From: an uncultured virus (IMG/VR IMGVR_UViG_3300025012_000008)
Taxonomy: Duplodnaviria > Heunggongvirae > Uroviricota > Caudoviricetes
Length of the DNA stretch: 64,000 nucleotides
Strand: one strand, 5' to 3'
IMG/VR virus record: IMGVR_UViG_3300025012_000008
Shown here: positions 1 to 64,000 of the stretch, piece by piece
Layout of the letters: each line of letters opens with the position of its first letter
How positions within the stretch are numbered: position 1 is the stretch's first letter
Made by a program: the position numbers and the translations under genes
Notes under the pieces: generated by a model
Told to the model about the DNA's origin: nothing
The model's database searches: none
What the model saw: the letters and a program-made list of their open reading frames with translations, nothing else

Positions 1-336
1 AACAGCGGATATTTCTTCAGGAACATCTCTTCCGGCGTTGAATTCTCTTTTTGTTTCTCCTTCGATCAAAACATATTTGTTTACTGTTCCACTTTTTATC
101 CTTTGGACTTCTTCACCCGTATCAAAAAACATCTTTACGTTTGTTTCTCCTTCCCAGAATAGCGGAAGCATGTCTTTTCCTAAAGGGGTATTCGTTCGTG
201 CAAAATTGAAAGCACGAAAAGCTCCTGATTTACCTCTGTCTGATTCTCCGATAAAAACTGTAAGACCCGGCGTGGGAAAATTTAGGATAGTTCTTTTATG
301 AGATTCGTAATTCCTGATTTCGATTTTGGTTATCAT
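1..336 (-). CDS. SbcC/SMC-like (T4 gp46-like) recombination ATPase, N-terminal part; runs off the window edge
   Basis: Not in the ORF track because it is partial. Manual translation from ATG 336 gives MITKIEIRNYESHKRTILNFPTPGLTVFIGESDRGKSGAFRAF, the typical SbcC N-terminus with Walker A GESDRGKS. ATGA overlap with the RuvC-like stop. Confidence 0.85.
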   Translation of the reverse strand, partial: MITKIEIRNYESHKRTILNFPTPGLTVFIGESDRGKSGAFRAFNFARTNTPLGKDMLPLFWEGETNVKMFFDTGEEVQRIKSGTVNKYVLIEGETKREFNAGRDVPEEISAV

Positions 337-863
337 AATTGCTTCCGTCTCGCATATTCAGCAATCAATATTCCATCAGCATCAGGTTTACAAGGAACAT
401 TCGGAAATAACCTTTTCCCGATTGATAGGCTTGCTTTTTTCAATTGATCTGTTCCTTTCAATCCTGACGGAAGCATTACTTTTTGCCATTCTTTGCTGTC
501 GATATATTGTTTTGAAATATCCAACAATTCAAGAACATTTAATGTTGTTTCAAGTGCTCTCGATGCTGAAATTGATGCTTGAAATCTTGTAGGGTTTACC
601 ATCGGCCTTTCAAGAAAAACAGATAATTGATTTTTCTTTATCATAACTTCAAAGAAACATTTCAATTCTCTGAAATCAATACGGGAAATATTTCCTTTTG
701 TTTTGGTATAGTTTTGTTCTGAAAAGATAGGGATTTTTATTTGTCCAAATATGTGGTTTCCGTTTTCATATCCACTCCAGCCGATTGTTCCGGAAACTCC
801 GTTATCTATCCCAATATATATTTTATTTGCAGTAGTAAAGGCAGGGGCTTTTTGTCGTTTCAT
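333..863 (-). CDS. ruvC: RuvC-like Holliday junction resolvase
   Basis: RNase H-fold motifs IYIGIDNGVSG, VFLERP and C-terminal DADGILIA. Confidence 0.8.
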   Translation of the reverse strand: MKRQKAPAFTTANKIYIGIDNGVSGTIGWSGYENGNHIFGQIKIPIFSEQNYTKTKGNISRIDFRELKCFFEVMIKKNQLSVFLERPMVNPTRFQASISASRALETTLNVLELLDISKQYIDSKEWQKVMLPSGLKGTDQLKKASLSIGKRLFPNVPCKPDADGILIAEYARRKQL

Positions 864-871
864 TATTGTTC

Positions 872-1171
872 CTAGAGATAAATTATATCAATCCCAACTT
901 TTGTATTTACCATAACTGGGGTTTCAATATATTTGGAAAATCTTAAATAGTCAGGATAAAACACTCCAGGTTTTTCTAAATGAATAGGGAGGACCATAAT
1001 CCAACCTTCGCTTGGAGGACAATTGTTATCAAACATAAATTTTAGAATAGGATTGTTCTCAATTGATTCTTTTATTTTTTGAATGGTTTTAATAGAAAAA
1101 TTCTGATTAATTCTTTCGGGAAGATTCAAACAATGTGCAGACGAATTTATCATTAGTATAACCTCATCCAT
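872..1171 (-). CDS. hypothetical protein
   Basis: 99 aa ORF packed within the minus-strand operon. Confidence 0.55.
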   Translation of the reverse strand: MDEVILMINSSAHCLNLPERINQNFSIKTIQKIKESIENNPILKFMFDNNCPPSEGWIMVLPIHLEKPGVFYPDYLRFSKYIETPVMVNTKVGIDIIYL

Positions 1172-1389
1172 GCTATGGCGAAATAGCCAGATTGTTTTAA
1201 AAAAGCGATTTCAGAAATATGAACATTCCCAAGTCTTAATTGTTCCTGTTGAGCATTGAATACTTTCGAATTTGATATTGTAAATCCTCCGCTTTCAAGT
1301 TTTATTAATATTGGGAATTCTTCTTTGTTGTCAGGAAGACGTTTCTCAATAGGTACCCAAAGGGCTTGGAAAAGTTCTTTTTTATTCAT
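1153..1389 (-). CDS. hypothetical protein
   Basis: 78 aa ORF; its start overlaps the upstream stop. Confidence 0.55.
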   Translation of the reverse strand: MNKKELFQALWVPIEKRLPDNKEEFPILIKLESGGFTISNSKVFNAQQEQLRLGNVHISEIAFLKQSGYFAIAWMRLY

Positions 1390-1574
1390 CAGTTGTATCC
1401 GAGGAATTTGTTTATTTTACTTAATGGAACTTTCTTCCCTGATTTCATTTCTGGATCTTTAGAACGAAATGAAAAACATTCTTTTAAGAACAATGAAGTT
1501 TCAGGATAGATTTTGCATCCTTTGTTGTCCTTATTGTTCTTGCAGAGGGGGTAAAGAAATCTATTTTCTTCCAT
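1389..1574 (-). CDS. hypothetical protein
   Basis: 61 aa ORF starting immediately after the RecA-like stop. Confidence 0.5.
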   Translation of the reverse strand: MEENRFLYPLCKNNKDNKGCKIYPETSLFLKECFSFRSKDPEMKSGKKVPLSKINKFLGYN

Positions 1575-1575
1575 G

Positions 1576-2742
1576 TTAATACCTTGATTTTCTGTTTAAT
1601 AAAAGGGAATCTTCAATTTGATTCCAGACTTTTTGAACAACCCTTTTCAATTTTGATTCAAGTCCTAATTCTTCTATCTTTCTTACCAGTTTGTCTTTTC
1701 CATTTTCTCTCAAGTCAAGTTCAGGAGCTTCTATCCAAGAACCGCTTTCCCAATACTTTTCTTTTAGAAGATAATCCACCATCGCCCCATTGTCGTCAAT
1801 CCCCAAGTCATAATAAATTGGGAATACAACTTCACGAAGTTTTCCAGTCACGCTATTTTTTTCAATTTTAGCTTTTGTTTTAACTCCAATTTGTATCCCT
1901 CCTTCTTTTTTGTTTTTAAGCGTTTCAATTTTTGTCAACCAAGGGCGAACATGAGAATAAAAATATGGGGCTTCCCCTCCAGAAATTTTCCATGGAGATT
2001 GTCCTGGCATAGTAGCTCCGGAATTTTGACGAAGTTGCTGTACCATAATGAAAATTGAATTTGTTTCTGCCACCAACTTTTTTGTCATTCTAAGAATTTG
2101 ACCAAGGATTTTGGCTTTTTCCATATGAAAACTTCCTTTTATTTTTATCTTGTCGTCTTCTGTTTTTGCTCTTTCCAAAGCGGTTTTTAATGATTTTTCT
2201 AATTCTTCATCAGTAGTATAAGCGTCCATACTATCTGATATATAGATAAATGGCTTTCCCTTTTTAGATAATATGGTCATTCGACTTTCAAGCTGTTGAA
2301 TTGTATTACTAATTCCTGTGTTTTCATAATTTGATTCTAATTCGCTGTAAAGAATCCCAGATGGGGTTTTTAATCGTTTTACTAAAGGGGGGAACAATTT
2401 GCTCATATTAAAATCACATCTTCTTTCGACATCATCATAATATAAATCGTATTCATCAAAAAATGGATTATTACAAGCTTCTGAAAAACTCGATAAAATC
2501 AAAATAGTCTTTCCTGAAGAACTACCTCCAGGCATTGAAGATATTCTTCCACACGGCCAACCTTTTTTTATATTATCGGTCATGGCTAAATTTACCATCG
2601 AACATCCAGTAGAGAGAAAATGTTGATATTCTTTCTCCGCTTCTCTTCTATTCCTGATTCGTTGTTTCATCTGGTTGACCAGTGGTTGTTCCTGATTCGA
2701 TTCCTGATTGTTGAATTTCGTTCGTTGCCGTCTTTCCACCAT
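1576..2742 (-). CDS. recA: RecA/UvsX-like recombinase
   Basis: STGCSMVNLAM..GWPCGRIS, Walker A GGSSSGKT, DVE, Walker B-like YISDS, QQLR, SGG loop, IYYDLGID. Confidence 0.9.
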   Translation of the reverse strand: MVERRQRTKFNNQESNQEQPLVNQMKQRIRNRREAEKEYQHFLSTGCSMVNLAMTDNIKKGWPCGRISSMPGGSSSGKTILILSSFSEACNNPFFDEYDLYYDDVERRCDFNMSKLFPPLVKRLKTPSGILYSELESNYENTGISNTIQQLESRMTILSKKGKPFIYISDSMDAYTTDEELEKSLKTALERAKTEDDKIKIKGSFHMEKAKILGQILRMTKKLVAETNSIFIMVQQLRQNSGATMPGQSPWKISGGEAPYFYSHVRPWLTKIETLKNKKEGGIQIGVKTKAKIEKNSVTGKLREVVFPIYYDLGIDDNGAMVDYLLKEKYWESGSWIEAPELDLRENGKDKLVRKIEELGLESKLKRVVQKVWNQIEDSLLLNRKSRY

Positions 2743-2920
2743 TGAGATACCTCATAAATTGTTCAGGAAACAGATACCACTTTCCGCCTTCTCCACCTAA
2801 TTGAAAACCGAAATTAAAAGTACAAATCCATCTGATTAAAGTTGGCCTGCTGACTTCAATTCCAATTTTGTTGGCTTCCTCTATTGATTTTGTAAGTGTC
2901 CAAAACTTTTTCGTTTTCAT
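2648..2920 (-). CDS. small helix-turn-helix DNA-binding protein (excisionase/MerR-like); start probably ATG 2920
   Basis: IGIEVSRPTLIRW HTH pattern followed by a GFQLGGEGGKW wing. Confidence 0.55.
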   Translation of the reverse strand: MKTKKFWTLTKSIEEANKIGIEVSRPTLIRWICTFNFGFQLGGEGGKWYLFPEQFMRYLNGGKTATNEIQQSGIESGTTTGQPDETTNQE

Positions 2921-2934
2921 ACATTTCTTTTCCA

Positions 2935-2962
2935 AAAGTCCGGGAACTTAATCCCGGACTTT
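2935..2962 (-). terminator. intrinsic terminator-like hairpin after the SSB gene
   Basis: Perfect inverted repeat AAAGTCCGGGA-N6-TCCCGGACTTT ending in a T run on the minus strand. Confidence 0.7.
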
Positions 2963-2984
2963 ATATTGGAATATTCAAGAGAAT

Positions 2985-4064
2985 TTAAAAAGGTATATCT
3001 TCTCCAGTTGATCTTCTGTTTCTTTTCACAGACTTTTTCGATTCTGCTTCTAATCGATCTTTTTCATCTCGACAATCATCCCATTTGTCACAGGAATCAC
3101 ATTCATCTTCAGTATCGTTGTCTTTCCCGAAGATGAATCCTGAGGGACATTCATTGTCGTCTTCTTTTTGCTTTCTGGTTGATGTTTTCTCCTGAGGTTC
3201 ATCCTCAGGTTCATCCTTTTTTGCAGGCTTCCTTGTTTGTTTTTTTGTATTTTTTGGTTTTTCTTCCTCCTCTTCAGGTTTATCTTCGGTTCCGTCTTCC
3301 AACTCAAAGAATTTCTTTTCCATTTCTTCCGGTGTCAAAATTCTCAGGGCAGCATCAAGATCAACCGCTTCTTCCAAAATACTTGCGTCCAAATCATCCC
3401 TTTCTTCAAAGTCGATCCTGGCGATTTCTGCAAACTTCCGGCCTTGAAAAGATCCTTCTGAAAAACGAGCCTTGATTGACAATCCGTTTTCAAAATCTCC
3501 ATAGAATCGATCATCAAAATCAGCAGATTGAACCCTGTCCTCATCATCCAACATAAAGCCGAATTGATGGGGAGAAACTTCATATAGTTGAATCCCTTTA
3601 TCTTCGTCTTCGTGATCGAGAAGATTGAACAGTTGACGCTGTTTCGGTTTTAAACTTTCGGCCAGTTCTTTGTCTTCTCCTTTCTTGATGAGTTTTTCCC
3701 TATATTCACAAATAGGACACTTTTTATAAGGACTCTGAGCTGTCTTTTTCAAACAGATGAACCGCTTGGTATCGTCTCCAACACCAACAACGTGCTGCCA
3801 GTATGTACATTCATGCCACAATTCATGAGGAGTTTGAAATGGGTGGTTGTCGATTGAAACAACATAAGGGATAATCGAAAAATGATTTTTGCCTTTGTCC
3901 CCTCTGCCCTTTTTGGGCTTGAAAAATTCAATGTCTTGAGGAAGATTCTGAAGTGTATCTAATCCACCTCCACTTCTCTCCCTGGTTTGCGCTGCTTGCC
4001 TGGCTTTGTCCCGGATAGATTGACGATCCTTCTTTCCTGGACGTTCTCTTTCGCGTCTTGTCAT
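2985..4064 (-). CDS. single-stranded DNA-binding protein, gp32-like, with a bacterial-type acidic IPF tail; start re-called at ATG 4064
   Basis: AAAGGA RBS before MTRRERE; H..C...CPIC zinc motif as in gp32-like SSBs; acidic linker; ends in EDIPF; lies between UvsY-like and RecA-like genes. Confidence 0.75.
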   Translation of the reverse strand: MTRRERERPGKKDRQSIRDKARQAAQTRERSGGGLDTLQNLPQDIEFFKPKKGRGDKGKNHFSIIPYVVSIDNHPFQTPHELWHECTYWQHVVGVGDDTKRFICLKKTAQSPYKKCPICEYREKLIKKGEDKELAESLKPKQRQLFNLLDHEDEDKGIQLYEVSPHQFGFMLDDEDRVQSADFDDRFYGDFENGLSIKARFSEGSFQGRKFAEIARIDFEERDDLDASILEEAVDLDAALRILTPEEMEKKFFELEDGTEDKPEEEEEKPKNTKKQTRKPAKKDEPEDEPQEKTSTRKQKEDDNECPSGFIFGKDNDTEDECDSCDKWDDCRDEKDRLEAESKKSVKRNRRSTGEDIPF

Positions 4065-4086
4065 TTTTTTTGTTCCTTTTAGTTGA

Positions 4087-4332
4087 TTAGTTGTATATTT
4101 TTGACCCTGACCATGACCATGACCTTGACCATGACTTTGACCTTGACCATGACCTTGACCATGACTTTGACCATGACCATGACCTTGACCATGACCTTGA
4201 CCCTGACCATGACCTTGACCCTGACCCTGACCATGACCATGACCTTGACCATGACCTTGACCCTGACCATGACCCTGACCCTGACCATGACCATGACTGA
4301 TCAAAACCAGTTCTTAAAATGGCTTGATTCAT
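4087..4332 (-). CDS. Ser-X (X = Trp/Gly/Arg/Lys) dipeptide-repeat small protein
   Basis: ATG overlaps the upstream stop (ATGA 4329-4332); MNQAILRTGFDQ leader followed by about 32 S-X units. Confidence 0.6.
   Translation of the reverse strand: MNQAILRTGFDQSWSWSGSGSWSGSRSWSRSWSWSGSGSRSWSGSRSWSRSWSWSKSWSRSWSRSKSWSRSWSWSGSKIYN
4102..4298. repeat. degenerate hexanucleotide tandem repeat (TGACCA/TGACCC/TGACCT/TGACTT)
   Basis: Directly visible 6-bp periodicity over about 200 bp. Confidence 0.95.
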
Positions 4333-4661
4333 TTCTGACTCCGGGGAGATAATTTAATTTTTACGGCATCAATTATTGATCCTCTACCAATAATAATTTT
4401 ACCATCTGGAAATGGTTCAACTTCGTTAAATTCAGCCCTTTTTACAGCATCAGCAAAGCGACCTGTATCGGCAATCCAAGCGGCATCTTCGAGAACTAAT
4501 TCCTGATTTGTAACCATGACAAGTTTCCCAGTGTCGATCATGGTTACTGTACGGATGAGATATATTTCACCGACTTCCCAAGCAGAATTATTTTCGATAT
4601 TTTCTGAAAATAATTTAGAAAGTTGTTTAATTTCGCCGATTGTTAAATCATCAATTTTCAT
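4329..4661 (-). CDS. small beta-rich phage protein (DUF6948-like, possibly Sm/SH3-like fold)
   Basis: GEIYLIRTVTMIDTGKLV...LVLEDAAWIADTGRF beta-strand pattern; AAAGGA RBS. Confidence 0.6.
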   Translation of the reverse strand: MKIDDLTIGEIKQLSKLFSENIENNSAWEVGEIYLIRTVTMIDTGKLVMVTNQELVLEDAAWIADTGRFADAVKRAEFNEVEPFPDGKIIIGRGSIIDAVKIKLSPRSQK

Positions 4662-4688
4662 TTTTTGTTTCCTTTTGGTTGATGTTTA

Positions 4689-5177
4689 TTATTTTGTTCT
4701 CTTGAGCTTTCCTGCCGCCCTATTCCTCACTTGAGTTTCAGTTCGTTCCCGTTTGTTGTCAAGTTCCTCCCGTATATTCCTTGGTTCAGATGGTCTTGCA
4801 AAATAGTCGGCAAGACACAACTTTGTCAATTGTTCCAACATTGATTTTCGTTGGTTGAAGGCAAATACAGCAGAGTTGGCAATGTTCATTTCATATTCCG
4901 CCTCAATGAATTGCTTCTTTGCCTCAATGTGTTTTGGATGTGTTCTGTAAAATGCTTCAACTTTTTGAGCATTGGAAAGTTCTTTCATTCCTCCTGCGAG
5001 TTGAATTAATTCAGATCTGATTACCTTTACATTTTCATAGGCAATTGCATAATTCCTTTTTGCAATTGCTTCTCTTTTTCCGTATTTGGAAAAGAGGGAA
5101 GCCTGCCGCAAACATTCAATGTCAAGTTCATCTGGATCGATTTCAATATCCTGTAAGTAGTCGTCTTCTTCTTTCAT
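4689..5177 (-). CDS. UvsY-like recombination mediator
   Basis: All-helical 162 aa protein with DIEIDPDELDIE N-terminus and AFNQRKSMLEQL; context with RecA-like and gp32-like genes. Confidence 0.6.
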   Translation of the reverse strand: MKEEDDYLQDIEIDPDELDIECLRQASLFSKYGKREAIAKRNYAIAYENVKVIRSELIQLAGGMKELSNAQKVEAFYRTHPKHIEAKKQFIEAEYEMNIANSAVFAFNQRKSMLEQLTKLCLADYFARPSEPRNIREELDNKRERTETQVRNRAAGKLKRTK

Positions 5178-5188
5178 TTATTCTCCTT

Positions 5189-5425
5189 TTATAGGTTTAT
5201 GTTTTTTATGTATTCCATAATTTTTTCATCAATTTGTTGTTGTAATCTATAATTATAAATTGGGTCAAGAAGAATTAAAAATTTTCCTCTTATTACTCCA
5301 TTTCCGGCAAATAAACTTTCATTTTCACGAAAATTATTTCTTAATTCAGACCACAACCAAGAACATTCTTTATCTGATAATTTTATCGTTATTGATTTGT
5401 TGGTTTGTATTTCAATTATTTCCAT
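5189..5425 (-). CDS. hypothetical protein
   Basis: 78 aa ORF with AAGGAG RBS. Confidence 0.6.
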   Translation of the reverse strand: MEIIEIQTNKSITIKLSDKECSWLWSELRNNFRENESLFAGNGVIRGKFLILLDPIYNYRLQQQIDEKIMEYIKNINL

Positions 5426-5437
5426 TTGCTTCTCCTT

Positions 5438-6370
5438 TCAAAAAGATTGTATTGATTCATAGCAAGCCATCAACAAATCGTCGTTAACATTGTCGTAAAA
5501 AGGTCTGCGGAATGCGTCCATAATGACGTAGGCTTGTGGGTTGTCTTCTTTGAGTAGAATAGTTCTGCAATATGACAAAACGAGTTTTCTAATTCCTTCT
5601 GCTTCTCCTTTTGGAAGTCCTTTTAAAATCTTTGTAATTGTTAGCCATGAAGCTGGTTTCAACAATGCCCGACATAAATCAATTCCTTGAGTTTCGGTTT
5701 CGACGTTTTGTTTTGCCGCTCTTAACATTTGTCTTTCGGGAAGATCGATAATCTTTTCCAGAATTGTAAGCGCTGTCCTTGGCCTTCCCTGACTGTCTTT
5801 TGCTATTTGAGTCAATACCTCTTCCGGTATTTCTTTTTCTTCCGATTTTGATACTTTGTTCAACAGATATACAATTTGCTTTTCAGTCAATGGTTTCAAT
5901 TCATACTGCAAGCAACGGTCTCGAACTGTTTTCAAAAGCCGCTGTGGATCAGTTGTGCAGAGAAAAAAATAAACATAGGAAGGAGGTTCTTCGAGAGCCT
6001 TTAAAATCGCATTTTGAGGCTTGTTTTTCTCACTGTCGCCACCTTCTCCGAGCATGTGGGCCTCATCAATAATCCAACCACGATTACCACCAGATAATCC
6101 TTTGCTTGACATTTTTCTGCGGATGTTTTTAATCTGCTCAATATTTCCGAACTGAGCAGAATCTAATTCAATAAGATTATGGCCGAAACATCTAGCTAGA
6201 TTTGCCGATATTCGTGCGATGGTGGTCTTCCCACAGCCTCTTGGGCCGGTGAAAAGAAAGGCATGATTTGGGTTCTTTTTAGAAAGATTGCCTTTCAGAC
6301 TTTCGACAACTGTCTGATTTCCAATAAAGTCTTCAAAACAATTCGGCCTATAGTCTGTATGAAATGGCAT
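5438..6370 (-). CDS. dnaX: DNA polymerase III gamma/tau-like clamp loader ATPase
   Basis: YRP..FEDFIGN, HAFLFTGPRGCGKTT, IIDEAHML, LKALEEPP, TVRDRC. Confidence 0.93.
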   Translation of the reverse strand: MPFHTDYRPNCFEDFIGNQTVVESLKGNLSKKNPNHAFLFTGPRGCGKTTIARISANLARCFGHNLIELDSAQFGNIEQIKNIRRKMSSKGLSGGNRGWIIDEAHMLGEGGDSEKNKPQNAILKALEEPPSYVYFFLCTTDPQRLLKTVRDRCLQYELKPLTEKQIVYLLNKVSKSEEKEIPEEVLTQIAKDSQGRPRTALTILEKIIDLPERQMLRAAKQNVETETQGIDLCRALLKPASWLTITKILKGLPKGEAEGIRKLVLSYCRTILLKEDNPQAYVIMDAFRRPFYDNVNDDLLMACYESIQSF

Positions 6371-6398
6371 GATTTTTATTTTATTTTATATGTTTTGA

Positions 6399-6448
6399 AA
6401 AAGCCTGCCGTCAAATATAATAAGATTCGATCAGGAACGGCAGACTTT
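6399..6448 (-). terminator. long hairpin with T tract upstream of dnaX
   Basis: Minus strand AAAGTCTGCCGT-N25-ACGGCAGGCTTT followed by TT. Confidence 0.5.
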
Positions 6449-6612
6449 ATAGAGTATCAATGATGTTTTGTTTTTTTTTACGGGGGATCTTTGTTTCTCA
6501 TTTCGGCGCTATGTTGGAGTTGTCAGTTTATCAGTTTAATTCCCCGGCCTTCAACCGTGTAGATTTACATTTTGTTCCCCTTCCGGTTTATGAAAAATTT
6601 TATATACTTTAT

Positions 6613-6891
6613 TTATTTTGAAGTTAATTTTAAAATTTTTCCATTTGAAATCAGCTTTGATACTTTTTTCCGTACCGGTTTTTTAATTGTTGGGTCGCAA
6701 GCTTTCCAATCAATTATAGATATATCTGATTCGGCAATTCCAAGAGCTTCAGATATAGCTAATATTCTTTTGTATGTTGGCATCCTTTCCCCCAACTCGT
6801 AAAGGCATATCTCCGCTTGAGAACATCCAACTTTATGAGCCAACTGTTTCTGATTCATATTTTTTAATTGTCGAAGGTGTTTTAAATGCAT
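6613..6891 (-). CDS. XRE-family helix-turn-helix regulator
   Basis: LKHLRQLKNMNQKQLAHKVGCSQAEICLYELGERMP. Confidence 0.88.
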   Translation of the reverse strand: MHLKHLRQLKNMNQKQLAHKVGCSQAEICLYELGERMPTYKRILAISEALGIAESDISIIDWKACDPTIKKPVRKKVSKLISNGKILKLTSK

Positions 6892-6926
6892 AACATTCTC
6901 CTTTAAAAGTTTTATATATTTATTAT

Positions 6927-6955
6927 ATTATATATACTTTTAGTTTTTCGATTAA
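6927..6955 (-). promoter_or_regulatory. sigma70-type promoter upstream of the XRE gene
   Basis: TTAATC-N17-TATAAT; the -35 context TTAATCGAAA is shared with the promoter at 17069-17097. Confidence 0.55.
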
Positions 6956-6966
6956 GTAAAAAAAAA

Positions 6967-9675
6967 TTAAAAGATAAAATATTGCTTGAATTTCTTCAAA
7001 TCTTCTTTCGTGGTAATGTAATTTAGATCAAACGCTTGAATCTTTTCCAATATCTCAATCACATTCTTGTTGATTCCAGGATATTTTTCTTTTGAAGGCA
7101 AGTTGAAAAATCCACAGCGTTTCTTTTTCTGGGTTGACTTCAGGTTGACAATCTTTTCCGCTGTTGCTAATTGAACCCCATTGATAGAAGTGAACGGAGC
7201 ATAGAGATTTCCTCTTTTATCACAATTCCATTTTATAGCATCAGATATACCTATTTTCGGAAGATTGATTTTTAAACCAAGTCGCTTTGCTTCCCTGATG
7301 TATTCAACATTTTTTGCTTTATCGCCATGGGTTAGGCAGGAAGTAAGAAATTCATTGGGATAATATGTTTTGACAAACATATCCCAATACGTAATCATGG
7401 AATATTCAACAGAATGGCTCAGATTAAATCCATAACCACCAAACTTTGACATCATGTCCCAAATCTTTTCAGACTTCTTTTCTGGAACTGTTTTCTGTTT
7501 TTTGCACCCTTGAAGAAATTCTTCTCTATATTTATCAAATTCGGCATGGCCAAGACTTTTCCCCATAACTTTCCTGATCTTGTTGCAGGTTGACATTGGA
7601 ATTCCGGCCAATTGATTTACAACCTTCATTACCTGTTCTTGGTAGACAATTACCCCAAATGTTTCTTCTGTTATTTTGTCAAAAATAGGATGAATCTTTT
7701 CAACCTTTTCTTTTCCTCTTTTTCTTTTCGAATATGATTCTGTCATTCCTGATTGAAGAGGACCAGGACGCCAAAGGGCCGTTACTGCATAAAGCATTTG
7801 AAAACTTTCTACACCTAATTCTTGACAATAATTTGTTAATCCGAGAGAACCAATTTGAAATGCTCCTGTTGTGTTTCCTTCAGAGATTTCTTTGAAAACC
7901 TTTGGATCATCGAAGGTAATTGTTCTGTAGTCGATTTCTATATCATAATTTTGCTTTATCAATCTTTTACATTCATTTAAAATTGTAAGAGCAGATAATC
8001 CGAGAATATCCAATTTCATCAACCCGCAGTATTCAGCATTTCTCATATCCCAATTGGCTACTATTTGACCGGAACGAGAAACGAGATTGCAGTTGTGGCC
8101 ATCTCTCAAATCTTTTTCGGAAATGCAAATACCGGCTGCATGTTGTCCACAACCACGGATTTGTCCTTCGATCGATTTACAAATTTCTATTACTTCAGGG
8201 TACTTTCTTCCAAAACTTCTGCATTCGTTTATTTTTTTAAATGATATTTCAATTTCTTTTCCATCCCCAACTTTTCCTTCGTCTATCATTGATTTTGCAG
8301 CATAGTCAACTTCCTGGAGCGGAATGTCAAAAACTCTGCTTACATCTCTCAGTACCCCCTTCCCTTTCATTGTCAGGAAATTAGAAAGGCCAGAAACATT
8401 AAATTCTCCGTATTTGTCGGATAGATATTTTCGAACATCTCCCCTTTTGATATCCTCAAAATCCATGTCGATGTCTGGTAAATCCGCCCTTTCATCTGAC
8501 ACAAAACGAAAGAACTCTGTACCGTAAACAAGAGGATCACAATCAGTAATAAAAAGAAGATAAGCAACAAGACTTCCTCCCACGCTGCCCCTTCCCGGAC
8601 CTGTAAGTACATCGTTTTTATAACACCACTTTATCAAATCCCAAACAATGAGAAAGTATCGAACAAATCCTTTGGAAATTATCAGCTTCATTTCCATTTC
8701 AATCCGTTCTTTATATGGTTTCAATTCATCAAAGGAAAGATGTGGTAATCGTCGTCTTATTCCTCTGGCTATTTGATTTTCAAGTAGAATTAATTCATCA
8801 TCTTTTGAAGGAAAGTTTTTAATGCTCGGAAGAAAAACATCTTGCTTCTCAATTCTAAAGTTTTCACATAATTTAGCGACTGTTATGGATCTTCGAATTG
8901 ATCTTTTAATTTCGCTCTCAGAGAGACAATCTTGTTCGATAAATGCATCATACATCTGATCTTCGGAACGAAGGAACAGACCGTCACAATTGAATTTCCA
9001 CCTGTCTGGGTCTTTCCATTTTTTCTTCGATTGAATTGCCAGTAGAACTTCCTGGTGTTTTGTCGATTCTTCTGTTGGGTAATGACAGTCATTTGTTGCT
9101 ACTGTTTGAATTCCAAGTTTTTTTGAAAGAGAAAGGGCAAGTTTGTTTGTTTCTATCTGTTCAGGAATTTTGTGGGGCATTACCTCAAGATATACATGAT
9201 CTTTTCCAAGGGCTTGAACGTAGTCTTTAAGCATTCCTAAATGCAAAGAATGATGAATAAACGACATTGAACAGGCTGAAAGAATTACAAGTCCTTCAAT
9301 ATGGCTCATCAAGGTTTTATGGTCTATTCTTGGACGATGATAAAACCCTTCTATATTAGCAATTGTCAAGAGTTGCAGGAGGTTCTTCCAGCCTATTTGA
9401 TTCTCTACAAGTAGAGTAATATGATACCGTTTTTCCCCTTTTGTTTTAATTTTCAGATCAGGAAGGACTAAATACATCTCAGCCCCGATAATTGGGATAA
9501 TCCCAATTTCAAGACATTGCTTCTGATGTTCAATCGCTCCATCGATATTTCCGTGATTGCTTATTGCGATATACTCTTGACCAAGTTCTTTTGCAAGAGC
9601 AGCATATTGTTTTGATGTTCCTACCCCGTCAAGAACGGAATACTCGTTGTGGAGGTGGAGATGGCAGAAACTCAT
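6967..9675 (-). CDS. dnaE: DNA polymerase III alpha subunit (family C), 902 aa
   Basis: PHP motif HLHLHNEYSVLDG, GPGRGSVGGSLVAY, PDIDMDF, HAAG, KLDILGL, YQEQVM, YGFNLSHS. Confidence 0.96.
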   Translation of the reverse strand: MSFCHLHLHNEYSVLDGVGTSKQYAALAKELGQEYIAISNHGNIDGAIEHQKQCLEIGIIPIIGAEMYLVLPDLKIKTKGEKRYHITLLVENQIGWKNLLQLLTIANIEGFYHRPRIDHKTLMSHIEGLVILSACSMSFIHHSLHLGMLKDYVQALGKDHVYLEVMPHKIPEQIETNKLALSLSKKLGIQTVATNDCHYPTEESTKHQEVLLAIQSKKKWKDPDRWKFNCDGLFLRSEDQMYDAFIEQDCLSESEIKRSIRRSITVAKLCENFRIEKQDVFLPSIKNFPSKDDELILLENQIARGIRRRLPHLSFDELKPYKERIEMEMKLIISKGFVRYFLIVWDLIKWCYKNDVLTGPGRGSVGGSLVAYLLFITDCDPLVYGTEFFRFVSDERADLPDIDMDFEDIKRGDVRKYLSDKYGEFNVSGLSNFLTMKGKGVLRDVSRVFDIPLQEVDYAAKSMIDEGKVGDGKEIEISFKKINECRSFGRKYPEVIEICKSIEGQIRGCGQHAAGICISEKDLRDGHNCNLVSRSGQIVANWDMRNAEYCGLMKLDILGLSALTILNECKRLIKQNYDIEIDYRTITFDDPKVFKEISEGNTTGAFQIGSLGLTNYCQELGVESFQMLYAVTALWRPGPLQSGMTESYSKRKRGKEKVEKIHPIFDKITEETFGVIVYQEQVMKVVNQLAGIPMSTCNKIRKVMGKSLGHAEFDKYREEFLQGCKKQKTVPEKKSEKIWDMMSKFGGYGFNLSHSVEYSMITYWDMFVKTYYPNEFLTSCLTHGDKAKNVEYIREAKRLGLKINLPKIGISDAIKWNCDKRGNLYAPFTSINGVQLATAEKIVNLKSTQKKKRCGFFNLPSKEKYPGINKNVIEILEKIQAFDLNYITTKEDLKKFKQYFIF

Positions 9676-10400
9676 AGTTTTATTCCTAATCCTCTTTTTT
9701 TCAAACCCAAAACAGAAGGAACAAATAATTTTTCAATAGATTTAATTCCACCTGTATCTTTATCTAAACTTGATGAAACATTTTCTTTTTTCATAAATGT
9801 TTCAAAATCTTTTGGCGCTTCATATTCAGAAATAAATATCAATTGTCCTTGTTTTGCTATCCATAAACACCAATCCCAAAATTCATCATGACAAAAATTA
9901 TTTTCATAATTTTGTGTATTTTTATATGGTGGGTCGCAATAAATTAAACTATTATGTTGAATTTTTATTTGCTTGTAATCTTTGCAATAAAATTCAACAT
10001 TTTGTATTTTTTTACTTTGAATTATTGCGTTATTTTTTGCTTCTTTTACATAATCTCTCCCATTCCCGCGTGCCCATCCACCTAACCATTTACCAGAAAA
10101 TGAATAAGCAAAACCCGCAAAAGGTTTCAACCAAGAGTCATTGTTTTTTTTAAGGTTGTTATAATCATTTTCAGTAAACTCCTTATTATTGTTTGGAAGT
10201 AAATCAACTTTATCTCTGATAATGACAAGTGCATTTATTACATTTTGATTTATATCATATCCTATTCTTTTTCCAGTTACTTTATCTATCATATTTCCGC
10301 CACCAACAAATGGTTCAATCCATATTTTATTTTTTCGATAAATATGGATTGATTTTAAAATATGATATGCGTGTTTACTTTTACTTCCAACATATCTCAT
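9672..10400 (-). CDS. DNA adenine methyltransferase (D12/Dam-like)
   Basis: MRYVGSKSK, EPFVGGG (motif I), YCDPPY (motif IV). Confidence 0.92.
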   Translation of the reverse strand: MRYVGSKSKHAYHILKSIHIYRKNKIWIEPFVGGGNMIDKVTGKRIGYDINQNVINALVIIRDKVDLLPNNNKEFTENDYNNLKKNNDSWLKPFAGFAYSFSGKWLGGWARGNGRDYVKEAKNNAIIQSKKIQNVEFYCKDYKQIKIQHNSLIYCDPPYKNTQNYENNFCHDEFWDWCLWIAKQGQLIFISEYEAPKDFETFMKKENVSSSLDKDTGGIKSIEKLFVPSVLGLKKRGLGIKL

Positions 10401-11431
10401 TTTTCAATCTCTTGAATAGTTGCAACAACATGCTGATAGTTGTCGGTCAGAAATTCAATTGCCTCTTCTGAAATCACCGCTTTTTGATATGAATAGAGAA
10501 TCTGCTGTAGATATACTGGGTTGATTGAAAAGGCGAATTTCTCCCCTTTGTAGTCTTTGATTCTCGTTGATTCTTCATACCAGTCAGTATCGACTTCCGA
10601 TCTGATTTTCAAAATTCCTTTTTCGTCAATAGAAATGTCAATCAGCCTGTCTTGTTCCAAAGTTTCCTCAGAGAAAATACTTGCCTTCTCCAATATCTCT
10701 TTCGAAAGAGAAGGGAATTCAAACTCAATTCCTTTGATGTTGAAGTGTTCTTTCAGTTCGGGGTATTCTCCATCGAAAGTCCTGCAACTGAAGATCCCGT
10801 TGTTTCTAATATCAAAATGAACCCAGTTGTCAACGATTGCATATCTGGTTACTGAGTCATATTTGACAAGTGCTTTTCCAGGAATATAAGGAAGTAGAAA
10901 ACTTTTTTTGAAAGGGGTTTTGAGAATCCATCTTGTTGCTCTTTCAGAGTCGCAACTTTCCAGAAAGGTTTCTTTTGCGTGAACAGCAGTGAGGATCGGC
11001 ATTGAAGAGTCCCGACTACAGGAAAACAAAACGTCTTTTAGGGCTTTCAGAAAGTTCTCGGGAAGCTCGTTCCAATCTCTTCTTTTCGGATACGACATCT
11101 CATCAAGTGGCATGTGGATTTCTGCCTCGAAGTGTATTCCAGCCCTTGAGCGTCCGCACTTGATCAGCACTTCTTCTTCTGTTGCTTCAATGTCAATTTC
11201 GTCTTTTTTGAATTTGTTGATCAACGAAATAAATTTGGGGGCGGGCATAGCCCCTGTAAAAAGATTGTCAGAAATAAACGGAACTTTGACGGAAATTTCA
11301 TCATTGTAGGTATAGGCAAATCCGTCTTTGAAAACAAAATGGTTTGACTGAGAAGAAGTTTCTTTTATTCCTGACAAACCAGGGGTAAGCAGTTCGATTA
11401 TCTTTTTGAGTCCATTCAGATTTACTTTCAT
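10397..11431 (-). CDS. dnaN: DNA polymerase III beta (sliding clamp)-like protein
   Basis: 344 aa three-domain pattern: SCSRDSSMPILTAVH, DGEYPEL, FSINPVYL; adjacent to dnaE. Confidence 0.75.
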   Translation of the reverse strand: MKVNLNGLKKIIELLTPGLSGIKETSSQSNHFVFKDGFAYTYNDEISVKVPFISDNLFTGAMPAPKFISLINKFKKDEIDIEATEEEVLIKCGRSRAGIHFEAEIHMPLDEMSYPKRRDWNELPENFLKALKDVLFSCSRDSSMPILTAVHAKETFLESCDSERATRWILKTPFKKSFLLPYIPGKALVKYDSVTRYAIVDNWVHFDIRNNGIFSCRTFDGEYPELKEHFNIKGIEFEFPSLSKEILEKASIFSEETLEQDRLIDISIDEKGILKIRSEVDTDWYEESTRIKDYKGEKFAFSINPVYLQQILYSYQKAVISEEAIEFLTDNYQHVVATIQEIEK

Positions 11432-11443
11432 TTTGATCTCCGA

Positions 11444-12511
11444 TTAAATTTTAGATAATATTTGTTGATAAATTCTATGAGATATTTGAGCCATCATTAC
11501 CGGCGGTACAGAATTCCCAATAATATAATACTCTTTATTTTCAAATTGATAATCTTGTGGAAATGATGATGCGTTAATCCATTCTTGCTTATTCAATGTT
11601 CTACAAATAGTTGGGTGCCAATGATCATCTTTACAAGTGCATAAAGTTTGAATAACATTATTATTATTATATCTTCTTTTACTAAACCAACTTTTATTTT
11701 TTATAATAGAAGCAAAAGTATTGCCGGGAGAGCATAAATTCCAATAAATTGATCCTAGATTTTTTTTATTTTTTTCTTTTTTATCATTATTATCTAATAT
11801 TTCTTTACATTTAATAATTTTTTCATTAAAGTTTAAATTGAGAATTGGTTTGTTTTTTAATAATCCTGATTTTTTAATATTTATATCTTTTCTAACACAA
11901 ATAAAAAATATTCTTTGTCTTTTTTGCGGAACTCCCATTACTGAAGAATCCAATACTTTCCAGAAAAAATTATATCCAGCGTCTTGAATTGCCGTCCCAA
12001 TTAACGACATATATTTTTTTGCATTCCCTTTATTTAACCCTAATACATTTTCAATTACTGAAACTTTAGGTTGTAACTTTTTTATCAATTGAATAAAAAT
12101 ACCAAAAAGATCATCAAGAGTTTGTTTGATTCTCCCCTCTGCATAATTCCTTTCTATTCCCCAGCCTTTTTCGCGAATCCCGGCCATTGAAAAAGGAGTA
12201 CATGGAGGTGAGCCATCTAATATATCTAATTCAAATAATTCATCTGGTATATCTGAACGATTTAAAAAATTACGAATATCCTCCTGGTACATATATTTCG
12301 GATTATGATTTTTTATATAGATAGAAGCAATTTTTGAATCGACTTCTAAACCACCTAATACATTATATCCAGCGAGTTTATAGCCCATTGAACTACCACC
12401 ACCGCAACAGAAGCATGAAAATACCCGGCTATTATGTTTTTTTATTCCAATAGCCGGGTATCCATCTTCTATTCGCCAATTCCACGGGAATTTATGAATA
12501 GAATTAGTCAT
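11444..12511 (-). CDS. C5 DNA cytosine methyltransferase
   Basis: FCCGGG (motif I), GSPPC (catalytic), ENV, QKRQRIFF, GNSVPP. Confidence 0.94.
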   Translation of the reverse strand: MTNSIHKFPWNWRIEDGYPAIGIKKHNSRVFSCFCCGGGSSMGYKLAGYNVLGGLEVDSKIASIYIKNHNPKYMYQEDIRNFLNRSDIPDELFELDILDGSPPCTPFSMAGIREKGWGIERNYAEGRIKQTLDDLFGIFIQLIKKLQPKVSVIENVLGLNKGNAKKYMSLIGTAIQDAGYNFFWKVLDSSVMGVPQKRQRIFFICVRKDINIKKSGLLKNKPILNLNFNEKIIKCKEILDNNDKKEKNKKNLGSIYWNLCSPGNTFASIIKNKSWFSKRRYNNNNVIQTLCTCKDDHWHPTICRTLNKQEWINASSFPQDYQFENKEYYIIGNSVPPVMMAQISHRIYQQILSKI

Positions 12512-12513
12512 AA

Positions 12514-13311
12514 TTATTTTGTTGGGATCAATCCATTCTTTTTGACATTATACCGATACCAGACAACATTTTGGAGATTTGTTTCACCATTTGGAAATTC
12601 CTTTTTCGCAGCTTCAAGAATTTCCTCATCCAACATCATCCACGACTTTTTCGATTCAGTCATCAATCCTCGAATAAAATTGCCAACTCCATGGGCCCGC
12701 TTTGATTCTTTCTTTTCTCTTTTCTCCCCGGACTTCTTCTTTGCAGGCGCGGTTCCATCAGAGATTGCGGTCAGCTTCGTGGTGACGTATTCCCGCAGCT
12801 TTTTGATGTCCTTCAGAAAAGGCGGCGGACAGACAATGCCGTTGTTTTTGGCAACAGCCCGAAGATCTTCGAGAGTTTTTGCTTTTTTGAGGCCAAGAAG
12901 GCACTTGTGGGCATTGTCCTTTGCTTCGGTGTTGTCTTCTTCCTCAGTTTCCGGATCAGGATCCGCTTTTTTTGCAGGTTTTTTGCCTGATTTCTTTTTC
13001 TCGGGAACAGGAGGAGCTTCATCAGCTTCATCAGCTTCATCAGCTTCATCAGCTTCATCAGCACTGATCTGAGCAACGTTTTTGAGTCCCATCAGTTTGA
13101 GGGTAGCAGCAGTTTCAGGCGAAATAGTATCGTCAGCCGTCAAATCCTCTGCTGCTTCCGTGATTTCATCCGTGAGTTCATCAGTAGTCAGTTCAACGTC
13201 GATGCCTTTTCCTTCGTCGAACATAAAACTGTTGAAATCCTCAACTACTGCAACGAGGGCTTCCAGAGTCGGTTTTACTGCTTTTTTGGTTTCTGCGGGT
13301 TTCTTTGCCAT
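12514..13311 (-). CDS. acidic/lysine-rich low-complexity protein; start re-called at ATG 13311
   Basis: AAGGAG RBS before MAKKPAETKK; has its own promoter; contains (DEA)5 and PAKKK tracts. Confidence 0.7.
   Translation of the reverse strand: MAKKPAETKKAVKPTLEALVAVVEDFNSFMFDEGKGIDVELTTDELTDEITEAAEDLTADDTISPETAATLKLMGLKNVAQISADEADEADEADEADEAPPVPEKKKSGKKPAKKADPDPETEEEDNTEAKDNAHKCLLGLKKAKTLEDLRAVAKNNGIVCPPPFLKDIKKLREYVTTKLTAISDGTAPAKKKSGEKREKKESKRAHGVGNFIRGLMTESKKSWMMLDEEILEAAKKEFPNGETNLQNVVWYRYNVKKNGLIPTK
13015..13062. repeat. 9-bp tandem repeat (AGCTTCATC)x5 encoding DEA units
   Basis: Directly visible. Confidence 0.95.
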
Positions 13312-13378
13312 GGTTTTCTCCTTGAAAAAAAATAGATTGTATGTGAGAAGGATTTTGGTTTCTTCTCTGTATACAACT

Positions 13379-13407
13379 ATTATAAGCATTCTCCATCAAA
13401 TCGTAAA
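13379..13407 (-). promoter_or_regulatory. sigma70-type promoter
   Basis: TTTACG-N17-TATAAT, with the GCT-TATAAT context shared by other phage promoters. Confidence 0.7.
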
Positions 13408-13434
13408 GAAATTTCTTTGGTAATGCAAAAATAA

Positions 13435-14979
13435 TTAGTAAGAATGAGTCAGCGGCCTGCCCTGAGCTAGGCTTTGAAGGATGGTAACATATTGATTTTC
13501 GTTACATTCGTCCTCGCGAACTGCTAATTTACCCAGTCTCATTACCCCCCTCTTTTTTTCGTCCGAGAGTTGGTTCATTGTGATCATTCCAGTTACATGA
13601 CTGAATTTCCGTTTGTCCTCTGAGAAGTTTTTCATGGTGATCCATTTCGAGTAGTAGCTAGCAGCATCAGATTGAGATGCAGAAATTACTAAACAGTGTC
13701 GCTGTTGACTCAATCCCCTTACTCCTGCCCAAATACTGTTTTGTTGGTGCCTGAACTGTTCTCCTTTTTCCGGAACAAGCAAATCCATATAATCAATAAT
13801 CAGCACATCAGGAACAAATCCGCTTTCTAATTCCCAGATGTCGAGTTTCTTTTTTATTTCAGAAATTGTCAACGATTCGTTCGGGTATGCTTCAATCAAC
13901 AATTTCGCCTTTTTTCCCCAGCGCCTTTGATAGATTTCTCCCTGCTTTACCGCTTCTGTCCATTCCAAAACTTTTACTGGATCTCTAATCTTGAACCATG
14001 CTGCTGGTTGGTATCTTTCAAATTTCTTTTCGTCTCGGAAACAATTCATACAAATATTATAATCTTCATCTTCATCCCAAGAAATATATTCTTTTGTTTC
14101 TGAATTTCTGATTACTCGATCTTTTCCACCTGAGGGGCTTTCCTCACAACTCCCTATTTGATTTTGATAGCAGTCCAAACACGGTATTTTAATTTCTTTA
14201 CAAAACTTTTGCCTGTTTGATCTTCCTGTAAATCTGATTCCATATCGAACAAGCATTTGTGCCCTTGTCATATCCCCAGCAGCAAAGAAAGCAACATTTT
14301 TCCCCGCTCTTCTTGCTGCTATCGACAATTCAATCAACATCCACGTCTTCCCCCTTTTTTCAGGACCAAGAAGAGTAACAAACGAATCGGGGATAAACAG
14401 ATCATCAAGAAATCTACCAGCAGCACCAGGCAAACGGAATAGTGGAGTAGAAGAAGTTTCAAAGGCCAATGCCATTTCTTCTGAATTGCTTAGCGGATCG
14501 ACGATTTTTTCAGAACGTATAGAAAGACTCTTATAATTCGAAATCGTTCGTTGTGCATCGATTATAGCGTTTTTTGAAAGAGAATTAGAAACGCTCTTGG
14601 CTACAAATTCAAGATTTTTAGTTTCAAGATATTTTTCAGTCTGGTCCAGAAGATATTCAACGTTGAATTGTTCTACTCTTTCATAATCGTCAGAAAGTGA
14701 ACTGAGTAAGTCTTCAATAAGTGAAAGTTCGTCTTCTTCAATATTTCCTTCTTTTTCTTCTTTTTTGAAAATATCCTCAATGTGGATTCCAGGAGCTTTT
14801 TTGAATTGTTGATAATATCTGGATACCCACTTTGCTACTGTACAAATATACGGGGTAGTGATTAAGTCGATTCTGAAAATGTGTTGAACCGCTTTAAAAT
14901 ATTCATCACTGACAATCAATCCTTGAATTATTTGACGTTCAGGATTTTCTTTTATTTTTCTTCTTCGATATCCAGCCAT
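13435..14979 (-). CDS. dnaB: DnaB-like replicative helicase
   Basis: Walker A GPEKRGKT, Walker B LIIDYMDL, ASQ, SEDKRK; next to a DnaC-like loader. Confidence 0.85.
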   Translation of the reverse strand: MAGYRRRKIKENPERQIIQGLIVSDEYFKAVQHIFRIDLITTPYICTVAKWVSRYYQQFKKAPGIHIEDIFKKEEKEGNIEEDELSLIEDLLSSLSDDYERVEQFNVEYLLDQTEKYLETKNLEFVAKSVSNSLSKNAIIDAQRTISNYKSLSIRSEKIVDPLSNSEEMALAFETSSTPLFRLPGAAGRFLDDLFIPDSFVTLLGPEKRGKTWMLIELSIAARRAGKNVAFFAAGDMTRAQMLVRYGIRFTGRSNRQKFCKEIKIPCLDCYQNQIGSCEESPSGGKDRVIRNSETKEYISWDEDEDYNICMNCFRDEKKFERYQPAAWFKIRDPVKVLEWTEAVKQGEIYQRRWGKKAKLLIEAYPNESLTISEIKKKLDIWELESGFVPDVLIIDYMDLLVPEKGEQFRHQQNSIWAGVRGLSQQRHCLVISASQSDAASYYSKWITMKNFSEDKRKFSHVTGMITMNQLSDEKKRGVMRLGKLAVREDECNENQYVTILQSLAQGRPLTHSY

Positions 14980-14980
14980 A

Positions 14981-15166
14981 TTATTCCTTTATCAATTCTC
15001 CGTTAGATTCGATAATGTCTTTTGGAAAAACAACAATTTCTCCCGTTAGAAACTGGATTTCAAAACATATAAATTGAAGAAAGTAAGTTTCTTTCAGTAC
15101 TCGAAACGGAACACAGATTTCTGCTTTGTGTCGATAAAACTGACCAGGTTTTATTTGCTGTTCCAT
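14981..15166 (-). CDS. hypothetical protein
   Basis: 61 aa ORF, IKPGQFYRHK SH3-like start. Confidence 0.55.
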   Translation of the reverse strand: MEQQIKPGQFYRHKAEICVPFRVLKETYFLQFICFEIQFLTGEIVVFPKDIIESNGELIKE

Positions 15167-15861
15167 TTGGTTCTAACTCTTTTTCGTTTATCTTCCCCCT
15201 TCATTTCGATTTCTCTACACATCCCAGCTATTCTACTTGTTAACCTATCGTCATCCATTTTTTTACTCAATTCTTGGATAGACAAATTGGAAGTGATAAA
15301 AGTTGGTTTGCTGTTTTCATATCTGTGGTTGATAATCAGGTAAATAACTTGCAAAGAAAAGTCAGAAGTTTTTTCAATTCCAAGATCATCTAAGCACAAC
15401 CAACCAGATTTGGTACATTCGTCAAATATTTCCTGTTCTCTATTTGATCTTGACTGGTAAGATTGACGTATTTCAAAAAGCATTTGGGGAACGTTGAACC
15501 AAGCTCCGTCATATTTAAGTTCATAGCGAAGATTCAAATACAACCAAATAGCAGCTTGTTGACTTTTTCCTACCCCTGTCTTTCCAAACAGATAAAACCC
15601 CTGATTCTGTTCTCCGTTATAAACAATCGGACTTTCTTCGAGAAAAGAACAGGTTGATAATGTCGTTATGTTTTTTACAAGATTTACCGGAACAGAATCA
15701 GGAAGACATTTTTCAGGACTTTTTTTCAAAGCTGATTTTTCTATTCTGCATGGACGACAATCTTTTACTTTAGCAGCAGCAGCTACATCATCAGAATCTT
15801 CCTCATCATACAATTTCATTTCAAATTCTTTTTTGCAGGTTTCACAGATATTTTTTATCAT
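15151..15861 (-). CDS. DnaC/IstB-like AAA+ helicase loader
   Basis: GKTGVGKS, LCLDDLGIE, INHRYENSKPTFITSN, RLTSRI. Confidence 0.9.
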   Translation of the reverse strand: MIKNICETCKKEFEMKLYDEEDSDDVAAAAKVKDCRPCRIEKSALKKSPEKCLPDSVPVNLVKNITTLSTCSFLEESPIVYNGEQNQGFYLFGKTGVGKSQQAAIWLYLNLRYELKYDGAWFNVPQMLFEIRQSYQSRSNREQEIFDECTKSGWLCLDDLGIEKTSDFSLQVIYLIINHRYENSKPTFITSNLSIQELSKKMDDDRLTSRIAGMCREIEMKGEDKRKRVRTKWNSK

Positions 15862-16899
15862 TTAATCCTCCATGACAATTGTTTCGTAATTATCGTCATA
15901 TTTTCCTTCTTGATAAGCCGCCCCACCTTTCGTACTTTTTGATCTTTTCTTGTTTGAATACTTTCCTTCGAGAATCTTCAGATAGTTTTGGTCATTCGTA
16001 ACTATGAAATCAAAATCGACTTTCCAGCCACGATCATTATCTCCGAGTAGGAATTCAGAATCGGCAATTTTATCAAATATCTTTTTCCAAGCTGATAGTT
16101 CAGAAAGTTCGGGGGATTCTTCAATTCTTGTTTTTAATTTATTTAAACGAGATGGTGTTAATTTTATGACAGAAGGTAAATCTAATTTATCGGCTGTATC
16201 ATTCCAAAGATCAATTATTTTTTTTGAAAAGGTACTAATACTCTCTTTTAAATAATTCTCTTTTAACAACTCTCTTTTAAGAAGCGTACCCTTTTCGGTT
16301 ATAGGGTAAAGCCCTTTTGGGTTAGGGGTATTAATCCTTTTAGGCTTTACCCTATTATCTTTTTCGATTAGGGGGTCTTTATATAATTGATGGATTATTT
16401 TCTGAATATTATTCCTGTCAAATTCTATTTCTTCTTTTAATTTATTTTCTATTTTTTCAAATAAAACAATTACTTCTTTGTTCATTCTGATAAATGCTTC
16501 GTTGTACAAATCCCCCATTATTTTCCATTCTCTGGGGATTTTCATTGATAATTTTCGCAATTGAAAATACCCAGAGCCACCGTTTTTAAATTTTTCTTTT
16601 ACGATTGAATCTTCTCTGTTAATTATAAATCCGAGTTTTTCCGACTTTGATATAAGAGCTGAAACTTTATTTGCTGATATTCTATGTTTTATACCAAGCT
16701 CTTTATTTGTCAATGTACAACCACCATAATCAAGATATTTATCACTAACCCTAATAATCTCTGTAAGAATTTCTTTTTCTTTATATGAAAAAAATGGGCA
16801 GGCAATAAGTTCTATCGGAATTGATAAATAGTTTACCCTTATTGTATTTTTTGGTGCTTGCTCTTCTGAATCATTAATAAAATCGGTTTGATCGTTCAT
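15862..16899 (-). CDS. phage replication initiator (lambda O / replisome organizer-like); start re-called at ATG 16899
   Basis: N-terminal wHTH (TNKELG..ISANKVSALI), C-terminal FLLGDNDRGWKVDFDF..KILEGKY; upstream of the loader; AAGGAG RBS. Confidence 0.8.
   Translation of the reverse strand: MNDQTDFINDSEEQAPKNTIRVNYLSIPIELIACPFFSYKEKEILTEIIRVSDKYLDYGGCTLTNKELGIKHRISANKVSALISKSEKLGFIINREDSIVKEKFKNGGSGYFQLRKLSMKIPREWKIMGDLYNEAFIRMNKEVIVLFEKIENKLKEEIEFDRNNIQKIIHQLYKDPLIEKDNRVKPKRINTPNPKGLYPITEKGTLLKRELLKENYLKESISTFSKKIIDLWNDTADKLDLPSVIKLTPSRLNKLKTRIEESPELSELSAWKKIFDKIADSEFLLGDNDRGWKVDFDFIVTNDQNYLKILEGKYSNKKRSKSTKGGAAYQEGKYDDNYETIVMED
16289..16374. repeat. putative replication origin iterons inside the initiator gene
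   Basis: Four degenerate YCYTTTTNGR units starting at 16289, 16312, 16335 and 16358 (23-bp period), next to an AT-rich tract. Confidence 0.65.
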
Positions 16900-17068
16900 T
16901 TTCTGATCTCCTTTTGCGTGAAAGAAGTTATAAAAAGAAAGAAGGGGAAGATACGGCAAACGTCAATTTCTGTTGGACCATCCAGAATGTTGACTACCTT
17001 CCCCCGGCAGAAGCCAAACAGGGGATCAGCCTGTTTTCTTAGGAGGTGTAAAAAAGTCCAGTAATCTT

Positions 17069-17122
17069 ATTATAAGCGATTTCTAAATTTCGATTAACTT
17101 TTATTTAAAAATCGCTTATAAC
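17069..17122. promoter_or_regulatory. palindromic back-to-back promoter pair upstream of the initiator
   Basis: Minus: TTAATC-N17-TATAAT (17097-17069). Plus: TTAACT-N17-TATAAC (17094-17122). The two form an 18/19-bp inverted repeat. Confidence 0.65.
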
Positions 17123-17128
17123 CGTGAA

Positions 17129-17722
17129 TTATCCGAGCATCAACAACTTTTCAATTACCTGTTTTCTCAGTTTTTCATTTTCCATTTCGAGTGCTTCAAT
17201 CCTTTTTGTTAGGGCTTCTATCTCCTTTTTCAGCCTTTTATTTTCGGCAACAAGGTTATTACTTTTTACTTCATTTCCATCAGAAATATTTCTGACCTGC
17301 CTTTTATTTGGAAACACTTTATGGATCACTTCATAAAATCCAGGAATAACTGAATATGAAGCAACATGAGATTCAACAGCAGCCAGCACTTGCGGCCTTT
17401 CTTTTTTGCTCATGTTTTTTAAAGCAACACTGTTTTCATAACCGTATTTGAGAAAGATTTCTCTACCATTTTCCATTGCAATAATTGCATGAATTGAAAG
17501 AAACCGGCTCATTGTCCATCCGGCGATTTGACGAAGAATGAAGGAAAACTTTGATGCTTTCCATTCCTCGACATTAATACTTTTTGTTTCTTCATAATAA
17601 GAATCTTTTTTCCAAGTCTCATCATCTTTAATTCTTGACATTATTTTAAAGATGTCAAGAATACCCTCATTTCTTTTGGTTTTAAGTTCACGGATTTCTT
17701 TGATGGTTTGTTCTAATGACAT
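17129..17722 (-). CDS. hypothetical protein with C-terminal coiled coil
   Basis: 197 aa ORF; GAGG RBS; heptad C-terminus. Confidence 0.65.
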   Translation of the reverse strand: MSLEQTIKEIRELKTKRNEGILDIFKIMSRIKDDETWKKDSYYEETKSINVEEWKASKFSFILRQIAGWTMSRFLSIHAIIAMENGREIFLKYGYENSVALKNMSKKERPQVLAAVESHVASYSVIPGFYEVIHKVFPNKRQVRNISDGNEVKSNNLVAENKRLKKEIEALTKRIEALEMENEKLRKQVIEKLLMLG

Positions 17723-18267
17723 TTTTTCACCTCATTGATTGTGTTGATTAGTGTTAGTGGCTGAGATAGCCACTGCCGAACATCTTGATAAGATTCTTTT
17801 GTTATTTTTTTAAACTTAAATATTTTTGATCGAAATTTAATATTACATTTAGTACTACAAAAATTTGTTATATTAATTTTACTCGAAAGTTTTTCAAATT
17901 CTTTCCCACAATAATTACAATTAATTTTTATTTTTGTAGTCCTATATTTTGCATGACATTTATGATTGCAAAAATTATTTTCAGTAATCATATTTGAAAG
18001 TTTTTCAAGTTCTTTTCCGCAATAACTACAATTAATAAAAGTTCTCTTTTTTCTATATTCTATAAAACATTTATAACTACAAAAATTATTTTTTTTGATA
18101 GCACTTTGTTTTCTTTTAAATTCTTTCCCACAATAATCACAATTAATGATAATTGTTTTTTTTGTTGAATTGTGATAACATTCACAACTACAAAAATTTC
18201 TTTCATTCATTTCTTTAATTTCTTTTTCAAAATCCTTCCCGCAAAAATCACAATTAGCAATATTCAT
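17713..18267 (-). CDS. zinc-finger repeat protein (four CxxCGKE(F/L)...NFCxxxC units)
   Basis: Four ~37-aa Cys4 repeats like those attached to phage HNH nucleases; no HNH motif seen. Confidence 0.75.
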   Translation of the reverse strand: MNIANCDFCGKDFEKEIKEMNERNFCSCECYHNSTKKTIIINCDYCGKEFKRKQSAIKKNNFCSYKCFIEYRKKRTFINCSYCGKELEKLSNMITENNFCNHKCHAKYRTTKIKINCNYCGKEFEKLSSKINITNFCSTKCNIKFRSKIFKFKKITKESYQDVRQWLSQPLTLINTINEVKKCH

Positions 18268-19169
18268 AATAATTCCTTCATTAAATTATCAGCATCATTC
18301 TGATTCATTTCCCCCGGATCTTCATTTTTTAAATCGATGATTATTACTTCTCTATTTCCGTCAGAAAGACAGTTTGCTAATTTTTCCGCTTGTTCTATTG
18401 CCGTTAGTTCAGGATCAAACAAAATAAATATCTTTTTGAAAGGCAACAGCAATTTAACTTGAGCTAATGTAAACTTTATTCCGAATGTAGCAACTGAACT
18501 TGGTCCTAATCTCCAAACGTCAGTTACCCCTTCACAAATTACAACAGAATCACTTTTGACAAGACCTAATCCATAGAGACAGGTTTTATGTTCTCTCGAT
18601 TCAAGGTCAGCAGGACAGGCTTTATATTTCATTTTGCTTTTGTCTGTTATATCCCTTCCTTGATAACTAACGAGTTTGTTCTGATGATAAATCGGGATTA
18701 TGATTCTGTGATTGAAATTGCCGATTGGCCCTGTCCCTTTTATTTTCCAAATGTCTTTTATTTTTTCGGGATCGAAATTTCTATTTTCTAAATATCGAAT
18801 ATGTTGCTTCTGAAGCTCTGTTGTTCCTGATGGCAATTTACATTCTTTTCTTGATTTCCTTTCTTTTTTTTGATAAGGAATATAAGAACCGTCAACTTGA
18901 TATTTTTTCAGAATTGGATAGATACTATTTTCATCAAGTTTCAGAACGATAGATAGAACATGAACAACATTTTTTCCTCCTCCACATCGCCAACATGAAT
19001 ATCTCCCGGCGAATTTAGAAGAATCGTCAATACAATACCCGAGATGAAATCCAGAATGGCCTGAACAGAAAGGACATGGAATCCCTACCCAACCGAGAGA
19101 AACGTGTTTGTGTCCACCTGGTTGATAGGAGATTCCAAAATCCTCATAGAGTTTGATTATGTCGATCAT
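18264..19169 (-). CDS. dnaG: DNA primase (zinc finger + TOPRIM)
   Basis: CPFC..CWRCG, RIIIPI, YQGRDI, ICEGVTDV, FDPE, DPGEM. Confidence 0.88.
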   Translation of the reverse strand: MIDIIKLYEDFGISYQPGGHKHVSLGWVGIPCPFCSGHSGFHLGYCIDDSSKFAGRYSCWRCGGGKNVVHVLSIVLKLDENSIYPILKKYQVDGSYIPYQKKERKSRKECKLPSGTTELQKQHIRYLENRNFDPEKIKDIWKIKGTGPIGNFNHRIIIPIYHQNKLVSYQGRDITDKSKMKYKACPADLESREHKTCLYGLGLVKSDSVVICEGVTDVWRLGPSSVATFGIKFTLAQVKLLLPFKKIFILFDPELTAIEQAEKLANCLSDGNREVIIIDLKNEDPGEMNQNDADNLMKELL

Positions 19170-19432
19170 GTTTTTTCAACAACACATTTACAGTTCTTAA
19201 AATTCATCAACGAACAAAAATCAACAGTACAGGCTTTTTCGTCGTATCGGTGAATTGTTCGGTGAGGACAACTTCCGCCGTACCAGCACGTTTTGGCCAT
19301 AGAGCAGATGTGCTCTTTTTTAATTCTAGCTTTCGAAATAACTCTAGGCTGATCGATTTTAGTCTCACCAGTAGGTAGAGATGGGTACACGGTTCTTTGT
19401 CGTTTTTTTAAAGGTAGAATTGTCCTTTTCAT
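19166..19432 (-). CDS. hypothetical Cys/His-rich protein
   Basis: 88 aa ORF with ATGA overlaps on both sides. Confidence 0.6.
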   Translation of the reverse strand: MKRTILPLKKRQRTVYPSLPTGETKIDQPRVISKARIKKEHICSMAKTCWYGGSCPHRTIHRYDEKACTVDFCSLMNFKNCKCVVEKT

Positions 19433-21444
19433 TTTAGTTCCCCCTTTGTTATTTTTTGAAGTAGTGCTGAAAGAAGATTTATATCATCAACTTTTTTACC
19501 ATCAAGAATAGCAGCAAGTATTTTTCGTTTATTGTCGAGCAATTCAGCAATATCCTCTTCTATCGTCTCTGCTGCGAGCAAATAATAAGCCGTAACAGAA
19601 TCAGCTTCTTGTCCAATCCTATGTGGCCTTGCTTCTGCCTGGTCATGTTCTCCTGGAGTCCACCACAATTCGAGAAAACAAGTTGCATGGGCAGCTGTTA
19701 GGGTAATGCCCTCTTTTGCCGATCTTGAACCGATGAATACTTTACATTCATGATCATTTTGAAATCGATCTACAGCAGCTTGTCTATCTTTTAAATTCGT
19801 ATTTCCATAAACAAGTACAGCAGTTTTCTTGAAATGCTCAAATACTTTTTCGAGTATTGCATGATGTTCCCCGAATATAATAAGTTTTTCCCCACTTTCA
19901 ATATAGTTTTCAATCCATTCAAGAGCCAAATCCATCTTCAATTCAGCGGTTAACTGTTTTGCTTTTTCGATAATAGCAAGATGTTCAGCCCCATTTTTTT
20001 TTAATTCTTCTCTGATTTTTGAAAGAATTTTCTCATATTTATTCAAATCAATTTCAAGAGGGACAACAGTTCGAATTAACGGGGGTAAATCTTTTAAAAC
20101 GTCTTTTTTTAATCTTCGAATCATAATCGATTGTGTTAACAGTTTATGGAATTCTTCTTTGTTTGATGCCCCTGTTACATTCCAGCCGCATCCATCCCAT
20201 TTTCTGTCGCAATATCGCTTTGTGAACTGCCACCAATCAGGAATAATATGTTTGTTGACCATACGAATAACCCTGTAATATTCGATAGGCCGATTAACAA
20301 TAGGAGTTCCAGACATTGGGATAACATGACTTGCTGATTTGCTCAATTCTTCTGCTGCAATAGTCCTTCCTGCTGATGGATTTTTCAAATAGTGTGATTC
20401 ATCGAATACAATAGTTTTTATATTCAGATTTTTTATTTGTGAATCTAGTTGATATAGTTTTCCTTTTCCTTTACAGTTATTACATTTTATTCCATGTTGT
20501 TTCTTTGTTCCGTTGCAGATTGGACAGATAACAGATTCGTGAATTATATCATAGTTAATAATATATATATCCTGCCTGTTTCCTCCCGGAAAAGTTGTGA
20601 ATTTCTTTTTGTTTTTTCCTTCAATTATAACCGGTTCAAGATCGGTAAATTTCAATGCTTCTCTGACCCAATTCAATTTCAAACTCGAAGGACAGACAAC
20701 AAGTGCGGGAAGAACCGTTTTTTTGTTAAGTTGGATCCATCCGAGGGCTTGAATAGTTTTTCCAAGTCCCATTTCATCACCGATTATTGCCCTGCCTTTT
20801 TTTTCTTCCAGAAATTGAATACCCTCTTTTTGAAATGGATAAAGGTTGATTCGAAGGCCAGGAACAGAAAAATCTGATGAAAGAGTAGGGATTTTTTCTT
20901 TTTGAATAGATATCCATTTGTTCAATTTTCTTCCGAAAACAAAACCTAATTTTTGTAAATTGTCACAAACAAAAGTGCTGACAGGAATTTTCCAACTTTT
21001 GTTTTCTTTATCCCATTTTCTTCCTGGAAAGGTTTTGATTTCTTCAATTAGATTTGGATTGTACGGGAATTTTACCTCAACCATTCCTTCTCTTCTGATC
21101 AGTTCAGCAGATAGAATAGTTGATGGTTTTTCTGATTCAGGAGCCTGTTTGTTTTCATACGGTGAGATAGAGAGGATTTGACCATGATATTTCGGGAGGA
21201 GTTTTTTCAGAGAAAGCAATTGCTTTTCCGTCAATCTTCCCCTTTTTCTATATTGATCAACGAGAGATGAACAAAAAACAGAATCAGTTGAATTGAATCC
21301 CATTCCATTTTGATATTTAGTAGAAAATTCTTGTTGCTCATCAGGGGTTTGAAACGAATGCAAAATAAGCATTGCCCCGATAGCATATTCATCCTTCTGA
21401 ATTGCTGATCGGAAAATATCTGAGGTAGGAGTTTGAATAATCAT
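19429..21444 (-). CDS. SNF2-family (HARP/SMARCAL1-like) helicase
   Basis: LYPFQKEG, GDEMGLGKT, VCPSS, DESH, SGTPIVN, MIRRLK, QAEARPHRIGQ; HARP-like FPYNP...GRKWD..KSW. Confidence 0.93.
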   Translation of the reverse strand: MIIQTPTSDIFRSAIQKDEYAIGAMLILHSFQTPDEQQEFSTKYQNGMGFNSTDSVFCSSLVDQYRKRGRLTEKQLLSLKKLLPKYHGQILSISPYENKQAPESEKPSTILSAELIRREGMVEVKFPYNPNLIEEIKTFPGRKWDKENKSWKIPVSTFVCDNLQKLGFVFGRKLNKWISIQKEKIPTLSSDFSVPGLRINLYPFQKEGIQFLEEKKGRAIIGDEMGLGKTIQALGWIQLNKKTVLPALVVCPSSLKLNWVREALKFTDLEPVIIEGKNKKKFTTFPGGNRQDIYIINYDIIHESVICPICNGTKKQHGIKCNNCKGKGKLYQLDSQIKNLNIKTIVFDESHYLKNPSAGRTIAAEELSKSASHVIPMSGTPIVNRPIEYYRVIRMVNKHIIPDWWQFTKRYCDRKWDGCGWNVTGASNKEEFHKLLTQSIMIRRLKKDVLKDLPPLIRTVVPLEIDLNKYEKILSKIREELKKNGAEHLAIIEKAKQLTAELKMDLALEWIENYIESGEKLIIFGEHHAILEKVFEHFKKTAVLVYGNTNLKDRQAAVDRFQNDHECKVFIGSRSAKEGITLTAAHATCFLELWWTPGEHDQAEARPHRIGQEADSVTAYYLLAAETIEEDIAELLDNKRKILAAILDGKKVDDINLLSALLQKITKGELK

Positions 21445-21528
21445 TTGGGATTCCTTTTGTCTGTATATAAACAGGTCAGGAGGTATTTATTTATAAATAG
21501 TCAGTTTGATAAGAAAAGTTAAGAAAAA

Positions 21529-22050
21529 TTATTTTAACATCTTCTCTATTTCGTGAACTGCTCTCCAGTATCGCGGCCATTTCCATGATAACGTTTCTCG
21601 GCAGTGTTCTTTTAAATCTCTTCTAATATCTCTTTTATTGCAAACAGCCGAGATAGGCCATTTAGTTCTTTTTGATTCTATTCCAATATTTTCAAAAACA
21701 CATTTAATAATAGTTTGAGCGTCTTTAGAGAGATATGATATTTCATCTTTGAATTCAACAATTTTACAAGGATCTTCTACCCCATCAATTCCAAGGGCTT
21801 CTTCAATTTCAATAAAGCAATTTGGGTGCGGGTGGATTTTATGATTATTTCCATTCATTTTTTGTAAAATAAGATTGTGATACAACCAAGTACAAAATTT
21901 TCCTTTTTTCGGATCATGAGTTTTACAGGCCTTTACAAAAGGTTCATGACCATCCCCGTTTAAAAAAGATTGTCTTCCAAGAATTTTACATATTAATCCT
22001 TGGAAGTCCTCATATTTTGGTTGTTTATCAGGAAATTTTGTTCTTTTCAT
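21529..22050 (-). CDS. sigma-factor-like transcription protein (divergent)
   Basis: FVKACKTHDPKKGKFCTWLY resembles sigma70 region 2; helical C-terminus. Confidence 0.45.
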   Translation of the reverse strand: MKRTKFPDKQPKYEDFQGLICKILGRQSFLNGDGHEPFVKACKTHDPKKGKFCTWLYHNLILQKMNGNNHKIHPHPNCFIEIEEALGIDGVEDPCKIVEFKDEISYLSKDAQTIIKCVFENIGIESKRTKWPISAVCNKRDIRRDLKEHCRETLSWKWPRYWRAVHEIEKMLK

Positions 22051-22229
22051 CTTTTTGCCCGTTTGAAAAGCCTTTTCAGGGTCAGACGTGTGGAGTCTGT
22101 TTTTGGATTGTAGATGATGCTTTCAATTCCCCAACTAGCGTATTTCGAGAGATAAAAATCACCAAGGGAAAAGAACCACTCCCAATTTCCTTCTATTTGG
22201 AAAATTTGTTTATATTGTGTTCTTTTCAT
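22047..22229 (-). CDS. hypothetical protein; start re-called at ATG 22229
   Basis: AAGGAG RBS before MKRTQY. Confidence 0.55.
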   Translation of the reverse strand: MKRTQYKQIFQIEGNWEWFFSLGDFYLSKYASWGIESIIYNPKTDSTRLTLKRLFKRAKR

Positions 22230-22248
22230 GATATTTCTCCTTTTAGTG

Positions 22249-22302
22249 TTAACCACTCAACTACCAGCCGGGAATTTCTCCCCGGCCTTGGTTCAGGGGT
22301 TA
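22249..22302 (-). repeat. structured intergenic repeat, copy 1
   Basis: TAACCCCTGAACCAAGGCCGGGGAGAAATTCCCGGCTGGTAGTTGAGTGGTTAA; near-identical to 23342-23397. Confidence 0.9.
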
Positions 22303-23097
22303 ATTCATCATTTGGATGACAAGGTGGATGGTTTTTACACATTTATCGTAATTAGTACATAGATTTTCATAAATGCGCGATTCGAGAATTTCAGGCCAAT
22401 CTTGAATAGTATGGAGTTTGCACCCAACCTGGATAAAATTGTTGTATGCTGTGATATGATATTCACAGGCATTTGCAATACATATAGGAGGTGAAACCAC
22501 CAGAGCATTTCCGTACACCTGAGCATTTCCGTACACCCGAGCATCTCCGGACACCCGAGCATTTCCTGACACCTGAGCATTTCCGAACACCTGAGCATTT
22601 CCGAACACCTGAGCATTTCCGAACACCTGAGCATTTCCGTACACCTGAGCATCTCCGTACACCTGAGCATTTCCGTACACCTGAGCATTTCCGTACACCC
22701 GAGCATCTCCGGACACCCGAGCATTTCCTGACACCTGAGCATTTCCGTACACCTGAGCATTTCCTGACACCTGAGCATTTCCGTACACCCGAGCATCTCC
22801 GTACACCCGAGCATTTCCGAACACCTGAGCATTTCCGAACACCCGAGCATCTCCGGATATCCAAGCATTTCCGTACACCCGAGCATCTCCGGACACCCGA
22901 GCATTTCCTGACACCTGAGCATTTCCGAACACCCGAGCATTTCCGGATATCCAAGCATATCCATTATGCGAAAGATTTTCTTCTTTTTCTATCAACCCTC
23001 CAAGATCACCAATTTTTATATCAAATTTAGAGATATTAACGAGGGCTTTAATTCTAAACATTCCATTTTCTTGCGGAATCATTTCATACTTTTTCAT
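22300..23097 (-). CDS. hexapeptide-repeat (G[ND]A[QRW]V) left-handed beta-helix protein
   Basis: About 25 copies of an 18-bp unit (22500-22960); FRIKAL...[15 protein letters not shown]-terminus; IQVGC C-terminus. Confidence 0.85.
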
Positions 23098-23108
23098 GAT
23101 GGTCTCCT

Positions 23109-23312
23109 TTAGTCTTTGTTGGTTATTAATTGCTGATATGCATCAGTTTCCGAAATGTGCTGAAATCCGGCAAGAATCTCAACCGCTTCAGAAACCATAC
23201 CGGAGATGAACAACTTTCTGCAATGATTGATTGTTCCTTTGAGCAAATCCTGATTGAAAGCAACTCGATGTTGATTTACTCGTGCTCTTTGTTCTGAAGT
23301 GAGTTCTAACAT
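23109..23312 (-). CDS. hypothetical protein
   Basis: GGAGG RBS; 67 aa. Confidence 0.65.
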   Translation of the reverse strand: MLELTSEQRARVNQHRVAFNQDLLKGTINHCRKLFISGMVSEAVEILAGFQHISETDAYQQLITNKD

Positions 23313-23341
23313 GGCTGACCTCCATTTGTTTGAGATTGCGC

Positions 23342-23397
23342 TTAACCACTCAACTACCAGCCGGGATATTTCTACCCCAGCCTTGGTTCAGGGGTTA
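23342..23397 (-). repeat. structured intergenic repeat, copy 2
   Basis: TAACCCCTGAACCAAGGCTGGGGTAGAAATATCCCGGCTGGTAGTTGAGTGGTTAA. Confidence 0.9.
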
Positions 23398-23583
23398 GGA
23401 TAAACTGATAAATTGGGAATCTTCTATTTTCATTGAAATAACTATTCCAAGATATACTTCTGCCGACCTTTCGTTTGCTTTTTTTTCATTAAACCAAACA
23501 CTGTCAACTTTTTTATTTGAACAGGGACACCCCGTTCTGCTTTCATCATCGGTCATAACAATAAATACGGTTTTCTTTTTCAT
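23395..23583 (-). CDS. hypothetical protein; start re-called at ATG 23583
   Basis: AGGAGG RBS before MKKKTVF. Confidence 0.6.
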   Translation of the reverse strand: MKKKTVFIVMTDDESRTGCPCSNKKVDSVWFNEKKANERSAEVYLGIVISMKIEDSQFISLS

Positions 23584-23636
23584 TTTATCCTCCTGCCCGG
23601 ATTCCGCCGGGCTCGGTTGCGATTGAATAAGAATAG

Positions 23637-23954
23637 TTAGCGATAAAAACACTTTTTGTTATTATTACCAATATTTTCCATTTCTTCAATTGATAAATTT
23701 GAAAAATATTGATGTTGTGGAGTCGCTCCGATACCAGGACTGTTTACATCAAAAGAACGATGGTTGTAGAAATATTTAATGATCTGATTTCTACAAGCAT
23801 CTGTAATTGCGGTTGCGCTATTTTCAAAGATATGAAGATATCCGTCTTTGTAATCTCTGGTATCTTCAATTACTTCAAAACCAGTTTCAGAAAAAGAAAC
23901 TAAACAATGTCCCCCAAAATAACTTGTTGCTCTTAGGATAGTAGTGGTTTCCAT
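23637..23954 (-). CDS. hypothetical protein, first gene of the leftward early transcript; start re-called at ATG 23954
   Basis: AGGAGA RBS 6 nt before METTTIL. Confidence 0.65.
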   Translation of the reverse strand: METTTILRATSYFGGHCLVSFSETGFEVIEDTRDYKDGYLHIFENSATAITDACRNQIIKYFYNHRSFDVNSPGIGATPQHQYFSNLSIEEMENIGNNNKKCFYR

Positions 23955-23971
23955 GGTCAATCTCCTAATTT

Positions 23972-24023
23972 AGTGTTTCGCCCTGAATGGGCTCGTCAGT
24001 CTGATCAAGCAATCAAAGACACT
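23972..24023 (-). ncRNA. type III hammerhead ribozyme
   Basis: Minus strand AGUGUC^UUUGAU-UGCUUG-AUCAGA-CUGACGA-GCCC-AUUCA-GGGC-GAA-ACACU. Core CUGANGA, GAAA and GUC are all present, and stems I, II and III pair. Confidence 0.9.
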
Positions 24024-24125
24024 GTTTTCGTCATCTGGTAGAGCGCTCTACAACAAGCAGACCATCTCCACCCTTCGGGTTCTCCATCAAGTTCCCCCTT
24101 TCCTCTCTTCTCCTCTATATACTTA

Positions 24126-24154
24126 ACTATAAGCCTTTTGTTGATGGAAGTAAA
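24126..24154 (-). promoter_or_regulatory. leftward early promoter
   Basis: TTTACT-N17-TATAGT with the GCT context, in the divergent intergenic region. Confidence 0.65.
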
Positions 24155-24275
24155 GAACTATTTAAAGAATTTAACGTTTTTAATATAAATAAATTTTGTA
24201 AAGCAATCAACAACTTAACTGCTTGATATAAAAAATAATTTTCCCTACAATCCCAACCACTTAAAAACCAGGGGC

Positions 24276-24304
24276 TTTTCTTTTCAGAAAATTCTCTTTA
24301 TAAT
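24276..24304 (+). promoter_or_regulatory. possible rightward promoter for the packaging/structural operon
   Basis: Perfect TATAAT at 24299-24304 with a weak -35 (TTTTCT) 17 bp upstream. Confidence 0.4.
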
Positions 24305-24343
24305 AAGTAGTATACATAAACCTATACTAAATTCAAACTAACC

Positions 24344-24940
24344 ATGAAACGAACTAAATACCCAACCAAACAATCCAAAAAAGAGAAGAAGCAAAGACGC
24401 CAACGAAATCTCTTGGGGATAGAACATAGCTACTTCGGGACAGAACTCTGGAGGGTATGTGACTGGAACGATGCAGGAAGGCCAAAGACATTTAACTCTC
24501 CAAACGAGATGATGGTGGCCTGCAACAACTACTTCCAATGGGTAGCAGAAAACAGCTTAATGGAAGAAAAGACAGTAGGACAGTACATGGGAGAAGTCTT
24601 AACACACAAGACACCTAGAATGAGAGCGATGACAATTAGGGGGTTATGTGTTTTCATCGGAATTACTACTACAGGGTGGGCTGAATACAGGAAAAGACCA
24701 GAATTTTCTTTAGTAGTGCAAAAAGTGGAAACAATCATATATGAGCAGAAATTTACAGGTGCCGCTGCTGGACTATTGAGGACCGATATCATCGCAAAAG
24801 AATTAGGATTGATAGATAGGCAGGATATCACCTCTGGAGATAGGGCAATAAATGGAACATCGGTTGAAGTTACAATTGATATGAACGTGAAAGAAGCAGA
24901 AATGGTATATAAACAGATGTTGAAAGAGGAACAGAATTAG
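24344..24940 (+). CDS. terS: terminase small subunit (P22 gp3-like)
   Basis: GRPKTFNSP, YFQW, RAMTIRGLCVFIGI, IYEQKFTGAAAG..IIAKELGL; directly upstream of TerL. Confidence 0.88.
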   Translation: MKRTKYPTKQSKKEKKQRRQRNLLGIEHSYFGTELWRVCDWNDAGRPKTFNSPNEMMVACNNYFQWVAENSLMEEKTVGQYMGEVLTHKTPRMRAMTIRGLCVFIGITTTGWAEYRKRPEFSLVVQKVETIIYEQKFTGAAAGLLRTDIIAKELGLIDRQDITSGDRAINGTSVEVTIDMNVKEAEMVYKQMLKEEQN

Positions 24941-24942
24941 TA

Positions 24943-26604
24943 ATGACAAGTATTGCTCCAAATATATGGCCACCTAATTACGTGGCTCAATTTGTTTCCC
25001 GATACAATAGGGTGAAACAAATGAAGGAGAATCCTGTTTTGATTGTTGGGGCAAAAGAATATTATTCACATCCTGAAAACTGGGTAGAGTTTATTGAACA
25101 TTGGATGGTTACGAGTGATCCAAGGAACAGAAAATATAAAGATAAACCAATCATTACTCCATTTATTTTATTTCCAAAACAAAAAGAATTTGTTCAATTT
25201 ATAATCGGGTGTTGGCTTGATGGCGAATCAGGATTGATTGAAAAAAGTAGGGATATGGGGGCAACATGGTTATCGTGTTGCATTTCGGTTTGTATGTGGC
25301 TGTTTGTTGAAGGATCTTCGATTGGTTGGGGATCAAGAGGGAGCGACCTTGTAGATAATATCGGCGATCCATCTTCGATATTTGAAAAAATGAGAATATT
25401 GATTAGATATTTACCAAAATTCTTTTTACCAATTGGTTTTTCAGAAAGAAACCATTCACACTCAATGAGGCTTGTCAATCCTGAGAATGGATCAACAATA
25501 ACCGGAGAGATTGGAGATAATATTGGTCGTGGGGGGAGAACATCAATTTATTTTAAAGATGAATCCGCACATTATCAACATCCAGAAATGATTGAAGCCG
25601 CTCTTGGGGATAATACTGATGTTCAAATTGATATGTCTTCCGTAAATGGAACTGCTAATGTTTTTGCTCGTAAGCGGTTTGCAGGAGAAGTTTGGTTGCC
25701 GGGAAAAAAAATTGAATCTGGAATGACTAGAGTATTTATTTTAGATTGGAGAGACCATCCAGAAAAAACCCAAGAATGGCATGATAAAAGATATGCGAAA
25801 TATGAAAGAGAGGGCTTATTACGTTTATTTTCCCAGGAGGTTTTAAGGGATTATTCAGCAGCTGTAGAGGGTATTCTCATCCCCGCGCAATGGGTACAGT
25901 CTGCTGTTGATCTCGACAAGAGATTTCCGAAATTTGCTGCTTTGATGAGACAGGGACAGATATTTTCTGGGTTGGATGTAGCTGATGAAGGTGGGGATCT
26001 TAATTCACAAGCAGATCGAAAGGGAATTACATTAATTGGTCTTGATAAGTGGGCGCAAGGAGATACGGGAGAAACAGCAAACAAAGCGGTAATGAGATGT
26101 AAAATAATAAGAGCATCCGAATTATTTTACGATTGTGTTGGGGTTGGTAGCGGAGTAAAAGCAGAAACAAATCGATTAAAAAGAGAAAATCTATTGCCAG
26201 CAAATTTGAAAATTACTCCTTGGAATGGGGGTGACTCTGTATTGAATCCTGATGGCCATTCTATTCCCGATGACAATGAAAGCCCTTTAAATAAAGATTT
26301 ATACAAGAATTTGAAAGCACAAGGATGGTGGAATTTAAGAACAAGATTTGAAAAGACATGGCGATTTGTTACAAAAGGAACACAATATCCTATGTCTGAA
26401 TTGATAAATATACCATCCGATATTTTACATTTCAACGAATTGATAGCAGAACTGAGTCAACCGACATATGGATCAACTACAGACGGGAAAATAATTGTAG
26501 ACAAGAAACCTGATGGAACAAGAAGTCCTAATTTAGCTGACTCTGTTAATATTGTATATTGGCCATGGACAGCAAATAAACAAGCAGGAGTATGGGGCAA
26601 ATGA
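24943..26604 (+). CDS. terL: terminase large subunit
   Basis: KSRDMGATW (Walker A), YFKDESAH (Walker B), GLDVADEGGD nuclease motif, SPNLADS. Confidence 0.92.
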   Translation: MTSIAPNIWPPNYVAQFVSRYNRVKQMKENPVLIVGAKEYYSHPENWVEFIEHWMVTSDPRNRKYKDKPIITPFILFPKQKEFVQFIIGCWLDGESGLIEKSRDMGATWLSCCISVCMWLFVEGSSIGWGSRGSDLVDNIGDPSSIFEKMRILIRYLPKFFLPIGFSERNHSHSMRLVNPENGSTITGEIGDNIGRGGRTSIYFKDESAHYQHPEMIEAALGDNTDVQIDMSSVNGTANVFARKRFAGEVWLPGKKIESGMTRVFILDWRDHPEKTQEWHDKRYAKYEREGLLRLFSQEVLRDYSAAVEGILIPAQWVQSAVDLDKRFPKFAALMRQGQIFSGLDVADEGGDLNSQADRKGITLIGLDKWAQGDTGETANKAVMRCKIIRASELFYDCVGVGSGVKAETNRLKRENLLPANLKITPWNGGDSVLNPDGHSIPDDNESPLNKDLYKNLKAQGWWNLRTRFEKTWRFVTKGTQYPMSELINIPSDILHFNELIAELSQPTYGSTTDGKIIVDKKPDGTRSPNLADSVNIVYWPWTANKQAGVWGK

Positions 26605-28043
26605 AAAGAACGAAAGGCGTGCAATTATCTTCTGCTGAAAAAGACGAACAGCTCAGGCGAAATATGCTGTTTCGGATATTGTCAACTAGCATATTGGGAT
26701 CGAGAACAACCTATGGCGGGACTCAAACTTTTGATGGGTTAAGAGATGTTTCATCTGCTCTTGGATATCCTCTTTTGGATGGGATTAAATACGCTGACTA
26801 CTATTACCGCTTCCGTAGGCAAGATGTTGCAAACGTAATTATCACAAAACCCGTAGAATCGAGCTGGGAGCGATTTCCAGTGTTACATGCATGGGAAGAC
26901 GAGGAAGACATTTTCCGTTATGCATGGGACGATTTTGAAAAGAAGAATCGAATCTATTCTATTTTGCAACGGGCCGACGTGATATCAGGAATAGGGAGAT
27001 ACGGGGTTGTATTGTTGGGTTTAAATGATGGTGCTGATTCATTTGCTATTCCAGTAATGTCAGCAACGGAACTTTTATATCTTCAACCGTTCTCCGAGGA
27101 CAATGCAACAATAAAAAGTTTTGTGATAGACAAAAACAATCCCCGTTTTGGTCAACCTGAATACTATTCTTTGAAACTGAACGACAATCCTGGACTGACT
27201 GGAGTAGCAACATTTGAAACTATCGTTCATCATTCTCGAATTATTCATATTACCGACAATCTGGTTGAATCAAATATATATGGAATGCCAAGATTGGAAA
27301 AAGCATTTAACAGACTTTTGAATCTTGAACTGATCGTTGGCGGCTCTGCTGAAATGTTTTGGCAAGGAGCATTTCCTGGTTTAGCATTTCAGACAAAAGA
27401 CGGATTTACAATGTCTGCTACTCAATTAACTGATTTACAGGAAGAGGTAAAGAATTACGTGCATCAGATGGAAAGGTATATGCGGTTGCAGGGAATGGAT
27501 GTAAAGAGCCTTGCTCCTGCTGTTGCTGATCCTTCCAATCACGTTGATGTTCAAATGAAGATGATTTCAATTGCAACTGGAATCCCGAAAAGAATATTAG
27601 AAGGAAGTGAAAGAGGCGAATTGTCTTCTGATCAGGATTCACAGAATTGGGCAAAGAAGTGCGACAATAGGCGGAAAACATATATTGAACCTTTTATTCT
27701 CAGGACTTTGATCGATAGATTGAATGAGTTAGGAATATTTAAAACCCCTGACAATGGATATACAGTAGAGTGGCCTGACCTTCAAGATCCAAGCGAGAAA
27801 GACAGAGCTGAAGTGGGAAGGATAAGATCGGAAGCAATTAGCAAATATACCTCTTCTCCTGATGCCCAATTGATTCTTTCTTTCGAGTCGTTTCTGGAAG
27901 AGATAATGGAATTGGCTCCTGATAAAGTTGAAAGGATTATGGAAGAAGCATCAAAGATTGTTCCTTCTGAGCCTGATGGAACCGGGGATGACGAGATTGA
28001 AGTCTTGGAACAAAAATCTCTTTTAAAATTAGAGAAAAAATAG
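26601..28043 (+). CDS. portal protein (DUF1073-like); start probably ATG 26601
   Basis: Follows TerL with ATGA overlap; PRFGQPEYY, VHHSRII, ATGIPKRILEG, YTVEWPDL. Confidence 0.88.
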   Translation: MKRTKGVQLSSAEKDEQLRRNMLFRILSTSILGSRTTYGGTQTFDGLRDVSSALGYPLLDGIKYADYYYRFRRQDVANVIITKPVESSWERFPVLHAWEDEEDIFRYAWDDFEKKNRIYSILQRADVISGIGRYGVVLLGLNDGADSFAIPVMSATELLYLQPFSEDNATIKSFVIDKNNPRFGQPEYYSLKLNDNPGLTGVATFETIVHHSRIIHITDNLVESNIYGMPRLEKAFNRLLNLELIVGGSAEMFWQGAFPGLAFQTKDGFTMSATQLTDLQEEVKNYVHQMERYMRLQGMDVKSLAPAVADPSNHVDVQMKMISIATGIPKRILEGSERGELSSDQDSQNWAKKCDNRRKTYIEPFILRTLIDRLNELGIFKTPDNGYTVEWPDLQDPSEKDRAEVGRIRSEAISKYTSSPDAQLILSFESFLEEIMELAPDKVERIMEEASKIVPSEPDGTGDDEIEVLEQKSLLKLEKK

Positions 28044-28141
28044 AGAGATGAGAGATAATTACTCGTTAAGAAAAATAATCGCAGGAATCGAAGATTTGAA
28101 AGATAGAAATCGATTTTAGAACCTAGTTAAAGGAGAAGAAA

Positions 28142-28420
28142 ATGCCGAATCCGTTTATTACAATAGATGAAACAATTATTCGAGAAAAAATACCAGTGTT
28201 TGCCCCGAAGAAAATCGTTGAGGTATCTTTAGGAGAAGAGTGGATTCCAGATACGGGGGATGTTGCATTTTATTCATCAGAGGATACAACTATTACATTT
28301 GGGGATGGAGACTCGACTTCAACTTATGTAAATTTATTGCAAGGACAGGTTTTGGGAATTAGAAAAGATGTTTCTGTTTCATTTACTTTTTCAACAAATG
28401 TTACTTTGTTGGTGATGTAA
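28142..28420 (+). CDS. hypothetical virion-associated protein
   Basis: AAGGAG RBS; beta-rich 92 aa. Confidence 0.6.
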   Translation: MPNPFITIDETIIREKIPVFAPKKIVEVSLGEEWIPDTGDVAFYSSEDTTITFGDGDSTSTYVNLLQGQVLGIRKDVSVSFTFSTNVTLLVM

Positions 28421-28836
28421 TGGATTTATCTTTGAACGGAATAGGAAAGGGAAATTTGTTAACTCTCCCCCGCACCAACCTCATAATGCTGATCCGAAAA
28501 ATCGGTGATGTGCTAACGCCGGATTGTATCGGCTTATTAATCACCCGCGATCAGGTTGACGAGTCGTTTGCCGATATCTTTTTCAACGGTGCAGCCAAGC
28601 GAGCCGACGCCGATAGCGTAACACTGGCTCTTGCCTCCGATGACCTAAATACAGCCGGTGGAACTCTATATGGGTCTGCTAACTTCGGCATAGCCCTTTA
28701 TGCGATAGGTTCGCAGCCGGTCGAAGCATCTGAGCGCAGGTTGTGGAGAAAAATATTCGGCACGCAATTCGAGCCTTTTTATGTGGACGGTGTTGTTTTA
28801 CAGGTTGACGGAAACTCAATATATTTGGAGACTTAA
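28420..28836 (+). CDS. hypothetical protein
   Basis: TAATG coupling; base composition becomes GC-richer inside the gene. Confidence 0.6.
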   Translation: MDLSLNGIGKGNLLTLPRTNLIMLIRKIGDVLTPDCIGLLITRDQVDESFADIFFNGAAKRADADSVTLALASDDLNTAGGTLYGSANFGIALYAIGSQPVEASERRLWRKIFGTQFEPFYVDGVVLQVDGNSIYLET

Positions 28837-28838
28837 AT

Positions 28839-30380
28839 ATGGGAAATATTATCACTTCCGCGTCTGCTAAATCACCTGTCGGCGCTAAATTGTATGGTCA
28901 GGACGCGCTTGGAAACCATGGGTGGATGCCCCCAGAATCAGTGGCGGCTAACAATCGGCGGGGAAACACCGTGGTCCTATTGGGGGATTCCCTTACATCG
29001 CGATCAAATTACCCGATGAGCATCACTTCAATAACCAGTTCAGGGACAACAGCCACAGTGAATGCTCCTTCTCACGGTTTGGCAACTGGTGATTTTGCCA
29101 CAATTAATGGGGCAACGCAGACAGAATACAACGGCGACTACTATATCACAAAAATCGATACGAATAATTTTTCTTACACTTTTGCCGGATCAGCCACCAG
29201 CCCAGCAACTGGCAATATTACCGGCATCACGCAGTCATCTCTGATGACCTTGGGTATGTTTTGCTGGATGAACGCGACCCTTAACGGTGCGCTCAGATTA
29301 CTTGCCAACTATGGGCAGTCAGGGGCTTCAGCCGACGACGTGTATTCGATGGTTGACAGGGCGCTTGTCCATCGTCCTGCTATTGTTTTTGTTTTGGCGG
29401 GAATCAACTCCCTTACGGGAGGACTTTCTGTGGATAGTATTTATTTGTCCATCGCCAACGCATGTGACAAGTTGCGTAATAATGGTGTGTATGTGGCGAT
29501 TCAGACAGTTACACCTCTCGGTTCAGGGCACGCATCAAACGCCTCGCTTTACCCAAAAATATGTGCACTCAATAGTAAACTCAAACATTACACACAGGTA
29601 AATAGAGGAACAGTGCTGATAGACGCCTATAATGCTCTCGTCGATCCGCTATCAACTTCTGGAGCGGCGATGGCTGGCGTTTTGCAGTCTGACAATCTAC
29701 ACTGGGCGCAAGTTGGGGCAAAATTGGTGGGGGCGGCGGCGGCGGCTGCAATATCATGGATCGTAGGAAATACCTCGAAAACACTATGTATTTCTGCCGC
29801 TGATATCTACCATGCCGCCAACCCTAAGGCGTTGCTTGATAACCCGTTTTTTCTCGGCACAGGCGGGGCACTGCAAAGCGGGGCTACCGGCACTGTGGCT
29901 ACTGGATGGACGTGCTACGGACTGGGGAGCGCTGATACCATAGTCGCCGGGACCGGCGGCACTCCTGGTGCGGCAAGGAGTGACGGATACGGCAACGACC
30001 AGTTAATGACGGTTACATCAACGGCGTTGGCAGATGGTGTGCTATTATACAGTGGAGATTTAAGCGCGAGGGTGTCGCCCGGCGATTTCTGTTACGCTGA
30101 GGCTGATGTAAGTGCCGCCGATCTATCTGCGTGTATAGGTTACTATATTAGAGCCAGCATGACAAACACCGATGGATCAATATTTTACTCTACGGCTCCG
30201 ATGGTTCCGGCATTAGGTGATTTTGATCAAGCCGATTGGAGCGGAGTATTGAAAACTCCTATTTTCAAAATACCTAGTGGCGGCATCACGGCGATGGCTT
30301 TCCAGTTTCGCGCTCTTTTCTCCGAAGCAGGTGGAGGAGTCTTTAAAATAGGTCGGGCACAAATTCGCAAAGTTGACTGA
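28839..30380 (+). CDS. SGNH/GDSL hydrolase with inserted beta-barrel and C-terminal carbohydrate-binding-like domain
   Basis: LLGDSLT (block I), NYGQSGA (II), LAGINSL (III), DNLHW (V); inserted ATV..PSHGLATGDFATINGA..YNG.Y.IT segment typical of phage fibre proteins. Confidence 0.8.
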   Translation: MGNIITSASAKSPVGAKLYGQDALGNHGWMPPESVAANNRRGNTVVLLGDSLTSRSNYPMSITSITSSGTTATVNAPSHGLATGDFATINGATQTEYNGDYYITKIDTNNFSYTFAGSATSPATGNITGITQSSLMTLGMFCWMNATLNGALRLLANYGQSGASADDVYSMVDRALVHRPAIVFVLAGINSLTGGLSVDSIYLSIANACDKLRNNGVYVAIQTVTPLGSGHASNASLYPKICALNSKLKHYTQVNRGTVLIDAYNALVDPLSTSGAAMAGVLQSDNLHWAQVGAKLVGAAAAAAISWIVGNTSKTLCISAADIYHAANPKALLDNPFFLGTGGALQSGATGTVATGWTCYGLGSADTIVAGTGGTPGAARSDGYGNDQLMTVTSTALADGVLLYSGDLSARVSPGDFCYAEADVSAADLSACIGYYIRASMTNTDGSIFYSTAPMVPALGDFDQADWSGVLKTPIFKIPSGGITAMAFQFRALFSEAGGGVFKIGRAQIRKVD

Positions 30381-30430
30381 TTAGAAACTACTATCGAGAT
30401 TTTGACTGACAAATTTAAGAGTTTAAAATT

Positions 30431-30532
30431 ATGAAAATATACCTGCTCGCAGCAGCCTGCGTAATCATACTGCTCCTGGCAGATGCCGGGGCCTGGGCGC
30501 TGTTCAATACACTGACATTATACATGAGGTAA
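30431..30532 (+). CDS. short hydrophobic peptide (33 aa)
   Basis: Manual translation MKIYLLAAACVIILLLADAGAWALFNTLTLYMR fills the gap before the lipoprotein. Confidence 0.4.
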   Translation: MKIYLLAAACVIILLLADAGAWALFNTLTLYMR

Positions 30533-30533
30533 C

Positions 30534-31334
30534 GTGATGAAAAAAATGTTCCTTCCCCTCCTCTTGATTCTCGCCGCTCTCTTATTTTCAGGGTGCGGCA
30601 GCAAGCGAACATTCAACACCGAATTTGGCGCTCTGACAACCGAGCAAGTTGGCATGAATCGCAATGACGCATGGGCCAAAGTGCAGACCAAGAAAGCGGA
30701 AGCGGCAATCGAGTGGCTGAAAAAGAACCAGGAAGAGACACGGCTCAAAGTTGCCGAGATGCAGAGTGTAAAGGTCACTCTCGACACGCCCGAAAAGATC
30801 ATGGCGTACACGAACGCACAGTTGACAAAATCCCTGGGCGATGCTGTCGTCGCCCTCGCCAACCGTGACAAGCCGAGCGAACTGGAATTTCTCAAATCTG
30901 ATCCGTTGCCGAAAAGCGAATTTGCCGAAGGGGTCGAGGCTGTCGGCGGTGTCATTCTTGGCGTGGCTTCTTCCCCGGTCGGAGTGGCGTCCTCTGTTGG
31001 GTATTTCGTGGGGTCAACTGCTCGGGGAATTGCAAAAGGCAACGGAGATCACAATACCACATACGGGGATGATTCCGCGATCAATCAGAATAAGGCCACG
31101 GCTAGCAAGTCGTCTACTGCTACGGTGGGCGGCGGTTCGGCTGGCGAGGAAGAAACAGGGCTGACCGAAGTTAACCCCATTCACTGGAATGAGTGTTCGA
31201 CGTCTCCAGGCGGAACGCCGACAAGCGCCGAAATCAACGATTGTATGATAGGGTACGGTTACGCCAGCACTGAGTGCAACGGCGGAATCTGCCTCGATGG
31301 TCAGCCCTACAACGGGCCGGCAGTGGTAAAATGA
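30534..31334 (+). CDS. lipoprotein
   Basis: MKKMFLPLLLILAALLFSGC signal peptide with lipobox; Cys-containing C-terminal domain. Confidence 0.75.
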   Translation: MMKKMFLPLLLILAALLFSGCGSKRTFNTEFGALTTEQVGMNRNDAWAKVQTKKAEAAIEWLKKNQEETRLKVAEMQSVKVTLDTPEKIMAYTNAQLTKSLGDAVVALANRDKPSELEFLKSDPLPKSEFAEGVEAVGGVILGVASSPVGVASSVGYFVGSTARGIAKGNGDHNTTYGDDSAINQNKATASKSSTATVGGGSAGEEETGLTEVNPIHWNECSTSPGGTPTSAEINDCMIGYGYASTECNGGICLDGQPYNGPAVVK

Positions 31335-31558
31335 TCTATCTAATCGCCGCAGCCATAACCGTCATCGGCGGGATCTCCTACGCCGGTTGGCAACATGGTT
31401 TCTGGGGGTGCCAGGTTGAGCAATACCTTTTCGGCGGGCTCGGCGGCGCTGCGGATTATGGTTCGGCTGCGGGTCTCGGCTGTTCGACTTCGACTCTTCC
31501 GCCCTCGACTACGGGCACGTTTATCGGGTCTGGGTGCGGAGGCATATTAAAAATATGA
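31331..31558 (+). CDS. small membrane-anchored protein; start re-called at ATG 31331
   Basis: ATGA overlaps at both ends; hydrophobic N-terminus MIYLIAAAITVIGG. Confidence 0.5.
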   Translation: MIYLIAAAITVIGGISYAGWQHGFWGCQVEQYLFGGLGGAADYGSAAGLGCSTSTLPPSTTGTFIGSGCGGILKI

Positions 31559-32562
31559 GCAATCAAATGGGTAAAACTTTCTTTTTCATCAATTCAATCG
31601 ACCCTACCCGGACAATTACCATTCGCCAGCGGTTTGTTGCGTCGATGAAATCTCGTTTTGTCCAGTTAATGAAGGAAATAAAAGATGCTATTGTTGATCT
31701 TGATGTATTCGCCATTGCCGATTCAAATAGGTTGATGTTTAATGCGGCTGGACTATCGGCCAGACAATTCAATTTTCCCCGATCAGATCAAAAGATTGAG
31801 GCATTCATAAAGTGGCTGCAAGGAAAGAACAAGGAATATATTCTGAATGGAAAACAAACAGGAATTAGAATCGTAAAAGATTCATTGTTGTCTTCTCCGA
31901 CAGAAGCACGAGACAGCTGGATGAAAACATATATTGACTCAGCTTATCAGCAAGGAATAAGAAGAGCAAGACAGGAGTTGAGGAAAAGCGGGATTGAAAT
32001 TGATGAAGGACAGTTAGGCGGAGAACCAATTCAAGTTGCTTTCAATTCAATGGTTCATGCAGATAGAGTTGGATTGATATATACCAGGGCTTATTCCTCC
32101 TTACAATCAATTACAACCGAAATGGAATCTGCTGTCTCGGATGTGTTAGCGATGGGGATGGCTGATGGAAAACATCCCAGAGAAATAGCAAGATTGCTAG
32201 AGAAAACAATAACAGGGCGGGGAGAAAGCCTTGAGATAGTAGATAGGTTGGGAAGAAAGATCGACAGCCTGAGAAGGGCAGAGATATTGGCCAGGACAGA
32301 AACAATAAGAGCACATCATTCAGCAAATATAGGGGAATATAGGGCAGCAGGATTGATGGGAATAAAAGTCCAGGTTGAATATTTGACTGCTGGGGACGAT
32401 AGGGTGTGTTCGAGATGTGCCTCATTAAACGGAAAGATTTATACAATTGATGAAGCTGAAAATTTAATTCCTGTTCATCCTCAATGCAGATGTGTTGCTT
32501 TACCATATATTCCAAAAGATAGAATATTTCCAGATTTTTCAGAAACAGGAGAACAACAATGA
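31555..32562 (+). CDS. head morphogenesis protein (SPP1 gp7 / Mu gpF-like)
   Basis: RAEILARTET, TAGDDRVCSRC, PVHPQCRC. Confidence 0.9.
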   Translation: MSNQMGKTFFFINSIDPTRTITIRQRFVASMKSRFVQLMKEIKDAIVDLDVFAIADSNRLMFNAAGLSARQFNFPRSDQKIEAFIKWLQGKNKEYILNGKQTGIRIVKDSLLSSPTEARDSWMKTYIDSAYQQGIRRARQELRKSGIEIDEGQLGGEPIQVAFNSMVHADRVGLIYTRAYSSLQSITTEMESAVSDVLAMGMADGKHPREIARLLEKTITGRGESLEIVDRLGRKIDSLRRAEILARTETIRAHHSANIGEYRAAGLMGIKVQVEYLTAGDDRVCSRCASLNGKIYTIDEAENLIPVHPQCRCVALPYIPKDRIFPDFSETGEQQ

Positions 32563-34052
32563 AAGAAATGAAATTGATGTTGAGCAAAGGAGAGGAGATA
32601 AATGTTGCTTTCCGGGCAAGAAAGCAAGGCGGAGTCGATTATCGAATATATCCATGTGTGTTACTTGCAGAAGGGGTACATCACGGTTCTGGTTCTGAAC
32701 CCGTATATTATCCCCCCGCTGTTATTCAAGCGAGCGTTTCGGCCTGGAATAACATGCCTGTAACTATCGGACATCCGGTAAATCAAATCGGGGAATATAT
32801 CCTTTGCAATAACGATGGAACTATTCGCGCACAGTGGGAAGTGGGTGTTATTAAAAACGCAAGATTTGAAGATAATAAACTCAAAGCTGATCTTTGGATA
32901 AATGTTGCAAGAGCAAATACAACCAATCCACAATTACTTCCGTTTTTACAGAATGGTGGACAACTGGATGTATCCACCGGTTTGTTAGCGATGGAAGATG
33001 GGGTTGAAGGAACGTGGAACAGTGAAACATTTTCAGCGAGCATTACTGAAATAATTCCAGACCATCTTGCTTTACTTCCTAATCAGAAAGGGGCTTGCGG
33101 ATGGGACGATGGTTGTGGAATAAGGGCAAATAGTACTGATAATCAAAAACCAAATCCTGTTTATATTCAGAACGAACAGGAGATGGGCACAAAAATGGAT
33201 AAAATTCGTCGCTACGTTGACGGATTAGATATCAGGGATAAGCAACAAGAACGCATGACCAGAGTAAATTACCTTCGGGCTGTTTACTCTGATTATTTTA
33301 TATATTGGCAAGAACAGAGACCGACAGAACAATCAAATACATCAGCACTATTGAAACAAGGATATGAATTTGATACATCGGGCAATATTATTCTGAATGG
33401 TGAACCAGTTGAAGTAATTGAGGAAATAACTTACCGGCAAAAAGCCGTAACAGCAAACAAATCAATAAAGGAGAATGGAAAAATGAAATGTAAAGATGCA
33501 ACAACTCCTACACAAAAAGCAAAGTGTGGGGAAATGATGACGAATGCTCTTATCGAGAATGAGAAAACAGCATTCGTGGAAGCTGATCGGGAATGGCTTC
33601 TTTCGATGAACTCTCAACAGTTGGAAAAATTGGTTGCTAATATGGGACCGGAAGAAGAGGAGAAAAAGGAAATCGTGAAAACGAATACAGCTGTACAAGA
33701 AACAGGAACAGTTGTCATTCAAAAAACACCGGCAGAAATCCTCAATCAGTATTTGGTCGATGCTCCCGCCCCTATCCGTTCCGTGCTCAATGCGGGAATG
33801 CGAGAATTGGATCGAAAACGTGGGGAAATGATCGGTCAGATCAAAGCGAACGAGCGGAATAAGTTCAGTGACGATCAGTTAAAAGAGATGGAACTGTCTG
33901 TACTCGAATCCATCGTTTCTTTACTTCCTGTTTCTGCTGCAAATAATTATTCCGGGTTATCCCCCGCACAGACCCAAATGCTGAATGTAGACGAAGGCGA
34001 AGAGCCTTATGTGCCAATGACTCTTTCTGAGAGTTTGGGCCAAAAGAAGTAA
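32559..34052 (+). CDS. prohead protease/scaffold (DUF2213-like)
   Basis: WNNMPVTIGHP, DVSTG, PDHLALLP..GAC..DGCG; charged helical C-terminus. Confidence 0.8.
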   Translation: MKEMKLMLSKGEEINVAFRARKQGGVDYRIYPCVLLAEGVHHGSGSEPVYYPPAVIQASVSAWNNMPVTIGHPVNQIGEYILCNNDGTIRAQWEVGVIKNARFEDNKLKADLWINVARANTTNPQLLPFLQNGGQLDVSTGLLAMEDGVEGTWNSETFSASITEIIPDHLALLPNQKGACGWDDGCGIRANSTDNQKPNPVYIQNEQEMGTKMDKIRRYVDGLDIRDKQQERMTRVNYLRAVYSDYFIYWQEQRPTEQSNTSALLKQGYEFDTSGNIILNGEPVEVIEEITYRQKAVTANKSIKENGKMKCKDATTPTQKAKCGEMMTNALIENEKTAFVEADREWLLSMNSQQLEKLVANMGPEEEEKKEIVKTNTAVQETGTVVIQKTPAEILNQYLVDAPAPIRSVLNAGMRELDRKRGEMIGQIKANERNKFSDDQLKEMELSVLESIVSLLPVSAANNYSGLSPAQTQMLNVDEGEEPYVPMTLSESLGQKK

Positions 34053-34101
34053 TCGAAGTTTGATTTGAAACAAAAACAATAAACGAAAAAGGAGAATAAA
34101 A

Positions 34102-34587
34102 ATGGCTTCGACTACACCGAAAACGATTGTTCTTTCTGGATTGGGAATCAGAAAAGAGGCAATTGCAAACGCAACAATCACTCCGGGGCATCTTATTGAA
34201 AAGATGAGTACCGGAAAAGTCCGTGTTCATGCGACTGCCGGGGGGAATGCACAGCGAATGTTCGCAGTCGAGGATGATCTTCAAGGCAATACCATCTCTG
34301 ACGACTATGCTGCTGCATCGATTTGTCAATATAATGTCATGGCCCGTGGTGAAGAGGTACTGGTTATCATTGCCGATGGTCAAACTATTGTTATTGGGGA
34401 TTCTCTCGAATCAGCAGGCGACGGGACATTGAAAAAGCATGTACCTGATGTTGACGACAATGATTCTGCTGATTCCACCACCATTTACACCGAGTGCATC
34501 GTAGCTTATGCTATGGAGGCAATTGACCTGAGTGATTCTTCCGGAGCTGATCCGGCGTTCTCAAGGATAGCGGCAGAAGTCGCATAA
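34102..34587 (+). CDS. capsid decoration/cement protein
   Basis: Between protease and MCP; ITPGHLI, IVIGDSLESAGDGTL. Confidence 0.7.
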   Translation: MASTTPKTIVLSGLGIRKEAIANATITPGHLIEKMSTGKVRVHATAGGNAQRMFAVEDDLQGNTISDDYAAASICQYNVMARGEEVLVIIADGQTIVIGDSLESAGDGTLKKHVPDVDDNDSADSTTIYTECIVAYAMEAIDLSDSSGADPAFSRIAAEVA

Positions 34588-34633
34588 GAAAAGCAACCGT
34601 TTCAATTTAAAAATAGTTAGGAGGAAGAAACAA

Positions 34634-35707
34634 ATGAAGAAAGGAATGGATCAAGCCACTTTGGATTTTATCCAGAATGGAGCGGCTCAAGGGCCGGTTG
34701 CTCAAAAGCTGCTTGCGAGCAAAATGAATATTAACGTATTGAAACCGTGGATTGGAGTTAACGGGAAATCATACATTACCATGCATGTTAATGGGGTAGC
34801 AACTGCTATTCCGATCATGAATGCAGCAACACTTCGAAAAGATGAATGGGTACAGTTGGATTCAGCAGTATTGTTTGCTGCTCAACAGCGACTTATTGGC
34901 GTCAAGGATTTGTATGCCAGGAATCTGGTATTCCGGATTGGAAACGGTCTTGGAACTACTGTTCTTGAGTATGAGGATCTGAACGAGTTCACCGCTGCCG
35001 AAATGACGATGGACGCAATTACTCGTACCAAAAAAGACAGGCCTGAATTTGACCTTAAGTATTTACCTCTGCCGATTGTTCACAAGGACTTCTCTTTCAA
35101 CATTCGGACATTGACAGCTTCTCGAAATGGCGGTTCTGCAATTGATACCACCTCTGCCGCTATGGCCTCTCGCGTTGTTTCTGAAAAGGTCGAGGACATG
35201 CTGTTCAACGGTACTTCCAGCTATACCTACGGCGGCGGAACTATCTATGGATACATCGATCATCCGAACAACAACGATGTTACTCTGACCACTGCTTGGG
35301 ACGACGCAGCAATGACCGGGGAATTGATTCTGGATGACGTTCGCGAAATGAAGCAGGCTTCTATCGATGCTATGCATTATGGTTCGTGGGTTCTTTATGT
35401 GCCTACTGCATACGAGACTGTTCTGGACGACGATTTCAAATCCAATTCGGACAAAACTATCCGGGAACGTATTCTCGGAATCAGCGGAATTCAGGATGTA
35501 AAAGTTGCTGACAAACTCCCGGCAAATACCGTTGTACTTGTTGAGATGAATACTGAGACTGTACGAATGGTTGAAGGCCTGGCGATGACTACGGTAGAAT
35601 GGCAGGAAGGTGGCGGATTTACCACCAACTACAAAGTGATGACAATCATGGTCCCGCAGATTCGAGCCGACCAGAATGGGAATTGCGGAATAACGGTATT
35701 GTCATAA
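34634..35707 (+). CDS. major capsid protein (HK97 fold, encapsulin/linocin-like branch)
   Basis: 357 aa; TLRKDEWVQLDSAV, PLPIVHKDFSF..R.L..SR, GYIDHPN; canonical position; strong RBS. Confidence 0.88.
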   Translation: MKKGMDQATLDFIQNGAAQGPVAQKLLASKMNINVLKPWIGVNGKSYITMHVNGVATAIPIMNAATLRKDEWVQLDSAVLFAAQQRLIGVKDLYARNLVFRIGNGLGTTVLEYEDLNEFTAAEMTMDAITRTKKDRPEFDLKYLPLPIVHKDFSFNIRTLTASRNGGSAIDTTSAAMASRVVSEKVEDMLFNGTSSYTYGGGTIYGYIDHPNNNDVTLTTAWDDAAMTGELILDDVREMKQASIDAMHYGSWVLYVPTAYETVLDDDFKSNSDKTIRERILGISGIQDVKVADKLPANTVVLVEMNTETVRMVEGLAMTTVEWQEGGGFTTNYKVMTIMVPQIRADQNGNCGITVLS

Positions 35708-35734
35708 GCACCTGCCGAAATCAATAATATAACA

Positions 35735-35767
35735 AAGAATGGCAGGTGCGAGTTCTGCCATTCTTTT
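35735..35767 (+). terminator. intrinsic terminator after MCP, overlapping a competing hairpin
   Basis: AAGAATGGCAG-N9-CTGCCATTCTT followed by TT. Confidence 0.7.
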
Positions 35768-35788
35768 CCTAACCAAGAGGTGTTTTAA

Positions 35789-36262
35789 ATGAGTGAAGTC
35801 TGCAAATTTAGAAAAAAGTTGAATTCCGGAAGACATGTTTTCCATTATGATAATAAACGATTCTCAGTTGTTCCTGGCCAAATCGTTGTATGTACTGAAG
35901 AAGCACTTGGAAAGAATCTCAGTACATACGACAGGCTTGGGAATATTTCAGAAACAAAAGAGAAGACTGAAAAGATAATTGGAAATAAACTTCAACTTGT
36001 TCCTCGGGAAGGTGGATATTACGATGTTGTCAATCCTGATAATCCCGAGAAACCTTTGAACGGGAAAGCATTGAGAAAGTCGGCAGCAAATAAACTGCTT
36101 GCTGAATTGTCTTCTTCTGATATTGAAATTGATCCAGCTCTTGAAAGCCTTGAATGGGATTCTTTAATCGAGATTGTTGGGAAAGAAGGAATATCTCTTC
36201 CGGCCAAATGTGAAACGGCAGAAGAATTGAAAGAAGTAATCACGAAAGCAAGAAAAAAGTAA
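35789..36262 (+). CDS. hypothetical protein (post-MCP accessory)
   Basis: GAGG RBS; 157 aa; short helical C-terminal module. Confidence 0.65.
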   Translation: MSEVCKFRKKLNSGRHVFHYDNKRFSVVPGQIVVCTEEALGKNLSTYDRLGNISETKEKTEKIIGNKLQLVPREGGYYDVVNPDNPEKPLNGKALRKSAANKLLAELSSSDIEIDPALESLEWDSLIEIVGKEGISLPAKCETAEELKEVITKARKK

Positions 36263-36924
36263 TGGACACAAGCCTGTGGGAAATACCGGAACTTTGGCCA
36301 GACTCTACCGTGTTTATTCTCGGTGGTGGCCCAAGTTTGAATCAACTGGATTTGACCCTGATTCACGACAAGCGGGTGATAGGGGTCAATCAGGCTTTCA
36401 AATTAGGAACATGGGTGGACGTTTGCTGGTTTGGTGATAGAACTTGGTATGATGACAAGGCCGGTAAAGAAATATATCGATATGGTGGATTGATTGTTAC
36501 TTGTTCTAATCCGGGTGCAAGAGGAAGAAGCAAGCGGGTAAAGTATGTTGGCAGAAGTAATAAGGGAATGGATGGAATCGAATCAAAAAGTAGACAACAC
36601 GTATGTTGGAATAGCAATTCAGGAGCATCGGCTATCAACTTAGCTTATTGGTTAGGGGCAAAAACTGTTGTGTTGCTTGGATTCGATATGCAGATCCCGA
36701 ATGATTTAAAAGATCATAAAGACCATTGGCATAATGACTATGAAGCAAAAATTGATAAGAGAACCGGAAAACTTTACGACCCCTATAAACGATTTATGAA
36801 ATATTGGCCGAAAGTAGCAAAAGATGCAAAGAATCTTGGCTTGAGGATAATTAATGCTACCCCAGGTGGATCTTTAAATTGTTTCGAAAGAATGTCATTA
36901 GAAGAAATATGCAAAACACTTTGA
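36262..36924 (+). CDS. DUF115/Maf-like protein (GT42/GT29 sialyltransferase-like Rossmann fold)
   Basis: VFILGGGPSL, VIGVN, NSGASAINLAYWLGAKTVVLLGFDM, IINAT. Confidence 0.75.
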   Translation: MDTSLWEIPELWPDSTVFILGGGPSLNQLDLTLIHDKRVIGVNQAFKLGTWVDVCWFGDRTWYDDKAGKEIYRYGGLIVTCSNPGARGRSKRVKYVGRSNKGMDGIESKSRQHVCWNSNSGASAINLAYWLGAKTVVLLGFDMQIPNDLKDHKDHWHNDYEAKIDKRTGKLYDPYKRFMKYWPKVAKDAKNLGLRIINATPGGSLNCFERMSLEEICKTL

Positions 36925-36987
36925 TTGATATAGTGGTTTTCTTTATTGTAGTTGGACTGATAACAATTTTCTTTGGGACAATATAAT

Positions 36988-37710
36988 ATGCTTTCTCTCA
37001 TTTATTCATATTATGAAAATCCCGGAATGTATCGGCGACAAGTTGAGGAATGGAATCAATATCCTGATAAAATAAAGAAACTCATTTCGATATATATAAC
37101 CGATGATTGTTCTGTTAATTTTCCGTTGAGAGATATTAAAGAAAGTCCTGAAGGAATAGAAATATATAAATTTGAGATAACAGAAAAAGCAAATTGGAAT
37201 TGGTTGGCTTGTAGAAATATTGGCTCATATTATTCTGATAAAAAATGGTTGCTTTTAACTGATATTGACCATTTGGTGTCTGTAGAAAATATTGAAAAGT
37301 TGATGAGGACAATTTCTAAAAACAGATTAAATGATAATTTTGTTTATTTGTTTGAACGTATTGATGCTCCTTTTAACATTCCGTACAAACCGCATAACGA
37401 TTCTTTTATGATGACAAAAAGCCTATATTGGAAGATCGGTGGATATGACGAAGAACTTTCAGGCAATTATGGAACAAGCGGAAGATATCGTGCAAGAGCG
37501 TTTGATATAGCAGAAGGAAACAAAAGATTTCAAATATCCCTTATCAGATACCCCAGGGAAGTAATAGCAGATGCAAGCACTACAGGAATGATTAGGAAGG
37601 GCAAAGGACGAGATCCATTAGCATTGAAAAGGATTGAAGACAGAAAGAAAGCAGAGGGAAGAGAAAACGAGATTAAAACATTATCATTTCCGTACCAGGA
37701 GATAAAATGA
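36988..37710 (+). CDS. GT-A fold glycosyltransferase (GT2/GT7-like); start re-called at ATG 36988
   Basis: SLIYSYY, ITDDCS, ACRNIG, LTDIDH (DxD), WKIGGYDE..GNYG. Confidence 0.82.
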   Translation: MLSLIYSYYENPGMYRRQVEEWNQYPDKIKKLISIYITDDCSVNFPLRDIKESPEGIEIYKFEITEKANWNWLACRNIGSYYSDKKWLLLTDIDHLVSVENIEKLMRTISKNRLNDNFVYLFERIDAPFNIPYKPHNDSFMMTKSLYWKIGGYDEELSGNYGTSGRYRARAFDIAEGNKRFQISLIRYPREVIADASTTGMIRKGKGRDPLALKRIEDRKKAEGRENEIKTLSFPYQEIK

Positions 37711-39035
37711 AACCAGTAGTCAGAATTAAATTTAGTAACGGGGCAGGCAATAATATATTCCAGTATGTTTATGCCAGAATGTTGACAGAATCTATCGGAG
37801 GGGTATTGAGCCATCCCGCTCTACCCGTTTTGGGAATTAAAGAACATATTGTCAAATTCAATTCTGAATATCCTGTTATTGAAATAAATGGAAGTTCGAA
37901 AAATCCGGTAAATTATCATCAAATATTGAAAAGCAAAAAGCAGGTGAATTATGATCTCAGAATTTATCCGGAAGACTTCACATTGTATACCCCGATATTG
38001 GAAGAAATTCGTTCATGGTTTCCAATCGTTGAAAGAACTAACGATCTTGATCTTGTTTTACATTTGCGCCTTGGGGATCGTCTTGTTATGTCGTCTACTT
38101 ACAAAGAGGAAAATTTTGTAAGTATCCAAGATTTCATGGAAGCAATTAATACATTCGATTTCAGGAAACTTCATATTGTTACTGATATGCCGGTTTGGAG
38201 GCCGATATTTGCCGGGGATGTAGACAGTTTTGTATTTCATCGAGGGGTGAAACCGGAAAGCAGAATTGATTCACAAACTGCAGCGAGTTATTACAATACT
38301 CTTTATGATGGTCTTATGTCTTATGATCCGATTGTTCGAGTTGGAAATTCTGTTCAATCTGATTTCGAATATATGAGAGGATTCAGCAAAATAATGTTTC
38401 AGCATGGAACATTGGGGTGGTGGGCTGCTGCTTTGAGTTATGCTTCTGAGGTTGCTCTTCTTGGCCGATGGCGGGGATCAAAGAATATCAATCTTGGTTG
38501 GACAGATATTCTCGGGTGGAGGCAATGGGGAAGATTGACAGCTCCATCCCATGAATTGAAAGACAGACATTTGGCTCAACTGGCAAAGCAACATGGATTA
38601 AGGACGTTTGTAGAGACTGGAACAAGAGGAGGAGCAGCATTGGAAGCTCTTTCCGGACAGTTTGATAAAATGTATTCCGTCGAGCTTATTGAGAGTGCCT
38701 ACAATAAGGTAAAAACAAAACTCAGAAATCATAAGCACATCAAACTTTATTGTGGGGATAGTGCAAAAGTATTGCCTGAAATAATGAAAGAGATAAAGGA
38801 ACCCGCATTGTTTTGGCTGGATGCTCATGATGGCCGAAAACACACTCCAATATTGGATGAGTTGAAAAGTATTCTCCCAACAAAACTTCATCATATAATC
38901 GCTATTGATGATTTGAGATATTTTGGAACTGAGAAAGCATATCCGACTGTTAACGAGATTACTGATTTGGTAAAACAATTACAGCCATCAGCATATATCA
39001 GCACTAAGTTTGATTCGATAAGGATAATGTTATGA
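37707..39035 (+). CDS. GT11-like (alpha-1,2-fucosyltransferase-type) glycosyltransferase fused to a class I SAM methyltransferase
   Basis: N-terminal NGAGNNIFQY, LHLRLGD, IVTD, TLGWWAAAL; C-terminal FVETGTRGG, SVEL, GDSAKVLP, FWLDAH, IAIDD. Confidence 0.8.
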   Translation: MKPVVRIKFSNGAGNNIFQYVYARMLTESIGGVLSHPALPVLGIKEHIVKFNSEYPVIEINGSSKNPVNYHQILKSKKQVNYDLRIYPEDFTLYTPILEEIRSWFPIVERTNDLDLVLHLRLGDRLVMSSTYKEENFVSIQDFMEAINTFDFRKLHIVTDMPVWRPIFAGDVDSFVFHRGVKPESRIDSQTAASYYNTLYDGLMSYDPIVRVGNSVQSDFEYMRGFSKIMFQHGTLGWWAAALSYASEVALLGRWRGSKNINLGWTDILGWRQWGRLTAPSHELKDRHLAQLAKQHGLRTFVETGTRGGAALEALSGQFDKMYSVELIESAYNKVKTKLRNHKHIKLYCGDSAKVLPEIMKEIKEPALFWLDAHDGRKHTPILDELKSILPTKLHHIIAIDDLRYFGTEKAYPTVNEITDLVKQLQPSAYISTKFDSIRIML

Positions 39036-39307
39036 GTCATAAAAAATACGCTTTATTTGACCAAAAAACCGGACACGTTACTGGAATAAAAGAGACGTAT
39101 CTTGAAGAAGGACACCCCCCCACTATTTGCGGGGAACATATTATTTTGGCAAATTTGATTGTTGAATTGGTTGAAGATCCTATTGCCAGGAAACGACTAC
39201 TTGAAAAAGTCGATATTGTTTATGATATGGGAAAACGAATGGGGGCAAAACTTGTTGAATATCATAATGCTTCTGGAAAAGGTGGTGGTTGGCGTGAAGG
39301 ATATTGA
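39032..39307 (+). CDS. hypothetical protein (paralog A)
   Basis: ATGA coupling; ICGEHIILANLI...KRMGAKLVEY. Confidence 0.65.
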   Translation: MSHKKYALFDQKTGHVTGIKETYLEEGHPPTICGEHIILANLIVELVEDPIARKRLLEKVDIVYDMGKRMGAKLVEYHNASGKGGGWREGY

Positions 39308-39575
39308 TACAATACTTGATCCATATAAGGTAAGCATATTTGATACAGATGGAAAACTTCTTCCTGTTCTCCCAAAGTTTCTTTTACCGAATTTGAGAAA
39401 CAAAATTTGTGTCCAGAACATTATACTTGCCAATTTTATAAATGATCATCCGGCAATGGAACAAGAGATGAAGCAGAAAATCCTGGAACACTTGGATGGA
39501 ATATACAAGAGCAGTAAGCGAATGCATTTGAAGTTGGTTGAATACAAAAATCAAATGAAAGAGGAAGGAAAATGA
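39294..39575 (+). CDS. hypothetical protein (paralog B); start probably GTG 39294
   Basis: ICVQNIILANFI...KRMHLKLVEY resembles the preceding ORF. Confidence 0.6.
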   Translation: MKDIDTILDPYKVSIFDTDGKLLPVLPKFLLPNLRNKICVQNIILANFINDHPAMEQEMKQKILEHLDGIYKSSKRMHLKLVEYKNQMKEEGK

Positions 39576-40177
39576 TTCAATACAAAAAGTTTGCTGATTA
39601 TGACGCTTATGTAAAAAAACAAGGAGGCAAAATCTCTTTCAGTTTAGATAAAATTAAAGAAAAGAATAGTAGTAGACGGATTAAGTTCGAATCGATTTTT
39701 AAGAAAGTAAAGAACGACTTTTTGAAGGGAAATATACTCTGTCTAGGAGCGCGTACAGGTTGTGAGGTAGTAGCGGCAAGAAATTTAGGTTATAAAAACT
39801 CATTAGGATTGGATTTATATCCTGTTGGTGATTTGGTAGTTGAAGGCGATTGGCATAAGATGTTATTCGGCCCCGATAGATTTGATAATGCTTTCTGCAA
39901 TTCTCTTGATCATTGTTTTGATCTTCCTGTATTAGTTCAGGAGTTGAAAAATGTTCTTAAACCGAATGGAATTTTTTACTTTATGGTTATGAAAAAAATG
40001 GCCCTTTGTACTGTTGAGGGAAGTATTCCTGATCGGATGGCATCAAGGGCATATGATTCAATGTTTTGGGATACTGAGCAGGATATAATTGATGAGTTCC
40101 TTTCTTACGGTTTTGAATTGAAGAAAACATGGACCGACACCAAATGGTTTAATTGTATACTCCGGAATATCAAATGA
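39572..40177 (+). CDS. class I SAM-dependent methyltransferase
   Basis: ILCLGARTGCE, GLDL, GDWH, FDNAFCNSLDH, VLKPNG. Confidence 0.85.
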   Translation: MIQYKKFADYDAYVKKQGGKISFSLDKIKEKNSSRRIKFESIFKKVKNDFLKGNILCLGARTGCEVVAARNLGYKNSLGLDLYPVGDLVVEGDWHKMLFGPDRFDNAFCNSLDHCFDLPVLVQELKNVLKPNGIFYFMVMKKMALCTVEGSIPDRMASRAYDSMFWDTEQDIIDEFLSYGFELKKTWTDTKWFNCILRNIK

Positions 40178-41715
40178 TAAATATTGTCTGCTGGAAATGG
40201 AATCCTATTGAAGGAGTTCCCAATACAAAAAAGAATCAGAAATATGATTCCAGGCATGTAAATGCTTTGTATGAGATGCTTGTTCGCAATGTAACAATCC
40301 CTTTCCGGTTAATTTGTGTTACTGATGATTCAAAAGGAATCATCCCTGAAGTTGATATTATTCCGTTATGGAATGAGTTTAGAGATAAGGGCGGTTGTTT
40401 CGTTCGACTTGTTTGTTTTAAGAAAGATTTCAAATTATTTGGGGAAAGATTTTGGTCAATTGACCTGGATTGTTTGATTGTCGGGAATATTGATCATATA
40501 TTGACTCGACAGGAAGATTTCTTGATTTGGGCTCCAGAAAGATCGAGGATTAGCAAACGAATTACCCCTTATTGTGGAAGTATGTTTATGTTAAAGGCTG
40601 GAAGTCATCCTGAAGTTTATGATTATTTTCGACCGAGTTCTTTTAATGTAAATAGACACAACCAATATTTAGGTGGAACTGATCAGAAGCAAATTTCAAA
40701 AATGATTCAAAACGGAAAGACAATAGGGCAAGCAGAAGGGGTATACAATTTCATCCCTGACATTTCTATTCGTGATAAAGTTCCTGAAAATGCTTGTATC
40801 TTGTTTTTTAATGGAAAGTTTCTTCCTGACAGTATTGGATTATTGAGGGAATTTCCATGGATTGGAGAACATTATCCAGCAGCAGGAACAGGGGTCAATA
40901 GATATAAAAGGCATACCGAAGAAGATTTACTCAGAAGAGAAAGAGTTGCTGCAAACAGACAATTAAAGAAAGAAGGGATTAAGACACAAAAAGAATTGAA
41001 GCCAATAGATCCAAATCCATTAATTAATTTTATTATCTATTGGTGGGGGAATTGGCCGAATGGAAATTCCCAACTTGGAATTAATTATATAAACAAATTA
41101 GCAAAAGGAATTCAAAATAATATTCCGGTTGATTTGAGATACAAGATAGTTTTATTTACCGACGATGAAAACATTCAAATTGAAAATGTTGAAACAAGAA
41201 AATTGGATGTTCCGGTTGATTTGAAGTGGAATCTCAAAAAGATGTTTATGTATTCAAAACAAGCAAATTTGGAAGGATATTCCATTTGTTTTGATTTGGA
41301 TACAGTAATTACCGGAAGTTTAGAACCATTGATAAAAGCGACAATCGAAAACAAGAAACATATTATTACATGCCAAGCGGCTTATAAACCAAAATGTATC
41401 GGTGGGAGTATTGTTGGATTTAAATCATGTGACAATCTTGAAAAACTTTTGTGGAATCCTATTCTGAAAAACAGAGATTTAATCGAGAGAAGAACAAAAG
41501 GTTCAGAGAGATTTTATTTCCAAATGGTATTGGGAATAAGGAAAGTTTCTTTCTGGGAAAATGTTATTCCAGGAAAAGTATTGTCATATAAACGAGACTG
41601 TAAAAATGGACTTCCTGTTGATTCTGCTATTGTTAGGTTTCATGGAAATCCTCGTCCTCATGAAGTAAGAGACGGATGGGTAAAAAGATATTGGATAGGT
41701 AAAAATGATGATTGA
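40174..41715 (+). CDS. tandem two-domain GT-A glycosyltransferase (GT8-like); start re-called at ATG 40174
   Basis: Both halves carry the same motif series: CWKW/YWWG, CVTDD/LFTDD, IDLDCLIVG/FDLDTVITG (DxD), FFNGK/RFHGNPRP. Confidence 0.8.
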   Translation: MINIVCWKWNPIEGVPNTKKNQKYDSRHVNALYEMLVRNVTIPFRLICVTDDSKGIIPEVDIIPLWNEFRDKGGCFVRLVCFKKDFKLFGERFWSIDLDCLIVGNIDHILTRQEDFLIWAPERSRISKRITPYCGSMFMLKAGSHPEVYDYFRPSSFNVNRHNQYLGGTDQKQISKMIQNGKTIGQAEGVYNFIPDISIRDKVPENACILFFNGKFLPDSIGLLREFPWIGEHYPAAGTGVNRYKRHTEEDLLRRERVAANRQLKKEGIKTQKELKPIDPNPLINFIIYWWGNWPNGNSQLGINYINKLAKGIQNNIPVDLRYKIVLFTDDENIQIENVETRKLDVPVDLKWNLKKMFMYSKQANLEGYSICFDLDTVITGSLEPLIKATIENKKHIITCQAAYKPKCIGGSIVGFKSCDNLEKLLWNPILKNRDLIERRTKGSERFYFQMVLGIRKVSFWENVIPGKVLSYKRDCKNGLPVDSAIVRFHGNPRPHEVRDGWVKRYWIGKNDD

Positions 41716-42379
41716 TCCGATTATTATAACAGGTGCTGCTCGTTCTGGAACTTCAATGACTGCTGGTTTGATTAATATCTGTGGTGCATTTGGTGGAGAT
41801 ATGTTTGGGCCGAATGAGTTTAACCAGAAGGGTATGTTTGAGAATCGGGAAATTAGGCAGGATATCGTAAAACCATATTTAAAAAAGATTGGTGTTGATC
41901 CATTAGGGCAAAGGCCCTTACCTAATAACAGACAAATATTTGAAGTATCTCCGAGACAAATTGAAGTTTGGAAAAAGTTGATTACTGAATCGATGATAAA
42001 ACAAGGGTATAAAGACGGTCCATGGTTTTATAAAGGGGCAAAATGTTGCCTTGTTTGGTATCTTTGGCACATGGCTTTTCCTGCTGCAAAATGGATCGTT
42101 GTTCGAAGAAACGATAGGGATATTGCAAAGAGTTGTTTGAAAACTCGATTTATGAGGGCTTATAAAGATGAACAAGGTTGGATGGATTGGGTTCAAGAAC
42201 ATAAAAAGAGATTCAACGAAATGAAAATTGTTGGGTTGAATATATTTGAGTTTTGGCCATCAACAGCAATAAAAGGGGATTTCTCTTCTGCAAAAGAAAT
42301 GATTGAATGGCTTGAATTGAATTGGCAGGACAAACTTTGCAGGGCTTTTGTCGATCCTAAACTATATAGCAAATTTTGA
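41705..42379 (+). CDS. PAPS-dependent sulfotransferase family protein
   Basis: PIIITGAARSGTS (5'-PSB loop), NQKGMFEN, VVRRNDRDIAKS (3'-PB). Confidence 0.82.
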   Translation: MMIDPIIITGAARSGTSMTAGLINICGAFGGDMFGPNEFNQKGMFENREIRQDIVKPYLKKIGVDPLGQRPLPNNRQIFEVSPRQIEVWKKLITESMIKQGYKDGPWFYKGAKCCLVWYLWHMAFPAAKWIVVRRNDRDIAKSCLKTRFMRAYKDEQGWMDWVQEHKKRFNEMKIVGLNIFEFWPSTAIKGDFSSAKEMIEWLELNWQDKLCRAFVDPKLYSKF

Positions 42380-42393
42380 TTGGAGAATAGGTA

Positions 42394-42768
42394 ATGGCAA
42401 ATAGAGTTACAGACGATGAGGTATTTGAGATAATCGAAACCTCATTAACCGATATAGATGTTTTTATCAATACTGCAAATTTGATGGTAACAGGATATCT
42501 TACGGGAAAGGGCTTGTCTGACGCTACAATGAAAGAAATTGAAAAGTATATCTCAGCACACATTTTATCTTTACGTGATCCTAGGACGAAATCCGTAGGC
42601 GTGGATGTCTTGTCCGAATCATATCAAGGGCAGTGGGGATTAGGATTGAACGGAACTTCTTATGGACAGACTGCAATACTACTTGATACCAGCGGAACCT
42701 TAGCAATGTTGGCAAAAAATGGTGGAGCACAGGCATCATCCATGAATGTTATCGGGTGGCATGAATGA
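42394..42768 (+). CDS. head-tail adaptor/connector protein
   Basis: IEKYISAHI, GLNGTSYGQTAILLDTSG; position. Confidence 0.7.
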   Translation: MANRVTDDEVFEIIETSLTDIDVFINTANLMVTGYLTGKGLSDATMKEIEKYISAHILSLRDPRTKSVGVDVLSESYQGQWGLGLNGTSYGQTAILLDTSGTLAMLAKNGGAQASSMNVIGWHE

Positions 42769-43124
42769 ACCTCCAAAAGTATTTGAATCAGACAGCGGTT
42801 TATTGGGCAAATCCTGTTTCTGATGGATTGGGCGGATATACTTATGATGACCCCGTAGAGGTAAAAGTCCGATGGTCAGATAAACAAGAAAAGTTCCTTT
42901 CTTCCGAATCAACTACACAGGAAGGGGTAGAAGAATTACTTTCAAAATCATTTATTTTAGCCGAATCTGATTTTGATGTTAACGGGAGAATGTTTCTTGG
43001 TTATTTAATTGATTTAGAAAGTGATAATCTTCCAGGATCAGTAAATGCTTTAACAATTAAACTATTTGAAAAAATACCAAACATAGGGGCAACTCAGTTT
43101 TTAAGAAAAGTGTATTTGATATGA
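42765..43124 (+). CDS. head closure (stopper) protein
   Basis: QTAVYW..DGLGGYTYDDPVEVKVRW; position. Confidence 0.65.
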   Translation: MNLQKYLNQTAVYWANPVSDGLGGYTYDDPVEVKVRWSDKQEKFLSSESTTQEGVEELLSKSFILAESDFDVNGRMFLGYLIDLESDNLPGSVNALTIKLFEKIPNIGATQFLRKVYLI

Positions 43125-43633
43125 ACGAATTACAGGGATTGAATGAAGTTCTCCGACGATTGAATAAAACGATTGACGATATTGAACTCCATACGAAAGA
43201 AGGATTAACAGAAGCTGCATTGGTTGTTAAAGCCGATTCAGTTCGAAAAACTCCAATTGATTATGGAAATTTAAGATCAAGTGCCTTTATAATGGTAACT
43301 GATAAACCGGCCGATAACACAAGTCCATCTTTTAAGGGACCGGAAGCAGGACAAGCACAGGCTGATCATTCAAGAGGACTTTCAGAAGGAAGGGGAATTG
43401 TAAACAAAGGGAAACATATTTACAATGCGATTGTGGGGTATACTGCTAATTACGCTTTTTGGGTTCATGAAATGCCGATGATTCACCCTGGAGAACCACG
43501 GCCATCAAGGGGAGGAAATAAAAAACGGGGTGTGTTTTGGCAAGGTGGTGAGAATCAATTCCTTCTGAAGTCACTTTTGAAAAATAAAGGTAGAATACTT
43601 GGAATTCTTATTAAATGGGCGCGATTGAAATGA
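43121..43633 (+). CDS. neck/tail-completion protein (HK97 gp10-like)
   Basis: TPIDYGNLRSS, VGYTANYAFWVHE. Confidence 0.75.
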   Translation: MNELQGLNEVLRRLNKTIDDIELHTKEGLTEAALVVKADSVRKTPIDYGNLRSSAFIMVTDKPADNTSPSFKGPEAGQAQADHSRGLSEGRGIVNKGKHIYNAIVGYTANYAFWVHEMPMIHPGEPRPSRGGNKKRGVFWQGGENQFLLKSLLKNKGRILGILIKWARLK

Positions 43634-44037
43634 ATCCAGCATCAATTGATTTTAAAGATTATTTATTAACCTATTCAGCATTATCATCTGCTGAAATTGA
43701 TTTTGTATTAGGAACAAATCTATTTGTTGGGCTTCTTCCGGATATGTCTTCAGGTATTTGTACCTGCTTATTTGAGTCTGCTGGAATTACTCCTGAACCA
43801 AACGATATACGTCAACCTTCCGTTCAAATTTTAACAAGGGGAATTGCCGGTGGATATATAAACGCTTATTCTGAGATAGAAACAATATGCAATCTTTTTC
43901 ATGAATTGACAAACGAAACAATCAACAGTACGCGATATATCCAGATCAGGAAAATAGGCGATATAGCGCACGTAGGGAATGACGGAAAAGGGAGGCCAAT
44001 ATTCAGCTGTACGTTAAGCGCGATGCGCACAGAATAA
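43630..44037 (+). CDS. tail terminator-like protein; start re-called at ATG 43630
   Basis: NLFVGLLPD, PSVQILTRG, GNDGKGRPIFS. Confidence 0.7.
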   Translation: MNPASIDFKDYLLTYSALSSAEIDFVLGTNLFVGLLPDMSSGICTCLFESAGITPEPNDIRQPSVQILTRGIAGGYINAYSEIETICNLFHELTNETINSTRYIQIRKIGDIAHVGNDGKGRPIFSCTLSAMRTE

Positions 44038-44060
44038 CATCCTAATAAAGGAGAATTGAA

Positions 44061-44483
44061 ATGAGTTCAGAGGCAATCAGTGGTGTAGGAACAATTTTTA
44101 AAAGATCGGATATGGAAAGTTCACCGACTTTTAATGCAATCGCAGAAATTAACAGCGTCCAGGGGCCGGACAAAAGCAGGGCTGTAATCGATGTTACTCA
44201 TCTTGGAAGTACAGGTGGATATCGGGAATTTATCGCTGCTTTCAGGGATGGCGGACAGGTAGTTTTGGAAATGAACTATACCAGAGATGGATATCTGGAT
44301 ATGAATGACGACTTTGAGATTGATACCAGGGTTGATTATCAGATTGTTCTTCCAGATACTGGGAATACAACAATGGAATTTTCAGGCCTTGTTGTAAATC
44401 TTGGTCTTGGAGTTCCTTTGGATAACAAAATTACAGCTCCGGTCACTATCAAGATCAGCGGACCGGTAACAATTACCTCATAA
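44061..44483 (+). CDS. major tail tube protein
   Basis: IAEINSVQGP, IDVTHLGS..YREFIAAFRDGG, TIKISGP. Confidence 0.85.
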   Translation: MSSEAISGVGTIFKRSDMESSPTFNAIAEINSVQGPDKSRAVIDVTHLGSTGGYREFIAAFRDGGQVVLEMNYTRDGYLDMNDDFEIDTRVDYQIVLPDTGNTTMEFSGLVVNLGLGVPLDNKITAPVTIKISGPVTITS

Positions 44484-44529
44484 TCATTAATAAACCAGAA
44501 GTACATAAAACCAAGTAACGGAGAAACAA

Positions 44530-44937
44530 ATGGAAAATCAAGAGATGAAAGTACTGACAAAAAAAGACATTCTTCGAATCACTGAATTGAAGAGACAAAT
44601 GGTCGATGTCCCTGAATGGGGTGGAGCTGTTTGTGTTCAGGAGATGACAGGAGAAGCCAGGGCGGAATATGACAAATGGCTTGTGGAAAAAGGAAATGTT
44701 GGGGGGATGAGAATTAGGGTTTTGATTGCTACTGTAATCGACCCCGAAACCGGGAAACCAATGTTTTCTGAATTGGATATTCCTGATTTACTTTCAAAAT
44801 CGTCTTTGGCAATTGAAAGAATATCTGATGTTGGCGGGGATCTTTCCGGATTGAGTGAAAAGAAAAAGGGAGAGCAAATAAAAAACTCCGAAACAGTTCC
44901 GAACGTCGATTTGCCTTCCGACTCTGTAGAGAGTTAG
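44530..44937 (+). CDS. tail assembly chaperone (lambda gpG-like)
   Basis: VDVPEWGG, position between tail tube and tape measure genes, slippery site near the end. Confidence 0.85.
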   Translation: MENQEMKVLTKKDILRITELKRQMVDVPEWGGAVCVQEMTGEARAEYDKWLVEKGNVGGMRIRVLIATVIDPETGKPMFSELDIPDLLSKSSLAIERISDVGGDLSGLSEKKKGEQIKNSETVPNVDLPSDSVES

Positions 44938-45338
44938 GATATGTACATCCAGATTATTTATTCCAGCATCTTACATCAAGTCAATTCTCTGAATGGATGG
45001 CTTATGAGATGTTGGAACCGTTCGGGGCTGAACACGAGAGGAATTTAGCAAATTGGCAATGTATGACAACTGCCAATTTTTCACAGATGATGGTAAAGGA
45101 CGAAAAAGGAGAACGAAAGCTTTGGGAACCTTCAGATTTTATCCCGAATCCGATTGAAGAACCAAAGAAAGTTGAGGTAAAGAAAAAGCAAAGCACTGAA
45201 GAATTGAAAACGGCTTTGTTAGGACTTGCATCGAACAGTAAAAGAATCGAAGAGAAGAAAAAGAAAATAGCGGATAGAGCAGCAAAAAGAAATCAGGCAC
45301 GAAAAGTACGGAGAGAAAACAAATGCCACAAGATTTAG
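44880..45338 (+). CDS. -1 frameshift extension of the tail chaperone (gpGT-like)
   Basis: In-frame heptamer A AAA AAC at 44880-44886. The -1 frame stays open as LRNSSERRFAFRLCRELGYVHPDYL..SSQFSEWMAYEMLEPFG and joins the tracked ORF 44997-45338. Confidence 0.85.
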   Translation, partial: KKLRNSSERRFAFRLCRELGYVHPDYLFQHLTSSQFSEWMAYEMLEPFGAEHERNLANWQCMTTANFSQMMVKDEKGERKLWEPSDFIPNPIEEPKKVEVKKKQSTEELKTALLGLASNSKRIEEKKKKIADRAAKRNQARKVRRENKCHKI

Positions 45339-48127
45339 GGTTAATGTACGCAAGAATTCAGGCCGATACTTCCCAGTTAAAAAAGGCCGAGGGGGAAATA
45401 AAAGCCTTTTCCGGAAATGCTTCCGGCCTATTTTCAAAATCTTTTCTTGGCTTTACTTTAGGTGCTGCTGCTGCTACAAAATCGATCCAAATGATTAAGC
45501 AGGAGTTTATGTTTGGCCTTAAAGCGGTTGAGGATTTTGGAATGACAGTGGCAAAGTCAACCGCTTTAATCACTACTTTTTCGGCACGAGCAAAAAAAGG
45601 CGATTTGCAAGGAGCATTCATTGAAGCAAATAAATACGCAAAAGATTTATCCCTTACCTTGGAGATAATGGATTCACGCACTATTGCTACCGGTAGAGAT
45701 TTACAGGCAATGAGCGAAACTTTTATTGCTCAAGGAGTATTACTTGATATAAACAACAAAAAGCAGGTTGATGGATTTACAAGTGTCGCCAATGCTCTTT
45801 CTATTCTTACTGAAGGACAAAACAAAGACATTCAAATGCGGCAAGAAATTCGTGGATTGATGGATGGAAAGATTAGACAAGAAGATAAACTTGGAATGCT
45901 GTTAAAAGCGCAAATTCCAGATATTGAAAAGCAATTAAAACTTTGGCAAAAAGAAGGAACGGTCTTAGAACATTTGGGCGGATTGTTAGAAGGATTTAAT
46001 GCAATAACTGGATTGCTACAGGATCAATGGGCGACAGTAGGAACAACAATGGAAACTATTCATACTCGTGTTTTACGTGGTATGATGGAACCTGTTTTCA
46101 AAGATTTGATCAAATTGGCAAAAGAATTAAATGCTACATTCATGGATTCGGAGGGAAATTTAACAACTTTTGCTAGAGGGTTGGTTAAAGTCGCCAACGA
46201 AGGATATGATGGAGCAAAAAGAATAGGGAATGCCTATGCTGATATTGCAACAAAATTAGGCCCATTGGGATTAGTGATAAAAATAGTAGGGGCTGAGGGC
46301 GAATGGATAATTGAAAAAATTACAGAAGCAGGAATGACCGGAGTAGAAAAAACAAAAAATGAAATAGTTTTGTTAGAAAAAGAATTAGAGAGTATGAAAT
46401 CATTTGGGGAAAAATGGTGGCAGCTTTCTATTTTTAAAGATTCTGTTTCTGATATTGAGGCAAGGAAGAATAAAATTGCAGAGATGTATTCTTCTATTCG
46501 TGATTCTGAAAACGAAATGGCGAGAGAAAAAGGAAGAATGGAAGGAGGAGGAAAAACAACTGTCCCAATTCTTGCCCCACCTGCTGATGATACAAAAAGT
46601 AAAGGTCGTGCTGAAAACTGGAATGCAGTTCTGAATGCTCAAATTGCCTATTTGAAATCAGCAGAAGAAAGGAAGATGGCGATTATTCTTGCTTCTAACT
46701 CTCTTGAACAAGAATACAATCAAAATGCTTATGACTTAGGGCTTTCCGATTATCAGACATATTTGGAAAAGAAACAAGCATTAACCGAATCGGCATTGCA
46801 AGCAAATTTAGATTCGAAGAAAAAAGAACTTTCTGATGCTGAAGAAGCACTCGGCAAACTTTCCCCATCTACAGATAAACAAGGGAATGTTCGTGCCGAT
46901 AAAGATGCTCAAGCCGAATTCCAGGCATTACAAAAGATCGAAGAAGCAAAACAAGGAGTAATTGAAGCTGAGAACCAATTAACAATGGCTCGGATTCAAG
47001 GAGCAAAAGAAACTGTTGATAAAAACAAGGAAGTACAAAACAGCTACAAGCAAATCGAAATTCAGTTGTTGGAGATGAGCGGAAAGCCGATTGAAGCCGC
47101 GAAACTTCAGGCCCAAATGGACGAAGAATCAATTGAAAGAAAACAATTGATTGAAGCAGCTATTAACAAAATAGCAGGGGCACAGGAAGCACTTGACAAT
47201 TTAAGAAAGCAATCCAGTTTAGAAATAAGAAATAAAGAACTGGATGAAATCTCAAGAAAATTACAAGCACAACAATCAATTACTGAAATAAATAATGAAT
47301 ATGGAAAATCAAGAGACATACAGATCCAACTTTTAAAAGTAGAAAAGGAAAGAGCAAAATTAAATGGAGCATTAAAGGAACAAATTGAATTGTTGGATGA
47401 ACAAAATCAGGCCTTGGAGGATTTAAAAACTCCGATTGGAGCGCTTAATAAAGGTTGGGAAGATGCAACAGCAAGGTGGCGTGATCAAGCACTGGTAATG
47501 CAGGACATTGCAAGAGAAACCGCCCAGATTATGCAATCCGCATTTTCTGATTTCTTTTTTGACGTTCTTGAAGGGAAATTGAAAACTGTAGGAGATTATT
47601 CTCGTTCGTTTCTTCGTGCGATAAACCAGGAAATTGCCAATACGCTTGCCAAAACAGTTGTATCTAACATGAGCGGCACAGGAAGTGCTATAAGTGGATT
47701 GGTGGGAATGTTTGGGGGAATGTTTAGTGGTGGAGGCGGGACTTCAACTTCTGGTGTTAACCAAACATGGAGTAATGCCATAGTTGAACATGGGGGAGGT
47801 GTTGTTGGTGTAGACAAAACAACGTCCAGGATTCAATCCACAGCGTCTTTTTCAGGAGTGCCTAGATATCATCAGGGCTTGGCAAACGACGAATTTAGAG
47901 CTATTTTGAAAAGAAAGGAAATGGTATTGACAGAAGGACAGCAGAGTACTCTTTCTTCGATGATTGCTGATAGAAGGCCTGGAATTGGATTTGAAAACAA
48001 AACTTCTAATTCAATTAATGTCCCGATTACCGTAAATAATGCACCTTATTTGTCAAAAGAAATTTCAACAGAATTAAAAAGGAAAATTGAAAAACTTATT
48101 GTTGAAACAATGAAGGAGCATTCATAA
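45323..48127 (+). CDS. tape measure protein
   Basis: 934 aa helical protein, DLGLMYARIQADTS start, HGGGVV..PRYHQG..EFRAIL C-terminus. Confidence 0.9.
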   Translation: MPQDLGLMYARIQADTSQLKKAEGEIKAFSGNASGLFSKSFLGFTLGAAAATKSIQMIKQEFMFGLKAVEDFGMTVAKSTALITTFSARAKKGDLQGAFIEANKYAKDLSLTLEIMDSRTIATGRDLQAMSETFIAQGVLLDINNKKQVDGFTSVANALSILTEGQNKDIQMRQEIRGLMDGKIRQEDKLGMLLKAQIPDIEKQLKLWQKEGTVLEHLGGLLEGFNAITGLLQDQWATVGTTMETIHTRVLRGMMEPVFKDLIKLAKELNATFMDSEGNLTTFARGLVKVANEGYDGAKRIGNAYADIATKLGPLGLVIKIVGAEGEWIIEKITEAGMTGVEKTKNEIVLLEKELESMKSFGEKWWQLSIFKDSVSDIEARKNKIAEMYSSIRDSENEMAREKGRMEGGGKTTVPILAPPADDTKSKGRAENWNAVLNAQIAYLKSAEERKMAIILASNSLEQEYNQNAYDLGLSDYQTYLEKKQALTESALQANLDSKKKELSDAEEALGKLSPSTDKQGNVRADKDAQAEFQALQKIEEAKQGVIEAENQLTMARIQGAKETVDKNKEVQNSYKQIEIQLLEMSGKPIEAAKLQAQMDEESIERKQLIEAAINKIAGAQEALDNLRKQSSLEIRNKELDEISRKLQAQQSITEINNEYGKSRDIQIQLLKVEKERAKLNGALKEQIELLDEQNQALEDLKTPIGALNKGWEDATARWRDQALVMQDIARETAQIMQSAFSDFFFDVLEGKLKTVGDYSRSFLRAINQEIANTLAKTVVSNMSGTGSAISGLVGMFGGMFSGGGGTSTSGVNQTWSNAIVEHGGGVVGVDKTTSRIQSTASFSGVPRYHQGLANDEFRAILKRKEMVLTEGQQSTLSSMIADRRPGIGFENKTSNSINVPITVNNAPYLSKEISTELKRKIEKLIVETMKEHS

Positions 48128-48495
48128 TGGCTAAAATGGTTATTGGCAGTTATACAATGGAGGACAACCCATCGGAAGTTTCTGATTTGATGACTCCTGT
48201 ACGTCATACTGCTGCTGTAAAGACATATACATCAATTGCTTTCTTTTCATGGGGTAGTTCTATGAAGGGAAAAGAAATTACGCTTAGATGGCTTGGTATG
48301 ACAACGGAGCAATATGATATCCATGAAGCTCAATTAGTAAATGATGTTTCACTTGCTTTCAATCCTCAAGACGGAAGTTCTCAAACTTTTACAGTGGAAA
48401 TGAGAAGATTGTCAGGAGGAATGCATATGACAACAGATGGAACCCATCGGGTGAATGTTGAAATGGATTTACTTTTTATAAGCGAAGGTGCATAA
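48127..48495 (+). CDS. distal tail protein-like
   Basis: 122 aa ORF directly after the TMP. Confidence 0.55.
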   Translation: MAKMVIGSYTMEDNPSEVSDLMTPVRHTAAVKTYTSIAFFSWGSSMKGKEITLRWLGMTTEQYDIHEAQLVNDVSLAFNPQDGSSQTFTVEMRRLSGGMHMTTDGTHRVNVEMDLLFISEGA

Positions 48496-51400
48496 ATGGC
48501 TCTTTCTTTATCAGCCCCATTATTAGCTGCTCAGACTTCTGAATCCCGAAGGCCAATTATGACCATGTCTTCAGGAAGGTTGAGTTTTGACTTCCCTTTG
48601 ATCGGTAAATCTTTTGATAATACTGAAGAAGATAATGAGGATTGTTCTTTTGGTTTATTTTTGAATGATGGGAGGTTAGGAGTATTTTTTACTATCGATG
48701 GAGGAGATGGAACTGATTATTTAAGATATGTTTATACTGATGATGAGGTAACATATTTTAGTGATTATGTAAATGTGGAATCGTCAATTGAATCATCTTA
48801 TGAATATATTGATGGAATTGTAGATACAGATACAGGGAATATATTTCTTGCGGCTCAATATGGTGCAAATTATTTAAGGATGTATCGAATTTCCCCTTAT
48901 GGGGTGAAATTAGGATCTACGGAAATTGGGATAACTGGTTTGTTAGGAGTTTCCGTAGTTGAGACAGAAACAGGTTATATAGCAATTTATATTCGGTTAG
49001 ATACCGGTTCATATTCTTTTAATTTGATAACATCGAGTGATTTCATAACTTGGTCTGCTCCTACTGTTTTATCAATATTTGGGGATATCCCTGGAGATGA
49101 TGTTTTCGATGATACTTATCCGGTGAAACATCCTAAATTGTTTAAACTGGAAGATGATACATATATTTTGTTTTTTTCATATGCTTCAATTTTAATTGGA
49201 GATTCTGTTTTATACAATATAGCATATTCGACAACAATTGATCTATCGACATTTGAGGACTTTCTTCCTGTAACGACAAATACTGATATTTACAAAGATT
49301 ATGTTTATCCTGACGTACAACAAAGAAATGATGGAAGTTTATTTGTTGTGATAGAAGAGGACAATACTTACTTAACAATGGATAATAGTACATTTGGTTG
49401 GTATGGAAATAGTAATTTTCAGCCAACCAATATGTATGTTGATGACATAAATGGTAAACTATATGTAACTGCTATTAATTATCAAGCTGGTAGTGGATAC
49501 CTTCTAAGTGCGTTTGTTCAGATTGACATCGCTACTTGGACGATTGATAAAATGTATAATGATATAACAACCCCACCAGTGCCTCCATTTTTCTTTTCAG
49601 GTTCTCTTGCTGGTCCACCGGATAAATGTTTAAACGCAACTGAATTATGCTGCTCTTTCATTGAAGGAACTTTAGGAATTTGCGTTGCTGATTTTAGCAC
49701 TGATACAATTCGAGGATTTTATTTAGATGATTATTCTGTTGAATGGGGTTCTTCCGCTGCTCAAAATGTAAATCATGACCTCTATTCCGACGATTACTGG
49801 AATAGCTGGGGAACATGGACTATTCGAAATTTAGCAATCATAGACAATAAACTATATATTGCGCTTGAGAATGGACATATCTTTGCCTCAAATCAATTTT
49901 TAGTTGGATATATAGATTTATCTGACGGTACACCTCCATATGATTTTGTGGTTATTGGGGCATATGGGGGTGGAGGTGATCCTGTAAGTTCAAAGTTATA
50001 TCAAACGAAAGCAAAATTTTATCCCAATGATGAAATTATTATTGTAACCAGTGCTTTTTATCCTGTCGGCGGCAGTCTTCCCGTGCAATTCATCACAATG
50101 AGTATGGTGGATGGAGCGGTTCTTTCATTTGAGCAAACCACTTACATTAATTTTCCGTATAAAGGGTTTTCGGAAGCTGTTTATATCGATGGAATAGTTT
50201 ATGCGATAGCGGTCTACGATTCAACGATTTATGACGAAAGAAATAAGTGGGGGCTTTGTGAATTAGATACCGCTGATGGACATACTGAATACCATTATCC
50301 TCCATGGGAAACATCTCCTGGAAATACCATGTGGGACATGGTTGTAAATGAAGCGACTTATGAAATAATGATTCGGACAACCCATGGAGCCAGTATTTTC
50401 AACTATGTTTCGAAGACATGGGCAAGGGTTGATAATGAATCTTTAAATGAAATGCCCCCAGATACAAACGACAGGGGAATTGCTTATAGCCTTACATATG
50501 ATGTCTTTTTTTATGGTGGCTCAAATTCCATTTACTATGTTCCAAGAAATGGAGTAATTCAGAAAGTAAAATATTCGTTAGGAACATTTGGGGTTTCAAC
50601 TTGGGAATTTGCTTCACTTGAATTATTGGCTCTTGGAAATTCAAATCAAAATCCTTGTGTGATCAGAAGATCAGACGGACTTTTATATTTCACCTGGACA
50701 AATGTTTCTGGTTCATACGATACTATTTACTGGGATAGACAAGAAGCATTTATTTCACTGGATGATTATATTGTCGGGGAAATAATGACCCATTTCAATG
50801 TTGAAGGAGATCCAAATAAATTAAAATTTACGGTTTCTCATGGACATTTATTTGATCCTCATAATGATAATTCTTTACTCCGCCCATTTGTTGAAAAAGG
50901 AAAACAAATACAACTACAATATGGGGAAAGAATAAATGATATCAATTATTGGGCATATCAGGGAATGTTTACAATAACAACTCAAGAAGTTTCGTATGAA
51001 AATGGGGTGTATCCTGTAATGGAAATTACAGCAGAAGATATTCGGTCATTATGGGCTTTGAATCAAGTTCCTGTTGCAAATATTACCTTGAGATCACCTG
51101 AAGATGCATTGATTGATATTATTACAGCTGAAACCGAGATTGCAGCAGAAGATATTGACATTCCAACCATGGCTTTGAGTTTTGAATTTGATGCACAATG
51201 GATTGACGCTTATTTACAGGATATTATTGATGACATCTCCCATAGGTTTCAACATTTCTGTATTATTGATATGCAAGGAAATGTTGAATTTCGTCCATTT
51301 AATTTTGATTCATCATCGGATAACAATCATTATCCTGCACAGATTAGAAGATTTTTAATTGACAGTACATATTCTGATTTGACAAATAGGTATACCGTTA

Positions 51401-52197
51401 CTGGACAATCTCAATATGATTTTCAGACATTATTTGCAGAGGAACGTGTTGGAAGTTTAAACGGTACGGTTGGTTGGTATGGATATAAAAAAGACTTTCA
51501 AATATGGTACTCTGAGGATAAATCAAGAAGATGCCAATACCCAAGGCTAGAAGTTTTAGAATCAAGTACGTCAATTCTTTTTAAACTTGCCGGGGCAATA
51601 GAAGAAGAACTTCTTGACGTAGATCCTGATATGAAATATTGCATTATTGAGGTAAGGGCACCAAATTTAATCCCGTTCTTAATTGCAGGAATTGCTATTT
51701 TTTTGGTAGGGATGGTGATTGGAGATAAAACAACCATGCCATATACCACTCCATATGGGAGGATAATTGAAGGTTTGGGAACATATATGATTTCAATGAC
51801 TTTGGGGTCAATCGGAAATTTTCAATACGCTATTCATGCACAACCTGTTGGATATTTGAAAAGGGAATATATTGTATCAGCAAATGACCTTGAATTACAA
51901 CAAGAATCTCATCAAATTACAGAACAGAAAATAGAAGGATTTATTTGTTATAATACAGATCATTGCCAGGATGTCGCTGATTTCGAATTGGAGATAGCAA
52001 GGGCACAAAGATCAAGAGTAAAGGTTGAAAAAATAACACACCTTCAAGATGAGGCGGGGGATATTATATCAATTATTCATCCATATACCCAAAGAGTTAA
52101 AAAGATGTTTATTGCCGATCTAACAAGGCGATTTAAGGCATCTGTTGGGAAAGATAACGGATATTTTCTTGATGAAATAGAAGGGTGGATAATATGA
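48496..52197 (+). CDS. large tail tip/hub protein with beta-propeller-like insertion
   Basis: 1233 aa, acidic and aromatic beta-rich; hub-like C-terminal third; position. Confidence 0.65.
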   Translation: MALSLSAPLLAAQTSESRRPIMTMSSGRLSFDFPLIGKSFDNTEEDNEDCSFGLFLNDGRLGVFFTIDGGDGTDYLRYVYTDDEVTYFSDYVNVESSIESSYEYIDGIVDTDTGNIFLAAQYGANYLRMYRISPYGVKLGSTEIGITGLLGVSVVETETGYIAIYIRLDTGSYSFNLITSSDFITWSAPTVLSIFGDIPGDDVFDDTYPVKHPKLFKLEDDTYILFFSYASILIGDSVLYNIAYSTTIDLSTFEDFLPVTTNTDIYKDYVYPDVQQRNDGSLFVVIEEDNTYLTMDNSTFGWYGNSNFQPTNMYVDDINGKLYVTAINYQAGSGYLLSAFVQIDIATWTIDKMYNDITTPPVPPFFFSGSLAGPPDKCLNATELCCSFIEGTLGICVADFSTDTIRGFYLDDYSVEWGSSAAQNVNHDLYSDDYWNSWGTWTIRNLAIIDNKLYIALENGHIFASNQFLVGYIDLSDGTPPYDFVVIGAYGGGGDPVSSKLYQTKAKFYPNDEIIIVTSAFYPVGGSLPVQFITMSMVDGAVLSFEQTTYINFPYKGFSEAVYIDGIVYAIAVYDSTIYDERNKWGLCELDTADGHTEYHYPPWETSPGNTMWDMVVNEATYEIMIRTTHGASIFNYVSKTWARVDNESLNEMPPDTNDRGIAYSLTYDVFFYGGSNSIYYVPRNGVIQKVKYSLGTFGVSTWEFASLELLALGNSNQNPCVIRRSDGLLYFTWTNVSGSYDTIYWDRQEAFISLDDYIVGEIMTHFNVEGDPNKLKFTVSHGHLFDPHNDNSLLRPFVEKGKQIQLQYGERINDINYWAYQGMFTITTQEVSYENGVYPVMEITAEDIRSLWALNQVPVANITLRSPEDALIDIITAETEIAAEDIDIPTMALSFEFDAQWIDAYLQDIIDDISHRFQHFCIIDMQGNVEFRPFNFDSSSDNNHYPAQIRRFLIDSTYSDLTNRYTVTGQSQYDFQTLFAEERVGSLNGTVGWYGYKKDFQIWYSEDKSRRCQYPRLEVLESSTSILFKLAGAIEEELLDVDPDMKYCIIEVRAPNLIPFLIAGIAIFLVGMVIGDKTTMPYTTPYGRIIEGLGTYMISMTLGSIGNFQYAIHAQPVGYLKREYIVSANDLELQQESHQITEQKIEGFICYNTDHCQDVADFELEIARAQRSRVKVEKITHLQDEAGDIISIIHPYTQRVKKMFIADLTRRFKASVGKDNGYFLDEIEGWII

Positions 52198-53291
52198 CAA
52201 TTCACTCTCTTAAAAAGAAAATAATTCGAGTCCAGGCAAAAAGAGCAGCAGCCTTGAGGCAAGAAACTCGTGATGGGGTATTGTGGGATATAGTTTCTGA
52301 GCAAAAACTTTGCCGGGTAAAGGTTCTTGGTTCAAATACTCTAATTGAGTGCAAATATCCTGAGAATTGGCAGCAAACCCCTATGTGGATGAAACCTCGT
52401 ACATCGGTAAGAATCGCACATAGAGGAGGGAACAGACATTCTTTTGAGGTTGTTGGAGATGGTTTGTTTATTCCCACCCCAACAATTGATAGTGAAACTG
52501 GAATAAGTAATCCTGCTTTGCCCGATATTCCTCCGGGAGTTGATACGATTCTAACAGGATGTAATGTATATTCTCTTGAAATTCCCGGAATGCAAGTTTG
52601 GGTAAAAATGGGAACATATCGAATTGATGGAACCCATTATACAACAGATTATATGGAAATGGCTGATGATTCTGTTTGTGATATGTCAAGCGGTGTTCCT
52701 ATGGGACAAACCGTTGGAGTTTATAATATTTCTGCTGCACATGCAACTTTATGGAGAATGGATAGATTGATTATTGGAACAGATAAAGTTGTTCATGTAT
52801 TAACCGGGGATAACGCTATTAATTCTCCTGATGCCCCTGAAACAACAGCCAATCACGTTTCTTTGAATACTGTTTTAATCCCTCCTGGGTGCACAGAAAT
52901 TACCCAAGATTTGATCGGAAGAGAATTCCTTGATCCTTATGCTTCATTAATTGAAGTAAGTTCAATCGACGGAAATCTATATTGGGAAGAAGAGTCGACA
53001 GCAATTAATTTGACAGTAAAAGATCAATATGGAAATCCGATATTAGGTTCAAGTTTGTATATTGCTTGTTCTATTACAAGTGGAAGTGGAACACTTTCGA
53101 CAAGTTTAATAAGTGTAAATCCATTAGCTGGAACAGCATCGTTAACATATACAAGAGAAGAAGGATATGCAGAATCGAGTTCTAATATTGAATCTGGACC
53201 TGTATTTTTGAATTTTGTATTGTCAAGTAATTCATTAATTTCAATGATTGCTGGAATTGTACTTTATGACGAATTAGGAGAACCAATATGA
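52194..53291 (+). CDS. tail tip/spike-associated protein; start probably ATG 52194
   Basis: OB-like N-terminus; RMDRLII fibre-anchor-like motif; Ig-like C-terminus (TVKDQYGNP). Confidence 0.55.
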   Translation: MTIHSLKKKIIRVQAKRAAALRQETRDGVLWDIVSEQKLCRVKVLGSNTLIECKYPENWQQTPMWMKPRTSVRIAHRGGNRHSFEVVGDGLFIPTPTIDSETGISNPALPDIPPGVDTILTGCNVYSLEIPGMQVWVKMGTYRIDGTHYTTDYMEMADDSVCDMSSGVPMGQTVGVYNISAAHATLWRMDRLIIGTDKVVHVLTGDNAINSPDAPETTANHVSLNTVLIPPGCTEITQDLIGREFLDPYASLIEVSSIDGNLYWEEESTAINLTVKDQYGNPILGSSLYIACSITSGSGTLSTSLISVNPLAGTASLTYTREEGYAESSSNIESGPVFLNFVLSSNSLISMIAGIVLYDELGEPI

Positions 53292-53482
53292 ACGATGAAC
53301 TTGCAATTGAAATGGTCACTGCTTTAAAAGGAATTCACGAAGAATTGAAAATACTGAATAGTTATTTTGGAAAAATTAGACCACCTTCGTATCAACAAAC
53401 AGATCAAGTAAATGAATTAACTGGATTAGTTACAAATTTATTGAAAGGATTTGTACCTGGAGGAACTGTAAATGGGAAGTAA
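53288..53482 (+). CDS. hypothetical protein
   Basis: 64 aa, ATGA coupling. Confidence 0.55.
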   Translation: MNDELAIEMVTALKGIHEELKILNSYFGKIRPPSYQQTDQVNELTGLVTNLLKGFVPGGTVNGK

Positions 53483-54263
53483 TTATCATTCAGCATGGAT
53501 TGTTGGATCAAACTTTAATCCAACAGAAATGGAAGGCCGATTAGATGATTTGGATTTGGCTATTACTTATGCAAGAAAACCTATTGTTGCTTGTGATGGA
53601 GAATTGTCTTTCGACTCCAGTACAAATACCTTAACTTGGTCTGATGTTATTCGGATTTGGTTTGTCAGGGAAGATGGACAAAGTATCCTAAATACAATTG
53701 CAGCTGGGAATATTGTTATTACTTCAGGGTATTTCATTTATGTAACGCTGAACGAAACAAATAATACCGTCTTAACAGTTTCACAAGCAGCAATTACAAC
53801 TGGAACAGCATCTAATTTCAAAGCAAACACTGTTTTAGTCCTCGGAATTCACAATTCAGTTATTGATGAATTTTATTGTACTAATTTGTTCCAGGCTTTA
53901 AAAAGTAATGAGACAAATCCTTTTGATGTCCATCTTTTTTATCCTGGAATTCCTGAACCAGCAACAACAATGCTATACGTTCCTCTTGCGCGTGCTGTTT
54001 CTTTTCCAGCAAACTTTTCTGGAAGTTATGCAACGGCTGAATTTGCAGCAACAGCAGAATTTATTTTAGAAATTGAGAAAAATGAAGTTCAGGTTGGAAC
54101 AATTACTTTTGCTGATTCTGCATATGTTGGAACTTTTGCTTCATCCGGGGGGAATCCTGTTTCATTTGTTGCTGGAGATGAAATTGGAATTGTTTCCGAA
54201 AGTGTTTCTTCGGCAGATGCTACTTTGGCAAATATTGGAATTGTTTTAGCAGGAACAAGATAA
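53472..54263 (+). CDS. tail fibre/baseplate-associated protein
   Basis: Beta-rich 263 aa ORF in the tail module. Confidence 0.55.
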   Translation: MGSNYHSAWIVGSNFNPTEMEGRLDDLDLAITYARKPIVACDGELSFDSSTNTLTWSDVIRIWFVREDGQSILNTIAAGNIVITSGYFIYVTLNETNNTVLTVSQAAITTGTASNFKANTVLVLGIHNSVIDEFYCTNLFQALKSNETNPFDVHLFYPGIPEPATTMLYVPLARAVSFPANFSGSYATAEFAATAEFILEIEKNEVQVGTITFADSAYVGTFASSGGNPVSFVAGDEIGIVSESVSSADATLANIGIVLAGTR

Positions 54264-54270
54264 GGAGAAA

Positions 54271-55251
54271 ATGATGGCTGTAGATAATTTTTTCACAGGG
54301 TTTGAGGGGTGTGGGCAGACGAGTGATATAGTGTCAATGTTCGACTCGACTTATCAGGTCACATATTCAGCAACGAATGGGTATGATAATGGAAAGTGCA
54401 TATATCATAATTATACGTACTTTACTAAAAATATAACTGGCAGGAAAACTGTAGTGACAGGATTTCATAAAAGGTCGTTGTCAACAGGTAACGATGGAAG
54501 CCTTCAACACATGTTGGTGCGATTCAATGCTGGCGGGGTCTATCTAAAACTGTACAACATGGCCACAGGGCTAGAACTGTATAGGGATGCGACCCTCATT
54601 GCGTCATCGGCTACGGTAATAGGTACAGCCCTTACTCATATTGAAGTTGAAATATTATCGGACGCAAGCGCAGGAACAATCGAAGTACGACTTAATGGAT
54701 CGGCGGTAACGTTTGACAATCCGACAGGGTTGAACACTGGAGGAGCTGATATCACACAAGTCCTCTGGGGTGGGGCTGGTACGCACTATACAGACAATGT
54801 GTATATAGCTACTGACTTTCAAGGAGAAATGTATTCAGTCCTGTGTAATCCTTCCGCCGATAGCTCAGTCCAATTTACCCCATCGGCAGGTAGTAATTAT
54901 ACTTGCATAGATGAGGATGCACAGAACGGAGATACTGATTACGTTGAATCTAGTACAGTTGGGCATAAGGATCTGTATGCGTTTGAGGACATAGCTACTA
55001 GTGATATTGTTGTAAAATTTGTATCTCTTGTTACAGTGGCAAAAAAAGATGATGCAGGTGCAAGGACCCTCACTCCAATAGCAGAGCAAGATGCTTCTGA
55101 GTATGATCAGACTACAATAGTATTAGCAACATCCTATCCGGCAACGGCTGGCACTGCGTCAGTAAACACATTTGATGTAGCTCCTGATACTCAAGCATGG
55201 ACTCCTACAATTTTTAACGCAATGACTTGGGGATTTAAGGTGGCAGTATGA
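54271..55251 (+). CDS. putative receptor-binding/tail fibre protein
   Basis: FTGFEG start, lectin-like beta pattern, YTCIDE..NGDTDYVES, WT...FNAMTWGFK. Confidence 0.55.
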   Translation: MMAVDNFFTGFEGCGQTSDIVSMFDSTYQVTYSATNGYDNGKCIYHNYTYFTKNITGRKTVVTGFHKRSLSTGNDGSLQHMLVRFNAGGVYLKLYNMATGLELYRDATLIASSATVIGTALTHIEVEILSDASAGTIEVRLNGSAVTFDNPTGLNTGGADITQVLWGGAGTHYTDNVYIATDFQGEMYSVLCNPSADSSVQFTPSAGSNYTCIDEDAQNGDTDYVESSTVGHKDLYAFEDIATSDIVVKFVSLVTVAKKDDAGARTLTPIAEQDASEYDQTTIVLATSYPATAGTASVNTFDVAPDTQAWTPTIFNAMTWGFKVAV

Positions 55252-55466
55252 CAGTTGCAAGGGTCACTCAACAGTATATTGAAGTTGGTATAGAACCTAC
55301 AACTCGTAATGCACGGGTTACTCAGCAATATATTGAAGTAGGTATAGAACCTACTACGAGAAATGCTAGGATAACTCAGCAATATATTGAAGTCGGTATG
55401 GTAGATATACCTCCTGAACCTCCTGCATTTACAGGGGCTCAGCCTGTAGTTTTTATTTGTATGTAA
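55248..55466 (+). CDS. small tail-associated repeat protein
   Basis: Two full and one partial 18-aa repeats ARVTQQYIEVGIEPTTRN. Confidence 0.7.
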   Translation: MTVARVTQQYIEVGIEPTTRNARVTQQYIEVGIEPTTRNARITQQYIEVGMVDIPPEPPAFTGAQPVVFICM

Positions 55467-55517
55467 AAAGAGTTAATTCAAATATCAAATTTGAATATAA
55501 TAGTAGATAGGAGCAAT

Positions 55518-55874
55518 ATGAAAATTTCGAGAGAAGAAATCTCCCAAATATATCAAAAGGCAATAAATTGTCCTTTTGTTAAAATTCGTCTTCCAGACAG
55601 ATCATATATTCTTCCTACTGTTAGAGAAGTGCGAGATTGGATGGAAGAATTTGCTGTTGAACCATACAAAGAAGAAATAAATGATTGTGACAACAGGGCT
55701 GTAAAACTTCTTGCTCACTTTTCTGGAAAAGGATATGCTTTTGCATGGGCTTCAATTGGACATCATGACATTTGTACTTTCCTTTCAGATCAAAAACAAA
55801 TTTGGTATGTCGAACCGTCAAATTGTTTGATTTATCCACCCGATGTCGATTTGACTTGGATGGTAATGCCATAA
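55518..55874 (+). CDS. papain/transglutaminase-like small protein (agglutinin C-terminal-like); start re-called at ATG 55518
   Basis: DCDNRA, GHHDICTF and YVEP give a candidate Cys-His-Glu triad; AGGAG RBS. Confidence 0.5.
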   Translation: MKISREEISQIYQKAINCPFVKIRLPDRSYILPTVREVRDWMEEFAVEPYKEEINDCDNRAVKLLAHFSGKGYAFAWASIGHHDICTFLSDQKQIWYVEPSNCLIYPPDVDLTWMVMP

Positions 55875-55901
55875 GGCAAAATAACCAGATGGAGGAAACA
55901 A

Positions 55902-56546
55902 ATGAACAGTTTTAATTATGTGGATTGGCGGGCAGGACAGAGAAGGGGTAATCAAATTAAAAAAGAAAAGACGATTGAGAAAGTGATTATCACATTTATT
56001 TTGATTGGATTAACAGGATTGGTTTTGTTTACTTCCGGATGTGCTGTTCATCAACAAACAAATGAATTGATTGCACAGGCAAATGCAAACAGGCAGGAAG
56101 CATACGGAAATTCAATGGTTGCTTGCGGAGATAATGCAGCTTGCCAAGTTGGGGTATCAATGATGTTTGCTTCTGGGGCAGGTCAACAGCAATTCTTCCG
56201 TGAGGATTCCCCGCTTGATTATGTAAAAGTGAGTGGTTTTATTCTTGGTCCTATGGTTGATCTTTTCCGGTTGTATAAAACCACGACAAGTGGAGATCAT
56301 GCAGGATTTGTGATTACCGGCGACAACAATCAAATCTCAGGAACGGCCAATAAACTTTCTGCCAATAATCAAAGTACCTTGACTGGCACTTTTGATACCA
56401 ATTCGAGCATTGAACATCTTGTTTATACTCAGGATAGTACACAATCAAGTTCTAACGGGAACGGTTCTGTCGAAAATGTTGAAAATCAGCAGGATAGACT
56501 TCCCGAAGAAACTCAAACTACAGCTCCAGAAACAACTGAAGAGTAA
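55902..56546 (+). CDS. lipoprotein/membrane-anchored protein
   Basis: Hydrophobic stretch ending LFTSGC; GGAGG RBS. Confidence 0.65.
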   Translation: MNSFNYVDWRAGQRRGNQIKKEKTIEKVIITFILIGLTGLVLFTSGCAVHQQTNELIAQANANRQEAYGNSMVACGDNAACQVGVSMMFASGAGQQQFFREDSPLDYVKVSGFILGPMVDLFRLYKTTTSGDHAGFVITGDNNQISGTANKLSANNQSTLTGTFDTNSSIEHLVYTQDSTQSSSNGNGSVENVENQQDRLPEETQTTAPETTEE

Positions 56547-56587
56547 ATGAAGTTTCCTGTTAAAAAGCCAGTTATTATTTCTGTAAC

Positions 56588-56629
56588 AGTAAAGTTTTCC
56601 ACTATTTCACGGTGGTGGAAAACTTTACT
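56588..56629. promoter_or_regulatory. strong hairpin upstream of the endolysin
   Basis: Perfect 15-bp inverted repeat AGTAAAGTTTTCCAC-N12-GTGGAAAACTTTACT. Confidence 0.6.
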
Positions 56630-56662
56630 TCAGCGATTGAGATTAAAGTAAAGGAATGAATC

Positions 56663-57031
56663 GTGGATAATTTGAATCAATATTTTAAGAGGTCAGAATT
56701 TGAATGTAAATGTGCCCGTAAATGTGGATTTGATACAGTTGATAGCGAATTAATTGCTGTTTTAACTGATGTTCGGGTTCATTTTAATCTTCCTGTAATA
56801 ATCAATAGTGCATGTCGTTGTTTTCTTCATAATCAAGCGATTGGTGGTAGACCTCATTCATATCATTTATCCGGCAGAGCTGCTGATATTCGAATTCCTG
56901 GGATTCAGCCGGAAAACATTTACCAATATTTAGATAACAGATATCCAGGAATATTTGGAATTCTTTGTTATAAAACCTTTATCCATATTGATACCCGTTC
57001 AAAAGAATCGTTCAGGATGCAAATAAAATAG
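56663..57031 (+). CDS. peptidase M15A family endolysin
   Basis: FKRSEFECKC, INSACRC..HN..IGG...SYHLSGRAADI, FIHIDTR. Confidence 0.9.
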   Translation: MDNLNQYFKRSEFECKCARKCGFDTVDSELIAVLTDVRVHFNLPVIINSACRCFLHNQAIGGRPHSYHLSGRAADIRIPGIQPENIYQYLDNRYPGIFGILCYKTFIHIDTRSKESFRMQIK

Positions 57032-57039
57032 AGGTTACT

Positions 57040-57552
57040 ATGAAAGGATCAAGGACAAAAACATTAAGGCATATTGAAACGGTAAGGAATTTTATTGGTG
57101 GAATAATATGTGAATTGATCAACAGACAACAACAACACGATCAATCAAAGCTCGAAGATCCTGAAGTAGAAATGTTTGAAAAGTTTACCCCACTTCTTCG
57201 CAAATCGACTTTCGGTTCAGAAGAGTACAAGGGACATTTAATGTCGATGCAGGCTGCTGTAGATCACCACTATCGAAAGAATCGACATCATCCTGAGTTT
57301 CACCTCATGGGAGTAGAAAATGCTGATCCTGTGCGGAATTCGGTGTTTGAGAGAATGAACCTGATTGACTTAACAGAAATGGCTTGTGATTGGTATGCTG
57401 CATCCTTGAGGCATGATGACGGAGATTATCGAAGAAGTATTGAGATAAATCAAAAGAGATTCGGATTTTCCGATGAAGTAAAAGACATACTTTTAAACAC
57501 AATTGAATTCATAGAAGAGAAACAAATTTATCACAAAGCGGAGGAAAGTTGA
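57040..57552 (+). CDS. DUF5662-like HD-type metal-binding protein
   Basis: HDQSKL, HHYRKNRHHPEF, EMACDW. Confidence 0.75.
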   Translation: MKGSRTKTLRHIETVRNFIGGIICELINRQQQHDQSKLEDPEVEMFEKFTPLLRKSTFGSEEYKGHLMSMQAAVDHHYRKNRHHPEFHLMGVENADPVRNSVFERMNLIDLTEMACDWYAASLRHDDGDYRRSIEINQKRFGFSDEVKDILLNTIEFIEEKQIYHKAEES

Positions 57553-57836
57553 TGTTGAATAAAATGTTGGTTGCTTTTGGGTTAAAGTACATTGCTGCAA
57601 AAACCGATGGGTATAAATCGTATTCAGGGGCAGCAGGAAAGATTATTGGTGGAATTGTTTCTATTCTTTCCGGGATTGTTGGAGGAATTAGTTATATGTA
57701 TCCTGATTCTGGATTACCTGAGATGGAGATAGAAGCAATTACTACCCTAATTGGTGCTGGATTCTATGCTATTTCTTCAGGTATTCAAGGAATTGGAATT
57801 GCTCATAAACTCGTAAAAGTTGCTGAGGAGAAATAA
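57549..57836 (+). CDS. holin-like membrane protein
   Basis: DGYKSY followed by two hydrophobic helices; near the endolysin. Confidence 0.55.
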   Translation: MMLNKMLVAFGLKYIAAKTDGYKSYSGAAGKIIGGIVSILSGIVGGISYMYPDSGLPEMEIEAITTLIGAGFYAISSGIQGIGIAHKLVKVAEEK

Positions 57837-58190
57837 ATGACAGCCCAGAAAAGAGATTGTGAAGATTGCGATGAACACAAAGTTTTGATTGAAAGAATAA
57901 AAATTCTTGAGAAACTCCCTTCTGTTTTTTCTTGGATGAACATGACAAAAGGAGTTGGATTTTTGCTGATCGTTACTCTTACAATATTTTTTGGAATTTT
58001 GATGACAACCAGATCAGAATTGTTTGAAAAAAATAAGGATCAAGAAGTAAAGTTGGAAAAGCAAGTTGAAGTAATAAAAAGTACAGTAAATAAGATCGAA
58101 ACAAATGTGGCTGTAATGGTAAGGACTTATGAAATGAGTCAACAAACAACCCAAAAAGAACTGGAAGAGATTAGAAGAAAAATACAATGA
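57837..58190 (+). CDS. single-TM coiled-coil protein (lysis-associated?)
   Basis: GVGFLLIVTLTIFFGILM TM segment followed by heptads. Confidence 0.55.
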   Translation: MTAQKRDCEDCDEHKVLIERIKILEKLPSVFSWMNMTKGVGFLLIVTLTIFFGILMTTRSELFEKNKDQEVKLEKQVEVIKSTVNKIETNVAVMVRTYEMSQQTTQKELEEIRRKIQ

Positions 58191-58360
58191 AACTCTTACT
58201 TAGACAATGTTGTGTTTGTAAGAAATATGTAAATGAAAATGGGCAGCATCAGGCATTTCTCCCGACCTGCCCTTTCATTCCTATTTCACATGGATATTGT
58301 GATGAGTGCTTAGGGAAAGCATTAAAAGAAGTGCAATTAGCCAAAAAGAAAATATCATAA
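58187..58360 (+). CDS. small zinc-binding protein (57 aa; below the ORF-track cutoff)
   Basis: Manual translation MKLLLRQCCVCKKY...ISHGYCDECLGK; ATGA overlap. Confidence 0.6.
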   Translation: MKLLLRQCCVCKKYVNENGQHQAFLPTCPFIPISHGYCDECLGKALKEVQLAKKKIS

Positions 58361-58795
58361 ATTATTCCATAAAGTCATTTGACCGTTTTCTTCCATTAAT
58401 TTTTTATTATCTTGCAACTTTCTTATTTGAATTAATCTGTAATTTTGTGTTGGAGTAAGTTGTTGTAAATGAGAAGGATTTACACATAATGGATTTCTAC
58501 ATTTATGGTCAATATGCATTTGTTTTTCTATTGGACCATTAAATAAAGCATACGAAATTCTATGTGCCCATTTTGTCGATCCTCCTGGAGTTAGACAACA
58601 TGGATATCCATTATGTGTTCTTCCTAACCATTCCCAACAACCACAAATAGATATTTTAACAAATTTTAAAAATATTTTTTTATATTCATTGTTTAATTCT
58701 TTTGGAATAGAAAATGGATTTATAATCATTTTCCCAGAATAACCAAATTTTCCTGCTTTTTGTCCTTGTTTTGGTTTTATTATTATAGTTAACAT
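58355..58795 (-). CDS. HNH endonuclease
   Basis: CWEWLG..GYP, AHRISY, HIDHKCRNPLCVNPSHL. Confidence 0.9.
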   Translation of the reverse strand: MLTIIIKPKQGQKAGKFGYSGKMIINPFSIPKELNNEYKKIFLKFVKISICGCWEWLGRTHNGYPCCLTPGGSTKWAHRISYALFNGPIEKQMHIDHKCRNPLCVNPSHLQQLTPTQNYRLIQIRKLQDNKKLMEENGQMTLWNNL

Positions 58796-59205
58796 TAAAA
58801 TTCATTATTAAAAGGTTTTGGCAATTCTCCAAATTGATTAAAAAATAGCATTTCATTTTCTGTCAAATTTAAATCTTTTTTCATTGATTCAGCTATTTCT
58901 TTTAAACAATAGGCATATTTTGATTTAGATTCCTTACCGTTTTTTAATAGATTTAAAATTGATAATATCCTTTCTCTTTTAATTATTGTTCTTTTACATT
59001 TTCTATTTTGATTTTTTTTTCGTGGATACCTTTTACAAAGTTCAGAATACCATTGAGGATTGTTCGATTCAACTTGTCTAATTTTCAATCCATCTTTTTC
59101 TTTTTCTTCATTTTTATTTGGAACCAAGCATATTATGAGCCTATTGGAAACAAGGTCATAATACATAAATTCATATATTTCCAATAGGCTCATATTGTTT
59201 ACCAA
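58795..59205 (-). CDS. hypothetical protein
   Basis: 136 aa ORF in the operon; start uncertain. Confidence 0.55.
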   Translation of the reverse strand: MVNNMSLLEIYEFMYYDLVSNRLIICLVPNKNEEKEKDGLKIRQVESNNPQWYSELCKRYPRKKNQNRKCKRTIIKRERILSILNLLKNGKESKSKYAYCLKEIAESMKKDLNLTENEMLFFNQFGELPKPFNNEF

Positions 59206-59390
59206 AATCCGGAATCATCAGAAGTTTCAACAGTAGCATTAATGCATTCTGGGAGTTTTCTAACACTTGATTTCAATGGCAGTTCAAAAACAAAGCAATA
59301 ATTCCCTTCAACATACGAATCATCCTCTTTAAATCGACAGTCTTTGCAGTATTCTCCAGCCGGAATTCTTTCTACCTTAATGCAAATCAC
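59199..59390 (-). CDS. small Cys-rich hypothetical protein
   Basis: CKDC..YC..C; GGAGG RBS. Confidence 0.55.
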   Translation of the reverse strand: MICIKVERIPAGEYCKDCRFKEDDSYVEGNYCFVFELPLKSSVRKLPECINATVETSDDSGFW

Positions 59391-59580
59391 TTCTTCCTCC
59401 TAATTTCGATTTTTTAAGCAGTTCGATATAGACTACATCTAATAGTCTAATCGTCTCAGGGACAGCATTTTTGATTGCTAGTTTTCGACATTTGTTGCAG
59501 AGATCCCTCCTTTTATAGATTTCTGTATAGATCGACTTTCTTTCTCCGCAGTTTTCGCAATAGTCAAATTCTTGGGACAT
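59377..59580 (-). CDS. small zinc-finger protein
   Basis: CENC...CNKC. Confidence 0.55.
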   Translation of the reverse strand: MSQEFDYCENCGERKSIYTEIYKRRDLCNKCRKLAIKNAVPETIRLLDVVYIELLKKSKLGGRSDLH

Positions 59581-59594
59581 GACTTTTTCTTAAC

Positions 59595-59783
59595 TCAATT
59601 TTCCGGATTTACAAAAACAATTTCGCTGTTCAAACAACTTTCCAGTTTAGTTCCATCGTCAGGAAGTTTTCCTTTCATGATTGCACACCATTTCCAATCC
59701 TTGAATTTCCCAACTCCAGGTTCTTTGAAAAAACATTCTTTGCACTTTTGTCCATCAGGAACTTCGATTGAAATTATTGCCAT
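59595..59783 (-). CDS. small Cys-rich hypothetical protein
   Basis: CKEC..WC..C; similar layout to 59199-59390. Confidence 0.55.
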   Translation of the reverse strand: MAIISIEVPDGQKCKECFFKEPGVGKFKDWKWCAIMKGKLPDDGTKLESCLNSEIVFVNPEN

Positions 59784-59807
59784 TTCATTTTTCCTTCTTT
59801 GGTGGTT

Positions 59808-60062
59808 TTATTCAAACGTATGGATACACTCTAATTCAAAATCTGTTCTTTCTGTGATTATAGAAATCCATTTTTGAACTTCTTTTTCAGGAAAAACAAG
59901 AGCCTTATCTTTATCTTTTTTATTTACCCATGAGACAAAACATACACCACGAAGTTCAAATATATACCAATTTCCATCTTTTGTTCTTATCCATACACCC
60001 TTTTCTATGGTTTTCTTATTTTTTGGAGCTAGAGATGGTTTATTTAAATTGTTAATTAACAT
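59808..60062 (-). CDS. hypothetical protein
   Basis: 84 aa ORF in the operon. Confidence 0.5.
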   Translation of the reverse strand: MLINNLNKPSLAPKNKKTIEKGVWIRTKDGNWYIFELRGVCFVSWVNKKDKDKALVFPEKEVQKWISIITERTDFELECIHTFE

Positions 60063-60066
60063 ATAT

Positions 60067-60480
60067 TTATTTAAACCTCATTTGTTTGTCATCTCGATAA
60101 AAAGAATGATTTCCAATTTTACGAACGAATGTCATTGATTTTGTCCATGAGGGGAGAACGACATTTGGATTGAAATAGTGATCAGCTCCTTGTAAGCAAT
60201 GGCCTAACGACCTTTCCTGGATGCAGTTTGCTGCCGAGATAATACATTTTCGAAAAGATTCTGAATCAAGGATTTTTGATTGTTCAGGAAAAGAAGTTCC
60301 GATAGTCCATGAGAATTGTGAAGGGGCAAGGATGATTTCTTTTACGGTTTTGTTTCTGGTGATCACACGATTTAAAACAACATGACAAACAGCTATTTGT
60401 CCTTCTGTCAATTCTCCTCTTGCTTCATGATAAGTGTTAAGTCCTAACCAATACAAATCCTCAGCATATCTTTCCATCAA
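60067..60480 (-). CDS. SleB/Hydrolase_2 cell wall hydrolase
   Basis: YHEARGE..EGQIAVCHVVLNRV, QFSW, GADHYF, KIGNHSFY. Confidence 0.92.
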   Translation of the reverse strand: MMERYAEDLYWLGLNTYHEARGELTEGQIAVCHVVLNRVITRNKTVKEIILAPSQFSWTIGTSFPEQSKILDSESFRKCIISAANCIQERSLGHCLQGADHYFNPNVVLPSWTKSMTFVRKIGNHSFYRDDKQMRFK

Positions 60481-60791
60481 AGTTCTCCTTTAATTAAATC
60501 AGGACATTCATAACAACGAAATGGAAAATTTTCTTTTACAACACAATTTTCCTGTCCTTTACAAGCGTATTCTATATCCGGTTTTGTTTCAAACCAATTT
60601 GCTTTCCGTCCACAATAGCAATCAAATGTACGCATTACTTCGCAGTCGGCGGCAACAGTTATTTCTCGCCCATCAACAAGATTGAATACTTTTCCCTTTA
60701 ATTGCTTCCAAGGAACATCACAATTTCCCCAGTCGTTTCTGTTTTTGCAATCTTTACAGAATAGTGGTTTTACTATTATTGGAATTCCCAT
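60477..60791 (-). CDS. Cys-rich hypothetical protein
   Basis: CKDC, CG..ANWFE. Confidence 0.55.
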   Translation of the reverse strand: MGIPIIVKPLFCKDCKNRNDWGNCDVPWKQLKGKVFNLVDGREITVAADCEVMRTFDCYCGRKANWFETKPDIEYACKGQENCVVKENFPFRCYECPDLIKGEL

Positions 60792-60793
60792 AA

Positions 60794-61021
60794 TTAATTA
60801 CCATACCAAGTTGTACAAATATGATTATGGATTATTCCACTTGTTAATTGTTTTCTTCTCCTGGCACATTCTCGTTTTCCTTGATGTGGACGTGAATTGC
60901 TTCTTTTATATAATTTACTGAAATTGAAATTCTTCTTTCTTGGTTCAAATAAATGAGAAATAAATTGAGCAAACAATTTTACGTTTGTTTGATAGCTAAA
61001 TATAGTAAATGTTTTATTCAT
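60794..61021 (-). CDS. hypothetical basic protein
   Basis: AAGGAG RBS; PHQGKRECARRRKQ. Confidence 0.55.
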   Translation of the reverse strand: MNKTFTIFSYQTNVKLFAQFISHLFEPRKKNFNFSKLYKRSNSRPHQGKRECARRRKQLTSGIIHNHICTTWYGN

Positions 61022-61049
61022 TGTTATTCTCCTTAAAAAGTTTCAGTTG

Positions 61050-61781
61050 TTATTTTCCGTGTTGAGATAAATATCGAATCTTATCCATAGTGACCATTTC
61101 ATTGATATTAATCTTGTCAACATTGAGCTGATTTACAAGATCAAAGTATTGCTCATAGATATGCAACCCATCGCTGTAAGCGAAGATTGATCCATCAACA
61201 ACGGGGAAATACCCGCAAATAGAATCAAGAACATAATCTTTTAATAACTGAAGACCACCTAAATTTTCGGGAAAACCAGAATAAAGATCCCATGACCGAA
61301 AATATAAGGTCATATTCAACTTTCCATTTACTACTTTGAAAGAAATTGAACGAAGGCAAGGAGGATCAGGCAAAAAAGTTGTTTCAGAATTTCCAATACA
61401 AATTGTTGCTTGATTTGTATTTCCTTTTGATACGATTAACAAATCTATTATTCTATCAATTTGTGTTGTAATAAATTCCCCATACGTATATTCTTCGTTC
61501 TCAGCTTTTTCTGATCCCATAATCTGATTCACAAAATAACTTTCAATTTTCTTTTCATCAGTAGGAGCAGGAATGCCTGCTGGAAGGATAGGGGCAAGTG
61601 GACGAGTTTCCGGATTGGTTATTGTGATGAAAACAGAATCAAGTTGTTTTCTGATCTGTCCTTCATAACTTCCTTTTTCAACAACAAAATCATATCCGTT
61701 TTTAATACACAACCACATTGCGTCTCGCCACACTTCATTGATGTCATATCCACGAACACAATTGAAATCAAAGTTTATCAT
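61050..61781 (-). CDS. thyA: thymidylate synthase (ThyA fold, divergent type); start re-called at ATG 61781
   Basis: YTYG, PPCL (catalytic Cys), FRSWDL, FPEN (Asn determinant for dUMP), GLHIY. Confidence 0.85.
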   Translation of the reverse strand: MINFDFNCVRGYDINEVWRDAMWLCIKNGYDFVVEKGSYEGQIRKQLDSVFITITNPETRPLAPILPAGIPAPTDEKKIESYFVNQIMGSEKAENEEYTYGEFITTQIDRIIDLLIVSKGNTNQATICIGNSETTFLPDPPCLRSISFKVVNGKLNMTLYFRSWDLYSGFPENLGGLQLLKDYVLDSICGYFPVVDGSIFAYSDGLHIYEQYFDLVNQLNVDKININEMVTMDKIRYLSQHGK

Positions 61782-61782
61782 T

Positions 61783-62142
61783 TTATTCCTCTTTAAATAG
61801 ATTTTCAAGAAATCGACGTAATGAACGATTTGCAACAATTTCCCTTACTTCTTCTGAATAATTAATATCAATTTCATCATTTCCTTCAATATCTTTATGG
61901 CATTTATCTAATGCTTCTTTTATTCTTCTAATTTTATCAGCATTAGAACTTGAATTACTTATATCATTAAGATGTCTTGAAGCTATTTTTAAAGATTCTA
62001 ACCTGCTTTTATTTTCAATATCTTTTATTTCTTGAGTTTTGTGAATATAATCATCACATGATTTATGAATATGAATGCTGCATGCTCCTTCATATTCAAC
62101 ATCATTATTCCAACATTTTTCATTATCACAATCTGGTTTCAT
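61783..62142 (-). CDS. hypothetical protein
   Basis: 119 aa ORF with RBS. Confidence 0.55.
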   Translation of the reverse strand: MKPDCDNEKCWNNDVEYEGACSIHIHKSCDDYIHKTQEIKDIENKSRLESLKIASRHLNDISNSSSNADKIRRIKEALDKCHKDIEGNDEIDINYSEEVREIVANRSLRRFLENLFKEE

Positions 62143-62148
62143 ACTTCC

Positions 62149-62367
62149 TCACTTTAAATGCAAAACTGAATTAACAATAAGATATTTTGCCGCTAGTTTT
62201 GCATTACTTTTTGATTGAGCAACAATATTATCTTTGAAATATCGTTGAAAACGAGAATCAGAATCTTCAGGGATTTTCATCGACAATACTTTTGCTATTT
62301 GAACAATAATTGATGCCATAGTTTCAACATCCATTATTTCAACCAGTTGCTTTACTTGTTTGTTCAT
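62149..62367 (-). CDS. hypothetical protein
   Basis: 72 aa ORF. Confidence 0.5.
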   Translation of the reverse strand: MNKQVKQLVEIMDVETMASIIVQIAKVLSMKIPEDSDSRFQRYFKDNIVAQSKSNAKLAAKYLIVNSVLHLK

Positions 62368-62495
62368 AAGAATTTCATGATTTGGGAATTTTCGACAGAT
62401 TCAAGAACTTTAGTCTGAAGGTACTTTGCCCCAATTGTCAGACATCCGAAAGTAAGAGACATTAAAATCAAGGCAGTCACTATGGTTTTCATATT

Positions 62496-62705
62496 TTACT
62501 CCTTGTAGTTTTTTTGTTCCCAACCTTCACAAATTCCGATTATCATGTTGGGTAAAAATTTTTCTGGATAATCACCGGCTGCAGGAACAGTTGGTTTGAG
62601 AGTTACAGACAGATTTAACGGTTCTGAACACCGTACATAATTACTGTCTAAAATTAGATGATGTTTACAATATAGACATTTCCCCTCCCGTTTGAATTCT
62701 TCCAT
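62496..62705 (-). CDS. small Cys-containing hypothetical protein
   Basis: AAGGAG RBS; CLYCKH. Confidence 0.6.
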   Translation of the reverse strand: MEEFKREGKCLYCKHHLILDSNYVRCSEPLNLSVTLKPTVPAAGDYPEKFLPNMIIGICEGWEQKNYKE

Positions 62706-62758
62706 GACAGTTCTCCTTTTTTGAGAATTTTGGAAGCGAATTGAGGTTCTCTCTTTAT

Positions 62759-62786
62759 ATTATAAGCCTTTTTACTGAAAAGTTAA
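62759..62786 (-). promoter_or_regulatory. sigma70-type promoter
   Basis: TTAACT-N16-TATAAT with AAAAGGCT-TATA context like the 24126-24154 promoter. Confidence 0.55.
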
Positions 62787-63179
62787 GATTTTATTTTTTT
62801 GTTTGAGGACTTCTTCATCCAGCGGTCCAACCAACCTGAGATGCCAATCGTCAACAATTCCAGATTCATAGTCGATGGAATCGGTAATACAATCAATGGT
62901 ATAGAGTTTTCCATGAACTGCTTTTTCGATATTTTCAATAGGATAGTCGTTTCCAATTTCAGAAAAGTCTTCGTATTCCCAGTTACATTGAGCACATCCA
63001 GGACAGGATAATCTTTTTAATCGTTGTAATCTTGTTTTGAATCCAAAACCTCTTTTGATTTTGAAGTGCTGAACTTCCGCTCGGAAGATCGATCCTTGAC
63101 AAGTACTTATTTTAGGTGAATGATCAAATTCAAAAAGATTACCAAATAAAGGATTTTCTAATAAATTTGTAGGAACCAT
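62772..63179 (-). CDS. hypothetical protein
   Basis: AAGGAG RBS; SCPGCAQC, DYESGIVDDW. Confidence 0.6.
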   Translation of the reverse strand: MVPTNLLENPLFGNLFEFDHSPKISTCQGSIFRAEVQHFKIKRGFGFKTRLQRLKRLSCPGCAQCNWEYEDFSEIGNDYPIENIEKAVHGKLYTIDCITDSIDYESGIVDDWHLRLVGPLDEEVLKQKNKILTFQ

Positions 63180-63271
63180 TTCGTTCTCCTTTCAATATTG
63201 AGGCATACCAGTAAAATACCAGTATGCAAGCCAAGACAAAGAAGTTGTCCACAATATTATATAAACGTATT

Positions 63272-63607
63272 TCATTCTTTTCTCAATCGGTGATTTTTAG
63301 GAAGAAGAGAAATAAGAAATTCAATTTCTCTCTCCGTAGCATCCCAATAACTAGGTGAACGATAATTTGTATTTGACCATGTCCAAAAGGGAGTTCCGTC
63401 ACAACCACTCCCTGTTTTTTTTTCAACAGGACATCCTTCGCAATTTTCAGGAGAATTAGCACATAGATGACAAATAGGCAATAAGTTAATATTACATCCA
63501 GCAGCAATCAAATTCCACCGCTTTTCAATACAGCCTTCAAGGGCCTTTAACATTTCAGCTTTCATTGTTGATTCATCTCCTTTAAAGATACCAGTTCTTG
63601 ATACCAA
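63272..63607 (-). CDS. Cys-rich hypothetical protein (start may be internal at MKAEML)
   Basis: CHLC..CEGCPV..GC.GTPF. Confidence 0.55.
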   Translation of the reverse strand: MVSRTGIFKGDESTMKAEMLKALEGCIEKRWNLIAAGCNINLLPICHLCANSPENCEGCPVEKKTGSGCDGTPFWTWSNTNYRSPSYWDATEREIEFLISLLPKNHRLRKE

Positions 63608-63921
63608 TTTTCCAATACTTTAAACAATTCAGGATGACTTGAAAGTATTCTTCTTCTTTTTCTTAATGTTTCCCAAAGTAATACTTGAACTTCTTTCCAA
63701 GTTGCTGGAATTTTCTTTTCAAAATCTTCTGTTTTGTTGTTCTTGTTTCGTTCGTTGTATTCTCGTTCTGATGTTTTCCAGCCTTCGATCCAAATTTCTT
63801 TTTTCTTTGGATTGTTCTTTACCCAAAGTGGGATGCATGATTCCATTTTTCTACCTGGAAAGAAGTGATAATGACCGTTGTTGAAAATTTCTCTTTGATT
63901 CGACATAGGATTTATTTTCAT
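63562..63921 (-). CDS. hypothetical protein
   Basis: GGAGG RBS; 119 aa. Confidence 0.55.
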   Translation of the reverse strand: MKINPMSNQREIFNNGHYHFFPGRKMESCIPLWVKNNPKKKEIWIEGWKTSEREYNERNKNNKTEDFEKKIPATWKEVQVLLWETLRKRRRILSSHPELFKVLENWYQELVSLKEMNQQ

Positions 63922-64000
63922 TTTAACCTCCTCACTTTTGTTTTCCTTCCGGTCATTGAAAACTCATAAACACAATCACCAACCTCAAGTAGTTCTTCTC

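What the first reader, a model, noticed from the sequence alone, without database searches (positions are those of the whole stretch)
23972..24023. Complete type III hammerhead ribozyme in the 5' leader of the first early transcript
Seen on the sense (minus) strand: stem III AGUGU/ACACU, GUC cleavage triplet, stem I UUUGAU/AUCAGA, core CUGACGA, stem II GCCC/GGGC, then GAAA. It lies about 100 nt downstream of the promoter at 24126-24154 and ends 5 nt before the AGGAGA RBS of the first gene. Predicted cut is between 24018 and 24017. Known: hammerheads leave 5'-OH and 2',3'-cyclic phosphate ends, and 5'-OH RNAs are poor substrates for 5'-monophosphate-dependent decay. Inference: self-cleavage stabilises or activates the early mRNA and releases a discrete leader RNA.
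Basis: partly seen in the sequence, partly recalled or inferred. Interest (0 to 1): 0.82.

Follow-up and report, generated by a model that had tools for sequence, protein, structure and literature searches.

The report
Hammerhead ribozyme before phage early genes
A textbook self-cutting hammerhead RNA sits between the promoter and the ribosome-binding site of a phage's early operon; this kind of placement has been described in other phages, so it is a real but fairly ordinary new example.

Summary
Window 23972-24023 (minus strand) holds a complete type III hammerhead. Its core is CUGACGA...GAA, with the A15.1-U16.1 pair and a GUC cleavage triplet. Stems I, II and III have 7, 4 and 5 pairs, and the cut falls between 24018 and 24017. 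Rfam RF00008 scores it 40.0 bits, below the gathering score of 48.5, with whole-window E = 3.4e-5. A strict descriptor hit 0 of 1000 shuffles.

The window is an uncultured tailed phage. The ribozyme lies downstream of a promoter-like site and about 100 nt of purine-rich leader. It ends 5 nt before the AGGAGA of the first gene of the replication-gene operon, which runs divergently from terS.

The block of promoter position, leader, hammerhead and SD recurs in 10 IMG/VR contigs of three lineages. These otherwise share little DNA, and seven unrelated ORFan first genes follow it.

The most likely role is constitutive 5'-UTR processing. That would resemble the synthetic RiboJ insulator and the hammerhead before the first early ORF of haloviruses HF1/HF2 (PMC3088659). 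Stabilisation, activation and a function for the leader are untested, and RBS unmasking is not predicted.

Earlier notes of this scan describe similar arrangements on other DNA. Verdict: a new member of a known kind.

The parts
24126..24154 (-). Promoter-like site TTTACT-17-TATAGT. The transcription start is inferred near 24119.
   Evidence: Found by the consensus scan, 9 of 12 matches. Alone it is not above chance. Lineage B has TTGACA-17-TATTAT in the same aligned columns. Lineage C has TTTACA-17-TACTAT at a similar distance (read).
24024..24119 (-). Purine-rich (about 69% A+G) 5' leader that cleavage would release with a 2',3'-cyclic phosphate end.
   Evidence: About 82% identical between lineages A and B, while the flanks are unalignable. 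Composition. No Rfam family at E<=10.
24037..24072 (-). Leader hairpin just upstream of the ribozyme.
   Evidence: The RNAalifold consensus shows 2 pairs with compensatory change in 5 sequences. With 7 sequences, 4 leader pairs show compensatory change, counting the short helix 24077-24079/24095-24097.
23972..24023 (-). Type III hammerhead ribozyme. The predicted cut is between 24018 (C17) and 24017.
   Evidence: Sequence. RF00008 40.0 bits, E 3.4e-5. RNAalifold recovers the three-way junction unaided. 0 of 1000 shuffles hit. Conserved in 10 IMG/VR contigs.
23961..23966 (-). Shine-Dalgarno AGGAGA, 5 nt after the ribozyme. The spacer GAUUGACC up to the AUG is also conserved.
   Evidence: The conserved island ends at the start codon.
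23637..23954 (-). First gene of the operon: a 105-aa ORFan.
   Evidence: No Pfam or PHROG hit. Nothing usable in the Atlas. Six other unrelated small ORFans take its place in relatives.
23588..23619 (-). Second conserved junction element: hairpin GCCCGG-CGGAAU-CCGGGC directly followed by the SD AGGAGGA of gene 2 (ATG 23583).
   Evidence: 92-97% identical between lineages that otherwise do not align, and present twice in L054/L056. Found only in the same phages: 8 stretches in 6 contigs.

Best explanation
This is a genuine self-cleaving type III hammerhead built into the 5' UTR of the phage's replication-gene (presumably early) operon.

Proposed mechanism:
1. RNA polymerase starts near 24119 and transcribes a roughly 100-nt purine-rich, hairpin-containing leader, then the ribozyme.
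2. The ribozyme folds and cuts after C24018.
3. The leader leaves with a 2',3'-cyclic phosphate.
4. The polycistronic mRNA starts at U24017 with a 5'-OH whose first nucleotide is already paired in stem I. The folded ribozyme body therefore sits 5 nt before the SD.

The likely effect is that every mRNA gets the same structured 5' end next to the RBS, whatever lies upstream and whichever gene follows. That would be a natural counterpart of the synthetic RiboJ insulator. The most probable net result is protection from 5'-end-dependent decay and uniform translation of the variable first gene.

Shown here: the motif, its position, and its conservation as a portable block. Inferred: cleavage itself, the timing, and the direction of the effect on stability.
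For: - The core is canonical at every position. RF00008 aligns full length with E = 3.4e-5 in the window. 0 of 1000 strict shuffles hit.
- RNAalifold on 5 and on 7 homologous leaders returns the hammerhead junction as the consensus fold.
- The motif is nearly invariant (96% mean column identity). Lineages A and B share only this 157-nt island plus one 40-nt element within +/-6 kb.
- All three changes in stem I keep pairing. One pair is seen as U-G, U-A and C-G.
- The architecture of divergent terS, promoter, leader, hammerhead and SD recurs in lineage C, which has a terL of another PHROG family.
- Seven mutually unrelated ORFans follow the block.
- Lineage B carries a second hammerhead in the same operon: type II, RF02276, 44.5 bits, above the gathering score of 37. 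It also lies just before an SD.
- I classified 85 cores from 80 fetched loci, out of at least 123 IMG/VR stretches sharing this stem II. Among them, 23 of 27 type III hammerheads outside this family have an ORF start within 30 nt downstream. The rate at random positions was 350 of 1700.
- Precedents: the HF1/HF2 hammerhead lies 13 nt before the first early ORF, and the transcript 5' end was mapped within 3 nt of the cut (PMC3088659 passages). RiboJ raises transcript abundance about 2-fold and protein 2-10-fold (PMC6206723 abstract).
Against: - The Rfam score is below gathering in the window and in all 7 relatives scored (37.7-43.5 bits).
- The family is too conserved to give covariation. No hammerhead pair changes on both sides, and the counts are no better than shuffles (404 of 500).
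- One lineage has A6->G in the core (CUGGCGA). It is found in 2 of 10 IMG/VR contigs and in 3 of 9 metagenome stretches, probably the source records of the same phages. By the mutational data quoted in PMC3088659 this should cut slowly or not at all, yet the block is otherwise kept.
- Nearest-neighbour thermodynamics place the active fold about 1 kcal/mol above the MFE, with P(fold) 0.004-0.08. The main competitor in the isolated ribozyme pairs the GUC with GAC of the core. Tertiary contacts are not modelled.
- Cleavage does not raise predicted SD accessibility in any of 7 variants.
- A 5'-OH is destabilising for the glmS product in B. subtilis (PMC3328962), and the host is unknown.
- There are no expression data.
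Confidence: 0.55

Rival explanations
1. The leader is the product. The ribozyme mainly makes the 3' end of a roughly 100-nt purine-rich structured phage RNA that acts on its own, in trans or as a protein or ribosome decoy. The mRNA 5' end is a by-product.
For: The leader is about 82% conserved between lineages A and B, where the flanks do not align. Its hairpin keeps pairing through compensatory changes, 4 leader pairs in 7 sequences. Lineage C has a different leader sequence but again a hairpin and about 70% purines.
Against: No Rfam family matches. No complementary target in the window beyond chance: one 12-mer, with about 0.7 expected by my own arithmetic. The GGA count (5-6 per leader) is explained by composition, with shuffle P of 0.12-0.48. 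Only three lineages are available, so the covariation rests on few events. The hairpin could simply keep upstream RNA from interfering with ribozyme folding.
Confidence: 0.2
2. Cleavage lowers or gates early-gene expression rather than raising it. In a host with RNase J1-type 5'-exonuclease the 5'-OH product would be degraded, as for glmS. Alternatively, cleavage could be modulated by ionic conditions or a factor.
For: The glmS precedent (PMC3328962 passage). Perreault et al. propose regulated or slow variants in phages (PMC3088659 passages). The active fold is not the predicted MFE. The A6G variant suggests that fast cleavage is not always required. DnaD-like loader hits, and helicase matches almost all in Bacillus and Lysinibacillus phages (31 of 32 records), hint weakly at a Bacillota-like host.
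Against: The consensus fold of the alignment is the active hammerhead, with no conserved alternative pairing. After the cut the 5' nucleotide is base-paired in stem I with no overhang. From recalled knowledge, that geometry blocks 5'-end-dependent nucleases. No aptamer-like family was found.
Confidence: 0.12
3. The block is kept mainly as a recombination linker or DNA-level signal at the junction of the packaging and early modules. On this view the hammerhead is a relic that no longer needs to cut.
For: Homology breaks exactly at the start codon. The variable genes are bracketed by short conserved elements: the hammerhead-SD, the hairpin-SD, and the type II hammerhead-SD. One lineage has the A6G core change.
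Against: Apart from the A6G lineage, every catalytic position is intact in all variants, while the loops and flanks vary. A relic would decay in the core first. Hammerheads just upstream of ORF starts are a general pattern in phage contigs.
Confidence: 0.08
4. Chance resemblance to the hammerhead consensus.
For: The Rfam score is under gathering. A lenient descriptor hits 7 of 200 shuffles.
Against: 0 of 1000 strict shuffles hit. E = 3.4e-5. The motif is conserved across lineages with unrelated flanks.
Confidence: 0.01

Closest known systems
Type III hammerhead ribozyme (Rfam RF00008, clan CL00010)
   Same: Three-way junction with stems I and II capped and stem III open. Full consensus core and a GUC site. 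Full-length alignment to the model.
   Different: Scores 40.0 bits against a gathering score of 48.5. Loop II is short (5 nt). No loop-loop contact could be assessed.
HHphage of haloviruses HF1/HF2 (Perreault et al. 2011, PMC3088659; passages read)
   Same: A hammerhead a few nucleotides upstream of the first ORF of the early polycistronic transcript of a tailed virus. Here it ends 17 nt before the AUG, there 13 nt. In HF2 the mapped transcript 5' end lies within 3 nt of the cut.
   Different: HHphage is described there as a variant structurally analogous to HHmeta, which needs high Mg2+ for activity in vitro, and its hosts are archaeal halophiles. This one has the canonical core, a bacterial-type promoter and SD, and a conserved leader upstream.
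Hammerheads flanking genes in prophages, such as the triple arrangement around ardA in Agrobacterium tumefaciens (PMC3088659)
   Same: Ribozymes sit directly in front of variable phage genes. Lineage B relatives carry two hammerheads (type III and type II) in one operon.
   Different: Here the first ribozyme follows a promoter and leader rather than an upstream gene. The window itself has only one hammerhead.
RiboJ synthetic ribozyme insulator (PMC7536230 passages; PMC6206723 abstract)
   Same: A hammerhead placed between promoter and RBS that removes the promoter-derived 5' UTR and leaves the ribozyme body on the mRNA.
   Different: RiboJ is engineered and carries an added 23-nt hairpin. From recall, that hairpin lies downstream of the ribozyme and the ribozyme derives from a plant satellite RNA. 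The phage element is natural, has its extra hairpin upstream in the leader, and has 5 nt to the SD.
glmS ribozyme leader
   Same: A self-cleaving RNA in a 5' UTR whose cut leaves a 5'-OH mRNA (PMC3328962).
   Different: Unrelated fold, metabolite-dependent, and it destabilises the mRNA through RNase J1. No ligand-binding part is evident here.

Membership tests
Hammerhead ribozyme, type III | Three helices around the core, with stems I and II closed by loops and stem III open to the flanks. | tested here: met
   Stems of 7, 4 and 5 pairs. RNAalifold recovers them. 97.6% of cells are paired in 5 variants.
Hammerhead ribozyme, type III | Conserved core C3 U4 G5 A6 N7 G8 A9 and G12 A13 A14 (consensus recalled and as in the Rfam model). 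| tested here: met
   CUGACGA 23999-23993 and GAA 23979-23977. One related lineage has G at position 6.
Hammerhead ribozyme, type III | A15.1-U16.1 pair, a non-G nucleotide at position 17, and a G10.1-C11.1 pair. | tested here: met
   A23976-U24019, C24018, G23992-C23980.
Hammerhead ribozyme, type III | Covariance-model score at or above Rfam's gathering score (48.5 bits). | tested here: not met
   40.0 bits in the window. 37.7-43.5 bits in 7 relatives. The E-values are nevertheless small: 3.4e-5 for the window against all families.
Hammerhead ribozyme, type III | Compensatory base changes in the stems among homologues. | tested here: inconclusive
   0 pairs changed on both sides. 3 one-sided changes all keep pairing. 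Not above the shuffle control, 404 of 500. The family is 96% identical.
Hammerhead ribozyme, type III | Loop I-loop II tertiary contact that gives fast cleavage at low Mg2+. | not testable with these tools
   Loop II is AUUCA (AUCCA in lineage C) and nearly fixed. Loop I varies (GCUU, GUUU, UGUA).
Hammerhead ribozyme, type III | Mg2+-dependent self-cleavage giving 2',3'-cyclic phosphate and 5'-OH ends. | not testable with these tools
   No RNA run holds the stretch.
5'-UTR ribozyme insulator (works like RiboJ) | A ribozyme between the transcription start and the RBS, so that the cut removes the upstream UTR. | tested here: met
   Promoter-like site 24154-24126, ribozyme 24023-23972, SD 23966-23961. 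The transcription start itself is inferred.
5'-UTR ribozyme insulator (works like RiboJ) | Expression of the downstream gene made independent of upstream context, or raised by cleavage. | not testable with these tools
   The only indirect evidence is that the same block precedes 7 unrelated genes. Predicted SD accessibility is not raised by the cut.

The most novel reading that the evidence does not exclude
The early operon of these phages may be built from portable RNA junction cassettes, each fused to an SD: leader plus type III hammerhead, a GC hairpin, and in lineage B a type II hammerhead. On this reading the cassettes do two jobs. They cut or shape the polycistronic RNA into uniformly expressed single-gene messages. 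They also serve as the homologous linkers through which hypervariable ORFan early genes (candidates for host takeover or anti-defence) are swapped between phages. In addition, the conserved purine-rich leader released by the hammerhead would be a trans-acting phage RNA in its own right.
Probability: 0.15. Interest if true: 0.6.

Novelty: new member of a known kind. Interest (0 to 1): 0.33.

Why it matters
What bacterial and phage hammerheads do is still an open question (review PMC6765202, passages). This locus does not change what is known, but it is a clean case for testing the question.

- The core is canonical.
- The promoter, leader, ribozyme and RBS are laid out within 200 nt.
- Natural variants are available: an A6G core variant, a different leader, and a possible stem I insertion.
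- Seven different downstream genes follow the block.

A reporter test of the wild type against a core mutant in two model hosts would show whether natural 5'-UTR hammerheads act as stabilising insulators, as the engineered RiboJ does. It would also show whether the released leader persists.

Tried and rejected
- The Rfam gathering scan of the window listed nothing. The hit appears only with E-value thresholds.
- The window's own assembly is not held. The nearest virus record, G001, is a 66%-complete fragment and gave no match to the 551-nt region.
- megablast of 22000-26000 against cultured phages gave no match.
- A terL search in genome contigs found no relative, so no prophage or host was obtained.
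- The best terL match in cultured phages is 52% (Rhizobium phages). Their terS region has a different gene layout. The host remains unknown.
- Of 40 terS-relative loci, 37 (identity <=49%) have no type III hammerhead by my descriptor. The element does not track the terminase.
- No RNA holder was listed for the stretch. One run labelled RNA-Seq, which the tool marks 'probably DNA', holds 23961-24021 as a contig. That says nothing on expression.
- Leader ORF idea: the window has an AUG-started 18-codon frame in the leader. Its close relative L057 lacks that AUG (read), so I rejected it.
- GGA-motif (CsrA-sponge-like) idea: the counts are explained by composition.
- Antisense-target idea: only one 12-mer complement in the window, at about the chance level.
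- The boxA-like CGCUCU in the lineage A leader (a recalled resemblance to lambda boxA) is not kept in lineage B.
- RBS unmasking by cleavage is not predicted.
- First-gene function: no Pfam, PHROG or Atlas lead.
- Loci L200, L205 and L207 lie in records that are not held, so lineage C context came from L211 instead.

Full report
**1. The observation**

Read on the minus strand, window 24023-23972 is AGUGUC-UUUGAUUGCUUGAUCAGA-CUGACGA-GCCCAUUCAGGGC-GAAACACU.
- Stem III has 5 pairs (24023-24019 with 23976-23972).
- The GUC triplet has C17 at 24018.
- Stem I has 7 pairs counting two U-G pairs, with loop GCUU.
- The core is CUGACGA (23999-23993).
- Stem II is GCCC/GGGC with loop AUUCA.
- GAA follows, then the A15.1-U16.1 pair.
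- Five nucleotides (AAAUU) separate the motif from AGGAGA (23966-23961). The ATG is at 23954.

Rfam's Hammerhead_3 model aligns over its full length at 23970-24025(-). It scores 40.0 bits, with E = 1.1e-7 in a 201-nt search and 3.4e-5 in a search of the whole window against all 4227 families. That is under Rfam's gathering score of 48.5, which is why the default scan listed nothing.

A descriptor of my own found one hit in the window. In lenient form it found hits in 7 of 200 dinucleotide shuffles. At the stringency of the real motif it found hits in 0 of 1000.

**2. Surroundings**

The window is a tailed-phage genome of 37% G+C.
- On the plus strand from 24344 lie terS, terL, portal and head genes.
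- On the minus strand from 23954 downwards lie small ORFans, a beta-solenoid repeat protein, an SNF2 helicase, a primase, an HNH protein, and DnaD/O-like, DnaC-like and DnaB-like proteins.

The ribozyme therefore lies in the 390-nt divergent intergenic region, on the sense strand of the replication module, in front of its first gene.

A promoter-like TTTACT-17-TATAGT lies at 24154-24126. By itself it is not above chance in this A+T-rich stretch (5 sites against 3.5 expected). Calling the operon 'early' is an inference from gene content. The DNA occurs in groundwater metagenome runs, and no RNA run holds it.

**3. Relatives**

The exact ribozyme 3' half occurs in 7 IMG/VR contigs. A leader pattern adds 2 more, plus one chance hit in a coding region. 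A relaxed core pattern adds 1 more (L123). A metagenome scan returned only contigs carrying these same lineages and ribozyme variants, probably their source records.

There are three lineages:
- A: the window and the 68-kb, CheckV-complete record G004.
- B: L053-L056, with the sub-lineage L061/L065.
- C: L123/L211.

Pairwise blastn over +/-6 kb shows how little lineages A and B share near the element. They share a 157-nt island running from about 83 nt upstream of the ribozyme to the start codon (about 82% identity). They share a 40-nt element before gene 2. Beyond that, there is only a weak (about 65% identical) stretch some 4 kb upstream and a few short matches.

In the alignment, lineage B has TTGACA-17-TATTAT in the same columns as the window's promoter-like site. 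Lineage C has TTTACA-17-TACTAT about 115 nt before its ribozyme (read). It is again divergent from a terS and from a terL of a different PHROG family.

Downstream of the block come seven different small ORFs (46-105 aa). They have no mutual similarity (best blastp E = 1.2) and no Pfam or PHROG match.

Of the 40 loci with terS relatives, only the 3 close ones carry the ribozyme.

**4. Structure evidence**

RNAalifold returns the hammerhead junction as the consensus fold when given the leaders from the inferred start to the SD, for 5 and then 7 sequences. It also returns a leader hairpin (window 24037-24072) with compensatory changes.

Within the ribozyme the family is too uniform for covariation. 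Mean column identity is 96% and no pair changes on both sides. Three one-sided changes all keep pairing, and one pair appears as U-G, U-A and C-G. The counts are not better than shuffles.

The nearest-neighbour model puts the active fold about 1 kcal/mol above the MFE, with P = 0.004-0.08. In the isolated ribozyme, the main competitor pairs the GUC triplet with GAC of the core. Tertiary energies are not modelled, so I treat this as inconclusive.

One sub-lineage (L061/L065) has CUGGCGA, meaning G at core position 6. It still scores 38.2 bits. Perreault et al. report slow cleavage for an A6C variant of phage Bcep176 (passage).

**5. Wider context**

DNA was fetched for 80 loci, which held 85 cores. 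My classifier of them type I, 29 type III and 1 neither.

Excluding this family, 23 of 27 type III elements have an ORF start within 30 nt downstream. At random positions in the same loci the figure is 350 of 1700. ORF starts here include GTG and TTG extensions, so the distances are approximate.

A hammerhead immediately before a phage RBS or start codon is therefore common. Lineage B itself carries a second hammerhead about 540 nt downstream in the same operon. It is type II and scores 44.5 bits on RF02276, above that family's gathering score of 37. It too lies just before an SD.

**6. Literature**

- Perreault et al. 2011 (PMC3088659; passages read, figures and supplements not seen). They describe hundreds of bacterial hammerheads, many near prophage genes, and multiple ribozymes flanking single genes. 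They propose that long phage transcripts are processed into shorter mRNAs. They also describe a variant hammerhead 13 nt upstream of the first ORF of the early polycistronic transcript of haloviruses HF1/HF2. The mapped 5' end of that transcript lies within 3 nt of the cut.
- The 2019 review PMC6765202 (passages) states that the purpose of these bacterial and phage ribozymes remains to be defined.
- RiboJ is a hammerhead plus hairpin used to normalise 5' UTRs (PMC7536230 passages). It raises transcript abundance about 2-fold and protein 2-10-fold (PMC6206723 abstract).
- As a counter-example, the 5'-OH product of glmS is degraded by RNase J1 in B. subtilis (PMC3328962 passage).
- From recall, not from any call: RNase E prefers 5'-monophosphate ends, and 5'-terminal hairpins protect mRNAs.

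**7. Mechanism**

I commit to constitutive co-transcriptional self-cleavage that defines the mRNA 5' end. The message would begin at U24017 with a 5'-OH. That nucleotide is already paired in stem I, so there is no single-stranded 5' tail. The ribozyme body lies 5 nt before the SD.

Two observations fit an insulating, expression-standardising role like RiboJ: the whole block is kept while the downstream gene is replaced, and homology ends at the start codon.

Against simple 'activation', predicted SD accessibility is the same or lower after the cut in 7 of 7 variants.

Rivals:
- The conserved leader is the functional product.
- Cleavage destabilises or is regulated.
- The block is a recombination linker carrying a relic ribozyme.

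None of these is excluded, and their tests are listed under next steps.

**8. Earlier notes of this scan**

These are unchecked leads, not support. A word search found 210 notes, in at least 184 genomes, holding the words hammerhead, ribozyme and leader. One of them, e1-6258796, describes a folded leader cut from the early operon of another phage by a hammerhead. Nothing was on record for this genome or this sequence.

**9. Verdict**

This is a real, canonical type III hammerhead in a conserved promoter-leader-ribozyme-SD block at the head of a phage replication operon. It is a new member of a known kind. Its function is inferred and untested. Interest is modest. Its main value is as a compact test case, with side observations on junction cassettes around hypervariable early genes.

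Noticed in passing
window 23588-23619 (-); also L054 and L056 (two copies each), L053, L055, L057: A GC hairpin (GCCCGG / CCGGGC) fused to an AGGAGGA SD precedes gene 2. It is 92-97% identical between lineages that otherwise do not align. It occurs only in these phages (8 stretches in 6 contigs). It shares the 7-mer CGAGCCC and the GGGC with the hammerhead's stem II region. Its role is unknown; a processing site, a protective hairpin or a translational operator are possibilities.
   Followed up: partly
L053 5619-5682 (-); same element in L054 and L055: Lineage B relatives carry a second hammerhead in the same operon: type II, RF02276, 44.5 bits, above the gathering score of 37. It lies about 540 nt after the type III one and just before another SD. 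The window has no counterpart.
   Followed up: partly
window 24024-24119 (-), hairpin 24037-24072: The leader is about 69% purine and conserved between lineages, with a hairpin kept through compensatory changes. Lineage C has a different leader sequence with the same traits. No Rfam family and no target were found.
   Followed up: partly
L061 108-163 (-), L065 575-630 (+); L205, L206, L208: A natural variant has G instead of A at core position 6 (CUGGCGA) and a U-G to C-G change in stem I. The block is otherwise intact. It is a candidate slow or inactive ribozyme.
   Followed up: no
window 24005-24011, run X5: Two soil-metagenome contigs match either side of the stem I loop and diverge exactly there. 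Their loose ends contain a perfect 13-nt inverted repeat. This suggests a relative with a long insertion that extends stem I. The contigs are not joined, so this is unverified.
   Followed up: no
IMG/VR loci L068-L147: At least 123 phage contig stretches carry a hammerhead core with the same GCCC/GGGC stem II. Several contigs have two copies 300-620 nt apart. 23 of 27 type III copies outside this family have an ORF start within 30 nt downstream.
   Followed up: partly
window 23637-23954 (-) and the equivalent position in relatives: The gene directly behind the ribozyme is a different small ORFan (46-105 aa) in each of 7 variants. Such hypervariable first genes are candidates for host-takeover or anti-defence functions. 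No family was found for any of them.
   Followed up: partly
window 22300-23097 (-): A 265-aa protein made of YdcK-type beta-solenoid repeats (also a bactofilin-like hit) lies in the early operon. Its DNA aligns to the relative's copy in many shifted registers, 18 nt or multiples of it apart.
   Followed up: no
window 24223-24251 (+): A promoter-like site, TTGATA-17-TACAAT (10 of 12), faces terS. It is the likely divergent partner of the leftward promoter.
   Followed up: no
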